Below are positions 1 to 64,000 of a stretch of 64,000 nucleotides of DNA, piece after piece (the stretch's first letter is position 1; each line of letters starts with the position of its first letter). Where the stretch lies: contig DAIDMD010000050.1 in the NCBI GenBank assembly GCA_027449165.1, positions 2,792-66,791 on the forward strand, written 5' to 3'. Under the pieces are notes generated by a model. The model did no database searches and was not told where the DNA came from. It worked only from the letters and a program-made list of their open reading frames with translations. This DNA comes from Acidiferrobacter sp. GTDB lineage: Bacteria; Pseudomonadota; Gammaproteobacteria; Acidiferrobacterales; Acidiferrobacteraceae. The position numbers and the translations under genes were made by a program.

Positions 1-75
1 GGGCGCGGCGGGGGCCTGCGCCCTCGTTTTTCGGCAAGGGTTCCGGTATCCTGCGGGCTTTTTTGGGGGTCGTTA

Positions 76-1174
76 GTGGACGATCAGGGGAGTATAGAGC
101 AGACTCTGCGGGAGCTTCGCGACCGCACGGCCGTGCTTCGGGGGTATCTTTGACATCGATGCCCGGGAAGAGCGCCTAGTCGAGGTCGAGCGCGAGCTCC
201 TCGACCAGCAGGTATGGGCCGACAGGACGCGTGCCCAGGAGCTGGGGCGGGAACGGGCGCGGCTGGCCGAGACAGTCGGCGCGATCCGCGGGATCGAGAC
301 GGGGCTTGCAGAGGCCGCAGAACTTTTTGCCATGGCGCGCGCCGAGGGCGATCAGGCCTTGGTGGACTCCATCGCCCGTGACGTGGCCGGGCTGCGGACG
401 CGCCTGGAGGCCCTCGAGTTCCGGCGGATGTTTCCCGGCGAAATGGACGGGGCCAACGCCTTTCTGGACATCCAGTCGGGATCCGGCGGGACCGAGGCCC
501 AGGACTGGGCGGAGATGTTGTTGCGCATGTATCTGCGCTATGGCGAGCGCCGCGGTTTCGCCACCGAGATCGTCGAGGTCTCGGCGGGCGAGGTGGCCGG
601 CATCAAGAGCGCCACGATCAAGTATACCGGCCCCTACGCGTTCGGTTACCTGCGCACGGAGACCGGCGTGCACCGACTCGTGCGCAAGTCGCCGTTCGAT
701 TCGGGCAACCGCCGGCACACCTCGTTTGCGTCGGTCTTCGTCTATCCTGAGATCGACGACGATATCGACATAGAGATCAATCCCGCCGATCTGCGGGTCG
801 ATACCTACCGCGCGAGCGGCGCCGGCGGCCAGCACGTGAACCGCACGGACTCGGCGGTGCGCATCACGCACGGTCCAAGCGGCATCGTCGTGCAGTGCCA
901 GACCGACCGCTCGCAACATAAGAACCGGTCGCAGGCCATGAAGATGCTGAAGGCCCGGCTCTACGAGCTCGAGATGCAAAAGAAGCGCGAGGCGCAGGAG
1001 CGGCTCGAGGAGAGCAAGTCGGACATCGGCTGGGGGAGCCAGATCCGCTCCTATGTGCTGGATCAATCGCGCATCAAGGATCTGCGTACCGGCGTCGAGA
1101 TTGCCAATACCCAGGCCGTCTTGGACGGCGATCTCGACCGGTTCATCGAAGCGAGTCTAAAGAGCGGGTTGTAA
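76..1174 (+). CDS. prfB: Peptide chain release factor 2, programmed +1 frameshift at CTT-TGA-C (148-154)
   Basis: GTG at 76 opens 25 codons ending GGGGG-TAT-CTT-TGA-C; the +1 frame joins ORF 332-1174, which carries the SPF and GGQ motifs. Confidence 0.97.
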
Positions 1175-1188
1175 AGGGGGAGGCGGGC

Positions 1189-2694
1189 GTGGAAGAAGGG
1201 CGAGACGGCATCGAGGCCACAGGGGACGAGGATCGTCATATCGCGCTGCGCCGCGAGAAACTCGAGGCCTGGCGGCGGGAGGGTGCCGCCTACCCCAACG
1301 ATTTTCGCCCCAACGGGCAGGCCGCGACGCTTCTCGCCCGTTATCGGGAGGCGCCGGAGGAGACCCTGGCCCTGGCCGGCGAGATACGCCTGGGCGGCCG
1401 GGTCATGACCAAGCGGGTGATGGGGCGCGTGAGCTTTTGCCACATCCAGGACGCGACCGGGCGCATACAGGTGTTCGTGGAGCGCGACGCGGTGGGTGCC
1501 GCCTACGAGGCCTTCAAGCGCTGGGACCTCGGAGACATCGTCGGGGTGACCGGGCGGCTGTTCCGGACGAAGACCGGGGAATTGAGCCTGCGCGCGGGCG
1601 CGTTGCGGTTGCTTACCAAGAACCTGCGCCCCTTGCCCGAGAAGTTCCATGGCCTCACGGACCAGGAGACCCGTTACCGCAAGCGCTATCTCGATCTCAT
1701 CGTCAATCCCGAGACCCGCGCGATCTTCGAGCGGCGCGAACGCATCGTCGCCTATCTGCGTGCCTTTCTGAAGGAGCGCGGCTTCAGCGAGGTGGAGACC
1801 CCGATGATGCAGCCGCTCGCGGGAGGTGCGACCGCCCGACCGTTCGTGACTCACCATAACGCGCTCGACATCCCGCTGTTCCTGCGGATCGCGCCCGAGC
1901 TCTATCTGAAGCGCCTGATCGTGGGAGGTTTCGAGCGTGTATTCGAGATAAATAGAAATTTCCGCAACGAGGGCCTGAGCACGCGCCACAATCCGGAATT
2001 CACGATGGTCGAGTTCTACCAGGCCTATGCCGATTATCGTGACCTCATGGATATGACCGAGGCCCTGCTACGCGGGCTTTGCGAGGAGATTCTGGGAACC
2101 ACGATGCTTACCTATCAGGGGGAGCGCTACGACTTCGGGGCACCGTTTGCCCGGCTGACGGTTGAGGAGGCGATCCGCCACTATCACCCGGATGCGCCGG
2201 CCGACCTGCGCGACGTGGCGGCGCTGAGCGGGTTCCTGGCCGCCAAGGGGTTGCCGGTCGAGGCCGGGCTCGAGGCGGGGGGACTGCAGATGACCCTGTT
2301 CGAAAAGACGATTGAGGGCCGGCTGGCGCAGCCCACCTTCATAACCGCCTATCCGGCGGAAGTCTCGCCGCTTGCGCGGCGCAACGATGCCGATCCGTTC
2401 GTGACCGACCGCTTCGAATTCTTCGTGGGCGGGCGGGAGATCGCCAACGGTTTCTCGGAGCTGAATGACCCCGAGGACCAGGCGCGGCGCTTCAGGCGTC
2501 AGGTCGAGCGGCGCGGGGACGGCGATGAGGAGGCCATGCATTACGACGCCGATTACATCGAGGCGCTCGAATACGGCATGCCGCCCACGGCCGGGGAGGG
2601 GATCGGCATTGATCGCCTGGTCATGCTGTTCACCGACGCCCCGAGTATTCGCGACGTGATCCTGTTTCCGCACATGCGCCCGCAGGGATCATGA
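1189..2694 (+). CDS. lysS: Lysyl-tRNA synthetase (class II)
   Basis: [17 protein letters not shown]...HNPEF and GIGIDRL motifs; follows prfB. Confidence 0.98.
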
Positions 2695-3638
2695 CCGGGG
2701 TCCCTGTCGTGTTCCTCATGGGGCCGACAGGGGCGGGGAAGACCGCCACCGTGTTCGCGTTGAGCCGCCTGCTCGCGATCGAGGTCATCAGCGTCGATGC
2801 CGCGCAGATCTATCGGGGGCTCGACATCGGCACCGCCAAACCCACGTTGGCCGAGCGCCGCGCCCTGCCGCACCGCCTGATCGATATCCGCTCGGTGGCC
2901 GAGAGCTATTCGGCGGCGGCCTTTTGCGAGGACGCCCGGGGCGCGATTGATGCGGCCATGCGCCGTGGTCGCGTTCCGGTGCTGGCCGGCGGCAGCAGCT
3001 TTTATTTTCGGGCGCTGGAGCACGGGCTGCCCGATGTGCCGGCGGCCGATACGGCGATACGCGCGGCGTTGATGATCGAGCTGGCCGAGAAGGGCCTGCC
3101 GGCGCTGTATGCCGAGCTGGCCCGCCGCGACCCGCGGCGGGCCGGAGCCATCGCGCCGACCGATCCGCAGAGGATCGTGCGCGCGCTCGAGATCGTCCGG
3201 ACGGTCGGGCGGGTCCCGGAGGCCGCGGCCGCACCTCGGACCTTACATTGTCCCCTCCTGAAGTTCGCAGTGAATCCCCGCGAGCGCGGGGAGTTGCATC
3301 GGCGCATCGGGCTGCGTTTCAGGCATATGCTGACGCGCGGCCTCATAGAGGAGGCGGCGTGGCTGTTCGCGCAAGACCTGCCGGCCGGCGCCCCGGCGCT
3401 GCGGCTCGTAGGCTATCGGCAAGCGGGAGAATACCTGCGGGGCGAAATCCCGTATAATGGTCTCGTCGAGCAGGGCAGCGCGGCGACTCGGCAGCTTGCG
3501 AAGCGTCAGCTCACATGGTTGCGGGCCGATCCAGCGGTACGATGGCTGGACGGGGCAGGGCCCCGGGCGCCCGAGGTCTGCGCGGCGATGATACGGGATG
3601 CCGTGGGCGCCGTGCAGGATGACCTATATGCGGGCTGA
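2691..3638 (+). CDS. miaA: tRNA dimethylallyltransferase
   Basis: [26 protein letters not shown]; precedes hfq. Confidence 0.96.
3453..3458 (+). promoter_or_regulatory. Putative internal sigma70 -10 box for hfq inside miaA
   Basis: Perfect TATAAT in a GC-rich CDS about 220 bp before hfq; hfq promoters inside miaA are known in enterobacteria. Confidence 0.45.
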
Positions 3639-3679
3639 TAAACGCCTCGGTAACGGAATAGAAGAACAGGAGAACTGTC

Positions 3680-3940
3680 ATGAGTCAGCATAGAGGGCAG
3701 GCTTTACAAGACCCTTATTTGAATGTTCTGCGTAAGGAACATGTGCCTGTTTCGGTCTTTTTGGTAAACGGCATCAAGTTACAGGGGCAAATCGAATCCT
3801 TCGACCAGTTCGTGGTCTTGTTGAAGAATACCGTGAGTCAGATGATTTATAAGCACGCCATCTCCACGGTGGTGCCCAGTCGTCCAGTCAAGTTCACATT
3901 CGACATGGACGACGCGGAAAAGGGGGTCGGCAACGAGTAA
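3680..3940 (+). CDS. hfq: RNA chaperone Hfq
   Basis: [24 protein letters not shown]. Confidence 0.98.
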
Positions 3941-5270
3941 TCTCCCGAGCCTGGGCGAGGCCGCGGGCCGCGAGCGCGCCGTTCTGGTGCATTTGCGGTT
4001 GGCGGACGCCGAGGAGCAAGAAGACATCGAGGAGTTGCGGCTGCTCGCGATCTCGGCGGGCGCAACGATCGTCGGGGTTGTGGAAGGGGCGCGCCAGCAG
4101 CCCGATAGCGCGACCTATGTAGGTTCGGGCAAGGCCGAGGAAGTACGCGCGCTGGTCGCGTCCACCGGTGCCGAACTCGTCTTGGTGAACGCGGCCCTGT
4201 CGCCCGGACAGGAGCGCAACCTGGAGAAGGCGGTGAGCGCGCGCGTCCTCGATCGGACCGGCCTCATACTCGACATCTTCGCGCAGCGCGCCCATTCCCA
4301 CGAGGGCAAGCTGCAGGTGCAGTTGGCTCAGCTCGAGCACCTCTCGACCCGGCTCGTGCGCGGATGGACCCACCTCGAACGCCAGAAGGGCGGGATAGGG
4401 CTGCGCGGCCCCGGCGAGACCCAGCTCGAAAGCGACCGCCGCATGATCGGCGAGCGTATCCGGGTTTTGCATAAGCGGCTCGACAAGGTGCGCAAGCAAC
4501 GGCTCATGCGCCGGCGCGCCCGCCAGCGCTCGGTGGTGCCGACGGTCTCTTTGGTCGGCTATACCAACGCCGGGAAGTCGTCGCTCTTCAACGTCTTGAC
4601 CGGCGCCGGCGTCTATACTGCCGACCGGCTGTTTGCGACCCTGGATCCGACCATGCGGCGCGTGGAACTCCCGGGGGCCGGCGCCATGATCCTTGCCGAC
4701 ACGGTCGGCTTCATCCGCCATCTCCCGCACGGCCTGGTCGCGGCGTTTCGCTCGACCCTGGAGGAGGTGCAGTTCGCGGACCTCCTTTTGCATGTGGTCG
4801 ATGCAAGCCATCCCGATCATCGCGCCTATGAGGAGCAGGTCGATCGTGTGCTGACGGAGATCGGCGCCGAGGATGTGCCGAGGCTCATCGTCATGAACAA
4901 GATCGACGTCGCGGATGACAAGCCGCGGATCGAGACCGATGGGTTCGGGCAGGCCATGCGGGTATTCGTCTCCGCACACACGGGGGCGGGCCTGGATGGG
5001 TTGCGGCATGCCATCCGTGAGCGACTCGGGCCGCAGCGGGTACGGGCCCTGGTCCGCATTCCGTTGGGTGAGGGCCGCCTGCGATCGCGTCTTTATGGGG
5101 CGGGAACCGTGCTCGGCGAGGTGGTTGAGGACGACACGCTGGTCATGACGATCGAGATGTCGCGCGAGGCGGGCCGCTGGGTGGCGGCCGAGCAGGGTGT
5201 GGAAGTCACCTTCATTAAGGCGTCGTCCGATGCAGGGCGGGGCCATGTCGGTGCGGGACAGACTAAATAG
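3933..5270 (+). CDS. hflX: Ribosome-associated GTPase HflX (start uncertain; probably non-canonical ACG 3933 or CTG 3951)
   Basis: [25 protein letters not shown]; conserved ERAVLVH begins upstream of the first GTG (3987). Confidence 0.93.
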
Positions 5271-5398
5271 CGCAAGCGGCGGCCCTTGCAAACAAACAGC
5301 GTCCTCTTCCGCGGGTTCGGAAATGGCGAGGGGCGGGGATCGCGTAGGCGCCGCCCATGGTCTTTTGAGACTCGAGGCGGTACTCACAGCACCCCCCG

Positions 5399-6358
5399 TC
5401 AACGACCCCGGAACCCCTGGCGGTAGGCCGACGGTGAAATCCCGAATGCCGTCCGGAAATGCTGGCGCAGCGATACCGCCGATCCGAATCCCGTATCCGC
5501 CGCGATTACTTCGATGCGCCGATCGGTTGTCTCGAGAAGCCGTTGCGCCGATGCGAGCCGATGATTCAAAAGCCACTGGCCGGCCGTCGTACCCGTGACC
5601 TGCCGAAACTGGCGCGTGAAGGTGCGCCGGCTCATCCGGGCCCGCCTGGCGAGCACATCCAGGCCAAGCGGCTTGTCGATGTTTCGTTGTGCCCATTCGA
5701 GAACCCGCGATAAGCGCTCGCCGCCGTCAGCCGGCTCGGGCAGCGGGTGTTCGATGTATTGCGCCTGACCGCCCTGGCGGTGCAGCGGCACCACCATGCG
5801 GCGCGCCACATAGCCGGCCACCTGTGCGCCACACCACTTACGGAGCAAATGGAGACAGCAGTCGATGCCGGCCGCCGCGCCGGCCGAGGTCAGTAGGTTG
5901 CCGTCATCGACGTAGAGCACCTCGCGGTTTAAGCGCACCTTCGGGTGGCGGCGCGCGAAGGACTCGGCTGCCAGCCAGTGGGTCGTAGCCGGACGCCCCT
6001 CCAGCATGCCGGCTGCGGCCAGCACGAACGAACCGAGACAAAGCCCGACCAGGCACGCGCCGCGCGCCTTAGCCGCGCGCAGGGCATCGAGCAACGGCGC
6101 GGGCGGAGTTTCCTCCGGATCCCGCCACGTCGGCACAATGATCGTGTCGGCCCGACGGAGTTCTTCGAGACCATAGCGCGTACTCAGGGTGATGCCCGCC
6201 GAGGTCGACAGGGGACCGGGTTCGGCCGCACATACCCGCACATCGAACCGCGGGACACCCCCTGCGCTTCGGTCCTCACCGAATATCATCCCGGGTATCG
6301 ACAGATGGAACGGACTGATCCCGTGGAAGGCGATTACGGCAATGATCCGGTTTCCCAT
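5399..6358 (-). CDS. GlxA/FtrA-family regulator (DJ-1 domain plus AraC HTH)
   Basis: GLCLGSF, ATTHW, TSAGAAAGID, GGQAQY, C-terminal AraC signature. Confidence 0.92.
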   Translation of the reverse strand: MGNRIIAVIAFHGISPFHLSIPGMIFGEDRSAGGVPRFDVRVCAAEPGPLSTSAGITLSTRYGLEELRRADTIIVPTWRDPEETPPAPLLDALRAAKARGACLVGLCLGSFVLAAAGMLEGRPATTHWLAAESFARRHPKVRLNREVLYVDDGNLLTSAGAAAGIDCCLHLLRKWCGAQVAGYVARRMVVPLHRQGGQAQYIEHPLPEPADGGERLSRVLEWAQRNIDKPLGLDVLARRARMSRRTFTRQFRQVTGTTAGQWLLNHRLASAQRLLETTDRRIEVIAADTGFGSAVSLRQHFRTAFGISPSAYRQGFRGR

Positions 6359-6384
6359 GGCATTCTGGCCCGGTGCGTTCGGTA

Positions 6385-6419
6385 TGGCCCGATTCTATCG
6401 TATATTGGCATTCGGGCCA
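6385..6419. promoter_or_regulatory. Inverted pair of AdpA/GlxA-type operator half-sites
   Basis: TGGCCCGATT (6385-94) and ATTCGGGCCA (6410-19) both fit TGGCSNGWWY, between the divergent regulator and hydrolase. Confidence 0.6.
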
Positions 6420-6505
6420 CTATCGGGCGCGATCGGCGCCGGCGACAATGACGCATGGTGACCGGCAAGCCGCCGGCACCGCAGCGGATACCCTGAGGAG
6501 CCATC

Positions 6506-7156
6506 ATGTCCAAACCGCGACGCGCGCTTGTCGTGATCGACGTGCAAAACGACTACATCGATGGTGCCTTGCCCATCGAATATCCGGACGTCCGTGACTC
6601 GTTGTCAAATATCGGGAGGGCGATGGACGCGGCCCGCGCTGCGGCGATTCCAGTGGTTGTGGTGCAGCACACCGCACCGGCGGGTTCGCCCGCGTTCGCC
6701 AGGGGGTCGCCGGGCTGGGGGCTGCACGAGGTGGTCCGAACACGCCCCTATGACCATTGCATCGAGAAATCATCGCCCAGCGCCTTCGTCGGCACGGAAT
6801 TCAAGGCGTGGCTGAAGCGGCACCGGATCGGCGTCCTCACGATCGTGGGCTACATGACCCACAACTGCGTCGATTCCACCATCAAGCAGGCCGTGCAGGA
6901 AGGCTTCGCGGCGGAGTTTCTGGCCGATGCCGCCGGCGCGTTGTCGTACGACAACCGCGCGGGCGGGGCGAGCGCCGAGGAGCTGCATCGGGCGTTTGCG
7001 GTGGTCATGCAATCGCGTTTCGCAGCGGTCGCAAGCACAAGCGAGTGGATTGCGGCGCTGACCGCCGGCACGAAGTTGCCGGGCGACACGATCCATGCCT
7101 CCCATCGGCGCGCGCGGGGGCAGAACAGGATCAAGGGGAAACGGAAATATGGGTAA
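6506..7156 (+). CDS. Isochorismatase-family cysteine hydrolase
   Basis: ALVVIDVQNDY, IEK..PSAF, GYMTHNCV triad. Confidence 0.92.
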   Translation: MSKPRRALVVIDVQNDYIDGALPIEYPDVRDSLSNIGRAMDAARAAAIPVVVVQHTAPAGSPAFARGSPGWGLHEVVRTRPYDHCIEKSSPSAFVGTEFKAWLKRHRIGVLTIVGYMTHNCVDSTIKQAVQEGFAAEFLADAAGALSYDNRAGGASAEELHRAFAVVMQSRFAAVASTSEWIAALTAGTKLPGDTIHASHRRARGQNRIKGKRKYG

Positions 7157-7187
7157 ATCCTCCCATCGGCGCGCGCGGGGGCAGAAC
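7098..7187 (+). repeat. 29-bp exact direct repeat (7098-7126, 7159-7187)
   Basis: cctcccatcggcgcgcgcgggggcagaac occurs twice, 61 bp apart. Confidence 0.95.
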
Positions 7188-7685
7188 CCGTTGGTCGCGG
7201 CCCCCGGCGTGCGGCAACCGCTCCCGGCGCTTCGCCCGCTTGGGGCCGCTGACGCGGCGCGCATCGCAGGCTGGCCCGCCTATGTGGGCGAATTCGCGGA
7301 TCTCGACTACGCGCTTCGGCAAAACGGCTGGCTCCGGGAATTCCAGGACAAACCCGGCGTGCACGGTTTCGTTGCGGAGGAATCGGGGGAGCCGGTCGCC
7401 TTGACGATCCTGGCCCGGACGGGGGAGGCGCAAGCCGAGTTTCGCATTGCGCTGCGGGCCGACAAGATCGGTTCGGGGTTGGGAAGGGCGCTTGCCTGCG
7501 AAACCCTGGCCATGGGCTTTGATACACTGGGACTGTCGCGCATCCATCTTATCGTGCGCAAGACGAATCCCCGGGCCATCCGGTTGTACGAGCGGCTGGG
7601 TTTTGTGGCGCGGGGGGAGTGCCGCAAAAGTTTCAACGGCAAGCCGGTGCGGTTCCTGGTTATGGATCTGCGGAAGAATGCATAG
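7149..7685 (+). CDS. GNAT-family N-acetyltransferase
   Basis: IGSGLGRAL acetyl-CoA motif, NPRAIRLYERLGF; ATG overlaps upstream stop region. Confidence 0.82.
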   Translation: MGKSSHRRARGQNPLVAAPGVRQPLPALRPLGAADAARIAGWPAYVGEFADLDYALRQNGWLREFQDKPGVHGFVAEESGEPVALTILARTGEAQAEFRIALRADKIGSGLGRALACETLAMGFDTLGLSRIHLIVRKTNPRAIRLYERLGFVARGECRKSFNGKPVRFLVMDLRKNA

Positions 7686-7887
7686 AGCCCCGTTATGACA
7701 GGCGACATATGGTCACGGATGAGACCCAAGCCGAGGGGCGGTCCGCGGCCTGGAGGGCCAGGAAAGGTCCTTGACGGATGGCGCCGGGCGGCGCCTTATG
7801 AGAGCGTTTGGGCGCGGCGCATCCGCCCGCCACGCCTATCGGACGCGCAAGGGCGATGTCAGAGTTCTGGGAAGGGAGGAGATGGGA

Positions 7888-8370
7888 ATGGGGGTGGAGT
7901 TCGAATCGGCCGATAATCCGGGGGTCGTGGTGTGGCCGCCGCTGCTCTTTGCCGGCGTGGTGGGGGTGGTGCTGGCGCTCGATGGGTGGATGCCCTTGCC
8001 CCTACCCATGCTTTCCGGGTCTGTGGCCGGGGCTATCGGGACGGTCTTGCTCGCGGCAGGCGGCGGTCTCGACGCCGCAGGTCTGTGGACCATGAGGCGC
8101 GCCGGTACCCATGTGAGCCCCTCGCGCCCGGCGACCGCGCTTGTGGTCTCCGGGCCGTTTCGATTTTCGCGCAACCCGCTTTACGTGGGGATCTTCGTGC
8201 TGTTTATTGGTATGGCGTTCGCCAAAGACACCTTATGGGCCCTGATCGTGCTCGTGCCGCTTGCGCTCGTCGTGCATTACGGCGTGGTCCTGCGGGAAGA
8301 GCGCTATCTCGAGGCCAAGTTCGGCGAGGACTACCGGGCCTATTGCCGCGCGGTGCGCCGCTACCTGTGA
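7888..8370 (+). CDS. Isoprenylcysteine carboxyl/phospholipid methyltransferase family membrane protein
   Basis: LVVSGPFRFSRNPLY, REERYL..KFG.DY..Y...VRRYL; SD GGAGGA. Confidence 0.88.
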   Translation: MGVEFESADNPGVVVWPPLLFAGVVGVVLALDGWMPLPLPMLSGSVAGAIGTVLLAAGGGLDAAGLWTMRRAGTHVSPSRPATALVVSGPFRFSRNPLYVGIFVLFIGMAFAKDTLWALIVLVPLALVVHYGVVLREERYLEAKFGEDYRAYCRAVRRYL

Positions 8371-8411
8371 CGGAATGGCGGGCCTGCGGCGGGCGCGCGC
8401 CGCGCCTTCGG

Positions 8412-9332
8412 CTATTCGCCGGGGCCGTGGCTGCGAGACGCGCCTTCCCGAGTGATGTAATCCAGAAAGGCCCGCGCCACCGGGCTGATCTGTTTCGTGG
8501 ATGGATAGATCACGTACCACTGGCGCCGTAGCGGGAAGCCGCGCACGTCGAGAACGGCGAAGGCGCCGGAGGCGGCGTCCAGAGTCAGCGTGTGTCCGGA
8601 CAGGACCGCAAGACCCAAGCCGCCGGCCACGGCCTGCTTCACGGCTTCGTTACTCCCGAGCGTCATGCGGATTCTAAGGCGCACGCCGTACTTTTCAAAA
8701 AAACGCTCAGCGGCAAGCCGCGTCCCCGAGCCCGGTTCACGCATGATGAACGGTTCGCCAGCCAAGCGCTCGGGCGCGATGTCGCGCTGCGCGGCGAGCG
8801 GATGGTCGGCCGGCGCGAGCAGGACCAGCGGATTTTCCATGAATGGCTGCGCGACCACGCTCATGTGGTCGGGCGCCTGCCCCATAATGTAGAGATCGTC
8901 CAGGTTCTGCTTTAGGCGCTCGATGAGTTGATCGCGGTTCGCGACCTCCAGGGTCGCCTCTATCCCCGAATGAAGTTTGCAGAACGCCCCCAGGAAATGG
9001 GGCGCGAAATATTGCGCGGTGGTGATTATGGAGAGCCTCAGGCTGCCGCGTTCCAGGGCCTGGCCGGCGGCGAGATCCGCCGAGAGCTGCTCGATACGGT
9101 GGAAGACGTCCTGCGCCGCCGCGTAGACGAGCTGCCCGGTCTCAGTCAGATAGAGCCGTTTGCCGATCTGTTCGTGGAGGGGGGCCCCCACGGTTCCCGC
9201 CAACTGTTTGATCTGTATGGATAATGCGGGCGCCGTCATATGCAGCTCTTCGGCGGCGCGCGTCATGTTCAGGTGGCGCGCGAGCGACATGAAGATCTTC
9301 AGCTGGTGCAGCGTGACCCGGCGTAACGGCAT
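8412..9332 (-). CDS. cbbR: LysR-type regulator of carbon fixation CbbR
   Basis: LysR HTH, REPGSGTR; divergent from cbbL. Confidence 0.93.
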   Translation of the reverse strand: MPLRRVTLHQLKIFMSLARHLNMTRAAEELHMTAPALSIQIKQLAGTVGAPLHEQIGKRLYLTETGQLVYAAAQDVFHRIEQLSADLAAGQALERGSLRLSIITTAQYFAPHFLGAFCKLHSGIEATLEVANRDQLIERLKQNLDDLYIMGQAPDHMSVVAQPFMENPLVLLAPADHPLAAQRDIAPERLAGEPFIMREPGSGTRLAAERFFEKYGVRLRIRMTLGSNEAVKQAVAGGLGLAVLSGHTLTLDAASGAFAVLDVRGFPLRRQWYVIYPSTKQISPVARAFLDYITREGASRSHGPGE

Positions 9333-9530
9333 AGATATATCAAGATTTAATATGCGGTCTAGTGACTTTCATTTAACTAAAACGTAGGTCGCTTGTAAAG
9401 CCCTTCTCCCCGACCGAGTCGGGCAGGGCCGCACCCGGCCGCCGGCCTCGGCGGATGGGCGTACGGGCGCGTCGCGTTGAGCATTATGTATTAGTAAAAC
9501 ATAACATTAAGTTTTTTTTACTTGGCCTTA
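9331..9530. promoter_or_regulatory. cbbR-cbbL divergent promoter region with LysR T-N11-A boxes
   Basis: AT-rich blocks 9331-9385 and 9482-9530; TAG-N7-TAA (9492-9504) and TAA-N7-TTA (9508-9520). Confidence 0.6.
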
Positions 9531-9604
9531 TGGCTCGGTCTTTGTACATTGGGCGCCCTATGCCGCTTTGCAGGTCGCACTGATCGTTACTTTTAGGAGG
9601 ATCT

Positions 9605-11023
9605 ATGGCTGGTAAATATGAAGCCGGCGTCAAGGAGTACCGCCAGACGTACTGGGCTCCTGACTACGTGCCTTTGGACTCGGATATTTTGGCGTGTTTC
9701 AAAATCGTGCCCCAGCCCGGCGTCGACCGGGAAGAGGCGGCGGCGGCCGTGGCGGCCGAGTCCTCCACGGGCACTTGGACGACGGTCTGGACCGACCTGC
9801 TGACCGATCTCGATTATTACAAGGGCCGCGCCTACCGGATCGAGGACGTCCCGGGCGACGATACCGCATTCTACGCCTTTGTCGCCTACCCGATCGACCT
9901 CTTCGAGGAGGGGTCGGTGGTGAACGTGTTCACTTCACTCGTGGGCAACGTGTTCGGGTTCAAGGCCGTGCGCGCCCTGCGTCTGGAGGACGTGCGCTTC
10001 CCCCTCCACTACGTCATGACTTGCAACGGCCCGCCGCACGGCATCCAGGTCGAGCGCGACAAGATGGACAAGTACGGCCGCCCGATGCTCGGCTGCACGA
10101 TCAAGCCGAAGCTCGGCCTGTCGGCCAAGAATTACGGCCGCGCGGTCTACGAGGCCCTGCGCGGCGGTCTCGATTTCACCAAGGACGACGAGAACGTCAA
10201 CTCCCAGCCGTTCATGCGCTGGCGCGACCGTTTCCTGTTCGTCGCCGAGGCCATTCACAACGCCGAGGCCCAGACCGGCGAGCGCAAGGGCCATTACCTG
10301 AACGTCACCGCGCCGTCTCCGGAGGAGATGTACGAGCGCGCCGAGTTCGCCAAGGAACTGCGCATGCCCATCATCATGCACGACTTCCTGACCGGCGGCT
10401 TCTGCGCCAACACCGGGCTTGCGCGCTGGTGCCGCAAGAACGGCCTCCTGCTGCACATCCACCGGGCCATGCACGCGGTCATCGACCGCAATCCGCACCA
10501 CGGTATCCACTTCCGGGTGCTGACCAAGGCGCTGCGCCTGTCGGGCGGCGATCATCTCCATACCGGCACGGTGGTCGGCAAGCTCGAGGGCGACCGCGCG
10601 TCGACGCTCGGCTGGATCGATCTCTTGCGCGAATCCTATGTGCCGGAAGACCGCAGCCGCGGGATCTTCTTCGACCAGGACTGGGGTTCCATGCCGGGTG
10701 CCTTTGCGGTGGCCTCGGGCGGCATCCATGTCTGGCACATGCCGTCTTTGCTGGCCATTTTCGGCGACGACGCCGTGTTCCAGTTCGGCGGCGGTACTCT
10801 GGGCCATCCGTGGGGTAACGCGGCCGGCGCGGCGGCCAATCGCGTGGCCCTGGAGGCCTGTGTCGAGGCGCGCAACCGGGGTGTGGATGTCGAGAAGGAA
10901 GGCAAGGCCATATTGACGAACGCGGCGCGCCACTCGCCCGAGCTCAAGATCGCCCTGGAGACATGGAAGGAAATCAAGTTCGAGTTCGATACCGTCGACA
11001 AGCTCGACGTCCAGAACCGCTAA
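9605..11023 (+). CDS. cbbL: RubisCO form IA (carboxysomal) large subunit
   Basis: [36 protein letters not shown]. Confidence 0.99.
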
Positions 11024-11062
11024 TTTCCCAGATCAGACACGTTTACGAGTAAGGAGGTCGCC

Positions 11063-11395
11063 ATGGCCGATGTGCAAGAGTACAAGCAAACCCGCCGGTA
11101 CGAGACGTTTTCGTATCTTCCCCCGTTGTCCGCGGAGCAGGTTCGGGCGCAGATCCAGTACATCATCTCGCAGGGCTGGAACCCGGCGGTGGAACATATA
11201 GAGCCCAACCGGCCCTATACCTATTACTGGTACATGTGGAAGCTGCCGATGTTCGGGGAGCGCAATGCCGACGCGGTGCTGGCGGAGATCGAGGCCTGCC
11301 GACGGGAGTATCCGAATCATTCTATTCGCCTGATCGGGTACGACAACTACACCCAAAGCCAGGGGCTGTCGTTCGTGGTGCATCGGGGTTCCTAA
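11063..11395 (+). CDS. cbbS: RubisCO small subunit
   Basis: [20 protein letters not shown]. Confidence 0.99.
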
Positions 11396-11461
11396 GACGC
11401 GACGAGATCAACGGGCCGGGTTCGGGCAGCCGCCGGACCACGGGCCCTCTAGGGGGACACT

Positions 11462-13987
11462 ATGTCTGATTTATCCTCATCCGGCCGCCTGAACGGCCGG
11501 GCCCTGGCGCAGGAGATGCGGCGCCGGCAGGCCCAGCAGAAGTCGCGCGGACCAGGAAAGGCGGTCGTCCGAACGCAACAGCCAAGGCCCGGAGCGACTG
11601 CGGCGCCCATGGCCGCGGCGCCCGGGGGGTCCGTTCAGGCGACGCAGGCGGCCAGGCCGCGCGGGCGCGAGGCGGCCTTGGCGCGGCGTGCCATGCGCTG
11701 CGCCGGCGCCCAATGCGGGTCCGACCCGACGGGGCGCGGGGCCAACGACACCGCGGCGACCCGCCCGGAACCGATATCCGCCGTGTCCGAGCCGATGGCG
11801 GTTTCCGAGTCGGCGGCCGCGTCCGAGTCGAAGCCGGCCGCATCCGTCGAGGAGGCCGTGCTTGATGCCGTGTGCGAGACCGTTGAGGTCAAGCCGGAGA
11901 TGTTCGGATGGCGCGACAGCAGTGTGCGCAAGCTGTGCAAGGCGCGACGCCGGTCGCTCGCGCAGCGCGGGAAGGTTGCGATTCCTGTGCGCAACGGCCT
12001 GATCTCGGCAGCGGCTCGTCAGCGTTACCTGGAGACGGGTAGCGCACGGGAGTTTGCGCGGCGGCATCGTCAGGAACTCGCGGCCCATGGCCGCGGTTCG
12101 GCGGAGCCGGCCCGCCCGACCGGACGGCGGCGTAGGCCGGATGGCCCGCAGAAGGTCGAGGTCGGGACGACCTTGGCGGGGAGCGCCGTGACCGGGACCC
12201 AAGTGGACCGGACGCCGGCCATCACCGGTATCGAATCGGGGTCCTGCCGCACCATTACCGGCACCGAATATCTCGGCGTCGAGCACTACGCGCGGTTTTG
12301 CGACACGCGCCCGAAGGCGGGTCCGGCGAAGGTGCGCGTCGGCCGGACCGGCCGCGACGTGGGCGTGAGCGGGACCCACTTGGGCCAGTCGCCGGCCGTG
12401 ACCGGCGACGAGGCGGGGACTTGCCGCGTCGTGACCGGGACCGAATATGTGGGCGGCGACGACTTCCAGGCGTCTTGCGGCGGCGCGCCGCCGGCGCGGC
12501 CGGCGAAGGTCGCAATGGGACAGACCGCGCGTCGCGCGTTGCCGGTGACCGGGAGCGACGAGGCGCGGGTCAACCGGGTGACGGGCGCCGAGCCGGGGGC
12601 GGCGGCCAAGATCACCGGGTCGCAGTATGCCGACGGCGGGGCCGCGCGCATGACCATCAACGGCGCGCCGAAGAAGGTCGCCTTGACCCATACCATCGGC
12701 GGGCGGGAGGTCTCGGGGACGGCGGTCGGTCCTACCGGGAAGATCACCGGGCTCGAGGCCGGTGCGTGTCGGGCACTGACCGGCACCGAGTATCTGAGTC
12801 AGGAAACTTTTACGTCGGTGTGTCGGACCCGGCCGGAGCCGACCGAGCCCGCCAAGGTCGAGGAGAGCTTTACGGACAAGCGCCAACGCATCACGGGCAA
12901 CCTGGTGGACCGTTCGGAAAAGGTGACGGGCAACGAACCGGGGTCTTGTCAGCGCCTGACCGGCACCGGGTACAACGGCCCGCAGGTGTGCGGGGGCGCC
13001 GTCCCCAAGGTCCAGACCATGACCGGCCTGGGCGGAGCGGCGGTGACCGGGACGGGGATGGACAAGCTCCCAAAAACGTCGGGTGACGAGCGGGGAGGGT
13101 GCTGGCCCGTCACCGGAACGGCGTATTACGGGCGAGAGCACTACGCTCAATGCGCGAGCACCCCGCAGGCCGGGGCGCGCAAGGTCGGCCTGACGCGCAC
13201 CGGCACGGGCCATCTCGTGAGCGGCCCGCTCCTGGGCGGCAACGAGGCGGTGACGGGCAACGAGGCGGGCGCGGAACTGGCGGTGAGCGGTACGCCTTAC
13301 GCCGGGCGGGAAGAGCCGGCGGCAGCCGGCGGCCCGGCGGCGGGCGCGGGTCAATCCGCGTCCGGAGGGTGCGGCGGCGGGTGCGGTTGCAAGCAGCGAT
13401 TCGAGGAGTTGGAAAGCCGTCTGCGCGCCCTGCAGGGCGGGATGGCGCCCCGGCCATCGGGGGACGTGTCGGCGAGCCATCGGTTCGTGGGGGCCAACGC
13501 CTCCCCGGCGCCGATGCCGCAGGAGCCGCCGGCTGGGGAATTCAGCATCGTGGCGCCGGCCCAGCAGGGGCGTTCGCGTATTACCGGCGCCACCGGCGAC
13601 CACGCCGGGCGGATCACGGGGCCGATCAATCTGGCGCGCGGGCTTGTGACCGGGACACCGGAGTTCCGGGGCCGCGATGCGATGGTCCCGTTGCCCCAGG
13701 CGGGGCCGGAACCCGTCGCGGCCGCCGAGACGGCCCCGGCGCCGGGGGCTTGGCGGATCACGGGTGATGACTGGAGCCGCAGCGAGCGGGTGACCGGGAC
13801 CGAGGGGCATTGGGCGCAGGGGCGCAATCCGACCCAAAGGGGCGTCGCGCGTACGTGCGTGATGTCGGCGGCCGGGAACCGGGAGCGGGCGCTTGCCGTG
13901 CCGGTGCCGGAGGGTAAGGTCACCGGCAGCAGCGGCAACTCGCGCAAGGGGTCCGTGGTGACCTACTCCGGCGGGGCGCGGGGATGA
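11462..13987 (+). CDS. csoS2: Carboxysome scaffold CsoS2 (long form B; short form A by -1 frameshift)
   Basis: Four Arg-rich N-repeats, many [VI]TG repeats, C-terminal VTYSGGARG. Confidence 0.97.
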   Translation: MSDLSSSGRLNGRALAQEMRRRQAQQKSRGPGKAVVRTQQPRPGATAAPMAAAPGGSVQATQAARPRGREAALARRAMRCAGAQCGSDPTGRGANDTAATRPEPISAVSEPMAVSESAAASESKPAASVEEAVLDAVCETVEVKPEMFGWRDSSVRKLCKARRRSLAQRGKVAIPVRNGLISAAARQRYLETGSAREFARRHRQELAAHGRGSAEPARPTGRRRRPDGPQKVEVGTTLAGSAVTGTQVDRTPAITGIESGSCRTITGTEYLGVEHYARFCDTRPKAGPAKVRVGRTGRDVGVSGTHLGQSPAVTGDEAGTCRVVTGTEYVGGDDFQASCGGAPPARPAKVAMGQTARRALPVTGSDEARVNRVTGAEPGAAAKITGSQYADGGAARMTINGAPKKVALTHTIGGREVSGTAVGPTGKITGLEAGACRALTGTEYLSQETFTSVCRTRPEPTEPAKVEESFTDKRQRITGNLVDRSEKVTGNEPGSCQRLTGTGYNGPQVCGGAVPKVQTMTGLGGAAVTGTGMDKLPKTSGDERGGCWPVTGTAYYGREHYAQCASTPQAGARKVGLTRTGTGHLVSGPLLGGNEAVTGNEAGAELAVSGTPYAGREEPAAAGGPAAGAGQSASGGCGGGCGCKQRFEELESRLRALQGGMAPRPSGDVSASHRFVGANASPAPMPQEPPAGEFSIVAPAQQGRSRITGATGDHAGRITGPINLARGLVTGTPEFRGRDAMVPLPQAGPEPVAAAETAPAPGAWRITGDDWSRSERVTGTEGHWAQGRNPTQRGVARTCVMSAAGNRERALAVPVPEGKVTGSSGNSRKGSVVTYSGGARG
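13069..13114 (+). promoter_or_regulatory. -1 ribosomal frameshift signal in csoS2
   Basis: In-frame C CCA AAA heptamer (13069-75), stem GGTGACG/CGTCACC (13082-88/13108-14), -1 frame TGA at 13084-86. Confidence 0.8.
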
Positions 13988-14041
13988 GACGGTGCGGGCC
14001 TATGGCAGCGGATCGGGATCGTGAGAGCGAGGGGCGGCCTC

Positions 14042-15616
14042 ATGGATACGCGTAGATCTTTGGCATTGCGGCGTATGCGGGGCGGCCCCGAGGGCCGGCA
14101 GCCGCTGGCGTCCGCCGGCCCGCATAACCGGATGCGGCCGGGTTGGGTGCGCCCGGGGGCCGCCCGCGCGCAGGCCCTCGGTGTCACGCATCCGGCCTGC
14201 GCGACCCTGCCGGATCGCACGTGCCGGCACGCGCTCGTAGACCGCGCGGAAAACGCCCGGCTGTTCGAGTGCGAGCAGGGCATCAAGGGGCGGTTCGATG
14301 CCATCGTGCCGACCTTGCAGGAGATTGCGGCCTTGGGTCGGGGGGCGGAGTTCCCGGCCCGCGCGCAGGAGTGGGCGCGCGAGCGCCTGGGCTTCGAGCT
14401 GCCGGCGGCGGTGCTGGAGCGGGCCTGGGTGCGCGGTCCGGACATGGGGGCGCTGTATGCGCAGGCCGTGTTTTCGGCGCTGTCGGGGGCCGTGGCGCGG
14501 TTTTCGGATCGGATCCGCGCGGAGCTTGCGGCGGGTCAGGGCTGGGACGGGCTTATGGTCGATTGCGGTTTCCATGCCATGAACGTGTCGGCGTGCGCGG
14601 ACGGGCGCTTGAAGGGCCTGTTTCCGTATATCTTGCGCATGCCGGCGTCGTCGCTGGTGCGCCGCAGCGCATTCGCGGGGGCGTTGTTCGACGTGGAGGA
14701 GGATGTCCGCCACTGGGAGCATACCGAGTTGCGCCGTTACCGGGAGGGCTTCCCGACGACGGCCGATGCGGGGACCCGTTACCTCAAGGTGGCGGTGTAT
14801 CACGGCAGCTCGCTCGATCCTGCGCACCAGGGCTGCGCCGCGCACGGAAGCAACGAGCGGGCCGCGACCGAGGCGGCGCTGGAACGGCTGTATGAGTTTC
14901 GCCGGGCGATCGAGAACGCGTTTTGCTGCGGGGCGGGGACCGACATTCTGCTGATCGGGGTGGATACCGATACCGACGCGATACGCGTCCATGTGCCCGA
15001 TGCCAACGGCGATATCAGCGCCTACCGGGCCATCGACAACGCCGAACTGTATCGGCAAACCTTGGGCCTGGATGCCGATCGGGCACGGCTTGCGGTGTAC
15101 GAAGCGATACGGGCGGCTGCCGAGACCGAGGGGTGGGGCCAGGGCGAGGGAATGCCGCATGACGGCATGCGCCGGCTCATGGCGACCTTGCTCATCAACA
15201 ACATGAGCCAGATCGAGTACGTCGCCGAATATCACGGCGGCTGGTACGGGGATATCGGCCATGGCGAGCGCTTCGTAAGCGTGGGCGACGGGTTTCCCGA
15301 GGTCCAGGTCCGCAATATCGCCTACTACGCGCGACTGGACACGGTCGAGGAAGGGGCGGCGGATCTCGATGTCGGGGTGAAGATCTTCCGGCACCTCAAC
15401 GTCGAACGGGGTCTGCCCATCCCGGTGGCGTTGCATTACCACTTCGATGGACAGGTCCCGGGCAGCCGCAGGCGGGTGGAGAACAAGATCCGCCGCGTCG
15501 CCGACGGCATTCGCGGCCGCTATGCGCGCCTGGCGGAGGAGGGACATCTGTACCTGCACGGGAGCGTCCAGGATCTGCCGCCGGGCAGTGTTTTGGAGGA
15601 GGTCGCGCTGACATGA
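14042..15616 (+). CDS. csoS3: Carboxysomal beta-class carbonic anhydrase CsoSCA
   Basis: CADGRL, HQGCAAHGS zinc motifs, LIGVDTDTDAIRVH; position after csoS2. Confidence 0.96.
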   Translation: MDTRRSLALRRMRGGPEGRQPLASAGPHNRMRPGWVRPGAARAQALGVTHPACATLPDRTCRHALVDRAENARLFECEQGIKGRFDAIVPTLQEIAALGRGAEFPARAQEWARERLGFELPAAVLERAWVRGPDMGALYAQAVFSALSGAVARFSDRIRAELAAGQGWDGLMVDCGFHAMNVSACADGRLKGLFPYILRMPASSLVRRSAFAGALFDVEEDVRHWEHTELRRYREGFPTTADAGTRYLKVAVYHGSSLDPAHQGCAAHGSNERAATEAALERLYEFRRAIENAFCCGAGTDILLIGVDTDTDAIRVHVPDANGDISAYRAIDNAELYRQTLGLDADRARLAVYEAIRAAAETEGWGQGEGMPHDGMRRLMATLLINNMSQIEYVAEYHGGWYGDIGHGERFVSVGDGFPEVQVRNIAYYARLDTVEEGAADLDVGVKIFRHLNVERGLPIPVALHYHFDGQVPGSRRRVENKIRRVADGIRGRYARLAEEGHLYLHGSVQDLPPGSVLEEVALT

Positions 15617-15864
15617 AGATCATGCGGGTGGAAAAGACCCTGGTGTCCACCAATCGCATCGGCGAGATGGGGCACAGGCCCCTGCTGGTCGTGCAGGAAA
15701 AGGAAGGCGGTCCGCGCTCGGTGGCGGTCGACGCGGTGGGGTGCATCCCCGGGGATTGGGTGATATGCGTGGGATCGTCGGCGGCCCGCGAGGCGGCCGG
15801 CAGCAAGGAGTATCCCTCGGATCTCACCATTATCGGGATCATCGACAACTGGAGCCCGGAGTGA
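15613..15864 (+). CDS. csoS4A: Pentameric vertex protein CsoS4A
   Basis: MKIMRVEKTLVSTNRI, VGSSAAREAAG. Confidence 0.96.
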   Translation: MKIMRVEKTLVSTNRIGEMGHRPLLVVQEKEGGPRSVAVDAVGCIPGDWVICVGSSAAREAAGSKEYPSDLTIIGIIDNWSPE

Positions 15865-15865
15865 G

Positions 15866-16111
15866 ATGGAGATCATGCGCGTGGTCTCGGATCTGGTGGT
15901 GACGCGGCGCGGGCCCGGCTTGAAGCAGACGTCCTTGCGGGTCCTCGCAGACAGCGCCGGGCGGCTCAATGTGGCCACCGATCCGGTCGGGGCGCCGCCC
16001 GGGAAATGGGTTTTTACCGTGTCGGGATCGGCGGCGCGGTACGCGCAAGGGGATTTCGATGTCCACACCGACCTGACCATCGGGGGGATCATCGATTTTT
16101 GGGAGCCGTAA
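15866..16111 (+). CDS. csoS4B: Pentameric vertex protein CsoS4B
   Basis: MEIMRV, GSAAR, TDLTIGGIID. Confidence 0.96.
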   Translation: MEIMRVVSDLVVTRRGPGLKQTSLRVLADSAGRLNVATDPVGAPPGKWVFTVSGSAARYAQGDFDVHTDLTIGGIIDFWEP

Positions 16112-16149
16112 GGCGGGTTTTTGAATAGGGTCCGTATGGAGGGATGGAA

Positions 16150-16446
16150 ATGGCAGATGTGACGGGTATTGCATTGGGCATGATCGAGACGCGGGGCCTG
16201 GTCCCGGCGATCGAGGCCGCCGACGCGATGAGCAAGGCGGCGGAGGTGCGTCTGATCGGCCGCCAGTTCGTGGGCGGCGGTTATGTGACGGTGCTGGTGC
16301 GCGGCGAGACCGGCGCGGTGAATGCCGCGGTACGGGCCGGCGCTGACGCCTGCGAGCGGGTGGGGGACGGCCTGGTGGCGGCCCACATCATCGCCCGCGT
16401 CCACTCCGAGGTGGAGAACATCCTGCCCAAGGCCCCGAGCGCCTAG
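16150..16446 (+). CDS. csoS1: Hexameric shell protein CsoS1 (A/C type)
   Basis: ALGMIETRGLVPAIEAADAM, BMC domain. Confidence 0.97.
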   Translation: MADVTGIALGMIETRGLVPAIEAADAMSKAAEVRLIGRQFVGGGYVTVLVRGETGAVNAAVRAGADACERVGDGLVAAHIIARVHSEVENILPKAPSA

Positions 16447-16563
16447 GGGTCCCGGGGGAGGGACGGGCCGGAGGTCTTGGGGGGCGCGTGAGGTGTCCAG
16501 GGCCCCTGACGGGGCAGGGTATCGGCTGGTATCGATGTATCGGGACGTTCAAGGAGAAAACGA

Positions 16564-16899
16564 ATGGCACTGACGGGTATTGCATTGGGCATGATCGAGA
16601 CGCGGGGCCTGGTCCCGGCGATCGAGGCCGCCGACGCCATGACCAAGGCGGCGGAGGTGCGTCTGATCGGCCGCCAGTTCGTGGGCGGCGGTTATGTGAC
16701 GGTGCTGGTGCGCGGCGAGACCGGCGCGGTGAATGCCGCGGTGCGGGCCGGCGCCGATGCCTGCGAGCGGGTGGGGGACGGCCTGGTGGCGGCCCACATC
16801 ATCGCCCGCGTCCACTCCGAGGTGGAGAACATCCTGCCCACCCGCGCCGATGGCAACGGCGGCGGGCGGGATGGGGACGTCACGGGCAACCTGAGCTGA
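16564..16899 (+). CDS. csoS1B: Hexameric shell protein CsoS1B-like with C-terminal extension
   Basis: BMC domain nearly identical to upstream copy plus an extra tail. Confidence 0.93.
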   Translation: MALTGIALGMIETRGLVPAIEAADAMTKAAEVRLIGRQFVGGGYVTVLVRGETGAVNAAVRAGADACERVGDGLVAAHIIARVHSEVENILPTRADGNGGGRDGDVTGNLS

Positions 16900-16912
16900 G
16901 CGCGCGGGCGCC

Positions 16913-17350
16913 ATGCAACCGCATCCGCGCATCATCGGCTTCCTGGGCCAGGCCCTGAATCACGAATACTGCGCCATACAGCAGTATCTGACGCAGGCGA
17001 GCTTGTGTACGCTATGGGGGCTCGGGGATTGGGCAGGGAGTTTCCGGCACGAGGCGCGCGAAGAGCTCGGGCATGCCGACCTGCTGAACCAGCGTCTATT
17101 GCGGATCGGGATGGCGCCAAGCGCCGGGACGTTGCGGCCGCCGCGGCCGGGGCGCGACTTAGACGAGATGTTGCGCCAGGATGCCGATCTCGAGCAGGCC
17201 GCGGTCGACTTGTATGCCGAGGCCGCGGCGTGTGCCGCGCGTCTGCGCGATCACGAGACGGCGGCGCTCTTTGACCGGCTGCGCGCCGACGAGGAGGAGC
17301 ACCTGCGGCATCTAGAGGGGCTGCGCGCCGGGCTCGCGGGGCGGCGATGA
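16913..17350 (+). CDS. Bacterioferritin-like carboxysome-locus protein
   Basis: ALNHEYCAIQQY, EELGHA, DEEEH ferritin-fold motifs. Confidence 0.85.
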   Translation: MQPHPRIIGFLGQALNHEYCAIQQYLTQASLCTLWGLGDWAGSFRHEAREELGHADLLNQRLLRIGMAPSAGTLRPPRPGRDLDEMLRQDADLEQAAVDLYAEAAACAARLRDHETAALFDRLRADEEEHLRHLEGLRAGLAGRR

Positions 17351-17367
17351 CCTTTAAGGGGGTATGC

Positions 17368-17643
17368 ATGGACGAGGGTGAGGCGGGAGTTCCGGAGGGC
17401 TGGACGCAACAAAAGCGCCCGTTGGCGTGGAACAAGCGCTTTGACTTCGCCGACTACGCCAAGACGCGGGCCTTCCTCGATGGTTTGGCGGTGCTGTCCG
17501 AGGCCTGCGGCTACTATCCCGATCTCAATTTTGCCCGCACGCATGTGGTCGTGACCATCCAATTCGGGGGCGACGACGCGGATCCCCGGTTGCGCGATTT
17601 CGCGTACGGCGCCGACGCCTGTGCGCGCCGGTTGCTCGGGTGA
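17368..17643 (+). CDS. Pterin dehydratase-like RubisCO assembly factor (acRAF)
   Basis: RFDFADYAKTRAFLD.L, GYYPDLNF; cso-locus position; alternative start 17347. Confidence 0.88.
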   Translation: MDEGEAGVPEGWTQQKRPLAWNKRFDFADYAKTRAFLDGLAVLSEACGYYPDLNFARTHVVVTIQFGGDDADPRLRDFAYGADACARRLLG

Positions 17644-17651
17644 GCTAGGTC

Positions 17652-18275
17652 ATGGCGCCGCTGCGGATCGCTTTGTATAACGGCAAGGGCGGCTGCGGCA
17701 AGACCACCCTGGCGTGGAATCTGGCGATGGGGCTTGCGCGGCGCGCCCCCACGCTGCTGGTGGACGCCGATCCCCAGGGCAGCCTCGGGGATTGGGCCGA
17801 TTGGGCCGGCAGCGAGGGCCGTTATTCGATCGCGTTCTGCGATTGGGCGGGATGGTGCGAGGGCGGCCAGCCGGACCACCGTTACCGGGTCACCGATTGC
17901 CCGCCGCGCCTGGACGGTGACGGGATCGAGGCGATCCTGGGGCAGGCCGACGTCGTGCTGTTGCCGGTCCTGCCGTCCCCGCTGGATCTTTGGGCGAGCC
18001 GGCGCAGCGCCGAGTTCCTGCAGGACTTGCAGGGCCGCCGGCCCGGCCTGCGGGGGTATTTCGTGCTGAATCAAGTGGAGGCGCGCAGCGCCTTGTCGCG
18101 GGCCTCGCAGTCGGCGATCGCGGCGATGGGCCTGCCGGTGTTGCCGGTGCGCGTCGCCCGGCGCGCCGTCTACCGCAGCGCGGCCGTGGATGGCGTGAGC
18201 GTCTATCATATGGGCCGGCACGCCGCAGCGGCCTGCGACGAGATCGAGCGGCTCATCGAGGAGATCGTGAAATGA
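17652..18275 (+). CDS. mcdA: ParA-family carboxysome positioning ATPase McdA
   Basis: KGGCGKTT, DADPQGS, DCPP; next to McdB-like ORF. Confidence 0.87.
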   Translation: MAPLRIALYNGKGGCGKTTLAWNLAMGLARRAPTLLVDADPQGSLGDWADWAGSEGRYSIAFCDWAGWCEGGQPDHRYRVTDCPPRLDGDGIEAILGQADVVLLPVLPSPLDLWASRRSAEFLQDLQGRRPGLRGYFVLNQVEARSALSRASQSAIAAMGLPVLPVRVARRAVYRSAAVDGVSVYHMGRHAAAACDEIERLIEEIVK

Positions 18276-18475
18276 GCAACCTGGAAGACAAACTGAGCGC
18301 CAGCATCCAGACTCAGCGGCGGCGTCCCGGGACGGGCAAGGCGGGCGAAGGCGATAAGCCCGTAACGGCGCCGCCGTCCGGCACCGGCAAGGGCGGCGCA
18401 GGGCGCGCCGAAGAGGGGGATCTGAACGCCGGCGGGGGCCGGGGGCCCAATCCGGCGCGCATTTGGCCCGACTGA
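18272..18475 (+). CDS. mcdB: Carboxysome positioning protein McdB (67 aa)
   Basis: ATGA overlap with mcdA; MSNLEDKLSASI..., low-complexity middle, C-terminal RIWPD. Confidence 0.82.
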   Translation: MSNLEDKLSASIQTQRRRPGTGKAGEGDKPVTAPPSGTGKGGAGRAEEGDLNAGGGRGPNPARIWPD

Positions 18476-18553
18476 ATGTCCGGACGCGCGGTACGCGGAT
18501 GGCGTCGGCGGGCGCCATGGAGGCCTATTACCGAAATCACGGGATGAAGGGGC

Positions 18554-20908
18554 ATGGCGGTTCAGTTGGCGGATTATCCGGAGCTGCTCGAGGACCTTGG
18601 CGAACACGCCGCCGAGGTCCTCGAGGCCCATTGGCATGAGGCGGCGCGGGTCTTTAGCGCGCACGGCCTCGAGGCCTACCTCCAGGGCGCAGGCAGCCTG
18701 AAGGCCTTGGGTCGCGGCAGCGACCTGGTCGTGGCCTTCGTGGAGAGCGCGCCGCAGGTGGCCCGCGAGATCGGCGAGCAGGCCGTCTTCGAGATGCTCT
18801 CGACGGCCATCCGCATGTACTCGAAGACCAGCGCGCAGGTCCTGGCGCTGTTTTTGTCGACTGCCCCGGTCGTCGCTAGGCGGCTGGGCGAGATCGAACT
18901 GTTCCGGGGTTATCTGCTGCTCATCGACCAGCTCCTGGCCCAGGCCCCGCAGGGGGTGCGGCCTATGCTCGGCAAGATCGAGGTGCTGCTCGATCAGATG
19001 ACGCTGGGCGGCCTGCGCCGCTGGGCCATGTGGGGGGTGTCGGCGTATCGCAACGATTTCGCGGCCCAGGCCGAGTTCTTCAGGCTGGCAAGCCCCCAGG
19101 CCCAGGCGGTCTTGCAACAGGAGCGGCGGGGTGTGCTGTTCATCGACATCCAGCGGCGCCTGGTCATGTATCTGCGCGCCTTGTGGGGCCGGGATTTCTT
19201 TTTGCGCCCCACCTCTGGGGATTTCGAGACGCGTGAGGGTTACCGTCCGTACATCGAGGACTACTTCATCTACGTCCCCGATGCCTACGACGACTGGGAG
19301 AGCGGCCAGGGCGAACGGACCGGGGCCCTGGAGCTGTTCCGGGCGGCGGCGGCCCATGCCAGCGCCCATGTGGTGTTTTCGCACTTCGATGCGCGTTTCG
19401 AGCTCGCGTCGCCTTCCCAGAGGCTGTGGATCGGGCTGCTCGAGGACGCCTGGGTGGAGCGGCGCGCGGTCGGCGCCTTCCCGGGGTTGTACCCCTTGTG
19501 GCGGAGGCTCGCGACGGTGGCGGCGACCGTCCAGCAGGCCGCAAGCCCCGATCTCGCCGCCATCCTCGATCGCTGTGCCCTGGCCCTGCTCGATCCGGAC
19601 TACCGGGACGACCATCCCTTGGTGGCCCAGGCGCGCGAGGCCTTCGCCCGTCTCCCCCTAGACGATGGCGATCGCTACACGGCGATGCAGGAGTCGGCCG
19701 GGCAGTTGGCGGCCCAGGCGCAGGAGACGGGTCTGGCCTTCGTTCCGAGCGCCGAGACGAGCGCCATTGCGTATCGCGACGATAACCGGTATCTCTGGAC
19801 CCCTCCGCGGTCGGACAGCCTCGGGGACCCTTTGGCCGGCGGTCATCCCCAGGTGCGCAAATACGTGAGCCTGATGGAAATGATCAACGCGGTCGACGTC
19901 GAGAACGCCGGCGACGATGCCGAGGAGGTCTGGATCCTCTCGACGGAGTTTTACGACGACGACGGCACGACCTTCAACGAGCGCGAGGGGAAGGTCCCGA
20001 TCTCCCAGCCGATGACCTATCCGGAATGGGATTATCAGACGCAGCTCGAGCGGCCTCTTTGGGTGACCCTCTACGAGAAGCGGCCGAAGGCGGGCGACCC
20101 GGAGGTGATCAACGGGTTCCTGGAGCAGCAAAAGCCGCTCGTCCAGCGCCTAAAGAAACTGATCGAGGCCGTACAGCCCCAGGGCGTGATCCGCGAGCGC
20201 AAGGTCGAAGACGGCGACGAGATCGACCTCAACGCCGCGGTGCTCGCCCTGAGCGATATCCGCATGGGCCGGCAGCCGGATCCCCGAATCGGCATCCGCA
20301 CGAGGCTTCATATCCGCGACCTGTCGGTGATGCTTCTGATCGACCTGTCGGAGTCGACCAATGACACCTTACGCTCGCGTGCCGAGGGGGACGTCACCGT
20401 CTTGCAGCTCGCCCGCGAGGCCGCGGCGCTGCTTGCCCAGGCCCTGGAGCGCATCGGGGATCCGTTCATGCTCTGCGGTTTCGATTCCAATGGGCGCCAC
20501 GACGTGGAATTCTATCGCTTCAAGGAATTCGACGGCCCGTACGACGACAAGGTGAAGGCGCGGCTCGCCGGCATGACCGGGCAGCTCTCGACCCGGATGG
20601 GGGCCGCGCTGCGGCACGCCGGGACGCTTATGGACCGGCGCGCGAGCCAAAAGAAGCTCGTCATCCTGCTGACCGACGGCGAGCCGGCCGACAACGACGT
20701 GCGCGATCCCCAATATCTGCGGTTCGACGCCAAGAAGGCGGTTGAGGAGTTGGCGCGCAAGGGGATCCGGACCTTCTGTCTGTCCCTGGACCCGTATGCC
20801 GACGAGTACGTCTCGCGTATCTTCGGGGTCCGGAATTACCTGGTTTTGGATCATGTGGACAGACTGCCGGAGAAGCTCCCGCAGCTCTACATCGCCATGA
20901 CGAAATAG
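18554..20908 (+). CDS. cbbO: RubisCO activase adaptor CbbO (vWA)
   Basis: YPEWDY, DLSEST MIDAS, STRMGAALRHA, LTDGEP. Confidence 0.93.
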   Translation: MAVQLADYPELLEDLGEHAAEVLEAHWHEAARVFSAHGLEAYLQGAGSLKALGRGSDLVVAFVESAPQVAREIGEQAVFEMLSTAIRMYSKTSAQVLALFLSTAPVVARRLGEIELFRGYLLLIDQLLAQAPQGVRPMLGKIEVLLDQMTLGGLRRWAMWGVSAYRNDFAAQAEFFRLASPQAQAVLQQERRGVLFIDIQRRLVMYLRALWGRDFFLRPTSGDFETREGYRPYIEDYFIYVPDAYDDWESGQGERTGALELFRAAAAHASAHVVFSHFDARFELASPSQRLWIGLLEDAWVERRAVGAFPGLYPLWRRLATVAATVQQAASPDLAAILDRCALALLDPDYRDDHPLVAQAREAFARLPLDDGDRYTAMQESAGQLAAQAQETGLAFVPSAETSAIAYRDDNRYLWTPPRSDSLGDPLAGGHPQVRKYVSLMEMINAVDVENAGDDAEEVWILSTEFYDDDGTTFNEREGKVPISQPMTYPEWDYQTQLERPLWVTLYEKRPKAGDPEVINGFLEQQKPLVQRLKKLIEAVQPQGVIRERKVEDGDEIDLNAAVLALSDIRMGRQPDPRIGIRTRLHIRDLSVMLLIDLSESTNDTLRSRAEGDVTVLQLAREAAALLAQALERIGDPFMLCGFDSNGRHDVEFYRFKEFDGPYDDKVKARLAGMTGQLSTRMGAALRHAGTLMDRRASQKKLVILLTDGEPADNDVRDPQYLRFDAKKAVEELARKGIRTFCLSLDPYADEYVSRIFGVRNYLVLDHVDRLPEKLPQLYIAMTK

Positions 20909-20928
20909 CGGATAGGGGGAGCGACGGC

Positions 20929-22620
20929 ATGATCTTGGGGTCTTTGGGGGTTTGGGTGCCGGTCTTACCGGCGGCCTCGGCGCTGGTAATCCTGGCGTTC
21001 TTGCGCCGGGCCCGGCGGCCGGCGGCGCGGGTGAGCGTTGCGACCCTGGTCCTGACGCTCGCCCTCGCTTTGGCGCTGCTCGTCCGTTATCTCATGGAAG
21101 GCGGCGTCGCGGCCGTGGATTCGGGGGGGATCTTCGGGAGTCTTTGGCTCGATCCCTTGAGTCTCGTGCTCTGGGCCTTCGTGTCGGGCATCAGTCTCAT
21201 CGTGCACATCTATTCCGTGCGCTACATGGCCGAGGAGCCGGGCTATGCGCGGTTTTTCGCGCTCCTCGACCTCATGACCGCGGTGATCCTGGTCATGGTC
21301 TCGGCCGCCAATCTGTTGACCCTGCTTGCGGCCTGGTTTTTGGTCGGCGTTCTCTTGTACTTCCTTCTGGGCCACGACCACAGGCGGCCGGCGGCCGGAC
21401 GGTACGCGTTCTGGACCCAAATCACCTATCGCTTCGGCGACCTGCCTCTCTGGTTCGCGGCCCTGATCCTGGTCCACTATTACCACAGCACGTCGCTGCC
21501 GGTGATCTTTGCGCGCATTCAGCACGGGCCTCCCGCGCTGCTCTGGGGTCTGCCGGTCACCGAGCTTGCCGGATTCCTGCTGGCACTGGCGGCCTTCGCC
21601 CGCTCGGCGCAGTTTCCTCTGCATGTGTGGCTTCCCTACACCATGGACGGCCCGACCCCGGTCTCGGCGCTGATGCACGCGGGCATCGTCAATGCCGGCG
21701 GCTTCCTCTTCAACCGCTTCGCGCCGTTGTTCGTGCACGCCGGCTGGGTCCTGCACTGGGCGTTCGGGGTCGGGCTTACGACCGCGCTGATCGGTTCGGG
21801 ATTGATGCTCATGCAAAACGACATCAAGCGCTCGCTCGGTTACTCGACCATGGGGCAGATGGGCTTTATGGTCATGGAGTGCGGCCTGGGCGCCTTTTCG
21901 CTCGCGGTCTTTCATCTCATCGCCCATGGCTTCTTCAAGGCCTCGCTCTTTCTCGGGTCGGGCGATGTCATAGGCGACGCCCGCGCGCACGACGGGGTGC
22001 CGCCCGATCCCATCTATACCTCGGTCGTGGAGCGGCGGCCGGCCAAGCCCTCGCGCCTGCCGTGTCTCGTGGCGGCGAGCCTGACCGTGGTGGTGCCGAT
22101 CGTGGTCTTGAGCCTCTCGCATTTTTTCGTGGCCGAGCATCTCTTTTATGAACAAGGGGTCGTTGTGCTGCTGTTCTTCGGCTGGGTCACCGGCGCCCAG
22201 GCGCTGTTTGCCGCCCACAAGATGTCCCAGCAGGATCCCTGGCGGCTCATGATCGGCATCCTGGCCTCGTTCGTGGTCATCGTGATCGGCTATACGCTGA
22301 TCAGCCATTATTTCGGGCGGTTTCTCTATCCGGACGAACACGAGAGTCTGATGCTCTATAGGGCGGCCAGTATCCACGAGCTGTCGTTCGATGCGCTCGT
22401 GCTGTTTCTGGCGGCGGTGTTCGTGGGCGGATGGACGCTCACCTTCTTTACGGACTCGTTCGAGCTGGGGCGCAATCTCGGCGGGGCTTGGCGCGGGGTG
22501 TATCTAGGGCTCTACGCCCTTTTGTCGCGCGAGCTGTATGTCGCCGACGTCTATGAACGCATAAGCCAGATCCTCCTGCAGTGGTCGCGCCGGCTCAACG
22601 TCTGGCTTGGGTGGTGCTGA
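20929..22620 (+). CDS. dabB: DAB inorganic-carbon pump membrane subunit (NuoL/MrpA-like)
   Basis: RSAQFPLHVWLP, PTPVSALMHAG, YSTMGQMGF, HGFFKA; upstream of DUF2309 gene. Confidence 0.9.
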   Translation: MILGSLGVWVPVLPAASALVILAFLRRARRPAARVSVATLVLTLALALALLVRYLMEGGVAAVDSGGIFGSLWLDPLSLVLWAFVSGISLIVHIYSVRYMAEEPGYARFFALLDLMTAVILVMVSAANLLTLLAAWFLVGVLLYFLLGHDHRRPAAGRYAFWTQITYRFGDLPLWFAALILVHYYHSTSLPVIFARIQHGPPALLWGLPVTELAGFLLALAAFARSAQFPLHVWLPYTMDGPTPVSALMHAGIVNAGGFLFNRFAPLFVHAGWVLHWAFGVGLTTALIGSGLMLMQNDIKRSLGYSTMGQMGFMVMECGLGAFSLAVFHLIAHGFFKASLFLGSGDVIGDARAHDGVPPDPIYTSVVERRPAKPSRLPCLVAASLTVVVPIVVLSLSHFFVAEHLFYEQGVVVLLFFGWVTGAQALFAAHKMSQQDPWRLMIGILASFVVIVIGYTLISHYFGRFLYPDEHESLMLYRAASIHELSFDALVLFLAAVFVGGWTLTFFTDSFELGRNLGGAWRGVYLGLYALLSRELYVADVYERISQILLQWSRRLNVWLGWC

Positions 22621-22621
22621 T

Positions 22622-23389
22622 ATGAGCCTGTCGCTGTGCCTGCTTGCCGCCTCTGTGCTGCCGCTGTTTCCGTTGGGCTGGGTCTTCAACCGGCTCGTCG
22701 CGAGCCTCCCGGCCGGCATCGCGCAGGGGCTTGCGGCACTCATCCTTCCGCAGTTGGGGATCGCGCTCCTGGGCCTCGTCCCGCCATCCTCGACATGGCC
22801 GGTTTCCTGGCGGTACGGGGCGATGGCCTGGGCGACCGGCTCGGCACTGCTCTATGCGCTGCGCGCCTTGAGCGCCCGCGATCTCGGCATCTGGACGCGA
22901 CTCATGCTGAGTTCCGGGCTCGGGGTGGTATGGCTGGGATGGTGCGCGGGGGCGCCGGCCGCGGTCTTGCGCGCGGTGGCGGTCGGCTGGAGCCTGCCGG
23001 GTGCCGTGGCGTTGTTTTTGGCCGGGGTTCTGGTGCGGCGCGTGGGCGGGGCCTACATCGGGCTTCAGGGCGGATTGGCCACCGTGATGCCGCGCATGAC
23101 CGCAAGCCTGGTCCTCGCCGCCCTGGCGTTGACCGCGACGCCGGTGTTTCCGGCCTTCTTCGCGCTCTGGAGGGGGCTTGGATCGATCCCGCTCGCGTTT
23201 GTGCCGTTTTGGCTGCCGCTCATCTTTCTCTGGGGATGGGCCGCCGGACGGCTCTTTCAGGACCTGCTCTTTGGCGACTACCGCGGCGAGCGGGTGGCCG
23301 ACATCGGGCGGCCGAGCGCTGCGCTGATCGGTCTTGTGCTGCTCGCCGCGGTGGTTCTGGGATTCCACAGGGGAGGGGTCACCCTATGA
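22622..23389 (+). CDS. Additional multi-pass membrane protein of the DAB operon (antiporter-subunit fragment-like)
   Basis: Very hydrophobic, GGLATVMPR and ATPVFPAF resemble NuoM/MrpD C-terminal helices; tightly coupled to neighbours. Confidence 0.72.
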   Translation: MSLSLCLLAASVLPLFPLGWVFNRLVASLPAGIAQGLAALILPQLGIALLGLVPPSSTWPVSWRYGAMAWATGSALLYALRALSARDLGIWTRLMLSSGLGVVWLGWCAGAPAAVLRAVAVGWSLPGAVALFLAGVLVRRVGGAYIGLQGGLATVMPRMTASLVLAALALTATPVFPAFFALWRGLGSIPLAFVPFWLPLIFLWGWAAGRLFQDLLFGDYRGERVADIGRPSAALIGLVLLAAVVLGFHRGGVTL

Positions 23390-26300
23390 CTCTCACTCTG
23401 GGCGATCGCCTCAAGGTGCGTTCCATGGTCTACGTGGCGAGCGAGCCGATACCCCGGTTCTGGCCTATGCGGACCTTCATCCACCACAACCCGCTCTACG
23501 GGCTCGAGCACCGGCCGTTCGTCGAGGCGGTCGCGGAAGGCAGCCGGTTGTTCCATGCCCGCGGTTATCTGGACCGCGGGCAATATCAGGAGTATCGGCG
23601 GGAGGGCCGGATCGATGATGCCCTCTTGCGGCGGCGGATTCGCGAGTTCCTCGCGGCGCGCGCCGGTCTTCCGTCGGAGCTCGATCTGGAGGCCTGGCTC
23701 TGGCATCTGGCAACGGCCTGCCGCCGGCCGAGGGTCGTGGAGGCGGGCGATTGGGTAAGCGGCGCGGGGATCGCGGCGGTCTGGCGGGGGCAGCCGGCGC
23801 CCCCGCCAGAGGGCGATCTGGACGCGGCGCTGCGCGCGGCCTTGGGCCGCCGTTGCGCCCCCGAATCGCCGGTGTACGCGCACGTGGACGCGCTCTTCGG
23901 CACTACCCTGGGCGCGACCTTGGACGATCTGCTGAGCAAGAGCTGCCTCGATTTCTTCGACGAGGGCCAGTCGGCCTGGCAGGCGCCGGGTCGTGAGGCG
24001 GGATTCTTCCGGGCCTGGAAGGCGATCGCGCGCCGCAATGCCCGCTTCCTCCTGCGCGGTTTGCACCTGCGCCAGGTCTTGGCCGAAGAGGAGACCGCCG
24101 AGGGCATGGTCGCCTACGTTTTGCGGCGGCTCGAGGTCCCGGAGGCGGTCTGGCAGGATTACATCACCCGCGAACTCACGCGTATGCACGGCTGGGCCGG
24201 GTTCATCCGTTATCGGATGGGCGCCAAGCATTATTATTGGGCCCAGCGTTATCCCGCCGATCTCGTCGATTTTCTGGCGGTCCGCATGGTGCTCGGGTTC
24301 GCGCTCCTCCAGGAGGGTCGCCGACATCACGGCACGCCGGCCTCGGCGAGCGAGATCCTGGCCTTACTGGATGGGAAGCCCCGGCAGGCCTATCTGCGCC
24401 ACGAACTCTACGGCGGCACGATCCTTCCGGCCTGGGCGCATAGGGTTGACAACGCCCTGGCGCGCGGCCGCCCGGAGGCGATCGCGCGGATCGCCTCGGC
24501 CTACGTCGCGGCCCGGACCGACTGGGAGAACCGGCGGACCGCAGAGGCGCTGCGCGCGCTCGCCCAGGCCGTGGGCGCAACCGAGGAGGCGGCGCTCGCC
24601 GATCTTGCCCCGGGGCAGACGGACGCCTTGCTGTCGGTGCTGCGGGATTGGGAGGATGGCGAGGGTCAGGTGTGGCTCGAGGCCATGGAATCCCGGTGCA
24701 TCGACGAGCTCGTCGCCAAGATCCGGCCGCCCGCAAGCGGGGAGCCTGGGGCGAAGCGCCCGTTCGCGCAGGCCCTGTTTTGCATCGACGTGCGTTCCGA
24801 GCGCATGCGCCGGCATCTCGAGGCGTTGGGCGACTATCAAACCTTTGGGATCGCCGGGTTCTTCGGGATCCCGCTCGGCTACCTGGAGTTCGGCAAGGGC
24901 AGCGAGGCGCATCTGTGCCCCGCGGTGCAGACCCCGAAGAACCTCGTTCTCGAGATACCCGCCGGGCTTGATTTCGAGGAAGAGCCGCTCTACGACGCCC
25001 TCGAGCATGTCTTGCACGAGCTCAAGGCCTCGGTGCTTTCGCCGTTCGTGGCGGTCGAGGCCGTGGGTCTGCTCTTTAGCCTGGGCCTCGTCGGGCGCAC
25101 GCTCGCCCCTCTGGGCTACCATCGTTGGCGCACGCGGCTGCATGCCGGCAAGCCGGTCACCCGCCTGCTGCTCGACAAACTGAGTCCCGAGCAGGCCGAC
25201 TCCGTGATACGCGCGGTGCAGCGGGCGATGATCGTGCGCGCTCTGGCGCGCGAGCTGCGCATTCCGCGCGACCAGGTCACCGACGACGACGTCCGCAATC
25301 TGCGGGAGATCGCGCTCGGCAACGAGCCGGGGCCAAGTCGGCTTGCCCAGAGATTGGGTATGACGGAGGCCGCGGAACGCGAGTTCCTCGACAAGCTGCG
25401 CAGCGTTTATCGTATCGATCAAGGCGTGACGAGCCTGCAGATGGGGCGGCTCGGGCGCATCGGCTTTAGCGTCGAGGAACAGGTCCGGTATGTGACGCAG
25501 GCGCTGCTCTCGATCGGCGCGGACCGCAATTTCTCGCGCTTCGTGCTGCTGGTCGCGCATATGAGCCAGAGCGAGAACAACCCCTATGAGTCGGCGCTGG
25601 ACTGCGGGGCGTGTGGGGGCGGCAAGGGTCTGCCGAACGCCCGGGCGCTCGCTGGTATGGCCAACAAGCCGGAGGTGCGCCGGCGCCTGCGCGAGCGCGG
25701 CATCGTGATCCCCGAGGACACGTGGTTCCTGCCGGCTATCCACAACACCACCACGGACGTGATTGAGCTGCACGATCTCGATCTTCTCCCGGCGCGGCAC
25801 CTGCTCTATCTGGAACGGCTGCGCAGCGGGCTCAGTGCCGCCGGGCGGTGTTGCGCGGCGGAACGGATGCCGCTTCTGGGCGCCGCGCCGCGATTGGCGG
25901 CCGATCCGTTCGCGGCTGCGGCGCTTGCCCAGCGCCAGGCCCACGACTGGTCGCAGGTGCGGCCGGAATGGGGGCTTGCGCGCAACGCCTACGCCATCGT
26001 CGCCCGGCGCGCCCTCACCGAAGGGGTCGACCTGCAGGGCCGGGCCTTCTTGCAGTCCTACGACTACCGCCTGGATCCCAAGGGCCGCCTGCTGGAGAAC
26101 ATCCTTACGGGTCCGCTGGTGGTCGGTGAGTGGATCAACCTGGAGCACTATTTCTCGGTGGTCGATACCGAGAGCTACGGCAGCGGCAGCAAGGTCTACC
26201 ACAACGTGGCCGGACGCTTTGCGGTGATGACCGGCAATCAGAGCGATCTGCGTACCGGTCTGCCGGCCCAGACCGTTCTCAAGGACGGCCGGCCGTATCA

Positions 26301-26541
26301 CGAACCGGTGCGGCTCATCGCCTTGGTTGAGGCGCCCCTGGAGTTCGCCCGGCGCACGGTCGGGCGTATCGCCAAGGTCCAGGCCTTGATCGGTGGCGGC
26401 TGGGTACGGCTTTTGGTCCTGGATCCCGAAGACGATTATCGCGTGCACGTCCTGGAAGACGGCGGCTTTCGCGTCCATCCGCGCTCGGGGCGCGGCGGGC
26501 ACGCGCCATCCAAGAACCCCGTCCTGGAGGCCTCCTCATGA
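23386..26541 (+). CDS. dabA: DAB soluble beta-CA-like subunit (DUF2309), 1051 aa
   Basis: [16 protein letters not shown]...[28 protein letters not shown]. Confidence 0.93.
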
Positions 26542-26864
26542 AATCCCTGAACCTCAGTCCCTTGAAGAAACTCGAGATCATTCTCGAGGGCGTCCACAAG
26601 GACTTCGCGACCGATCTGCTCGATCGTGCGGGCCTGAAGGGCTACACCATCGTCGGCAATCTCTCGGGCAAGGGCAGCCACGGGATGTACGAAGGCCACG
26701 TCATGTTCAACGAAGACGACGCCCTCATCATGATCATCGCCGCCGTCGGCGAGGAACTGGTCGCGCCCATCCTCGAGGGGTTCGCTCCGTTCTTCGAACG
26801 TCACACGGGGGTGGTTTTCGTCTCGGATATCCAAGTCAGCCGCCTGGTGAAGTTCAAGAGCTGA
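26538..26864 (+). CDS. PII-like (SbtB-like) signalling protein
   Basis: [32 protein letters not shown]. Confidence 0.83.
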
Positions 26865-26899
26865 CGGCGCCCTGTCTTCGACTCAATTGCGAGGTCTCT

Positions 26900-27703
26900 A
26901 TGTCCGATCTGGAAAAGCAATATCGCATCGAAAAGGAACCCTACTACAAGGAGGTCGCGGGGGAGATCGCCCTGTTCGAGGCCGCCTACGGCGCGCGCCT
27001 ACCGATGATGGTCAAGGGTCCCACGGGCTGCGGCAAGTCGCGCTTCATCGAGTACATGGCCTGGCGTCTCAAGCGCCCGCTGATCAGCGTCGCCTGCAAC
27101 GAGGACATGACCGCATCGGATCTGGTGGGGCGGTTCTTGCTCGACAAGGACGGCACCAAGTGGCAGGACGGGCCGCTCACCACCGCCGCGCGCATCGGCG
27201 CGATCTGCTATCTGGACGAGGTGGTCGAGGCGCGCCAGGACACCACGGTGGTCATCCACCCGTTGACCGACCACAGGCGCAGTCTGCCGTTGGACAAAAA
27301 GGGCGAGCTGATCCATGCGCACCCCGATTTCCAGCTGGTGATTTCGTATAACCCCGGTTACCAGTCGGCCATGAAGGACCTAAAGCAGTCCACCAAGCAA
27401 CGCTTCGGGGCCCTGGACTTCAACTACCCCGATCGTGAGATCGAGATCGAGATCGTCTCCCACGAGTCCGGGGTCTCCGCCGATGTGGCGGGTAAGCTCG
27501 TGTCGGTCGCCGAACGATCGCGCAATCTGAAAGGCCACGGCCTAGACGAGGGCCTCTCCACGCGCATGCTGATCTACGCCGGATCCTTGATGAAAAAGGG
27601 CGTCGACGCGATCGCCGCCTGCAGCGTCGCCTTGGTGCGGCCGATGACCGACGACCCGGACATGCGCGACGCCCTGGACGCGGCCGTGGGGACGTTCTTC
27701 TGA
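26900..27703 (+). CDS. cbbQ: RubisCO activase AAA+ ATPase CbbQ
   Basis: [35 protein letters not shown]. Confidence 0.96.
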
Positions 27704-27862
27704 CGCGGCCCAAGCGGCGCGCGACCACCCGCGGGGCCCGCGCGTCCGGCACCCCGGGGGCGGTTTTCCGGGAAGCGGCGCCGGCTGGGGGCGTCGCCCC
27801 GGGTGTGGGTCCGCCGCGAAGGCCGGTCCTTGGGGCAATATTATGATTTTTGTGGTTGATCG

Positions 27863-28477
27863 ATGATTCAGCTTCGCACCTACGTCTATATCGATTCGCT
27901 CCAGCCGCAGCTTGCGGCCTACATCGGGAGCGTCTCCCAGGGCTTTCTGCCGGTGCCGGGCGATGCCGCGCTGTGGGTCGAGGTCTCGCCGGGGATGGCG
28001 GTCCATAGGCTCACCGATATCGCCTTGAAGGCCACGAGGGTGCATCTCTCGCAGCTCGTCATCGAGCGCGAGTTCGGGGCCATGGTCATCCACCACCGCG
28101 ACCAGAGCGACGTCCGCGAGGCCGGGCAGGCGGTGTTGGCCCGGCTGGGGGCCGGGCAAGAGGACCGCAGGGCCTGCCGGATCACCTGGAGGGAGGTCAT
28201 CCGCGGCATGATGCCCGACCATACCGTGCTCATCAATCGGCAAAACCGCCGCGGCTCGATGATCCTGCCCGAGCAGAGCATGTTTATCCTGGAGACCGAG
28301 CCTGCCGGATACATCATCTATGCCGCCAATCAGGCGGAAAAGGCCGCCCACATCACCTTGGTGGACGTGCGCGCGGTGGGCGCCTATGGGCGCATGATCA
28401 TCGCCGGGCGCGAGGCGGACGTCGATGAGGCGGCCGCGGCTGCGATTCACGCCGTGCAGAACCCGTCCTGGACCTGA
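27863..28477 (+). CDS. csoS1D: Trimeric tandem-BMC shell protein CsoS1D
   Basis: [39 protein letters not shown]. Confidence 0.93.
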
Positions 28478-28480
28478 GGC

Positions 28481-29044
28481 ATGGATCGTCACGAACTGCA
28501 GAACGCGCTCTGCCGTTACCGCGGCCGCTTTCCGGAGGAGGGGGCCTATGCGCGGCGGGCCTGCCGCCTGCTGAGGGAGTCGCCCCGGTGTTTTTCCCGG
28601 GACTCCGAGGGCCTGCATGTCACCGCCTCCACCTGGGTGTTGAACCCGCGCGGCGACGCCACCTTGCTCATGCTGCACCGAAAGCTCGGGCAGTGGTTTC
28701 AGCCGGGTGGGCACGCCGATGATGACGAGGACGTCGTTCGCGTGGCCCTCAAGGAATGCAGCGAGGAGACGGCCGTGGCGCTCGAGCGCATCCGGCTTCT
28801 GAGCCGCGAGATCTTCGATATCGATATCCACAGGATCCCGGCCACGCACTGGGAGCCGGAACACGAACACCTGGATATCCGGTTCATAGTCGAGATCGAC
28901 GACACCCTGCCGCTTCTCGGAAACGACGAGTCCCACGAACTGCGCTGGGTGGCGCTGCGCGATGTGCCGCGCTACAACCGGGGACGCTCCATCCACCGGC
29001 TGATCGTCAAGAGCCGGGCATGGAGCCGGCCCGTAAGGCCCTAG
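28481..29044 (+). CDS. Nudix hydrolase
   Basis: HVTASTWV, HRKLG.W.QPGGHAD, ALKECSEET. Confidence 0.88.
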   Translation: MDRHELQNALCRYRGRFPEEGAYARRACRLLRESPRCFSRDSEGLHVTASTWVLNPRGDATLLMLHRKLGQWFQPGGHADDDEDVVRVALKECSEETAVALERIRLLSREIFDIDIHRIPATHWEPEHEHLDIRFIVEIDDTLPLLGNDESHELRWVALRDVPRYNRGRSIHRLIVKSRAWSRPVRP

Positions 29045-29210
29045 CCGGCGGATCAGGCGCGCCAGCGCCGTCTGGTAGGCAGCCGGGTCCGGGTGCCCGG
29101 CGCGGCCGAGCGTCCCGTGAGGTATTGCGGTTAGAATGGGTGCCGAGCAGGCCGCGGGACGGCCGATGTCGGGCGCGGCGGGGGGCTGAGAGGCACGGAG
29201 GAGGTATCTT

Positions 29211-30074
29211 ATGGCGACGCAAGGCGCGAGCGCAGTCCGGCAGTCGCGGAAGATCGAACAATCGGTTGAGGGCCAGGTGACGACAGATGGCGCCGGGGTC
29301 CGGCTGACGCGGCTTCTTACACAGAGGCTTCAGAGGCGCCTCGATCCCTTTTTGATGCTCGACCTTTTCGGTAGCGACCGGGCCGACGACTATTTGGCGG
29401 GCTTTCCCGACCATCCACACCGCGGTTTCGAGACCATAACCTATATGCTCGAGGGCCGCATGCGCCACAAGGACAATGCCGGCCACGAGGGCCTGCTCGA
29501 GACCGGCGGCATGCAGTGGATGGTGGCGGGAAGGGGCGTGGTGCATTCGGAGATGCCCGAACAGAAGGCTGGGCGCATGGCCGGTTTCCAGTTATGGCTG
29601 AACCTGCCGTCGCGCGACAAGATGACGGCGCCCTGGTACCGCGACTTCGCCGCGCCGGATCTCCCGCGGGTCGACAGCGACGGTGCGGCCGCGGTGGTCC
29701 TCGCCGGTAGCTCCCATGGTGTGGCGGGCGCAATAAAGCGTCCGGTGACCGAGCCGCTCATTCTGGATCTGCGGATCCCCGCGGGCGGGCAGTGGCAGGA
29801 GCCGCTTCCCGCCGGCTATCATGCGTTTGCCGTGCTCTATGCCGGGCGGGCGGCCGTCGGCAAAGACGCGCTCGAGGTCGGGAGACTTGCGGTGCTCGAT
29901 CATGACCCGTCGGCAGACGGCGTGATCGTCACGGCGCAGGAGCCGGCGCGCATCTTCCTTGTGGCGGGCCGGCCTCTGGGCGAGCCTATCGTGCAATACG
30001 GCCCCTTCGTGATGAATACCCGCGAGGAGATCGAGGCGACGGTGCGGGACTTGCGCGAGGGGCGGTTCGGCTGA
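29211..30074 (+). CDS. Pirin-family protein
   Basis: DPFLMLD, HPHRGFETITY, HSEMP, YGPFVMNT. Confidence 0.95.
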   Translation: MATQGASAVRQSRKIEQSVEGQVTTDGAGVRLTRLLTQRLQRRLDPFLMLDLFGSDRADDYLAGFPDHPHRGFETITYMLEGRMRHKDNAGHEGLLETGGMQWMVAGRGVVHSEMPEQKAGRMAGFQLWLNLPSRDKMTAPWYRDFAAPDLPRVDSDGAAAVVLAGSSHGVAGAIKRPVTEPLILDLRIPAGGQWQEPLPAGYHAFAVLYAGRAAVGKDALEVGRLAVLDHDPSADGVIVTAQEPARIFLVAGRPLGEPIVQYGPFVMNTREEIEATVRDLREGRFG

Positions 30075-30304
30075 CGGCGCCCCCAATCCGAAAAGAAGGC
30101 GGCCGGGCGGCCCCATCCTTTCGGCGTTCTCGGGGCTTGGGGGCTTTTTCGGCGGGAGGCGACGGGGACCACGGCCCGGCGTGATGTGCTGGAAAGGGGG
30201 CCTTCTTCAGGCGACGGATGCCGCCCGGCGGCAAGGCCCGCATCCATCCCGCGGCCGGTGCCGGCACCGCGCGGGAGGGGCGGAGTTTTTTTGGAGTAAG
30301 GTCC

Positions 30305-30332
30305 TTGCCGTCTGCTAAAAAGGTTTTATACT
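30305..30332 (+). promoter_or_regulatory. sigma70 promoter of tRNA-Lys
   Basis: TTGCCG-16-TATACT followed by a GC-rich discriminator. Confidence 0.7.
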
Positions 30333-30345
30333 GCGCGGGTCGCAT

Positions 30346-30421
30346 GGGCCGTTAGCTCAGTTGGTAGAGCAGCTGACTCTTAATCAGGTGGTCCCAGGTT
30401 CGAGCCCTGGACGGCCCACCA
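30346..30421 (+). tRNA. tRNA-Lys (CTT)
   Basis: GGGCCGT acceptor, TAGCTCAGTTGGTAGAGC D-arm, CTGACTCTTAATCAG anticodon arm, GGTTCGAG, ends CCA. Confidence 0.97.
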
Positions 30422-30465
30422 ATAAAAGCACGGACTTCTCTCCGCCCCTCCTTCTAGTCATTAAG

Positions 30466-31216
30466 TTGCCCCGAAGTTGCCCCGAACGGAATACGTTTTC
30501 CCGTAGCCTTTCAAGGCGTTGTGAGAGCATCGGTGTTCCGCGCCCTGCCTACATGGCGAGGGTATCGATCAGATCCATCGCGCGCCGCTGGAGCGGGTTC
30601 GATTGGGTGGTCACGGTAAAGGTCGGGGCATCGGCTTCAGCGGAGGTGCGGCAGGTGTTGCGCACGATCGTGGCGAGCTCTGTGAGGAGTGTCGGGAAGC
30701 TGTGGATGGGCGTGCCGTCTGCGTGGCATCGCCGCGCGACCTTCGCTTTGGCCGCAGCCGAGCGTTCGGCCGGCGCCACCGGGTCGCGGGCGGCCTTGGC
30801 CGCCTGGTCCTCGTCGGCAAAGAGCAGTTCGCGCCAAGCCTCCTTCAGGTGCCACTCGACATAGTAGGCGAGCATACAGAGAAAGATATGGGCGCGGACT
30901 CTGTCGCTCAAGCGATGGTGGATGGGCCGGACCTTGAGGTCCACGGTCTTTAGGGAGCGAAACGCCCGCTCGACCTGCGAGAGCGATTTGTAATGGCGCA
31001 CGCAGCTTTCCGCATCGAGGGGGCGACCCGCGATTGGGCACGACATCGATATGCATGGCTGCGTTATGCACATCGTTCGCCAATATACAAGCATTGCACA
31101 CAACATTACATGGCTACATTCTCCTCGGCAAAATCGGGGCGCCAAACTCCTTACCACTTCCCTTTGTTCAGGTCTTACCAACGAGAGAAGGGAAAGTCCG
31201 GAGAACTTCGGGATAA
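30466..31216 (-). mobile_element. Internally deleted IS1634-family element
   Basis: N-terminal MHIDVVPNRGSPP (ATG 31056) abuts the C-terminal part YKSLSQVERAFRSLKTVDLKVRP...RVRAHIFLCMLAYY; imperfect terminal inverted repeats 30466-79 and 31203-16. Confidence 0.85.
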
Positions 31217-31515
31217 AACCCCAACCAAATTAAAAATCGGGGCCGCGCCGTCCAGCTGCAAGTGAAATCGAATGCACAACTTAAACTCAATGCATTATTG
31301 TCGTGACACAGGGGTCCGCTTTATCTTGCGTGGCTGCCGCTTGTCATGGCAAGCATTGTGCCCCACAATACTCAATAGTAATCAGCGATAGTTGGGCCGC
31401 GGTGGCAGCAGTGAATGACCGCAGGGCGCGCTTTCGCGCGGATGAAAGAGGCCAGCTGCTGAGGTTTGCCGCAGAAGATAAAGACACGACAACTGAAGCG
31501 GTAAAGGAGCATGGT

Positions 31516-31830
31516 ATGACAACTGAAACACAACGAGCAGCGCGGGACCGTCTTATCGAGGATTTTAAACAGGTGATCGGCGACGCCGAGGAACTTCTTA
31601 AGATCACCGCCAATGAAACCGGCGGCAAGATCGGCGCAGTGCGGGCGCGCGCTGAGGAAAATCTGCGGGAGGTGCGGCGCAAGCTTGAGGCGATGGAAAG
31701 CGACCTCATAAGCCAGACTCGGGCAGCGGCCTCGGCGGCCGATCAGTTTGTTCGCCAAAACCCTTGGCAGGCCATTGCCGTCGCGGCGGCTGCCGGATTG
31801 TTACTCGGCATGCTAAGGGGCCGGCGTTAG
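31516..31830 (+). CDS. ElaB/YqjD (DUF883) membrane-anchored ribosome-binding protein
   Basis: DAEELLK, DQFVRQNPWQAIAVAAAAGLLLG. Confidence 0.9.
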   Translation: MTTETQRAARDRLIEDFKQVIGDAEELLKITANETGGKIGAVRARAEENLREVRRKLEAMESDLISQTRAAASAADQFVRQNPWQAIAVAAAAGLLLGMLRGRR

Positions 31831-31834
31831 GCAC

Positions 31835-32239
31835 GTGGCACACGACAATAGCGGGACGGCATCGACGCCCGGCCGCATTATGGGTTTCCTAGCCGGGGTG
31901 AAGCGGTTGCTTGCCGCGTTTGTCGAGGTACTACACACACGTCTAGAACTGTTGTCTACGGAACTGGAGGAGGAAGTTGCGTGGGCGTGGGAGCTTCTGG
32001 TTTATGGGGTCGTGTCGTTGTTGTTTCTTGGACTGGGACTGCTGGTGGTGACGTTATTTGCCGTCGTGGCATTCTGGAATACCCACCGTCTGGCTGTATT
32101 GGCCGCGTTTTCAGTCTTTTATTTGGCTATTAGTGTTATCGCGGCTTTGGTCGTGCGCCACAAGCTTAAGACTCGTCCGCGGTTTTTTTCCGCGACACTG
32201 TCGGAGCTGGGCAAAGACCGCGAACACCTGACCCGCTGA
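31835..32239 (+). CDS. YqjE-like (phage holin family) membrane protein
   Basis: TRLELLSTELEEE, two TM helices, FFSATLSEL.KDRE. Confidence 0.88.
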   Translation: MAHDNSGTASTPGRIMGFLAGVKRLLAAFVEVLHTRLELLSTELEEEVAWAWELLVYGVVSLLFLGLGLLVVTLFAVVAFWNTHRLAVLAAFSVFYLAISVIAALVVRHKLKTRPRFFSATLSELGKDREHLTR

Positions 32240-32241
32240 GC

Positions 32242-32517
32242 ATGCGTACTCATAAGGCTGAGCTGCGGCAACGGCGGATGGATCTGGCGTTGCGCACGCA
32301 GACCCAGCGCCAAACGATAGCCGATACTGCGGCACAACTACAAACGCGGTTGCAATGGGTAGGGATCGGGCTTGTCGCGGCACGGATTCTGCGCGTGCGG
32401 CCAATGGCTATGGGCGGAGTATCACTGCTATGGCGCGCAGCCAGGAATAGGCCGCTGGCATGGGCAAGCGGGTTGATAGCCGTCTGGGGATTACTTACCA
32501 TCATACGCCGCCGATAG
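32242..32517 (+). CDS. YqjK-like protein
   Basis: Basic N-terminal helix (RRMDLALRTQTQRQ) plus hydrophobic C-terminus; third gene of the elaB-yqjE-yqjK trio. Confidence 0.7.
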   Translation: MRTHKAELRQRRMDLALRTQTQRQTIADTAAQLQTRLQWVGIGLVAARILRVRPMAMGGVSLLWRAARNRPLAWASGLIAVWGLLTIIRRR

Positions 32518-32629
32518 CGGTTTAAGGCGGAGATATATTTCTTGTCCGTGTGTTCGCGAACAGGCCAGGGTCAATAAACATTTACCGGGCAGGGGTGTTA
32601 TCGGGAGCTTTAGATAGCGCCCCTGCGCG

Positions 32630-32745
32630 TTGCACGTCGAATTGACAGAGACCTTCCCGGAACCCATGCGCTTCGTGTCCAAGGCCTTGCGCGAGGTGTA
32701 TGGTACCGACGCGTGTACCCGCCAAGCGGGCCTGATCCCCCGGGC
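32630..32745 (+). pseudogene. IS66-like transposase fragment
   Basis: VELTETFPEPMRFVSKALREVYGTDA..RQAGL resembles an internal IS66 TnpC segment. Confidence 0.5.
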
Positions 32746-32904
32746 AGCGGCTACAACGCCACCAAGCCGGAAGCCAACTGCACATAACGGCCCTCGAGCA
32801 ATGGGTGTAGGCGCAATTTGATCAGCGCACGATTGAACCGAACTCGACGCTCGGTGCCGCGATCCGTTACTCATCAGCACATATGTTAGAGACTATAGAG
32901 ACCC

Positions 32905-33225
32905 ATCATGGCACGTCTCCGGATGCTGAAAGAACGACTGCACAATCGCTGGATCAGGATGCGGATGTGGGCGCGCGTCCACAGCGCGAATGGGAGCTTC
33001 ACCTACAGGGGACTTTTCATGGTCACGGTGTCGTAGACCCAGCGGATCTTTCTGGCATCGAGGTGCTTGAGGCGGCCCATCGCCTTTTCGAGCGCATTGC
33101 GCGAAGCCGCCTGAGCGGTAGGCGGCAAGCCAGATGAAGATACGGTTCGTGTAGAGCCCCATATCAGGCGCCACCGCCGTAGGTGCCTCGTCCGCATGTA
33201 CCATTCTTCCCGCCTCGAAATGGAT
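32905..33225 (-). pseudogene. IS630-family transposase N-terminal remnant (frameshifted)
   Basis: IFIWLAAYRSGG, RWVYDTVTMKSPL*VKLPFALWTRAHIR. Confidence 0.72.
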
Positions 33226-33804
33226 ATTTTCGAGCTTGATATGCCTGATCTTACTTATCCCCTCACATTTAGCGATCATGTAATAATCATGTATAAACTA
33301 CGTAGTGTTTAATATACACAACGATATTGGCTGGCGTTCACTCTGTTACTATGGATGCCAAACGCACCACGGGGCAATAACCTCTCGCCGAAGGCGATGT
33401 ACGCCAAGCCGTCGTGGAACGTAAGTACTTGTCCTAGGTCTATTTATTACAATCTTTTAATGCCTCACTCGGTAATTTGAGCGGGGAGTCGCTAGGTCTG
33501 AACACAGTGACGCGCGTGGGGTAAGCCTGCTTTCGTCGCGATGTGCGGCGAAAGAAAGCCGAGTGCTTGCGTAAAACAGTGGGACGTGAAGATTTCGATG
33601 TGCAGGCTATCAGGGAGGCGGGCCCCTAGTCCATGGAATGGATGAGTGCGGAGTTCGCCTGCGTCGACCTGTCCGACAAACGCCTGGATCGCCGCTTGAT
33701 AAAGACCGCGCAACAACTGGCCCAACCTCCTATTTTGATTCGGGCGCGCGCCGACATCGCCGGCCGCATGGCTAGTTGCAAGCTGGTGCCAGAAGACAGC
33801 AAGG

Positions 33805-34212
33805 GCTACGCTATCCCGCCGGTCGGTCTTCACCCGATCCCCGGGCTTTACGGGAATGAGCGAGGGGGCGACGACCACGCAGTTGTGACCCAGGTAGGTC
33901 AGCTGCCGGCGGATGCCATAGCCGCAGGGACCTGCCTCGTAGCAGGACGACAGCACTGCACCTGCCGGGCTCAACTTCTTCACGAGCCTTGCCACCGCCT
34001 CCGGGGTGTTGGCGATCTCCCCGTGAGCGGGGCTTGCGCTGACCGGCCACGGCCACCGCGATCGTGTCTTTGTGTGTATCCCGCCACGGGCTTCCTAAAC
34101 TTCGTCATGACCTGCCCCCACTCATTTGTGGCTCCGAGTTGATGTGGGTTTGCTCGACCTCAAGCTTAATCCACGTCGTTTGAGGCCGGGCAGGTCCATA
34201 CCTAATGTCTAG
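33805..34212 (-). mobile_element. Truncated IS110-family element: left non-coding end plus N-terminal DEDD recombinase fragment
   Basis: [41 protein letters not shown]; ATG at 34108. Confidence 0.85.
34109..34212 (-). ncRNA. Putative IS110 left-end structured RNA (bridge/seek RNA-like)
   Basis: Closing stem GACCTGCCC/GGGCAGGTC and inner stems CCTCAAG/TTTGAGG and CGAG/CTCG directly upstream of the IS110 ATG. Confidence 0.5.
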
Positions 34213-34859
34213 TATGCTCGAAGCGCTGTGGAGCATTCCTGTGCGCGGATCTGTGACGGTGCCTATTCCTGGCAACGGCAAACGCCAAGCCCGCACGGTA
34301 GCGGTCGAGCTGCGTGGCCCAGGTGACGATCAGGTCCCCGCTGCGGCGTGGAAAGGCTCAGGCCTGGGGCGGGACGGGACCTGTGGCCGTGACCCTCATG
34401 GGCGCAACCGAGTCCTCGCCACCGGCCGGGATCGAGGCGATCAGTTGGGTGTTGTTGATAAACCTCCCCGTCCCGGAGTTCGAGAGCGCGGCCGAGAGGG
34501 TGCACTGGAACGGCAAGCGCTGGGGCATCGAGACCTGGCACAAAGTGCTTAAATCCGGCTGTAAGGTCGAGGACTGCCTGCTCAAAGAGGCCTGCGCCTG
34601 AAACGCTATCTGACGCTTTTTAGCATCATCGGGGTGCGCCTGGTGCACGTGGCGGCCTTAACGCGCGCACAGCCCGGGACCCCCGCCACCGAGGTGTTCT
34701 CGACAGAGGAGATCGAAGCGTTGCATGTGCGCGGCAAAACGGTTCGCGCGGTGGGCAGGCTTGGCATGCGCTTGGCTGATCGCAACGCCCCCTGTGCGTG
34801 ATCGCCGGCATTCGATATGATCGGGTCCGGTTCTTCACGGCAGAACGAGGCAGGTAGAC

Positions 34860-35702
34860 ATGAACGATCAGGATTCTGCGGGCGGGCTTGCCGGGCGTTT
34901 CATTGCGTTGCCCGAGACACGCCAACTCGATGTGTTGGCCGGGCTCCTTGAGCGGCGCGGGGCAAAGGTCCTGCGCTGTCCCCTGGTGGCAATACTCGAT
35001 GCACCGGATCAAGGGCGGGTGACAGCGTGGCTGCATCGGTTCATCGAAGATGAGGCCCTGCACGACCTGATTGTGCTGACTGGCGAGGGCATGCGCCGCC
35101 TGATCGCGGCAAGCGACCGGGCGGGCCTGCGCGAGGCGTTCGCGCGGCGGCTTGGGCAGGTGCGCAAAATCACGCGCGGACCCAAGCCCGGGGGTGCCCT
35201 GCGCGATTTGGGGCTGGCAAGCGACGTAGTGGTTCAGTTGGCGACCACGGCGGGCGTGATCGCGGCGCTGGAGGGTTTGCAGTTTGATACCGGATACATC
35301 GCCCTGCAGCTCTACGGCGAGGAACCGAACTTGCCCCTGCAGAACTATTTGCGCGGTCGGGGATTGGAGCCTGTGGCGGTCTCGCCGTACATATACGCTG
35401 ACAGCAGCGACGAGCGGCGCGTTCTGGATCTGATCGACCGCCTGGCTCAGGGTGAGATGGATGCGATTGCCTTCACGAGCCGGACTCAGATCCAACGGCT
35501 CTTTGGTGTGGCGCGTGCGCATGCGCGCGAAGCCGGGCTGCGAGAGGGTCTGGCAGGGAGCATCGTGGCTGCGGTGGGCCCAGTGGTCGCCAACTATCTT
35601 GCGGAAATGGGGGTGCGCGTCGATGTGATGCCCGACGAGCGGTTTTTCATGCGGCCGCTTGCCGACGCGCTGGCGGCGCGGATGCCGGCGCAAAAGGCTT
35701 AA
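34860..35702 (+). CDS. Uroporphyrinogen-III synthase (HemD) family protein
   Basis: IALPETR, IVLTGEG, RGPKP..AL, DAIAFTS..Q, AAVGPV. Confidence 0.85.
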   Translation: MNDQDSAGGLAGRFIALPETRQLDVLAGLLERRGAKVLRCPLVAILDAPDQGRVTAWLHRFIEDEALHDLIVLTGEGMRRLIAASDRAGLREAFARRLGQVRKITRGPKPGGALRDLGLASDVVVQLATTAGVIAALEGLQFDTGYIALQLYGEEPNLPLQNYLRGRGLEPVAVSPYIYADSSDERRVLDLIDRLAQGEMDAIAFTSRTQIQRLFGVARAHAREAGLREGLAGSIVAAVGPVVANYLAEMGVRVDVMPDERFFMRPLADALAARMPAQKA

Positions 35703-36721
35703 GTGCGCGCCCGGGCGGCCCGCAAGCGCGTTCCCGGCGCCGACGATCCCGAGGGCGGGAGAAGCCCAAGACCAACGAAGTGCCGGTTCACGGCGAAATC
35801 GCCCAGGATCGCGACACAAGCGCAGCGGCGGCGACCATATCGCTTTGTTCCCCGCGCACGGTATTGGTTGGTCCGGCGGGCCTTTGGCGTTGTCCTGATG
35901 GGGGGCGTGATCGCGATCGAATAGAGCATATCATGGCATATCACCGGATAACGCCGAGATAATGTGGATCACCCATGGGCTCAGAAAAGAGCGACCATGT
36001 TCGGCAAGCCGATCATCCCCATGTGAATGGCGCATGCGGATCCGGCAAGATCCCGGCGTGTGCCGATGGTGAATGCGAGTCGCTTTTCCATGCGTCGCTG
36101 TGCACAGGCGATGGCCGATCCGGACATCTGCAGTTTGCCGACGGGGGAGGGATATTTCGGTTTCCGGGAACGACTTCCCGCGGGTCTGAAATCGCGGGGG
36201 TTGGGCCATTCCACGGCAGGCAATCTATCCAATTGCGTGTCGTTTGGAGCGCTACATATTCGCAGATTGCCCTATAGGGAATTCGAATTGCCTTGGGCGA
36301 GAGGCGGATACGGAATTTGGTACGGGCGGCGATGGGGTCTTGCGAACACAGAACGCCGGTTCTAATATCAATGTATGGTAAAGCACGAGGGGGTCACCGT
36401 TCGGCGCCAATGCCCCCATCGCGAGCGGATGCGCTACTGGACATTGCATCGCCCTAGCGGGGCGCATGGAATGCGCGGGTCTTGGCTCCGGTCGGGACGT
36501 GGGCACGGTCGCAATATTATCGCGAGGGCGCGGCTGATTAGGAATGTGATAGCCGCTGCGCGGTAGGGCCTCGTTTCCTACGGTTGGCGATTCGCGCTTG
36601 GCACTTGCTGGCTCATGCGTTGGTAGCGTTGATTCCGATGCATTACTGCTGCATTCAAGAGGGGGTGGGCGCTCGGTTTTTTAGCAAGCCGCGGGGCGCC
36701 TCATTTTTTTGACGTTATATA

Positions 36722-36737
36722 GAACGAACGTTCGTTC
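36722..36737. promoter_or_regulatory. Perfect 16-bp palindrome, putative TetR operator upstream of dsrE2-tusA
   Basis: GAACGAACGTTCGTTC between TTGACG (36709) and the RBS. Confidence 0.75.
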
Positions 36738-36751
36738 AAAAGGGAGACATC

Positions 36752-37168
36752 ATGAAATCGCTGGCAATTGTGGTGCGCGATGATGGCTACGATAAGATCC
36801 TGACCCCGCTTGCGTTTGCTTATCTGCAGGCTGCGGAAGGCACCCAGGTGGACATGCTATTTGTGAACTGGGCGGTAAAGGCGCTTACCGAGGAAGGCGC
36901 TCGTGGGCTCAGGATCGACGGGCAGCACGCCGGGCAAGACGCATGGATTCGGAGGCAAGTAGCGAAGGCCGGGCTGCCGCCGGATATATACGATATTATT
37001 AAGGCCTTAAAGACTACCGGTCATGTGCATTTGTATGCCTGTAGTCTGGCATCGGCAATCTTCGGCGTCGATGAGGACAGCCTTATTCTCGAGGCCGAAG
37101 GCATCGTCGGCGCCTCGTGGTTTTTGAATGAGAAGGCCGCGAACGCCGAGCACAGCCAATACTTTTGA
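36752..37168 (+). CDS. Cytoplasmic DsrE2-like sulfurtransferase
   Basis: DMLFVNWAVKAL, LYACSLAS, GIVGASWFL; adjacent to tusA. Confidence 0.85.
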   Translation: MKSLAIVVRDDGYDKILTPLAFAYLQAAEGTQVDMLFVNWAVKALTEEGARGLRIDGQHAGQDAWIRRQVAKAGLPPDIYDIIKALKTTGHVHLYACSLASAIFGVDEDSLILEAEGIVGASWFLNEKAANAEHSQYF

Positions 37169-37180
37169 AAAGGGATTCAT

Positions 37181-37430
37181 TATGGCGCCCATGAAGTCGA
37201 ATAAGACGCTGGATACATCAGGAAAGTGTTGTCCAATGCCCATGGTCGAGACCAATCAAGCGATAAAGGGGATGAAGGGCGGCGAGGTTCTGGAGATAAT
37301 CGCCACCGACCCGGCTACAAAAATGGACATCCCGTCCTGGTGTCGACGTACCGGTAACACTTTGATAGAGCACGAGGAGGATGATAAGACCCTGCGGTAC
37401 TATGTCCGCAAGGTGGACCGGGCCCCCTAA
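37181..37430 (+). CDS. tusA: TusA sulfur carrier (start approximate)
   Basis: LDTSGKCCPMP, GEVLEIIATDP, DIPSWC. Confidence 0.9.
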
Positions 37431-37961
37431 ACCCTGGTGAGGCGGCCTACAAGAAGATCCCGTCCAGTGGGCCACAGCAAAGGCAGGGAGCTATCCATCG
37501 GCAGCGGCGCATGGCATAGCGAAGAGTCGTTGCGAGGGTGGCGCTGTCAGGCCTGGGGTGGGGTGCCTCCCCAGCTCGACGGGATCGGGTCACGACCCGG
37601 GTGTTCGTCAAGGATGGGAAGATCGGTGCCCGAATCAGAGGGGCCCGTGACGTTGATCGCCACCGCCAAGGGCCGGAGTCGCATGGGTGGCCCACGAAAT
37701 GCTCCGGCTCTGCCGGGGATTTGTTGTATGAGTCGTTATCGTACGGCGTTGCCAACGCAGGCTCGCCGTAGGATATCATTGCTCCTGTGTTCGGTAAGTT
37801 GCTTGCTGGGGGAATTGGCGGCGTCGCTTAGGGTTGTTGTGCGCAGGCCGCGGGCGCTCCACGATATAGGACGGGTTTTGTCGCGTTAAGGGATACCGTC
37901 AAGCCGCAGAGCGCCGCCAACCACTCTTGGAGTCGGTAGACCGCGCATTTAGGAGGGTTCT

Positions 37962-38636
37962 ATGCGCCAGAACACCGTAAAGAAGGCCGCGAGGCGCGGA
38001 AAGGCAGTGGTGGCCAGCGGCGCCAGTAACGTCCCCGCAGATCTATCCATATGGTCCGGATACTCACACGGCCGTGATGCGTGCGCGCGATCGATAATGA
38101 CAGTGGCGCTCCATCTGTTTGTTTCCAGGGGATACTTCAACACCACGATGCGCGATATCGGAGGTGAGGCTAATCTCAGCGCCGGTGCAATTTACTACCA
38201 TTTTAAAAGCAAGGAAGATATAGCGAGATCATTGTTCGATGATCTGGTCGCCAGCATGGGCCGACACTTCAACGATATCGAGGCACGGTACAACACCGCA
38301 CATGATAGGTGTCGTGCCGTCGTCGAACTACTATTCCAAATAGCCGAGGAGGAGCCGGAAGCCATGGAGTATATGCTCTATACTAAGCACCTGGAGTTTC
38401 TGGATGCCGGGATACCGGTATGCTCTTCAAAGCCATTTCGCCAGATGCGCGCCATGGTGCAAAAAGGCATGAAGAATGGCGAGGTGAGGCTCATGGATCC
38501 AACGGTCGCAGCCGCGGCGGTTTATGGGGGGCCGCTGAGAATGATTAGCATGCGCTTGGATGGGATCGTGGGAGTCAAATTGCCGACCTTGCTGGATGAG
38601 GTATGGGAATCGGCCTGGCGGTCGGTATCCGTGTAG
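37962..38636 (+). CDS. TetR/AcrR-family regulator
   Basis: ALHLFVSRGYFNTTMRDIG...AGAIYYHFKSKEDI HTH; SD AGGAGG; PVCSSKPF in ligand domain. Confidence 0.92.
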   Translation: MRQNTVKKAARRGKAVVASGASNVPADLSIWSGYSHGRDACARSIMTVALHLFVSRGYFNTTMRDIGGEANLSAGAIYYHFKSKEDIARSLFDDLVASMGRHFNDIEARYNTAHDRCRAVVELLFQIAEEEPEAMEYMLYTKHLEFLDAGIPVCSSKPFRQMRAMVQKGMKNGEVRLMDPTVAAAAVYGGPLRMISMRLDGIVGVKLPTLLDEVWESAWRSVSV

Positions 38637-39413
38637 CGAGGCCGAAGAGACGCGATTTTTGGGGATATCGTGAGACGGGTATCAATATCTCCGCTATCAA
38701 TCGAAGCGCATGGCCGGGATCCCCACATACAGCGAGCGGAGTCCGAATCACGCGCAGGGACATGTCCAGGGGCGCTTTGCGTTGGCACCGACCTGAATGC
38801 GCTGCTCGTGAAGCGCCTTCGGGGATCCGGTATTGCGCGGGGGCGCGGCCAGCAGGCTTCACATAAACGCGGGGCGGGGTCTGAGCCGGCTGTCGCATCC
38901 CTCTCAGGAACCGGTTCGCGCACGGGCCATGCATCGGCCGTCGTGTCGGCGTTGTCGTGAAGGGCCCCTTGGTGTCGGGTTGCGCCGGGCTTGCGCGGCG
39001 GGTTCGCGATCCACATGCCGTGCGCGCCGAGAACAATACGGATCGAGCCTCACGGCACCCCCCGACGGTCGTAAGGGGAGGGGCCATGAATCCGGATCCC
39101 TTCCATTACGGGATTATTAGGCCATACGCCGGTATGGGCATCGGCTTCCCAAATAGCGGACCCCGCCCGAGTCGCCCCTTCCATAAAAAACGCCCCCGCC
39201 CACGGGCCTTCCATGCCTCTGGCGGGCGGACCGCGTAGCCAAGCGCCCTAGCGGCCCCGCGACCGTGACGACGGACGGCTCCTTGCGGTCGCCGACGCCC
39301 CTGGCGCTGCAGATGCGCGCAAACGATAAGGCCGGGTCCGCCCGAATGATGAACCCCGGATCCGCCATGCGCTGCCGCAGCTGCGCCGCTGGCCCGCGAG
39401 GGTCGAGTATGCG

Positions 39414-40265
39414 TTAGTCGTATCCGAAATATAACGTGTTGTTAAGGAGGTCACTGAGCCCCTTATAGTCCGCACGATTGGCGGCAACGAACGGCTTGGA
39501 GACGAATATCGCGCGCAGCGTGCGTGTTACGGCGCGGCCCGCCGGCGACAGCAGGGCTTGGCGCATCCGTGCCTGGACGGCCTGCGGGATGTGCGGACTG
39601 GCGGAGATTGCTTGGTTCGGATAGGGCCGGAACCGATACATGATGTGGGCCGTATGGACGCCATGCTCCAGCTTCCGCAGATTGGGGACCGGCAACACCG
39701 CAGCCGCACACTGATGCGCCATGAGGTCCCTATAGGCAACGAGCCAGCCGTGGATGATGACCAGGGCGGGCTGTTCGACCGGATTGGGAAATTTGTGCAG
39801 GAGGATCAGCGTCCCGAGATAGGGAGGGGAGTTGGCGCAAACGGGGCGACCTATCAGCTGATGTATCCTCTCGAAATGCTCTCCGGCGCGCTCGACCAGC
39901 GCGAAGATCAAGGGTGCGGGAAACCGCACCAACGGTATGTAGCCCAAATGATGATCCCGCCATCCTGTGAAATGGGGACCGTCGAAGACCAGATCGTACT
40001 TTCCGAGCGTCATTTCCCGACTGTAGTTAAGCCAGGAGCCGGGATACTGGTACCTGACCGGGTGCCCGCTCACCGATGCCAGAAAGCGTGCTATGGGCGC
40101 GAAGACCGCCGTTTGCGCCTGCTTGCTCCCACGAGGTGGCGCACTAAGAACCCACGCATGGACCTCCGCAGGGGCATCGGTTCTGCTCGCGAACGCAGAG
40201 GTTGCGCCAGCCAGGGCGACGCCCGGCAGGGCCAAAACCAACACCATAATTCCCAACCACCGCAT
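39414..40265 (-). CDS. Exported PhnD/SsuA-like substrate-binding protein (orphan)
   Basis: Signal peptide MRWLGIMVLVLALPGVALA, SAPPR, YDLVFDGPHF, YPNQAI. Confidence 0.78.
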   Translation of the reverse strand: MRWLGIMVLVLALPGVALAGATSAFASRTDAPAEVHAWVLSAPPRGSKQAQTAVFAPIARFLASVSGHPVRYQYPGSWLNYSREMTLGKYDLVFDGPHFTGWRDHHLGYIPLVRFPAPLIFALVERAGEHFERIHQLIGRPVCANSPPYLGTLILLHKFPNPVEQPALVIIHGWLVAYRDLMAHQCAAAVLPVPNLRKLEHGVHTAHIMYRFRPYPNQAISASPHIPQAVQARMRQALLSPAGRAVTRTLRAIFVSKPFVAANRADYKGLSDLLNNTLYFGYD

Positions 40266-40724
40266 TGTAGATCCTCCCTGTCCTTTACCACGGTCGCCCT
40301 GCCAATGGGGTGGCCGGGCGTTCCTCGCCGGAAACGTCACGACTTCAATGTGCGCCCGGCAATAACTGTATAGGGCATCCATCGGCATAAGGCATGGCCG
40401 AATTCGACGGGCGTGTGAAATTCATGGACGATCGGTAGCGGGCCCGGACAATTAAATAAGAGTTCCAATGTGGTACGTATATAAGTAATGCATTCTGGAC
40501 ATTTGTATGGGTTCCGCATAATTCGGCGGTTGGATAAATAGCCATTACTGGGAAGGCCGTCAGACATAAGTGGGGCCATGGTGGTGGTTCTATGAGGAAA
40601 GCGTCTACGTTCGTGCGCAATTTAAGACGTACAGAATAGGAACGACCAAAATGCTTGCGAAAACAATGCAATGGAAGGCATTGTTCTAGAATACCGCGAT
40701 CCCAGAAAAGAGCCGGAATGGATC

Positions 40725-40774
40725 TTGACAGTCGGTAGAAGTTTGATATAGTCAAAAAACCGAACGCTCGTTCG
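40725..40774 (+). promoter_or_regulatory. sigma70 promoter plus palindromic operator upstream of the exported-DsrE/sox cluster
   Basis: TTGACA-16-TATAGT with extended TG, then CGAACGCTCGTTCG (40761-74). Confidence 0.75.
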
Positions 40775-40875
40775 ATATTGGGGTATTGGATTCTATATAA
40801 TCAATGATTAGTCAGCGGTGTTGCTAAGAAATCGCAAAATAGGCCTTTTCTAGGGAAAAGAGGGGGGGGGATGCG

Positions 40876-41445
40876 ATGTATAAGAACATTAGAATACTGC
40901 TGGCCGTTCTGAGTGCGGCATTGTTGTGGGGATGCGGCAAGGGTTCGGCAAGCCCCTCTTCCCAGAGGATCCTGGAGTTTCCGAATATTCCCAATATTCC
41001 ACAGAATCCGCATTTGTCGTTCGGTGGCTATTTCAAGCATCACCAGCCCGTTAAGATCCTGTTTGCCATAGGACAGCCCGGCGGGCAGGTCACCGAATCC
41101 CTGGTTAACGGGGCGCTGGTCCTACGGTATCTGGCGGCTCGTGGATATCGATACAAGATCCATTACGTGTTTTACAGCAAGGGCGTGCTGGTGGCAGACG
41201 AATTCAATCAGCGTTATAGCGCGGGTTGGGGCCCCTTGCTGAACGCCCTCCACAAGCAGGGGGTAACGTTTTCGGTGTGCCATAACGCCATGGCACTCCT
41301 TCACGTAAAGTCCAACGAGCTATATCCGTACATTCGGCCGATTCCGGCGGGAATATTGGAGATCGTGAAGTATGAAGAGCGGGGGTATGCGCCGATATTT
41401 AACCCGAATTCGGTAACCGGGCAAAACTTTTTGCACGTGAAGTAG
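40876..41445 (+). CDS. DsrE-family lipoprotein
   Basis: Lipobox LLWGC; FSVCHNAM; PAGILEIVKYEERGY. Confidence 0.75.
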   Translation: MYKNIRILLAVLSAALLWGCGKGSASPSSQRILEFPNIPNIPQNPHLSFGGYFKHHQPVKILFAIGQPGGQVTESLVNGALVLRYLAARGYRYKIHYVFYSKGVLVADEFNQRYSAGWGPLLNALHKQGVTFSVCHNAMALLHVKSNELYPYIRPIPAGILEIVKYEERGYAPIFNPNSVTGQNFLHVK

Positions 41446-41637
41446 AGGAGCATCTCGTTGAAGCGCCTCCAGGGGAGCAGGTAAGCCCCAAGAAATGGCG
41501 CGAGGCATCTGGGGAGTACCGCGTCCGGAGCGGAACGGCTCGGCGTCGCGGAGCGGGAAGCCGGATCGCTTCTACCCCGGTGAGGGGCCGCGTTATGCCG
41601 TTCCGGAGCACTTCAGGAATATAGAGGGGAGGGTATC

Positions 41638-42174
41638 ATGGGATTTCTAAAGGGACCAAAAAGAGGCCTGGCGGGAGTCTCGGCTATTCCGAGCGGGGCT
41701 CTCGCAGTCATTCTGCTGATAGTCTTTGCGCTGCAGCCGCTGCCAGCGATTGCCGGCACTCAGATGCCGCTGACGCGGAGTCGGGATGGGCACTCGTTGG
41801 CTTATTATAAGCATCGGACCTTCAAGGCAGTGTTTGAGGTGCCCGGTAACCCAAAGATGTGGCCGGCCGTGATCCTTGTGTTGACACACAATATTGCGAG
41901 TCTAATCGGGCACGGTATTCGGACGAAAATCATCCTCGTCGCCCCTGGCCCGACGATACACTTCTTTATGCCGAAGTACGATGCGGCCAATTATAAAAAG
42001 CTGGCGGTGTTACGGCGCTACGGGGTTCGAATGCTCGCGTGTCACGCCGCCCTTGTGGCGTTCAACGTCAGCAAAAAGCAGCTGTTCCCATTTGTAGGGG
42101 TCGCCTACCCGAACGGCGTCACCTACTTGCTCAAAAAACAGGCGCAGGGGTACCCCTACTACGTGTGGCCGTAG
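41638..42174 (+). CDS. Exported DsrE-family protein
   Basis: Signal/anchor helix; LVAPGPTI, MLACHAAL, PNGVTYLLKKQAQGY. Confidence 0.75.
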   Translation: MGFLKGPKRGLAGVSAIPSGALAVILLIVFALQPLPAIAGTQMPLTRSRDGHSLAYYKHRTFKAVFEVPGNPKMWPAVILVLTHNIASLIGHGIRTKIILVAPGPTIHFFMPKYDAANYKKLAVLRRYGVRMLACHAALVAFNVSKKQLFPFVGVAYPNGVTYLLKKQAQGYPYYVWP

Positions 42175-42255
42175 GGACCAGAAAGGCACCACCAGAGACA
42201 TGGAACAGGGGAAGGGGCCGATGTAGGGGGCTCCGTATACTGCCGGGGGGTCGTT

Positions 42256-43116
42256 ATGAGAAAAGTCAGTGTATTAGGCGCCGCTCTTTGGTTCTGTGTG
42301 TCGTTCGGTGCGGCGAGTGCCGATGCACACCTTACAGTGCGCATTTTCGCTTCGGATGCGGTGGCGCAGCCCATAAGGCAGATAGGCTACCTTTTCGAGC
42401 GGGCGCATCCCAATGTTAAGCTGGACTACGAATTCGCGGCATCAGGGGTTTTTGTGGGGGCCATCAGGCAGGGGGTCCCACCGGATATCTTCATATCATC
42501 GAGCAACAAGGAGATGAACAGGCTGATATCCCTCAGCTTCATTAATTTCCCGCAGACGATCGCCTACGACTATTTTGCGGCTGCGACGCGCTGCACAAAC
42601 CCGGTCAATAGCCCGGGGTCGGTGCGGATCACCGAATCGAATCTGGTGCGCGAGATCGGATCTCCTAACGTCAAACTCGTTGTCGCGTCGCCGACGCTGA
42701 GCCCGGCGGGGCGGCATACCTTCCGGATGCTGGGAAGGATGGGCGCCGATGGCGCCGGTTCGTTTGCCGGCATCATGAGTCACTCCACGGAGGTCATTGG
42801 TCCGGACCGGGTGTTGGCGAAAGTGATGAGCGGCAAGGCGGATTTGGGGATCGTTTACGCTTCACAGATTGTGGCGGTCAAGAGAATGGGCGAGTGTCTG
42901 AACGCGATCCCCATCGCCAAGCGCTACAACCGGAAGGTGGAGTTGTCGGTTGCGCCCCTGAAGACGTCGCAGTTTCATTTTGTGGGTAGGACGAGAAGGC
43001 GCATCGATGCGGAATATGCGAGATTCCTGGTCTCAGAAAGGGCCCAGCGGATTTTTAAGGATTGGGGGTTGGTTCCGGTCAAGAACGAGCGGACCTTCTT
43101 TTCGCGTCTCTTCTAG
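42256..43116 (+). CDS. ModA-like oxyanion-binding protein (orphan, altered pocket)
   Basis: Signal peptide, FAASG, DIFISS, SPAG, ADLGIVYAS, AQRIFKDWG. Confidence 0.8.
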   Translation: MRKVSVLGAALWFCVSFGAASADAHLTVRIFASDAVAQPIRQIGYLFERAHPNVKLDYEFAASGVFVGAIRQGVPPDIFISSSNKEMNRLISLSFINFPQTIAYDYFAAATRCTNPVNSPGSVRITESNLVREIGSPNVKLVVASPTLSPAGRHTFRMLGRMGADGAGSFAGIMSHSTEVIGPDRVLAKVMSGKADLGIVYASQIVAVKRMGECLNAIPIAKRYNRKVELSVAPLKTSQFHFVGRTRRRIDAEYARFLVSERAQRIFKDWGLVPVKNERTFFSRLF

Positions 43117-43516
43117 ACGATCGGTCGGGGCCGTCGGCGCGGGCACAGGTGCCGCGGAGACGAAGAGCCGATGCGCATGGCGTTTGCCGGGCGGGAGTCC
43201 ACCTTCCAGGGCGCGTACGGACGGCGTTCTTCGCGCTGTCCGCGGCGGTTAAGGTGATGTTGGTACACGTTTGTTGAGACATGGGCGTGGGCGCAAACGT
43301 CCGAAGCGAGGGGATGGGGGGGTGGCGTAGCCGGGATGGGCTATCGGGGCTGCGCGGATCTTGGGGCCGGTGGGGCAGGCCGAAGGGCATCGAGAAGGGC
43401 GACGAGGGCGGGAACGTCCGGAGGCATGGAGGGGTGTCCAGGCGCGCCGGTGCTAGTGCCGTTCCCAGGGGGCTATGGATTGGCGTTACGAATGGTTTAA
43501 ACGGAGAACAGGTCAT

Positions 43517-44068
43517 ATGACGAGCGATGTGATAAAGCGCCGCGAATTTCTGCGAGGGTCCGTGACGGCGGTTCTTGCTGCCGCAGCCGGCGTCGGTCTG
43601 TTGCGCGGGCCACGCGCTAATGCGGCGACGATTCGCAATGTAGCGGGCTGGCCGGAGGCTTTCGGCGTGAAGGCGGTCAACAGGGTACAGGCCGCCTACG
43701 CTCAGGCGGCCGATAAGGTGCTTATGGAGAGCGTGGGAACGACGCATGTTCCGGTTTCGTCGCGGATTAAGATCTCGGCGCCCACTATCGCGGAAAACGG
43801 CGGTTCCGTGCCGGTGACGGTGTCCGTGGACTGGCCCATGACAGCCGATAACTATATCGAGGCGGTATATATGTACGTGTTTCATAATCCGGCGCCACTT
43901 GTGAGTGAATACCATTTTACACCCGCAAATGGCGAGGCCTACTTTTCGGAACGTATAAAAATGGCCAAGACCGATAATGTGCACGTTATCGCGAAGACGA
44001 ACAAAGGCGTGCTGATGGCAGCGGTGCCGCGCAAAGTGAAGGTTACGATCGGCGGTTGTGGCGGTTGA
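43517..44068 (+). CDS. soxY: Sulfur carrier SoxY
   Basis: Tat motif KRREFL, APTIAENG, C-terminal VKVTIGGCGG. Confidence 0.96.
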   Translation: MTSDVIKRREFLRGSVTAVLAAAAGVGLLRGPRANAATIRNVAGWPEAFGVKAVNRVQAAYAQAADKVLMESVGTTHVPVSSRIKISAPTIAENGGSVPVTVSVDWPMTADNYIEAVYMYVFHNPAPLVSEYHFTPANGEAYFSERIKMAKTDNVHVIAKTNKGVLMAAVPRKVKVTIGGCGG

Positions 44069-44103
44069 TTCGTCGTGGTGGATAACTGGTAAGGAGCCGC
44101 TAT

Positions 44104-44433
44104 ATGGCACGATTTGGTAATCCCATGATCCGCATGCCGGGGCATGCAAAAAAAGGCGAGGTGATCGAGGTACGGTCGCTGATCATGGATCCCATGATCA
44201 CGGGTTTTGTGAAGAATAAGGCGGGTCGTATTCCGCCGGCGGATTTTATCGAGGAGGTTACAGTCACCTTCAACGGAAAGCTGCTCATGACGGCCGACTG
44301 GGGGACCGCAGTCAGCGCAAATCCGTATCTGGCGTTTAAGATGCGCGCCGAATCGAGCGGGACGCTCAGGATGGTGTGGCGGGACAACCGGGGCCGGCAT
44401 TGGAGCACGAGTGCGAGGCTGCGAGTGACCTAG
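44104..44433 (+). CDS. soxZ: SoxZ
   Basis: EVRSLIM.PM.TG, WGTAVSANPY, WRDNRG; follows soxY. Confidence 0.92.
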   Translation: MARFGNPMIRMPGHAKKGEVIEVRSLIMDPMITGFVKNKAGRIPPADFIEEVTVTFNGKLLMTADWGTAVSANPYLAFKMRAESSGTLRMVWRDNRGRHWSTSARLRVT

Positions 44434-44473
44434 AATAGGGGGTGCGTCGTGGATAATACCGGATATTAAAGCG

Positions 44474-45019
44474 GTGAGTGGATTTGGAAGAATCGCCATT
44501 GCGATGGTCATTGGGGCGCTCGTGGGTGGCGGAGTGGTCTACAGCTTTATGGGGCAGCGTCCTAAGGTGGCGTCGATCACCTACGTCAAGGGAATGCCGC
44601 CCGTGACGACCAATGACCCTTTGTATGTGGTCAACGTTCAAAAAGGAGTGACTCCTTCCCAGATTGCGATCGGCATCGAGACCGCGGCCGAGGGCGAGAA
44701 CATGAACGTGGTCGGGACGCTTAATATCGAAAAGGGCCTCAAGGCGCGAGGGATCAAGACAGACGAGCCCTATGTGATTTATGAGGTCTGCAATCTGGTT
44801 TTGGGTGCGGGCATTCTCAAAACCACCCCCGAGTTCGGGGCCTTCGCCCCTTGCAAAATCGTGTTGTTCGAGCAGGGCGGGCATCTCAAGCTCCTCACCT
44901 ACTTGCCGACCTATGCGCTGCGTTACTTCCCGCCCAATGCCGCGAGCGCTCGGGTGGCGAAGAAGCTGGATATTCTGATCATTCGGATCATGAAGCAGGC
45001 GGCGGCCGGCGGCTTTTAA
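44474..45019 (+). CDS. DUF302-domain membrane-anchored protein
   Basis: N-terminal TM, YVIYEVCN, FAPCKIVL. Confidence 0.75.
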   Translation: MSGFGRIAIAMVIGALVGGGVVYSFMGQRPKVASITYVKGMPPVTTNDPLYVVNVQKGVTPSQIAIGIETAAEGENMNVVGTLNIEKGLKARGIKTDEPYVIYEVCNLVLGAGILKTTPEFGAFAPCKIVLFEQGGHLKLLTYLPTYALRYFPPNAASARVAKKLDILIIRIMKQAAAGGF

Positions 45020-45046
45020 CCGCGATCTAGCAAACGGGAGGGGCGC

Positions 45047-46774
45047 ATGCACTTGTCCAGACGGGATTTCTTGCAGTTGATGGGTGCCGCCGGTGCTGCC
45101 GGTTTTCTGACGCCGGGTGCCATCAAGGCGGCCTGGGGTGGTGAGAGGGATCCCTACGATATCCCGCCGTACGGCAATGTCAGCCTGCTGCACATGACCG
45201 ATTCCCATGCCCAGCTTCTGCCGGTGTGGTGGCGGGAGCCCGGCACCAATATCGGCGTGGGCAAGGCGTGGAATCAGACGCCCCATCTGGTTGGTAACTG
45301 GAAGTTACGATACTACGGCGTCAAGGCAGGCACTCCAGAGGGTTACGCGCTCTCATGCCTCGATTACGATACCCTTGCCCATCGGTACGGCAAGATCGGT
45401 GGCTATGCCCATATCGCGAGTATCGTGAAGCGTTTTCGCAATGATCTCGGTGACCGGATGATTTTCCTGGACGGCGGCGACAGCTGGCAGGGATCAGCCA
45501 CCAGCCTATGGACCAAGGCCGCTGATATGGTTGGTGCGCAGAACCTTCTGGGGGTTGAGTACTTTGTGGGCCACTGGGAGTTCACCTACGGTCAGGATCG
45601 CGTCAACTATCTCATTAAGCACCGGCTCAAGGCCCAATTCCTGGCGCAGAACGTCTTCACCATCCCGTGGCAGGAACCGGTATTCACCCCCTACGCAATT
45701 CACGAGGTGCGGGGATACAAGGTCGCCATTATCGGCCAGGCATTCCCGTTCACGCCGATCGCGAATCCCGCCTATCTTATCCCCGATTGGGGTTTCGCCA
45801 TCCACACGGGCCATATGCAGAAAATGGTTAACGAGTGCCGTGAGCATCACAAGGCGGACGTGGTGGTTGTGCTCTCTCACAACGGCGCCGACGTGGATAA
45901 GAAGATGGCGGGCCTCGTCAAGGGCATCGACATTATACTTGGCGGGCACACGCACGAGATCATGGGGCCGCGTCCTTTCAGGGTCAACGATACCCTGATC
46001 GTAAATACCAGCACCAATGGCAAGGTACTCGCGCGTTTTGATCTCGACGTGGGCAAGGGTCGTCTCAACGGCTGGCGCTACCACTTCCTGCCCGTTATCG
46101 CAAGTTTCGTGCCTGCCGACCCCGATATGGCGGCTTACATCCGCGAGGCCCGAGCGCCCTATCTCGCCCGGCTTGGCGAGCCCTTAGCGACCACAGAGAG
46201 CCTGTTGTATCGCCGAGACAACTTCAACGGCACTTTCGATCAGGTGATCTGTAATGCCTTGAGGGAGGAATTGGATTGCGAGGCGGCGTTTTCTCCGGGA
46301 TTTCGCTGGGGTTACTGCAAGCTCCCGGGCGAGACGATCACCATGGAGGATCTGATGGCGCAGACGGCCATCACCTATCCCGAGGCCACGATCACGGAGT
46401 ATACCGGCGGCGAGATCAAGAACATCCTGGAGCAGGTGGCGGACAACATCTTTAACAAGGATCCCTACTACATTCAGGGCGGCGATATGATCCGGGTTGG
46501 TCATATCGATTACACCTTCAATCCCAATGAGACTATCGGTCGGCGTTGTAGCGATATACGCATCAACGGCAAGCAGATGTCGCGAACCAAGAAATACAAA
46601 ATCGCCGGCTGGGCGGCAATGACGCGTGTCGAGGGCAAGGCGGTGTGGGATCTCGTGGCCAATTACTTGCGACGCGAGAAGACTGTCCGCGTTGATCGGG
46701 TCGACCTCCCGCGCTTGACGCGGAACATGCGGGGTAACCATGGCATCGCCTTCCCCGGAAAATACAAGATTTAG
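45047..46774 (+). CDS. soxB: Thiosulfohydrolase SoxB
   Basis: Tat SRRDFL, LLHMTDSHAQL, DGGDSWQGS, GHWEF, SHNG, GGHTH, SPGFRWG. Confidence 0.97.
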   Translation: MHLSRRDFLQLMGAAGAAGFLTPGAIKAAWGGERDPYDIPPYGNVSLLHMTDSHAQLLPVWWREPGTNIGVGKAWNQTPHLVGNWKLRYYGVKAGTPEGYALSCLDYDTLAHRYGKIGGYAHIASIVKRFRNDLGDRMIFLDGGDSWQGSATSLWTKAADMVGAQNLLGVEYFVGHWEFTYGQDRVNYLIKHRLKAQFLAQNVFTIPWQEPVFTPYAIHEVRGYKVAIIGQAFPFTPIANPAYLIPDWGFAIHTGHMQKMVNECREHHKADVVVVLSHNGADVDKKMAGLVKGIDIILGGHTHEIMGPRPFRVNDTLIVNTSTNGKVLARFDLDVGKGRLNGWRYHFLPVIASFVPADPDMAAYIREARAPYLARLGEPLATTESLLYRRDNFNGTFDQVICNALREELDCEAAFSPGFRWGYCKLPGETITMEDLMAQTAITYPEATITEYTGGEIKNILEQVADNIFNKDPYYIQGGDMIRVGHIDYTFNPNETIGRRCSDIRINGKQMSRTKKYKIAGWAAMTRVEGKAVWDLVANYLRREKTVRVDRVDLPRLTRNMRGNHGIAFPGKYKI

Positions 46775-46780
46775 TATCGC

Positions 46781-46833
46781 GACCGGCCCCGGCCTTATGG
46801 CGCCGGTCACGAAGGGGGTAGGGGCGGTTTTTT
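46781..46833 (+). terminator. Putative terminator after soxB
   Basis: GACCGGC/GCCGGTC hairpin, T-run at 46828-33. Confidence 0.4.
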
Positions 46834-46837
46834 CGAG

Positions 46838-47140
46838 GCCCTGACGATCCGGATGGTCCCGGTTGGGTATTTGGAAACCACCAGCGCGGCGAAGGCTGCC
46901 TCCATCCTGATGGCCAAAAGCCCTCGACAGATGCTGTTGCGCGGCGAGAGCCTTCGCCTTCCGGCAGGGGATGCAAATCCCGATAACGATCCCCAGACGC
47001 CGTCCGTGAGGCCTTGCGGCATAATCTTCATCTCGTGGTGGCGGCGGTCGGCTATGCGGTCGTGCCTGTCCTGGTTTATCACGAAAGGACGGATGGCCGC
47101 GCGACGTTTGTCGTCGGTCGGCCGGGATTGCGGGCATCCG
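46838..47140 (+). pseudogene. 5'-truncated, frameshifted DsbG-like thioredoxin remnant
   Basis: LTIRMVPVGYLETTSAAKAASILMAKSP, then in another frame VVPVLVY; aligns by eye with the intact gene at 59260. Confidence 0.65.
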
Positions 47141-47168
47141 GCAATGAGCCGCGGGCGGGAGGGTTCCT

Positions 47169-48374
47169 TTATGGCGAGGCCTTGGTGACCGGGTCGGCTG
47201 GACGGTGACCGGCGGCCGACAGGCGCGCGGCAAGGAAGGCGCAGGCCAACGCCACGGGCGGCAGCGTCAGGAGGGCGGCATGCACGCCGAGGGCCGAGGT
47301 CTCGGCCCCGAAGCCGAGCAGCAGTAGGGCGCCCAGGCTGTTGCCAAGCCCGAGCGCGATCCCCGAGCCCAGGCTGCGGTTTTCCGGGAAGATGTCTTGC
47401 CCGACGAGAACCGACACCGGAAGCGCGCTGAATATGGCCACCCCGAGAAGGCCAAGCACCACCCACAGGATCCATCCCGAGCTTGCCAGATAGACCGTGA
47501 TGAGCAAGGCGGTCAGAAGGCTCGATCCGATCAGCACGATCGGGCGCCCGAGACGGTCGGCGACAAGGCCGCCGCTCACGTTGCCGACGACACCCACTAC
47601 GAGCAGGACGCTGATAAGAGAGGCGCCGCCGACGAGCGAACCGCCGGTATGATGCCAGAGGATCGGCAGGAAGGTCACCAGGGCATAGAGGACGAACGAG
47701 CGCAGGGACACATAGGCGATCAGGGTCGAGGCCGGCCGGGCATGGCGGCGCCAATAAAGCGGCGCGGCGGTCGCCGGGCGCGGGGCGAGCGGCGGCAGCA
47801 GGAGCGCGACCAAGGGTATGGATAACAGTGCCGGTAGCGCGATAATCCAGAGGCCGGAGGCGCTGAAGCGGGCGACGACGAGGCTTGCCAGCAAGGGATA
47901 GATCCCGCGCCCGAGTTCCCCGCCGACCAGAAACACGGACATGACCGCGCCATGACCCTTTTGGGCCAGACTGCGCGCCAAGGCCAGCGATTGCGGGTGA
48001 AAGACTGCGTTTGACACACCAATCAAGGCGAGCGCGGCAAGCAAGGTCGCGAGATGGGCACTGAGCCCCACCAGGACCAAACCAATGCTCGTGCCGGTGA
48101 CGCCGAGGATCGCCAGGGTCTTGCCGCCCAGGCGGTCGGAGAGCCAACCCGTGAACGGTTGGAGGCCTTGGCCGATCAAGAGTGTGGTCATGATGCCGGA
48201 GGCCGATCCCGCCCCCTCGTGCAGGCCCTGGAGGATGGCAGGAAGGATGCCGGGCAGGAAGTTGGCGGCCCCGTCATTTAAGAAATGGAGCCAGGCCAGA
48301 CCGAGGAGGGGGGTCCCCGATGACCGGTTGGCGGACCTGTCGGCGGGCGACGGGCGAGTGGACAGAAGCGACAT
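47169..48374 (-). CDS. MFS transporter (Fsr-like)
   Basis: HFLND, QPFTGWLSDRLG, NAVFHP, about 12 TM helices. Confidence 0.9.
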   Translation of the reverse strand: MSLLSTRPSPADRSANRSSGTPLLGLAWLHFLNDGAANFLPGILPAILQGLHEGAGSASGIMTTLLIGQGLQPFTGWLSDRLGGKTLAILGVTGTSIGLVLVGLSAHLATLLAALALIGVSNAVFHPQSLALARSLAQKGHGAVMSVFLVGGELGRGIYPLLASLVVARFSASGLWIIALPALLSIPLVALLLPPLAPRPATAAPLYWRRHARPASTLIAYVSLRSFVLYALVTFLPILWHHTGGSLVGGASLISVLLVVGVVGNVSGGLVADRLGRPIVLIGSSLLTALLITVYLASSGWILWVVLGLLGVAIFSALPVSVLVGQDIFPENRSLGSGIALGLGNSLGALLLLGFGAETSALGVHAALLTLPPVALACAFLAARLSAAGHRPADPVTKASP

Positions 48375-49398
48375 CGGTTATGGCCTCCGGGGGTGATGGG
48401 GTGAAGCAGGAAACCAGTGCCGCCTGGCCGCCGGCCTCAAGCCAAGGCGCGCGATCGCGACGGACCCGGCGTCGAGCAACCCGATGCGCGGATATCCCGG
48501 ATCGTTCGGGCCGAGGGTCAGGAAGGCGCCCCGGCGCGCCGGGGCGCGCCATGATGGCATAGCTTTGGGGAAAGCCCAAGAGTCTTGCTGAAGTGGCGTT
48601 GGCAATTACCCGGATCGCCCTGCCGTGTCGAGGGTGCAACTTTTGCGCGGGGCGGGATGGGGCGGCCGCCGGTCTGAACGGCGGGGTGAGCGAGATCCGC
48701 TCGTAACGGGTCGGCGGGATCCTGGCGGCCGCGCCGCGGATTGGGGCGGGCAACGCGTGTCCGGTCCGTTGAGACCTCGGACGTGCCGCGGAATGGCGTG
48801 ATGATGTCGGCTGCGCCGGTGCGACCCAAAGGGTCGTGGGGAGAATGCGGTAGGGCCGTGGGCGCCGGCCTGTTTCGGAGGGCAGCGGCGGGGGGGGTTG
48901 CGGCTAGACGGCATGAACCTTGCTCGCGTGATAGAGGGACGGGCGGGACGCGCCCCCGGGATCGATGGGCCGGGCGGCTGCGCCCGGGCCTGCGGATGCG
49001 GAACCAAACGCGCCACCTTCGCATCCAACGGGCTGACGAAACGGCCCGGCTCGGACCGGGCCACGCGGTGAGGGATCGGGAATGGGCGACCGCGACCGCT
49101 CATCGAAAACCTCGCGCTCGGGGCGCGACTTCGCCCAAACGAAGTCTAAGCTTGTAGAGTGCGAGGATGTGGTGAAGGATATACGGGGTGGCCACGGGCA
49201 ATGAGGGACGCGGGCCTTGTCGGCGCGGCGTAAGCTGGGCGTAACGGTGGAGATGAGGAGGCACAGACCCGAAAGGGGGCGAAAGGGCCGCGGCGGCACG
49301 TAATAGGGCCGCGCCATGCGCCGCATGAGGGCAGATGACGCGCGGCTGTGGTGCAAGGCGGACGTAGGATTCGCACGAGAGATCGCGAGGGGTGGATT

Positions 49399-51333
49399 AT
49401 GGCGCTATTTGATCAGTATCAAGAACGCTTCAGGCAGCAACGGGAAGTGACGATGACGCTTGATGAGTACCTCAAGCTCTGCGCCCAGGACCCCCTGGCC
49501 TACGCCTCAGCCGCCGAACGGATGCTGGCGGCGATCGGCGAACCGCATGTCGTCGATAGCCAGTCGGACGCGCGTCTTGCGCGGATCTTCATGAACCGCA
49601 AGATCCTGACCTATCCCGCATTCGAGGATTTTTATGGGATCGAAGACGTCGTGGAGAATCTTGTCTCCTATTTTCGCCATGCGGCCCAGGGTCTAGAGGA
49701 GCGCAAGCAGATCCTCTATCTCCTGGGTCCGGTCGGGGCCGCCAAATCGTCGCTCGCCGAGCGCCTGAAGGCCCTGATGGAGAGATACCCGATCTATTGC
49801 CTGGCCGCCGACGGCCGGGTGTCGCCGCTCTACGAATCGCCGCTCGGGCTCTTCGACCAGACCGAAGATGGGCCGGTTCTCGAGGAGCGCTATGGCATAC
49901 CGCGGCGCGCCCTCCAGGGCGTCATGTCCCCATGGGCCGCCAAGCGCCTTCGCGAATTCGAGGGGGATATCCGCCGGTTCTCGGTGGTGCGCCTGAACCC
50001 GTCGCAGCTGCACCAGATCGGGATCACCAAGGTGGAGCCCGGCGATGAAAACAACCAGGACATCGCAAGCCTGGTCGGCAAGGTGGACATCCGCAAGCTC
50101 GAGGATTTCTCTCAGGACGATCCGGACGCATACTCCTACGCCGGCGGCCTGAACGTCACCACCCAGGGCGTCCTTGAGTTCGTCGAGATGTTCAAGGCAC
50201 CGATCAAGATGCTGCACCCGCTGCTCACGGCGACCCAGGAGGGCACATACAACGGGACCGAGGGCTTCGGCGCCATGCCCTACCAGGGGATCATCCTGGC
50301 GCACAGCAACGAATCGGAGTGGGCGGCGTTCCGTAACAACAAGCGCAACGAGGCCTTCCTCGACCGGGTGTTCATCGTGAAGGTCCCGTACTGTCTGCGC
50401 GTGACCGAAGAGACGCGCATCTATCGCAAGCTGCTCGAAAACAGCGCGCTGAGCAAGGCCCCGTGCGCGACCGACACCTTGGAGATGCTGGCGCGGTTTT
50501 CGGTGCTGAGTCGCCTGAAGGATCCCGGCAACAGCAGTCTCTGGTCCAAGATGGAGATCTACGACGGCAAGACCCTGAAGGATCGCGATCAGCAGGCCAA
50601 GAGCCTCCAGGAATATCGGGACGTCGCCGGGGTCGACGAAGGCATGGCCGGGATTTCGACCCGGTTTGCCTACAAGATCCTGTCGCGGACCTTCAACTAC
50701 GACTCCGAGGAGGTGGCCGCGAATCCGGTCCATCTCCTGCACGTCCTGGAGACGCAGATCCGCGCCGAACAGTTCCCGCCGGATCTGGAGGCCCGGTATC
50801 TCAGCTTTCTCAAAGACGAGCTCGCGTCGCGCTACGCGGAATTCCTGGGGCTCGAGATCCAGAAGGCCTATCTCGAGAGCTACGGGGACTATGGGCAGAA
50901 CCTGTTTGATCGGTATATCCAGTACGCCGACTTCTGGCTGCAAGACACCGAGTTCCGCGATCCCGATACCGGCCAGATCATGAACCGGACGCTTTTGAAC
51001 GAGGATCTTGAGAAGATCGAGAAGCCGGCCGGGATCGCGAACCCTAAGGATTTCCGCAACGAGGTGGTCAACTTCGTGTTGCGCGCCAAGGCCAACAACG
51101 GCGGCAAGAGCCCGGCGTGGACAAGCTACGAGAAGCTGCGGGTCGTGATCGAGAAAAAGATGTTCGCCAATACCGAGGATCTGCTTCCCGTGATCTCGTT
51201 TGGCAAGAAGCGGACCTCGGAAGACGAGCGCAAGCACCACGATTTCGTGGTGCGCATGCAGGAAAAGGGCTATACCGAGAAGCAGGTGCGGCTGCTTGTG
51301 GATTGGTATATGCGCTACCGGAAGCATCACTGA
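49399..51333 (+). CDS. yeaG: PrkA/YeaG-family AAA+ Ser kinase
   Basis: LLGPVGAAKS, EPGDENNQD, EMFKAPIK.LHPLL, AHSNESEW. Confidence 0.95.
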   Translation: MALFDQYQERFRQQREVTMTLDEYLKLCAQDPLAYASAAERMLAAIGEPHVVDSQSDARLARIFMNRKILTYPAFEDFYGIEDVVENLVSYFRHAAQGLEERKQILYLLGPVGAAKSSLAERLKALMERYPIYCLAADGRVSPLYESPLGLFDQTEDGPVLEERYGIPRRALQGVMSPWAAKRLREFEGDIRRFSVVRLNPSQLHQIGITKVEPGDENNQDIASLVGKVDIRKLEDFSQDDPDAYSYAGGLNVTTQGVLEFVEMFKAPIKMLHPLLTATQEGTYNGTEGFGAMPYQGIILAHSNESEWAAFRNNKRNEAFLDRVFIVKVPYCLRVTEETRIYRKLLENSALSKAPCATDTLEMLARFSVLSRLKDPGNSSLWSKMEIYDGKTLKDRDQQAKSLQEYRDVAGVDEGMAGISTRFAYKILSRTFNYDSEEVAANPVHLLHVLETQIRAEQFPPDLEARYLSFLKDELASRYAEFLGLEIQKAYLESYGDYGQNLFDRYIQYADFWLQDTEFRDPDTGQIMNRTLLNEDLEKIEKPAGIANPKDFRNEVVNFVLRAKANNGGKSPAWTSYEKLRVVIEKKMFANTEDLLPVISFGKKRTSEDERKHHDFVVRMQEKGYTEKQVRLLVDWYMRYRKHH

Positions 51334-51383
51334 TAGGTGGAAGCGGCGCGGCGACGCGTGCCGCTTCGAAGGAGGGGGTTTCC

Positions 51384-52697
51384 ATGAGCGTGATCGTAGA
51401 TCGGCGCAACCTGGGGACGCGCTCCAGCGCCAACCAGGACCGCCTGCATAGGCGAGTGCGCGGACGGGTCAAGGCCGCGGTCGAAAAGCTCGCCCGCCAC
51501 CGCTCGCTCGATGACATGCTCGACACCGAACAGCCGATCGCGATCCCCACGAAGGATCTGCACGAGCCGAGTTTCCGCCGCGACCTGAGGGATGCCGCTT
51601 GGGAACAGGTCCTGTCGGGCAATAGGCAGTTCCGGCGGGGGGACCTCATACCAAAGCCCCAGGACGGCGATGGAGACGGCTCCGGGGACGAGGGCCCGGG
51701 CGCGCCCGATGGCCTCGGCGACGACGAGATCGCGATCGTGTTGTCGGCCGACGAGTTTCTCTCGGTGTTGTTCGACGGCCTCGAGCTGCCGAACCTGCGG
51801 CAGACGCGCACCGAGGACATCCAGGCGGAAGAGTGGCGGCGCGCGGGCTTCGTCAAAGAAGGCAGCCCGTCGCGCATGCATATCGGGCGGACGATGCGCA
51901 CCGCTCGGGCCCGGCGCATGGCCTTGCGCGCGCGCAAGAAGGAGGAGTTCGAGGCGCTTTCGCGGCAGGCCGAGACGCTCGAGGAGGAGATCCGGGTCCG
52001 GCAGGGCCACGGCGAGGATACGAGCATCGAGCGGTTCCGGCTGGCCGAGATCCGGGAAGAGATGAAGGTCCTGGAACGCAAGATCAAGGCGATCCCGTTC
52101 ATAGACGAGTCGGACCTGCGGTTTGCGCACATCGATCAGCAGCCACGGCCGATCACGAGCGCGGTGATCTTTTGCGTCATGGACGTATCGGGCAGTATGG
52201 GCGACATCGAGAAGGATCTCGCCAAGCGCTTCTTCCTGTTGCTGTATCTCTTCATACACCGGCAGTACCGGTCCGTGGAGATCGTCTTCATAAAGCACCA
52301 CGGCGAGGCTTCGGAGTGCACGGAGCAGGAGTTCTTCGGGGCCAAGGAGGGCGGCGGGACGCTAGTGTCCCCGGCGCTTCAGCTTGTCGAGGACATCATG
52401 GGGGAGCGGTTTCCGCCCGAGCATTGGAACGTGTACCTGGCGCAGGCCTCCGACGGTGACAACGCGCAAGACGACAATCGCGTCGTGCACGAGCGGGCGC
52501 TCGAGCTATTGCCGCAGTTACGCAACTTGTTTTATCTGGAGGTCAATCAGGATCAGGAGAGCGCGCTCCTCAAGCTCTACAAAGCGATGTCCCAGGACTT
52601 CCCGGAGCTCATGACGGTCCGGGCCAAGCGAACCGAGGACATCTATCCGCTGTTTCGATCGCTGTTTTCGCCAAGACAGGGGGCCGGGCATGGCTGA
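51384..52697 (+). CDS. yeaH: YeaH/YhbH (DUF444) protein
   Basis: IVDRR, MDVSGSM, GGTLVS, AQASDGDN. Confidence 0.93.
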   Translation: MSVIVDRRNLGTRSSANQDRLHRRVRGRVKAAVEKLARHRSLDDMLDTEQPIAIPTKDLHEPSFRRDLRDAAWEQVLSGNRQFRRGDLIPKPQDGDGDGSGDEGPGAPDGLGDDEIAIVLSADEFLSVLFDGLELPNLRQTRTEDIQAEEWRRAGFVKEGSPSRMHIGRTMRTARARRMALRARKKEEFEALSRQAETLEEEIRVRQGHGEDTSIERFRLAEIREEMKVLERKIKAIPFIDESDLRFAHIDQQPRPITSAVIFCVMDVSGSMGDIEKDLAKRFFLLLYLFIHRQYRSVEIVFIKHHGEASECTEQEFFGAKEGGGTLVSPALQLVEDIMGERFPPEHWNVYLAQASDGDNAQDDNRVVHERALELLPQLRNLFYLEVNQDQESALLKLYKAMSQDFPELMTVRAKRTEDIYPLFRSLFSPRQGAGHG

Positions 52698-54186
52698 CCG
52701 GGACGCTCTGCTCTTCACCGACAACGAATGGACGTTCGAGCGCATAGGGGCCGTCACCGAACGTATAGGAGAGGTCGCGGAACGCGAACTTGCCCTCGAT
52801 ACCTACCCGAATCAGCTCGAGGTCATTACCGCCGAGCAGATGCTCGACGCCTACGCCTCCACCGGCCTGCCCATGTATTACCCGCACTGGTCCTTCGGTA
52901 AGCAGCGGGCGATCGAGACCGGACAGTATCGACGGGGCGAGATGGGTCTTGCGTATGAGCTTGTCATCAACAGCAACCCCTGCATCAGCTATCTCATGGA
53001 AGAGAACACCATGGTGATGCAGACCTTGGTAATCGCCCATGCGGCCTTCGGCCATAACGCGTTTTTCAAGAACAACGCGTTCTTCCAGCAATGGACGGAT
53101 GCGGAAGGCATACTGGATTACCTCGAGTTCGCGAAGGGATACATCGCCCACTGCGAGGAACGCTATGGGATCGACACGGTGTCGGATGTCATCGATGCCG
53201 CCCATGCCCTGAACCGGAACGGCATCGATAGGGCGCGTCGGCCGCGGAAGCTCTCGACGCGCGACGAGGAGCGGCGCCGGCGCGAACGCGCGGCGTTCAT
53301 CGAGCGGCATCTTTCGGAAATCTGGCGGACTGTGCCCGGGGCGGCGGATAGCGTGCCTGTGGCCCAGGAAGAGCGTTTTCCGAGGGATCCTCAGGAGAAT
53401 CTCATCTATTTCATCGAGAAAAACGCCCCGAATCTGGAGACCTGGAAGCGGGAGATCCTGCGTATCGTTCGCAAGATCGCCCAGTACCTGTATCCGCAGG
53501 GGCAGACGAAGATCATGAACGAAGGATTCGCCTGCTTCGTGCATTACCACATTATGCATAGTCTGCACGCCATGGGGCTTATAGGCGATGGCGCCCTTCT
53601 CGAGTTCTATGCCAGTCACACGGCGGTCACCTACCAGCCCGACTTCGACAGCCGCCGCTATACCGGCATCAACCCCTATGCCCTGGGATTTGCGATATTC
53701 CAGGACATAAAGCGCGTGTGCCTGTATCCCACGGACGAGGATCGGGCGTGGTTCGCGTTCGCGGGCGATCCGGATTGGCTGAAGCATATCCACTTCGCGA
53801 TGCGCGAATTTCGCGACGAGAGCTTCGTCCTGCAGTATCTGTCGCCCAAGGTCATGCGCGACCTGCATCTCTTCGCCCTGGCGAACGACCCGAAGGCCGA
53901 CGCCTTCGAGGTGACTGCGGTGCATGATGACCAGGGTTACCAGTACCTGCGTACCGCGCTCGCCCGCCAGATCGCCGAGGCTGCCCGCCCCCCGGACATC
54001 GAGGTGGTCGCCGTCAATCGCTGGGGCGACAGGCACCTGCATCTTAAGAAGATGGACCCCTATCCTCTGGATCAGTCCGAGGCCAAAAAGACCCTCGATC
54101 ATATCGCCCGGTTGTGGGGCTATGATGTGCACCTGGACGCGGGCGACGTGGTCATGATCTCGCGGGCCAAGGCTGGCGCGGTCTAG
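52690..54186 (+). CDS. ycgB: SpoVR/YcgB-family protein
   Basis: YPHWSFGK, GLAYELVINS.PC, GHNAFFKNN, TKIMNEG. Confidence 0.93.
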   Translation: MADRDALLFTDNEWTFERIGAVTERIGEVAERELALDTYPNQLEVITAEQMLDAYASTGLPMYYPHWSFGKQRAIETGQYRRGEMGLAYELVINSNPCISYLMEENTMVMQTLVIAHAAFGHNAFFKNNAFFQQWTDAEGILDYLEFAKGYIAHCEERYGIDTVSDVIDAAHALNRNGIDRARRPRKLSTRDEERRRRERAAFIERHLSEIWRTVPGAADSVPVAQEERFPRDPQENLIYFIEKNAPNLETWKREILRIVRKIAQYLYPQGQTKIMNEGFACFVHYHIMHSLHAMGLIGDGALLEFYASHTAVTYQPDFDSRRYTGINPYALGFAIFQDIKRVCLYPTDEDRAWFAFAGDPDWLKHIHFAMREFRDESFVLQYLSPKVMRDLHLFALANDPKADAFEVTAVHDDQGYQYLRTALARQIAEAARPPDIEVVAVNRWGDRHLHLKKMDPYPLDQSEAKKTLDHIARLWGYDVHLDAGDVVMISRAKAGAV

Positions 54187-54193
54187 CGGCGCG

Positions 54194-55195
54194 TCAGGGT
54201 GCGCGCAATCGAATGGGCGGGGCGTCGAGCCGAGCCTCCTGGGCGCCGAGCAATCCCATGAGTTCCCGGAAGTGGCGGTCCTCCGAAAACCACGGGAAGG
54301 CGCGCGGGAACGCCGGGTCGTCCCAGCGCCGCGCGATCCAGGCGTTGTAATGCAGTAGGCGCAGGGTTCGTAAGGGCTCTATCAGGCGTAGTTCGGCGGG
54401 GTCGAAGTCGCGAAAGAGCGTGTAGCCCTGGATCAGGGCCGCAAGCGCCTCCTCCTGTTCGTCCGGCCCCCCCGGAAGCAGCATCCACAGGTCCTGGATT
54501 GCCGGACCGTTCAGACAATCATCGAAATCGACGATGGTGAGCGCCGAGCCGTTCGACAAGACGTTTCCGGCGTGGCAGTCGCCGTGCAGCCGCAGGATGG
54601 GGGCACCCACGCCCTCGAAGGCCGCGGCCACCGCCTCGCGCAGACGTGTGGCGGTGGCCAGGAACGCCGGGCGCATATCCGGCGGCAGAAACGGACAGTC
54701 CGCCAGGGTGGCGATGGCGGGATCGACGAACGTGGCCACGTCAAGCGTCGGACGCGCCCGAAAGCGCCCGGTTCCGGCAAGATGCAGGCGGCCGAGATGC
54801 CGACCCAAGGCGTTCTGTTCGCTTACGGTCTCGATGCATCCGGCGCGTCCGGGCCGCCACGGAAACACCGCGAAACGGTAAGGCCCCTCGCGAAAGAGCG
54901 TAGCGCCATCACGGGCCAGAGGCGCTACGGCCGGGATCTCGGCGGCCACGAGCTCTTCGAGGAAGCGGTGCTCTTCGCCGATCGCGGCATCGCTCCAGCG
55001 GTTCGGGCGATAGAACTTGATGGCCCAGGGGGTGGTCTCGGTCTCAACCTTGAAGACGCGATTCTCGTAACTGTTGAGGGCCTGGAAACCCCCCGTGGGC
55101 GCGAGTCCTACCGCCTCGGCGGCGCGCAGGATGAGCTCCGGTGCGAGATCGGCATAGGGAGTGGCCGCGGCGCAAGCCTTGGTGTCGGATGTCAT
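54194..55195 (-). CDS. srkA: Stress response kinase SrkA/RdoA (YihE)
   Basis: LNSYENRV, KFYRP.RWS, RLHGDCHAGN, DFDD, WDDPAFP.AFPWF. Confidence 0.94.
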   Translation of the reverse strand: MTSDTKACAAATPYADLAPELILRAAEAVGLAPTGGFQALNSYENRVFKVETETTPWAIKFYRPNRWSDAAIGEEHRFLEELVAAEIPAVAPLARDGATLFREGPYRFAVFPWRPGRAGCIETVSEQNALGRHLGRLHLAGTGRFRARPTLDVATFVDPAIATLADCPFLPPDMRPAFLATATRLREAVAAAFEGVGAPILRLHGDCHAGNVLSNGSALTIVDFDDCLNGPAIQDLWMLLPGGPDEQEEALAALIQGYTLFRDFDPAELRLIEPLRTLRLLHYNAWIARRWDDPAFPRAFPWFSEDRHFRELMGLLGAQEARLDAPPIRLRAP

Positions 55196-55284
55196 GCCGC
55201 AGTATAACGCGAACAGTGCCGGTTCGGGACCGGTTCGCGCGGTGTGCCGGACGATGTGCTTGCGCGGAAGTCCTGGGCGACGTA

Positions 55285-56634
55285 CTAGCGCATGGTGACG
55301 AGTTCCTCGGCGCTCGTGGGATGGATGGCGAGCGTATCGTCGAGGTCCTGTTTGGTGGCGCCCATCCTGAGGGCCACCGCGAAACCCTGCAGCATCTCGT
55401 CTGCGGCCTCTCCGATCATATGCAGGCCCACGACGCGTTCGTCGCGCCCGATCGTCACGAGCTTCATCGCGGTGCGGCGCGGGTCCGCACTGAAGGCCTG
55501 GCTCATGGGTGCAAATCGCGTCCGGTAGATCTTGACGGCGTCTTGGCCGTGGCGGTCGCGCGCCTCCGGCTCGGTCAGGCCGACGCTCCCGATCGGCGGG
55601 TGGCTGAATACCACGGTGGGAATGAGATCGTAGTCGAGGTGCCGGTCGGGTTGCCCTCCGAAGAGCCGATCCGCCAGCCGCCGGCCGGCGGCTATCGCAA
55701 CCGGCGTGAGTGCGGCGCGGCCGGTCAGGTCGCCGATGGCATAGACCCCGGGCACCGCCGTGTTCTGATAGAGGTCGGTCTCGACTATGCCCCCGGGCCC
55801 CGGCGTAAGGCCGGCCTTGTCGAGTCCGAGCACGTCGGTATTGGGGTGGCGCCCAACGGCCCATACGACGGCGTCGAGACCGCATAAGACCTCGCCGTCG
55901 CCATAGAGGAGGGTAAGCCCCGAGGCGTCGTTTTGGAGGCCCGCCACGCTCCGGTTGGGCAGAAGGTTGATCCCGGCGTTGGCCATGGCATCCGTGAGTC
56001 CCTCGCGGAGCATGGGGTCGAACGCCGCCAACAGGTGGGCGCCGCGCATGACGAGCGAGACGTCGCTGCCGAGTTGTCTCAAGGCGCAGGCGAGCTCTAC
56101 CGCGATGTAGCCCGCGCCCACGATCGCGACCCTACGCGGCCTTTTGGCGAGCGCAAAGAACCCGTCGGATGTCAGGCCCCATGACGCGCCCGGCACGTCG
56201 GGGACTACCGGCCGGCTGCCGGTCGCCAGCACGATGTGATCGGCCTGATAGCGGCCGCCTGCCACCTCTATCGTTCGTCCGTCGACGAACCGCCCGTGAC
56301 CGCGGACCAGGGTCACGCCGTTGTCCGCGAGTCCGGTCTCGTAGCGCCCGTTCAATTTGGCGATGTAGGTATCGCGGGCGCGTTTGTGCGTAGCCCAGTC
56401 GAAATTCCCGAGCAGCGGCGCGAAGCCGTAATCGAGGGCCAGTTGCGCGCAATGACGCAGATGGGCGGCGTTCCATAAGAGCTTCTTCGGTACACAGCCG
56501 ACGTTCACGCACGCGCCGCCCAGCGGCCCCCTCTCTATGAGCGCGCAGCGGGCCCCGTAGCGTGCCGCGCGGTTGGCGGTGGCGATCCCTCCGCTGCCGC
56601 CCCCCAGGATCAGGAGGTCGTAGTGTTTGGTCAT
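55285..56634 (-). CDS. gor: Glutathione-disulfide reductase
   Basis: [31 protein letters not shown]. Confidence 0.92.
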
Positions 56635-56677
56635 GGCGCGGTTCCTCTCGGTGGCGCGATGGGTGCAATGCCTGGCG

Positions 56678-57421
56678 TCAAGCGAAGCCCAGGTAGCGTG
56701 CGAGATCGTCGGCGCCGCCGATGTGGTGCCCGCCGATGAAGATCTGCGGCACGGTGGACCGGCCGGTGGTCGCGCGCAGGGTCCGGGAGCTCACCCCTGT
56801 CCCCTGGCCGGTACGGATCTCCTCGAAGGCGATGTTGCGATCCTTGAGCATTTTCTTGGCGCGGAAGCAGTGCGGGCAGCCCTCACGGGTAAAGATGGTC
56901 ACGAATTCGGGCTCTTTGGCCTTGGGGTTTATGAAGCGGAGCATCGTATCGGCATCCGAGACCTCGAAGGGGTCACCCGGCTTGTCGGGCTCTATGAACA
57001 TTTTCGCGATCACCCCGTCTTTCACGAGCATCGAGTAGCGCCAGGAACGCTTGCCAAAACCGATGTCCGATTTGTCGACCAGCATGCCCATGCCGGCCGA
57101 GAACTCGCCGTTGCCGTCCGGGAGGAAGAGCAGGTTTTCGGCGTTCTGATCCTTGGCCCAGGCCTCCATGACGAAGGCGTCATTCACCGATAGGCATACC
57201 ACGGCGTCGACGCCGTTGGCCTTGAATACCGGAGCGAGTTCGTTGTAGCGGGGGACGTGGCTCGATGAGCATGTTGGGGTGTAGGCCCCGGGGAGCGCGA
57301 AGACGACGACGGTCTTGCCCTTGAATACGTCGTCTGTGCTGACATCCTTCCAGTCACTGCCGGCGCGGGTCTTAAAGACCACCGCCGGGACCCGCTGTCC
57401 TTCACGATTCGGGTGTTGCAT
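56678..57421 (-). CDS. Hybrid peroxiredoxin-5/glutaredoxin (PgdX/GarA-like)
   Basis: [26 protein letters not shown], Grx CPHC and TVPQIF. Confidence 0.94.
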
Positions 57422-58137
57422 GAGGCCTCCTTGTACGCATCTGCCGGGCCGACCTGGTTCGGCTCAGGCCGCCCCCGTCGAAGGGGGATTCTGCTGGGGG
57501 CGCCGACGCCCGTTCCCGGGGCGCTTCGCGGACACTAGGCGCCGGTATCGCCATCGTCCGAACTGAGTTTAGCAGAGGGCGGTGGTTGCGGCATCCGTCG
57601 GCATCGTGTTCTGCGAAAGGTCGTCGCCGGTGCAAGCGGCAGGTCCTTTGCCGGGCACGAGACGGGGTTTCGCGAGGCGCGACAGGCGAATGCGGGCATT
57701 GGGGTCATTCCATGAGCTTTGATGGCATATCCCCTGCCAGGAGCGGCCGAGGATACGGGCTGGACGCCATCGTCCGCCCCGGAACGCAACCGGGAAAGCG
57801 TCGCGGCCCTTATCCGCAAACTCGATCGACTGTCGCAGGGGGCGGTCCTTCGCGGGATAGATGGATGCGCCGGCCATGCGGATGGCTGCGGAGGGGCGAT
57901 ATTCATGGCAGGGTCGGGGCGCCGGTCAGTGGATCCCACGGTCCCGGAAACGCCCGGGACATCGCGGCCTCGCACAGGGGCGGGTTCCGCGACCCGCGGG
58001 TGGAGGAGTTGCCGATGCATGAGCGGGCCCTCGATTCGCGCGGCCGAGGGCCGCGAAAGCGCTCCCGGCATGCCCCACGCCATTGCAACGGCCGCTGGCG
58101 CACCCCTCGCGCGGGCCGGCGGGCACGTCTCCGACCC

Positions 58138-58398
58138 CTAAAGGTCATTATCGCCCTGTTTGTCGAGGGCGTCGCGGACCCGGCGGCGCGCGTCGGCGGA
58201 GAGGCGATCTTGCGGGCCGTCCGGGGAACCGGAACGGATCCGCTGTTCGAGGAATGCAATATCCCGCGCGTAGGCCCGGCAAGGCGGGCAGAGGAACAAA
58301 TGGATGCGCGTAGCCGCGCGCGCCCAACCCTGAAGGTTGGCGTCCCGGGCGCGCGAGACATTACGCGCCACATCCCGACAGCCCAGCATAAGGTTCAT
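58138..58398 (-). CDS. Zinc-finger (zf-HC2) anti-sigma factor
   Basis: CRDVA...HLFLCPPC; ATGA overlap with sigma gene. Confidence 0.85.
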   Translation of the reverse strand: MNLMLGCRDVARNVSRARDANLQGWARAATRIHLFLCPPCRAYARDIAFLEQRIRSGSPDGPQDRLSADARRRVRDALDKQGDNDL

Positions 58399-59003
58399 GA
58401 TCGGTCCTCGGGCCCGAAGCCCGCCTTTGTAAGGCATCGTCTGAGGGCGAGCCGCGCCCTGTGAAGGAGAACATAGGCGTTAGTCGCGGAGACGCCGGTA
58501 ATCTGACAGAGGTCGTCCAAGGAAAGCCCCTCGAGTTCGCGCAGCACGAATACCTCGGCCTGGGCGGCCGGGAGGACCTGCAGGCAGTCGCCGAGGTGCC
58601 GCCAGAATGCCTGGGCCGCGCTCTGCCGCAAGGGGTCACCCCACGTGGTCGCTTCCCGCCAGCGCCCGTCATCCCGGAAGACGATGTCTTCGATGTTCGC
58701 GTCCGCGCCGTCCTCCCGTATATCCGGCTCGATGCACTGATCGAGAGGGGAGTGTCGGCAGGTCCGCGCATGGTCGGCAAGTTTGTGTTTCAGGATGGCG
58801 AATAGCCAGGTCTTTTCGCTGGCCCGGCCGTCGGGCGGGCGGGTGCTGCGCAAGGCCCCGAGGAATGTTTCCTGGACCACGTCCTCGGCCGATTGGGGGT
58901 CGCGCAAGCGCAGGAACGCGTAGCGGTACAGGGCGTCGCCATGCGCGGCAAGCCACCGCTCGACGGCGGCGCGGCGTTCGCCCGCTTTCCATTCCTCCCC
59001 CAT
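58395..59003 (-). CDS. ECF sigma factor
   Basis: AEDVVQETFL, TWLFAILKHK, VLLHRARLALRRCL. Confidence 0.92.
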   Translation of the reverse strand: MGEEWKAGERRAAVERWLAAHGDALYRYAFLRLRDPQSAEDVVQETFLGALRSTRPPDGRASEKTWLFAILKHKLADHARTCRHSPLDQCIEPDIREDGADANIEDIVFRDDGRWREATTWGDPLRQSAAQAFWRHLGDCLQVLPAAQAEVFVLRELEGLSLDDLCQITGVSATNAYVLLHRARLALRRCLTKAGFGPEDRS

Positions 59004-59259
59004 ACTGACAGTATAGGGGAGTCGCCCGCCGGTCTGAAGCGGCCTCGTCGAGCGCTGCGGTCCGCGTAAGAACCGGGTACGGGGTGCGACTAAGGGGGTC
59101 GCGCCCTGCGGGGCGTGGCCGGCGTTCGGGGTGGTCGCGTCCAAGGGGAGGCGGCGCAGCGGGTATTTCGCGGCGCCGGGGGAGCGGTCGCCGGAGGGCG
59201 GCATGAAGAGGCCGGGGGCGTTACCGGAACGGGTTTGCTGGGCGGATTGGAGATCGTGG

Positions 59260-59871
59260 ATGAATCGAAAATGGTCGCAGCGACTGGATCTTACAAGAGC
59301 GCGTCGCGGGGTGATCGGCGTTCTGGCGAGTATCGTGCTCGCGCTGTCCGTGCCGGCCGCCCAGGCGTCTCTCGCGTTCGGGGCATCGAGCCCCCAGGCG
59401 ATCTGGCAGGCGGCGCGTCACCAGGCACACGCGGTCGACGAGGGGCATGGCCGGCACGCGCTCTTTGTCTTCGTAGACCCGAACTGCCCATTTTGTCATA
59501 CGCTTTTCGAGCAGCTGCAGCCCTTGATCGGGCCCCATGATTTGACCGTACATTGGGTCGTGGTCGGAATCCTTCGGGCGACGAGCGCCGGCAAGGCGGC
59601 CGCGATCCTGGGCGCGCGCGACCCGCTCGCGGCCTTGATGCGCAGCGAGAAAGGGTTTCGGCGAGGAGGCGGCGGCGGCGCGATCCGGCCGGTCCCGGTG
59701 CGCGGATCGGCGGCTGCGGCGCTTGCCGCCAACGATCATGTGCTTGCCATGACCGGTCCTGAACTCGTGCCGACCTTGGTCTATCGAAACGCTGCGGGTC
59801 AGGTAATTGTGCACCAGGGTGTGCCACTGGAGCCGCATGGGCTGCTCTGGACGGTCGACGCGATTCGTTGA
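59260..59871 (+). CDS. Exported DsbG/DsbC-like thioredoxin-fold protein
   Basis: Signal peptide, FVDPNCPFC, SAGKAAAIL, VPTLVY. Confidence 0.85.
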   Translation: MNRKWSQRLDLTRARRGVIGVLASIVLALSVPAAQASLAFGASSPQAIWQAARHQAHAVDEGHGRHALFVFVDPNCPFCHTLFEQLQPLIGPHDLTVHWVVVGILRATSAGKAAAILGARDPLAALMRSEKGFRRGGGGGAIRPVPVRGSAAAALAANDHVLAMTGPELVPTLVYRNAAGQVIVHQGVPLEPHGLLWTVDAIR

Positions 59872-60197
59872 GGGCGGCGAAGGGATGTCGGTGAGCGCGG
59901 CGGTTGGCATGGGCGCAGGCCCGCGCGCCAATGCCGAGGCCGTCTGATCCTGTGCCAGCGGCGAGCACGTCTTTACCCCGGGCAGCCTTTCGGCCGATAC
60001 CCTTGCACCGGTTTCCCTATACTATCCCTTGAGCGTCCATAGTGTCGGCCGGTCGTGGGGATCCACGGATTTCGTGACTGCGATGCGTCCTGCGCGTCTG
60101 GTCCGGGGCGGGGATTGTAGGCCGGCGCTTGTTTCCCGCGAGGCTGCAGGGGCGTGGCCCGGCCCTGGCGGCCTTGCCGGAGCGCGGCGGGCCGCGC

Positions 60198-60229
60198 TTG
60201 ACCTTATAGTTGCCTGTAAGGTGTAGACT
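60198..60229 (+). promoter_or_regulatory. MerR-type promoter/operator
   Basis: TTGACC-20-TAGACT with dyad ACCTTATAG-ttgc-CTGTAAGGT. Confidence 0.85.
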
Positions 60230-60251
60230 GACGTCTCCGGAGGGCAATGGC

Positions 60252-60677
60252 ATGGAGACGGTGACCATCGGTGTATTGGCAAGGCGGGCGGGCGTGGGGA
60301 CGGGGACCTTGCGGTACTACGAGACCCTCGGCCTGATCATGCCGGTCGGCCGCAGCCGCGGGGGATACCGACTGTATCGCGGCGATGAGCTGCGGCGGCT
60401 GCGCTTCATACGCCGTTCTCAGGAGTTGGGTTTCTCCCTCGACGAGGTGGCCGCGCTTCTCAAGCTGAGCGAAAGCCGTGGGGCGCGCGCTGCCGATGTG
60501 AAGCGTCTGACCCGCGAGAAGCTCCTGGACATCAGTCGGCGTATCCGCGACCTCGAGCGTATGAAGCACGGGCTGGAGCGCCTGAACGAACAGTGCCACG
60601 GCCGAGGTCCGGCCTCCGAGTGCCCCATCCTGGCGGCCTTGAACGCCGAGGAAGCCAAAGAGGCGGCGGCGTCATGA
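60252..60677 (+). CDS. MerR-family metal-responsive regulator (CueR-like)
   Basis: [34 protein letters not shown]. Confidence 0.9.
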
Positions 60678-63175
60678 GCCGAGAGATCACGTTCGCGGTC
60701 GGCGGGATGACCTGCGCGTCGTGCGTGGCACGCGTCGAGCGGGCCCTGAAGGCGCTGCCGGGGGTCGAGTCGGTGGTCGTGAACCTCGCGACCGAACGCG
60801 CGACGGTCGTCTACGACCCGTCAACGGTCGGACCGATGGTTTTCTCCGAGGCTGTGCGTGCACACGGCTATGAGGCGATCGCCAGGGATCTCGAGATAGC
60901 GGTCGGCGGCATGACCTGCGCATCGTGCTCCGGGCGGGTGGAGCGGGCCCTCAAGGCGCTGCCGGGCGTGATCGAGGCCTCGGTCAACCTGGCTACCGAA
61001 CGCGCCCACGTCCGTTACCTGGAAGGGGCCTTGGATGAGGCGGCTGTGCGCGCAGCGATTACCGAGACAGGTTATCAGCCGCTCGCGGGGCCCGCAGCCG
61101 GGGGCGACGGCGAACGGGACGTGCGCGAGGAGTCGGCCGTGCGGATGCGCCGCGACGTCGAGCGCGCCGGGTTCCTGACCGTGCCGGTCGTCGTGTTGGC
61201 GATGGGGCCGGAGTTCTCGCCGGCGTTCGCGCGGCTTCTTACGCAAGTGGCGCCCCCGGTGGCGTGGGGGTGGCTCGTTGCCGTGTTGACCGCCGTGGTC
61301 TTGTTCGGCCCGGGTCGCCGATTTTTCCGGCCCGGCTGGATCGCCTACCGGCATCTGTCTCCGGATATGAACAGTCTGGTCATGACCGGGACCGGGGCGG
61401 CATTCGCCTATAGTTTTCTCGTGCTTGTCTGGCCGCAGGGCTTCCCGGCCGCGGCGCGTCATCTGTACTTCGATTCGGCGGCGGTCATCGTAACGGTGAT
61501 CCTGCTCGGAAAGTATCTCGAGGAGTTGGCGAAGGGCCGGACGGGGGCGGCCATCAAGAAGCTCGCGGGGCTACAGGCCAAGTTCGCGCGCAGGATTCGT
61601 GGTGGCGCCGAGGAGGAGGTCGCCATCGCCGAGCTTCAGGTCGGGGAGGTCGTGCGGGTGCGCCCGGGCGAGCATATCCCGGTCGACGGTGTCGTGCGGA
61701 CCGGCGAGAGCTACGTCGACGAGTCGATGCTAAGCGGCGAGCCTATGCCGGTAGCCAAACACCCGGGCGACCGGGTGGTCGGCGGTACGGTCAATCAGCA
61801 CGGCGTCTTGGAGATAGAGGCTACCAGCATAGGTGCCGCGACGGTGCTGGCCCAGATCATCCGTTTGGTGTCGCGGGCGCAGGGCTCGAAGCTGCCGATC
61901 CAGAGGCTTGCCGACCAGGTGGTTCTGGTTTTTACGCCAGCGGTCCTCGCGGCCGCATCCGCTGCCTTCGCGGGATGGCTGATCTGGGGGGGCGCGATGG
62001 GGCTTACGATGGCGCTTGTGAGCGCGGTGGCGGTCCTGGTCGTGGCCTGTCCGTGCGCCATGGGGCTCGCGACACCCGCGGCCGTGATGGTCGGTACCGG
62101 GCGCGCCGCGGAGCTGGGCGTGCTGTATCGCAAGGGCGAGGCCCTTGAGGGCTTGAGTCGTGTCGATACGATCGTGTTCGACAAGACCGGCACCTTGACT
62201 TGGGGCCGGCCGACCGTGACCGACGTGGTTACGCGGGATATGGCGCGTGCCGACCTGCTGCGTTTGGCTGGCGCCGCCGAGGGCGGGAGCGAACACCCGC
62301 TGGCGCTCGCCATCGTGGGAGCCGCCAAGGAGGAGGGCGTGGCGGTGCCGGCGGTTTCGCGGTTTGAGGCGCGCCCCGGGTACGGGATCGCGGCCGAGGT
62401 CGACGGCCGGCGCCTGTTGGCCGGTACGCGTCGCCTGATCACGGAGGCCGGCATTGATCTGGGGGGCTGGGAGACCGTGGCGCGCGCTCTGGAGAACGAT
62501 GGGAAGACCGTGGTTTTCGTGGCCCAAGGGGAGGCCGTACGCGGCCTGATCGCAGTTGCGGACGCCGTGCGGCCGCAGGCGCGGGCGGTGGTGCGCGGCT
62601 TGCGGGAGCGGGGGCTTGCGGTCGTGATGATCTCCGGGGATGCGGAGCCGGCCGTGGCGCGTTTGGCCGATACGCTCGGTATTGCCCAGTACCATGCGGA
62701 GGTCTTGCCGGAGGCCAAGGCGCAGGCCGTGGAGGCCTTGCAGGGCGAGGGGCGCAAGGTCGCGTTCGTCGGCGATGGCCTAAACGATGCGCCGGCGCTC
62801 GCGCAGGCAGACGTGGGGATAGCGGTGGCGAGCGGTACCGACGTGGCGATGGAGGCGGCCGACGTGACGGTCAAGGGCCCGCTTGGAACGGTTGTCGTGG
62901 CGGTGGATCTCTCACGGCGCACGCTCGCCACGATCCGGGGGAACCTCTTTTGGGCCTTCTTCTACAACATCGTCTTGATCCCGCTTGCCGCCGGTGCGTT
63001 TTATCCGTCCTTTGGAATCCATTTGAATCCGATGCTGGCCGGCTTAGCCATGGGCTTTTCCAGCATCTTCGTCCTGGCAAACAGCCTGCGTCTGCGGCGT
63101 TTTAGGGCAGCGGCATTCGGCGACGATGGCGTGGCCGGATCGGCCTTGCCAATGCCCGAGCCGCAGCATTCGTGA
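60674..63175 (+). CDS. copA: Cu(I)-translocating P1B-1 ATPase
   Basis: Two GMTCASC domains, CPC, DKTGTLT, HP, GDGLND, YN and MGFSS. Confidence 0.95.
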
Positions 63176-63243
63176 GAGTGCCCCGAAAGGCACCCGCTTG
63201 CTGTCGCGATGCAACCAACCCATACACCAGAAAGGAGAAGACT

Positions 63244-63447
63244 ATGAGCGTCACGACTTTGCATATTACGGGGATGACCTGCGGCCACTGCGTGGCGGCA
63301 GTCACCAAGGCCCTGCAGGCCGTGGGTGGCGTCGAATCCGCGCAGGTGAGTCTCGAGCGGCAAGAGGCGATCGTCAAGGGTAACGCGCCGGCCGATCAGC
63401 TCGTCAGGGCGGTCGAAGGAGAGGGCTACAAGGCCAAAGTGGTTTGA
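63244..63447 (+). CDS. copZ: Copper chaperone CopZ
   Basis: GMTCGHCV HMA domain, SD AAGGAG. Confidence 0.92.
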   Translation: MSVTTLHITGMTCGHCVAAVTKALQAVGGVESAQVSLERQEAIVKGNAPADQLVRAVEGEGYKAKVV

Positions 63448-64000
63448 CCGCAAGGCCCGCCCCGGCGGGGCCCAGGGTGCGCCTCTGAGGCGGTGCCCGG
63501 CCTTTTTAATGCTTGCACCGAGTATACCGACTGCGGTGTTGTGCAGGTGGCCCACTGCGCAAGCCGACCTATAGGGTACAGACCAGCGATCATCCAGCCG
63601 GTAGCGATGCCCCGGGCGGCTGGCGGTGGGAGCGGGGACCAAGCGCTCGGGGGCGGGCAGCGCCTCGATGTTGGACACGGTAGCCGCGTCTTGAGACGGC
63701 TTGGGCGCGGGCCCGTCGAGGCCGGGTCCCGGGGCTGGCGCCGGGACAGACAGTGCCTGATGTTTTCCTCTCGACAACGCCGGGTCAAGGCATTCATGTC
63801 GGGAGTGCGCGTCACTGCGTATCGATCTTGAAGCGCCGTAATGGGGCGGCTAGGCCTTTGTATGGGAAGTCCACAACCGCGCGGATACGTCACGGGGCGA
63901 CCTTGCTGATGGCGTTTTCGAGCGGCTGGCCTGATGATGAACATCGGGCCGCGGCAAACGACATGTGATCTCGCGTCCTTGCAGCGCCATTCGCAGTGGG

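Follow-up and report, generated by a model that had tools for sequence, protein, structure and literature searches.

A TetR-family regulator with a conserved predicted palindromic operator accompanies sulfur-transfer genes in sulfur bacteria and probably links DsrE2–TusA with a sox cluster in Acidiferrobacter

Two palindromes on either side of a tetR gene in a 64,000-nt stretch of Acidiferrobacter sp. DNA (hereafter the window) very probably serve, as judged by comparison with related genomes, as docking sites for the TetR-type repressor which that gene encodes. The regulator is real, undescribed and of a known kind, a member of the TetR family, and its relatives form a widespread and apparently unstudied group occurring together with genes for sulfur transfer in many sulfur bacteria. 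What is known of how dissimilatory sulfur oxidation is regulated comes mostly from the ArsR-type repressors SoxR and sHdrR and a few two-component systems; no TetR regulator of dsrE, tusA or sox genes is described in the literature that was searched as full text. The best explanation for the whole, which we consider likely, is that TetR bound at the two palindromes (O1 and O2) represses both adjoining units and that a sulfur signal releases it.

The genes of the region (Table 1) proved to be those given in the original prediction, with profile matches for dsrE2, tusA, the tetR gene between the palindromes, two exported DsrE-like proteins, a ModA-like protein, soxYZ and soxB. The only sequence match of the DsrE2-type protein in the PDB is 2QS7, which has been termed DsrE2B (PMC11094781). 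The perfect palindrome predicted before dsrE2–tusA, GAACGAACGTTCGTTC, is present at 36722–36737, 14 nt 5′ of the pair, and its position relative to dsrE2 matches that in relatives. Its close variant, AACCGAACGCTCGTTC, lies at 40758–40773, with three mismatches in the 16-bp core, just 3′ of the near-consensus promoter that had been read, correctly, as heading the exported-DsrE/ModA/sox cluster. A second promoter-like site (40772–40801) has a −35 box that overlaps O2, which itself begins 4 nt 3′ of the −10 box of the first promoter. A motif search of the window with up to three mismatches matched only O1 and O2, whereas shuffled windows gave a mean of 0.23 matches and reached two or more in 4 of 100 shuffles; at the same tolerance, only four sites match in the whole 2.08-Mb assembly. 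The genome-wide scan that the original prediction had proposed as a check was carried out with a 20-bp weight matrix derived from the relatives' sites, and it placed O1 first and O2 third in the genome. Two weaker partial matches claimed earlier did not hold up, for nothing scores near 40607–14 (best −10.8 bits), and the one at 43083–98 (43081–43100) reaches only 7–8 bits and falls within the 3′-terminal part of the ModA-like coding sequence. Of the other genomic sites, C33:20394 (19.8 bits) has neither CG core and sits at or within the ends of ORFs, and C96:7232 scores only 14.8 bits; both were treated as chance matches, and the protein comparison run gave no link of either to the regulon.

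Table 1. Predicted regulatory sites and genes of the region, in coordinates of the window
Feature	Position	Strand	Evidence and remarks
Operator O1 (predicted), TAGAACGAACGTTCGTTCAA	36720..36739	.	Perfect 16-bp palindromic core; 14 nt before dsrE2 ATG; genome's best site, 35 bits
Cytoplasmic DsrE2-type sulfurtransferase, 138 aa, active-site YACS	36752..37168	+	Pfam DrsE_2/DsrE
TusA sulfur carrier, 82 aa, CPxP cysteine motif	37182..37430	+	Pfam TusA 90.7 bits
TetR-family repressor, 224 aa, own Shine-Dalgarno	37962..38636	+	Pfam TetR_N 55 bits; AF2; Foldseek; alignments
Sigma-70-type promoter TTGACA-16-TATAGT	40725..40752	+	11/12 positions match; TG before −10 box (extended)
Operator O2 (predicted), AAAACCGAACGCTCGTTCGA	40756..40775	.	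18.9 bits, genome rank 3
Exported DsrE-like lipoprotein	40876..41445	+	Pfam DsrE; signal/lipobox in sequence; orthologue behind operator in G023
Second exported DsrE-like protein	41638..42174	+	Pfam DsrE; orthologues behind operators in G023 and G029
ModA-like periplasmic binding protein	42256..43116	+	Pfam SBP_bac_11; TIGR01256 65 bits (cut-off 62.5)
soxY	43475–44068	+	Pfam SoxY 114 bits
soxZ	44104–44433	+	Pfam SoxZ 111.5 bits
DUF302 protein	44474..45019	+	Pfam DUF302
soxB thiosulfohydrolase, Tat signal	45047..46774	+	TIGR04486 799 bits; Pfam

Comparative genomics establishes the association of the predicted operator with TetR, its position at promoters and its putative target genes. A 20-bp palindrome with the consensus TAGAACGAAYRTTCGTTCTA lies beside tetR in 72 of the 80 best loci with an orthologue, which come from Gammaproteobacteria, Alphaproteobacteria, Thermodesulfobacteriota and Nitrospirota; the sites counted score 18 bits or more and lie no further than 260 bp upstream or 300 bp downstream of the homologue, and at this threshold the background amounts to a single site in 785 kb of DNA at distances above 600 bp. 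The copy upstream of tetR takes up, in most relatives, exactly the 17-bp spacer of a promoter, cTTGACTA-[operator]-TAGTMT, and the ATG follows 6 nt after the −10 box, so that a leaderless tetR mRNA is predicted; a predicted operator placed in this way between −35 and −10 has the classic layout for autorepression. The downstream copy precedes dsrE2–tusA in 28 loci, where, as in the window, it lies 12–16 nt before a dsrE2 gene whose product is 67–87% identical to that of the window, and in 13 loci it precedes a gene for an exported DsrE-like protein. Targets other than dsrE2 comprise exported DsrE-like proteins with Lcl_C and rhodanese genes behind them, and also a CoADR-like flavoprotein. The window departs from this pattern in that the palindrome stands at two neighbouring units and not at tetR itself: unlike in most relatives, the operator scan found no operator in 37431–37961. 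A clear sigma-70 promoter for dsrE2 was not found in the promoter scan. Weak matches to a tetR relic 5′ of O1, on the minus strand (relaxed blastx, 36384–36491, E ~0.2), were dismissed, the family HMM giving only −0.3 bits in that frame (E = 50).

The site is absent where the regulator is absent: four loci with homologues of the DsrE-like lipoprotein and no adjacent TetR orthologue are devoid of it. A search of 41 related genomes for the exact pattern GAACGA-N4-TCGTTC gave 13 matches, eight of them at tetR-orthologue loci; the remainder are at chance level, since a reversed control pattern occurs seven times. The Sox side of the regulon is found in two genomes of the window's order. One of them (G023) carries two strong sites (37 and 31 bits) between divergent dsrE_exp2–modA-like and dsrE_lipo–soxYZ–soxB genes, with the tetR orthologue adjoining soxB; the other (G029) has a 34.6-bit site before dsrE_exp2–modA-like genes. 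This phylogenetic footprinting, taken with the 72 of 80 loci and the missing sites in loci without the orthologue, supports the prediction that the TetR co-regulates the units behind both palindromes. A gene for a PhnD-like binding protein (39414–40388, minus strand), considered as a further member of the regulon, was set aside, as no homologue was found in the related TetR loci.

It could be argued that TetR controls dsrE2–tusA through O1 alone, and that O2 is a decayed or chance match, so that there would be no joint regulon in this genome. O2 indeed scores only about half as high as O1, it has an A-to-C change at core position 3 that is rare among the collected sites (4%), and C33:20394, an unrelated site, scores as high. 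Moreover, the Sox link is rare, being confined to the window and the two genomes of the same order, and sox genes occur in none of the 80 best loci. However, O2 is intergenic, about 2.1 kb 3′ of the end of tetR and 4 nt past a near-consensus promoter, and a site as strong would be expected by chance in that 490-bp region at a rate of roughly 5 in 10,000, judging from the genome-wide rate. In addition, the orthologous exported-DsrE/ModA-like/soxYZB genes of G023 and G029 have strong operators at the same relative position, and the AACCGA half-site of O2 recurs at the promoter of a tetR paralogue in genomes of the same genus. We regard control through O1 alone as unlikely. Far less probable still is that the palindromes act as hairpins or terminators in RNA, or serve some other regulator as operators. 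A scan did flag O2 as terminator-like on the minus strand, a reading rejected because no minus-strand gene could end there, and O1 would fall in the 5′ leader of dsrE2; in relatives, by contrast, the palindrome occupies the untranscribed −35/−10 spacer of tetR, and its presence tracks the TetR orthologue and not the target genes. The comparative data thus disfavour sites of any kind other than those of TetR.

The window protein is a TetR by Pfam and by fold, and not a winged-helix protein of the ArsR type. Its N-terminal residues 45–89 match the TetR-type helix-turn-helix (PF00440) with 55 bits (cut-off 24), and the AF2 model (pLDDT 87.5, pTM 0.82) shows nine main helices and one short extra turn. 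With this model, Foldseek retrieved 372 chains at E ≤ 0.001; the best matches listed all belong to the TetR family, and the closest among them are ligand-binding TetRs such as FadR and DarR. Neither by sequence nor by fold did the PDB yield anything other than generic TetRs among the matches listed, none of the solved TetRs there being more than 22% identical to the window protein, and a search of the NCBIfam profiles gave no equivalog above cut-off. Homodimerization and release by an inducer aside, the protein thus has the marks of its family: the PF00440 domain, a fold of about nine helices and, from the comparative data, a palindromic operator. The residues of the recognition helix are almost invariant across the family alignment; in the window protein, however, Tyr replaces His79, which is at least 95% conserved, and the branch leading to the protein is long (1.42, the median being 0.21), so that its specificity or activity may have drifted.

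Both cysteines pointed out in the original prediction are present, Cys117 in HDRCRA and Cys154 in PVCSSKPF. Cys154, in the loop between α6 and α7, is found in all 65 operator-associated orthologues, as is the surrounding PxCSSxPF motif, while Cys117 is present in 55 of the 65 and the Cys217 position is a cysteine in about 50. No orthologue fails to have a cysteine at one or other of these two positions, against about two expected, a difference that is not statistically significant. The earlier suggestion that the protein may sense persulfide draws partial support from this conservation. An invariant PxCSSxPF cysteine, together with a second cysteine that is always present, makes persulfide sensing plausible. 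Some sister clusters of the family retain operator-like sites and do not have this cysteine, so DNA binding does not require it, and it need not be the sensor.

We infer the actual binding, the repression and the nature of the signal as follows. TetR would bind as a dimer to the 20-bp palindrome, two copies of which would serve in the genome, O1 directly 5′ of dsrE2–tusA and O2 where transcription would start from the strong promoter ahead of the exported-DsrE/ModA-like/soxYZ/DUF302/soxB cluster. Bound to O1 and O2, it would block transcription of both units, and one repressor would thereby couple the cytoplasmic sulfur relay to the periplasmic Sox arm. A sulfur-derived signal would release it, most likely sulfane sulfur (persulfide or polysulfide) acting on Cys154, which may form a bridge to Cys117 or to the Cys217 position. 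Alternatively, the regulon may be as proposed and release may come about when a small molecule occupies the usual TetR pocket without covalent attachment, candidates being thiosulfate, sulfite or an organic sulfur compound. This is the rule for most characterised TetR proteins, it would agree with the ligand-binding TetRs among the nearest structural matches listed, and several sister clusters without the cysteine retain the fold, some of them the operator as well. The invariance of Cys154 and its motif and the constant second cysteine speak against it, and so do the putative targets, which are persulfide carriers and related enzymes (DsrE, TusA, rhodanese, CoADR-like protein). Genes for these four kinds of protein make up typical regulons of known sulfane-sulfur sensors (PMC10451225, PMC12423496, PMC9918477), and the set found here, DsrE2–TusA, exported DsrE, rhodanese, CoADR-like protein and soxYZB, is of that type. 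We consider non-covalent release less likely than not.

The proposed repressor resembles several known systems without coinciding with any. Classical local repressors of the TetR family (TetR, QacR, AcrR, Bacillus FadR) have in common with it the N-terminal helix-turn-helix, the nine helices of the fold and a palindromic operator that overlaps the promoter of their own gene and those of adjacent targets; whereas their targets serve efflux or catabolism, those predicted for it are sulfur-transfer and Sox genes, and it has the invariant cysteine in the α6–α7 loop. NemR and RcrR are TetR-family thiol-switch sensors of electrophiles and chlorine, and as such set a precedent for regulation of the TetR fold through cysteine modification. 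They sense different stresses, however, and control different regulons; both are absent from the best 60 of 95 PDB matches, and no specific sequence relationship was seen. SoxR and sHdrR of Hyphomicrobium denitrificans, SoxR of Cupriavidus, SqrR and BigR, all of the ArsR type, are repressors that adjoin sox, tusA and dsrE-type genes, have operators before sulfur-oxidation operons and carry conserved cysteines for which sensing of sulfane sulfur has been proposed or shown (PMC10451225, PMC12423496, PMC13122954); they differ in having the ArsR winged helix and another operator, and the corresponding cysteine chemistry of the TetR is putative. Operons under the CsoR-family persulfide sensors CstR and YrkD include TusA, DsrE, rhodanese and CoADR-like genes (PMC9918477), a target set similar to that of the TetR family; these sensors are all-helical tetramers of the CsoR type, and neither their sequence nor their DNA site is related.

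From sequence alone, the regulator family, its operator consensus, the promoter layout and the target genes are now defined. TetR relatives were found in at least 394 stretches of the species-level genomes. Cultured strains carry the family too, among them Thermithiobacillus tepidarius (DSM 3134, with tetR–dsrE2–tusA), Desulfogranum mediterraneum (DSM 13871, with tetR and an exported DsrE), Desulforhopalus singaporensis, Desulfocicer vacuolatum, Desulfoluna butyratoxydans and Parasulfuritortus cantonensis, so the hypothesis is open to immediate testing at the bench. The predicted co-regulation marks the poorly understood exported DsrE-like proteins together with the DsrE2–TusA pair, which provides a functional clue. 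It is tempting, if short of probable, to speculate that this is the founding sulfane-sulfur sensor of TetR fold, in which the loop cysteine of PxCSSxPF and a second cysteine would become persulfidated or bridged, with sulfur possibly delivered by the very DsrE2–TusA relay under its control. The protein would then free its deeply conserved 20-bp operator and switch on modules for sulfur transfer in the cytoplasm and periplasm of hundreds of sulfur-oxidising and sulfur-disproportionating bacteria, and Sox in some lineages. If the cysteine is indeed the sensor, the family would extend the range of folds known among persulfide sensors.

The two palindromes described in the original prediction, a perfect one before dsrE2-tusA and a variant before the cluster of exported-DsrE, modA-like, soxYZ, DUF302 and soxB genes, are the sole matches in the window with at most three mismatches, and our own gene calls concur with the gene identities proposed around them. 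Shuffled sequence yielded a mean of 0.23 such matches, with two or more in 4 of 100 shuffles, and the whole assembly (2.08 Mb in 171 contigs, 66.7% GC, 77% complete) holds only four. Its Pfam match, its fold and the operator logic all identify the protein encoded between the two sites as a TetR-family repressor; the closest solved structures share at most 22% identity with it, so that no close solved relative is found among them, and it has no NCBIfam equivalog. Downstream of tetR, a 780-bp GC-rich stretch (38637–39413) reaching to the PhnD-like gene contains short ORFs only; the one scanned has no Pfam match, and the stretch may be a decayed gene.

Features of the window and of loci carrying TetR relatives (L numbers)
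Feature	Position	Remarks
Transposase fragment	30549-31181	DDE type
Palindrome within O1	36722-36737	GAACGAACGTTCGTTC
Cytoplasmic DsrE-like protein (dsrE2)	36752-37168	
TusA	37182-37430	
Hairpin	37702-37718	weak, terminator-like
TetR	37962-38636	
Scanned ORF	39117-39368	minus strand
PhnD-like binding protein	39414-40388	minus strand
Promoter	40725-40752	TTGACA-16-TATAGT
Palindrome variant within O2	40758-40773	AACCGAACGCTCGTTC
Second promoter-like site	40772-40801	TCGATA-18-TATAAT
Exported DsrE-like lipoprotein	40876-41445	
Second exported DsrE-like protein	41638-42174	
ModA-like binding protein	42256-43116	
SoxY	43475-44068	
SoxZ	44104-44433	
DUF302 protein	44474-45019	
SoxB	45047-46774	TIGR04486, 799 bits
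Pyr_redox_2/Pyr_redox_dim flavoprotein	L095 7679-9073; L097 7703-9025	resembles CoA-disulfide or persulfide reductases
Cys-rich protein	L067 913-1152; L071 7664-7903; L076 7686-7925; L055 3290-3517	CxxC...PPNLPP...TSCSL
Operator pair at SBP56 gene	L130 3667-3715	
16-bp palindrome	L082 6929-6944; L106 6959-6974, 7583-7598	TAGAACGATCGTTCTA

TetR orthologues with 44–61% identity occur in 6 of 40 related genomes. The gene order palindrome-tetR-palindrome-dsrE2-tusA is found in G016, G002 and G005, where the start of the second palindrome precedes the ATG of dsrE2 by exactly 30 nt, the same spacing as in the window. A scan with one genome per species returned at least 394 stretches encoding TetR relatives, the best 80 of which, from Gammaproteobacteria (including Thiobacillus, Thiohalophilus and Thiogranum), Thermithiobacillus, Alphaproteobacteria, Desulfobulbales and other Thermodesulfobacteriota, and Nitrospirota, were examined with a 20-bp operator weight matrix. 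Conservation of the palindrome beside the regulator was borne out: of the 80 loci, 72 have a site scoring 18 bits or more in the 260 bp before tetR or the 300 bp after it, and 45 have one on both sides, as against a single such site in 785 kb of the same loci located more than 600 bp from tetR. The matrix was built from sites anywhere in these loci, which makes the scores partly circular but leaves the contrast in location unaffected. The operator derived from the collected sites is TAGAACGAAYRTTCGTTCTA; it is really 20 bp long, since its outer TA is 77–85% conserved although absent from the search pattern. Across 41 related genomes, GAACGA-N4-TCGTTC has 13 exact occurrences, 8 of them at tetR-orthologue loci; the remaining five have centres off consensus and are at chance level (a reversed control pattern gave 7). 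No operator was found at four loci with DsrE-lipoprotein homologues lacking an adjacent orthologue (G039:C82, G029:C76, G015:C64 and G016:C87). Together with the pattern counts, this absence argues that the motif tracks the regulator and not the target gene.

A Gallionellaceae MAG and Parasulfuritortus carry a 16-bp palindrome, TAGAACGATCGTTCTA, with the same half-sites but without the central 4 bp, which implies that the half-sites are phased differently or that the mode of binding differs. The tetR genes closest to that of the window (61% over residues 81–217; L024 9634–11911 in G001:C142, and L027 in G002:C27) are interrupted after about residue 82 by a gene for a 476-aa DDE_Tnp_1_4 transposase, and their flanks shown, including operator and promoter, are identical between the two species-level genomes.

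The operator O2 (40756–40775), on the sox side, scores 18.9 bits compared with 35 bits for O1 (36720–36739), but it nonetheless ranks third genome-wide, and the genome-wide score rate gives a chance of about 5 in 10,000 for a site as good within the 490-bp promoter region. Two genomes of the same genus share its unusual AACCGA half-site, there at a tetR paralogue's promoter. The upstream promoter matches at 11 of 12 positions and has a TG extension; the −35 box of the second site (10 of 12) overlaps the right end of O2, and a repressor bound there would cover both. The proposed link between TetR and the exported-DsrE/Sox genes also finds support in relatives. In G023, of the same order and a different family, the tetR orthologue adjoins soxB, and two operators (37 and 31 bits), one of them placed, like O2, after a promoter (TTGACA-17-TATACC), separate the divergent units of the second exported DsrE and modA-like genes and of the DsrE lipoprotein, soxY, soxZ and soxB; in G029 a 34.6-bit operator adjoining the tetR orthologue precedes the second exported DsrE and modA-like genes. 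We consider O2 probably functional.

The usual arrangement 5′ of tetR is cTTGACTA-[16-bp core]-TAGTMT, 6 nt, ATG, so that the operator takes up the whole 17-bp −35/−10 spacer. In the tetR upstream regions of L028–L103, most proteobacterial members have the ATG 6 nt past the −10 box, which predicts a leaderless tetR mRNA; Desulfobulbales members differ in having a leader with a ribosome-binding site. Ahead of the dsrE2-side operator is a run of T, probably the terminator of tetR; the operator itself stops 12–16 nt short of the ATG, a gap that accommodates a ribosome-binding site only. Such a layout would point to promoter occlusion or roadblock as the mode of repression.

All 65 operator-associated orthologues have the cysteine of the P-x-C-S-S-x-P-F motif (Cys154); 55 have Cys117, and about 50 have a cysteine at position 217. 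Every one of the 65 has Cys117, Cys217 or both, where chance would leave about two with neither, which is a hint only. In an AF2 model (pLDDT 87.5), the loop joining helices 6 and 7 contains Cys154, Cys117 lies where helix 5 begins, and position 217 belongs to the final helix, the one that makes up the dimer interface of TetR proteins. Of about 55 clusters in the wider family (50% identity, E ≤ 1e-30), most retain the PxCSSxPF cysteine and about a third do not. Two Cys-less members with readable neighbourhoods, a sample too small to weigh, have no sulfur genes adjacent; one neighbours ABM and multicopper-oxidase genes, the other a PAS-domain gene. Persulfide sensing by TetR is, on this pattern of conservation, plausible if tentative, and binding of a non-covalent ligand instead is a live alternative.

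Sulfur transfer and thiol chemistry are the common theme of the targets. Of the 80 loci, 28 have dsrE2-tusA downstream of tetR, and in 13 the target is a DsrE-family protein of 167–177 aa with a signal peptide; in L054, L074 and L090, the loci examined from Desulfobulbales, an exported Lcl_C-domain protein comes next after it, accompanied in L074 by a rhodanese. Behind the downstream operator, Desulfocicer vacuolatum and a Desulfobacterium MAG encode a CoA-disulfide-reductase-like flavoprotein, and in Thiobacillus and one Ectothiorhodospiraceae locus (L055) the operator is directly followed by a gene for a small Cys-rich protein of 75–79 aa with no Pfam match. One of the more remote members and an SBP56 (methanethiol-oxidase family) gene are divergently oriented around an intergenic region holding two operators, and another such member sits ahead of an AhpC-type peroxiredoxin gene. 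The regulators of sox and shdr genes known from the searched literature are of the ArsR family (PMC10451225, PMC12423496, PMC13122954), unlike the TetR-family protein described here, or two-component systems (PMC5093147), and known persulfide sensors with regulons similar to the targets of TetR include CsoR-family proteins (PMC9918477). No TetR regulator of dsrE, tusA or sox is described in the full-text literature searched. We classify the protein as a known kind of regulator in a new biological role, and as a candidate TetR-fold sensor of sulfane sulfur.

The window departs from its relatives in that tetR lies downstream of dsrE2-tusA and has a canonical Shine–Dalgarno sequence. No operator is found in the 530 bp before it (best score −5.7 bits), so autoregulation is either lost or exerted solely via read-through from O1 across the hairpin. 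In a maximum-likelihood tree TetR clusters with the dsrE2-tusA-type regulators (support 90/86) on a very long branch (1.42 versus a median of 0.21), and residue 79 in the recognition helix (38196–38198) is Tyr instead of the His found in at least 95% of relatives (IYYHF versus IYHHF); DsrE2, in contrast, is 83–87% identical to its relatives. Between about 30.5 and 47 kb, where the transposase fragment lies, GC is 50–63% compared with 66.7% for the genome, and the genes there have lower GC3. The sulfur locus looks like a mosaic gained by horizontal transfer, with a single regulator that would seem to serve two modules that elsewhere have separate regulation.
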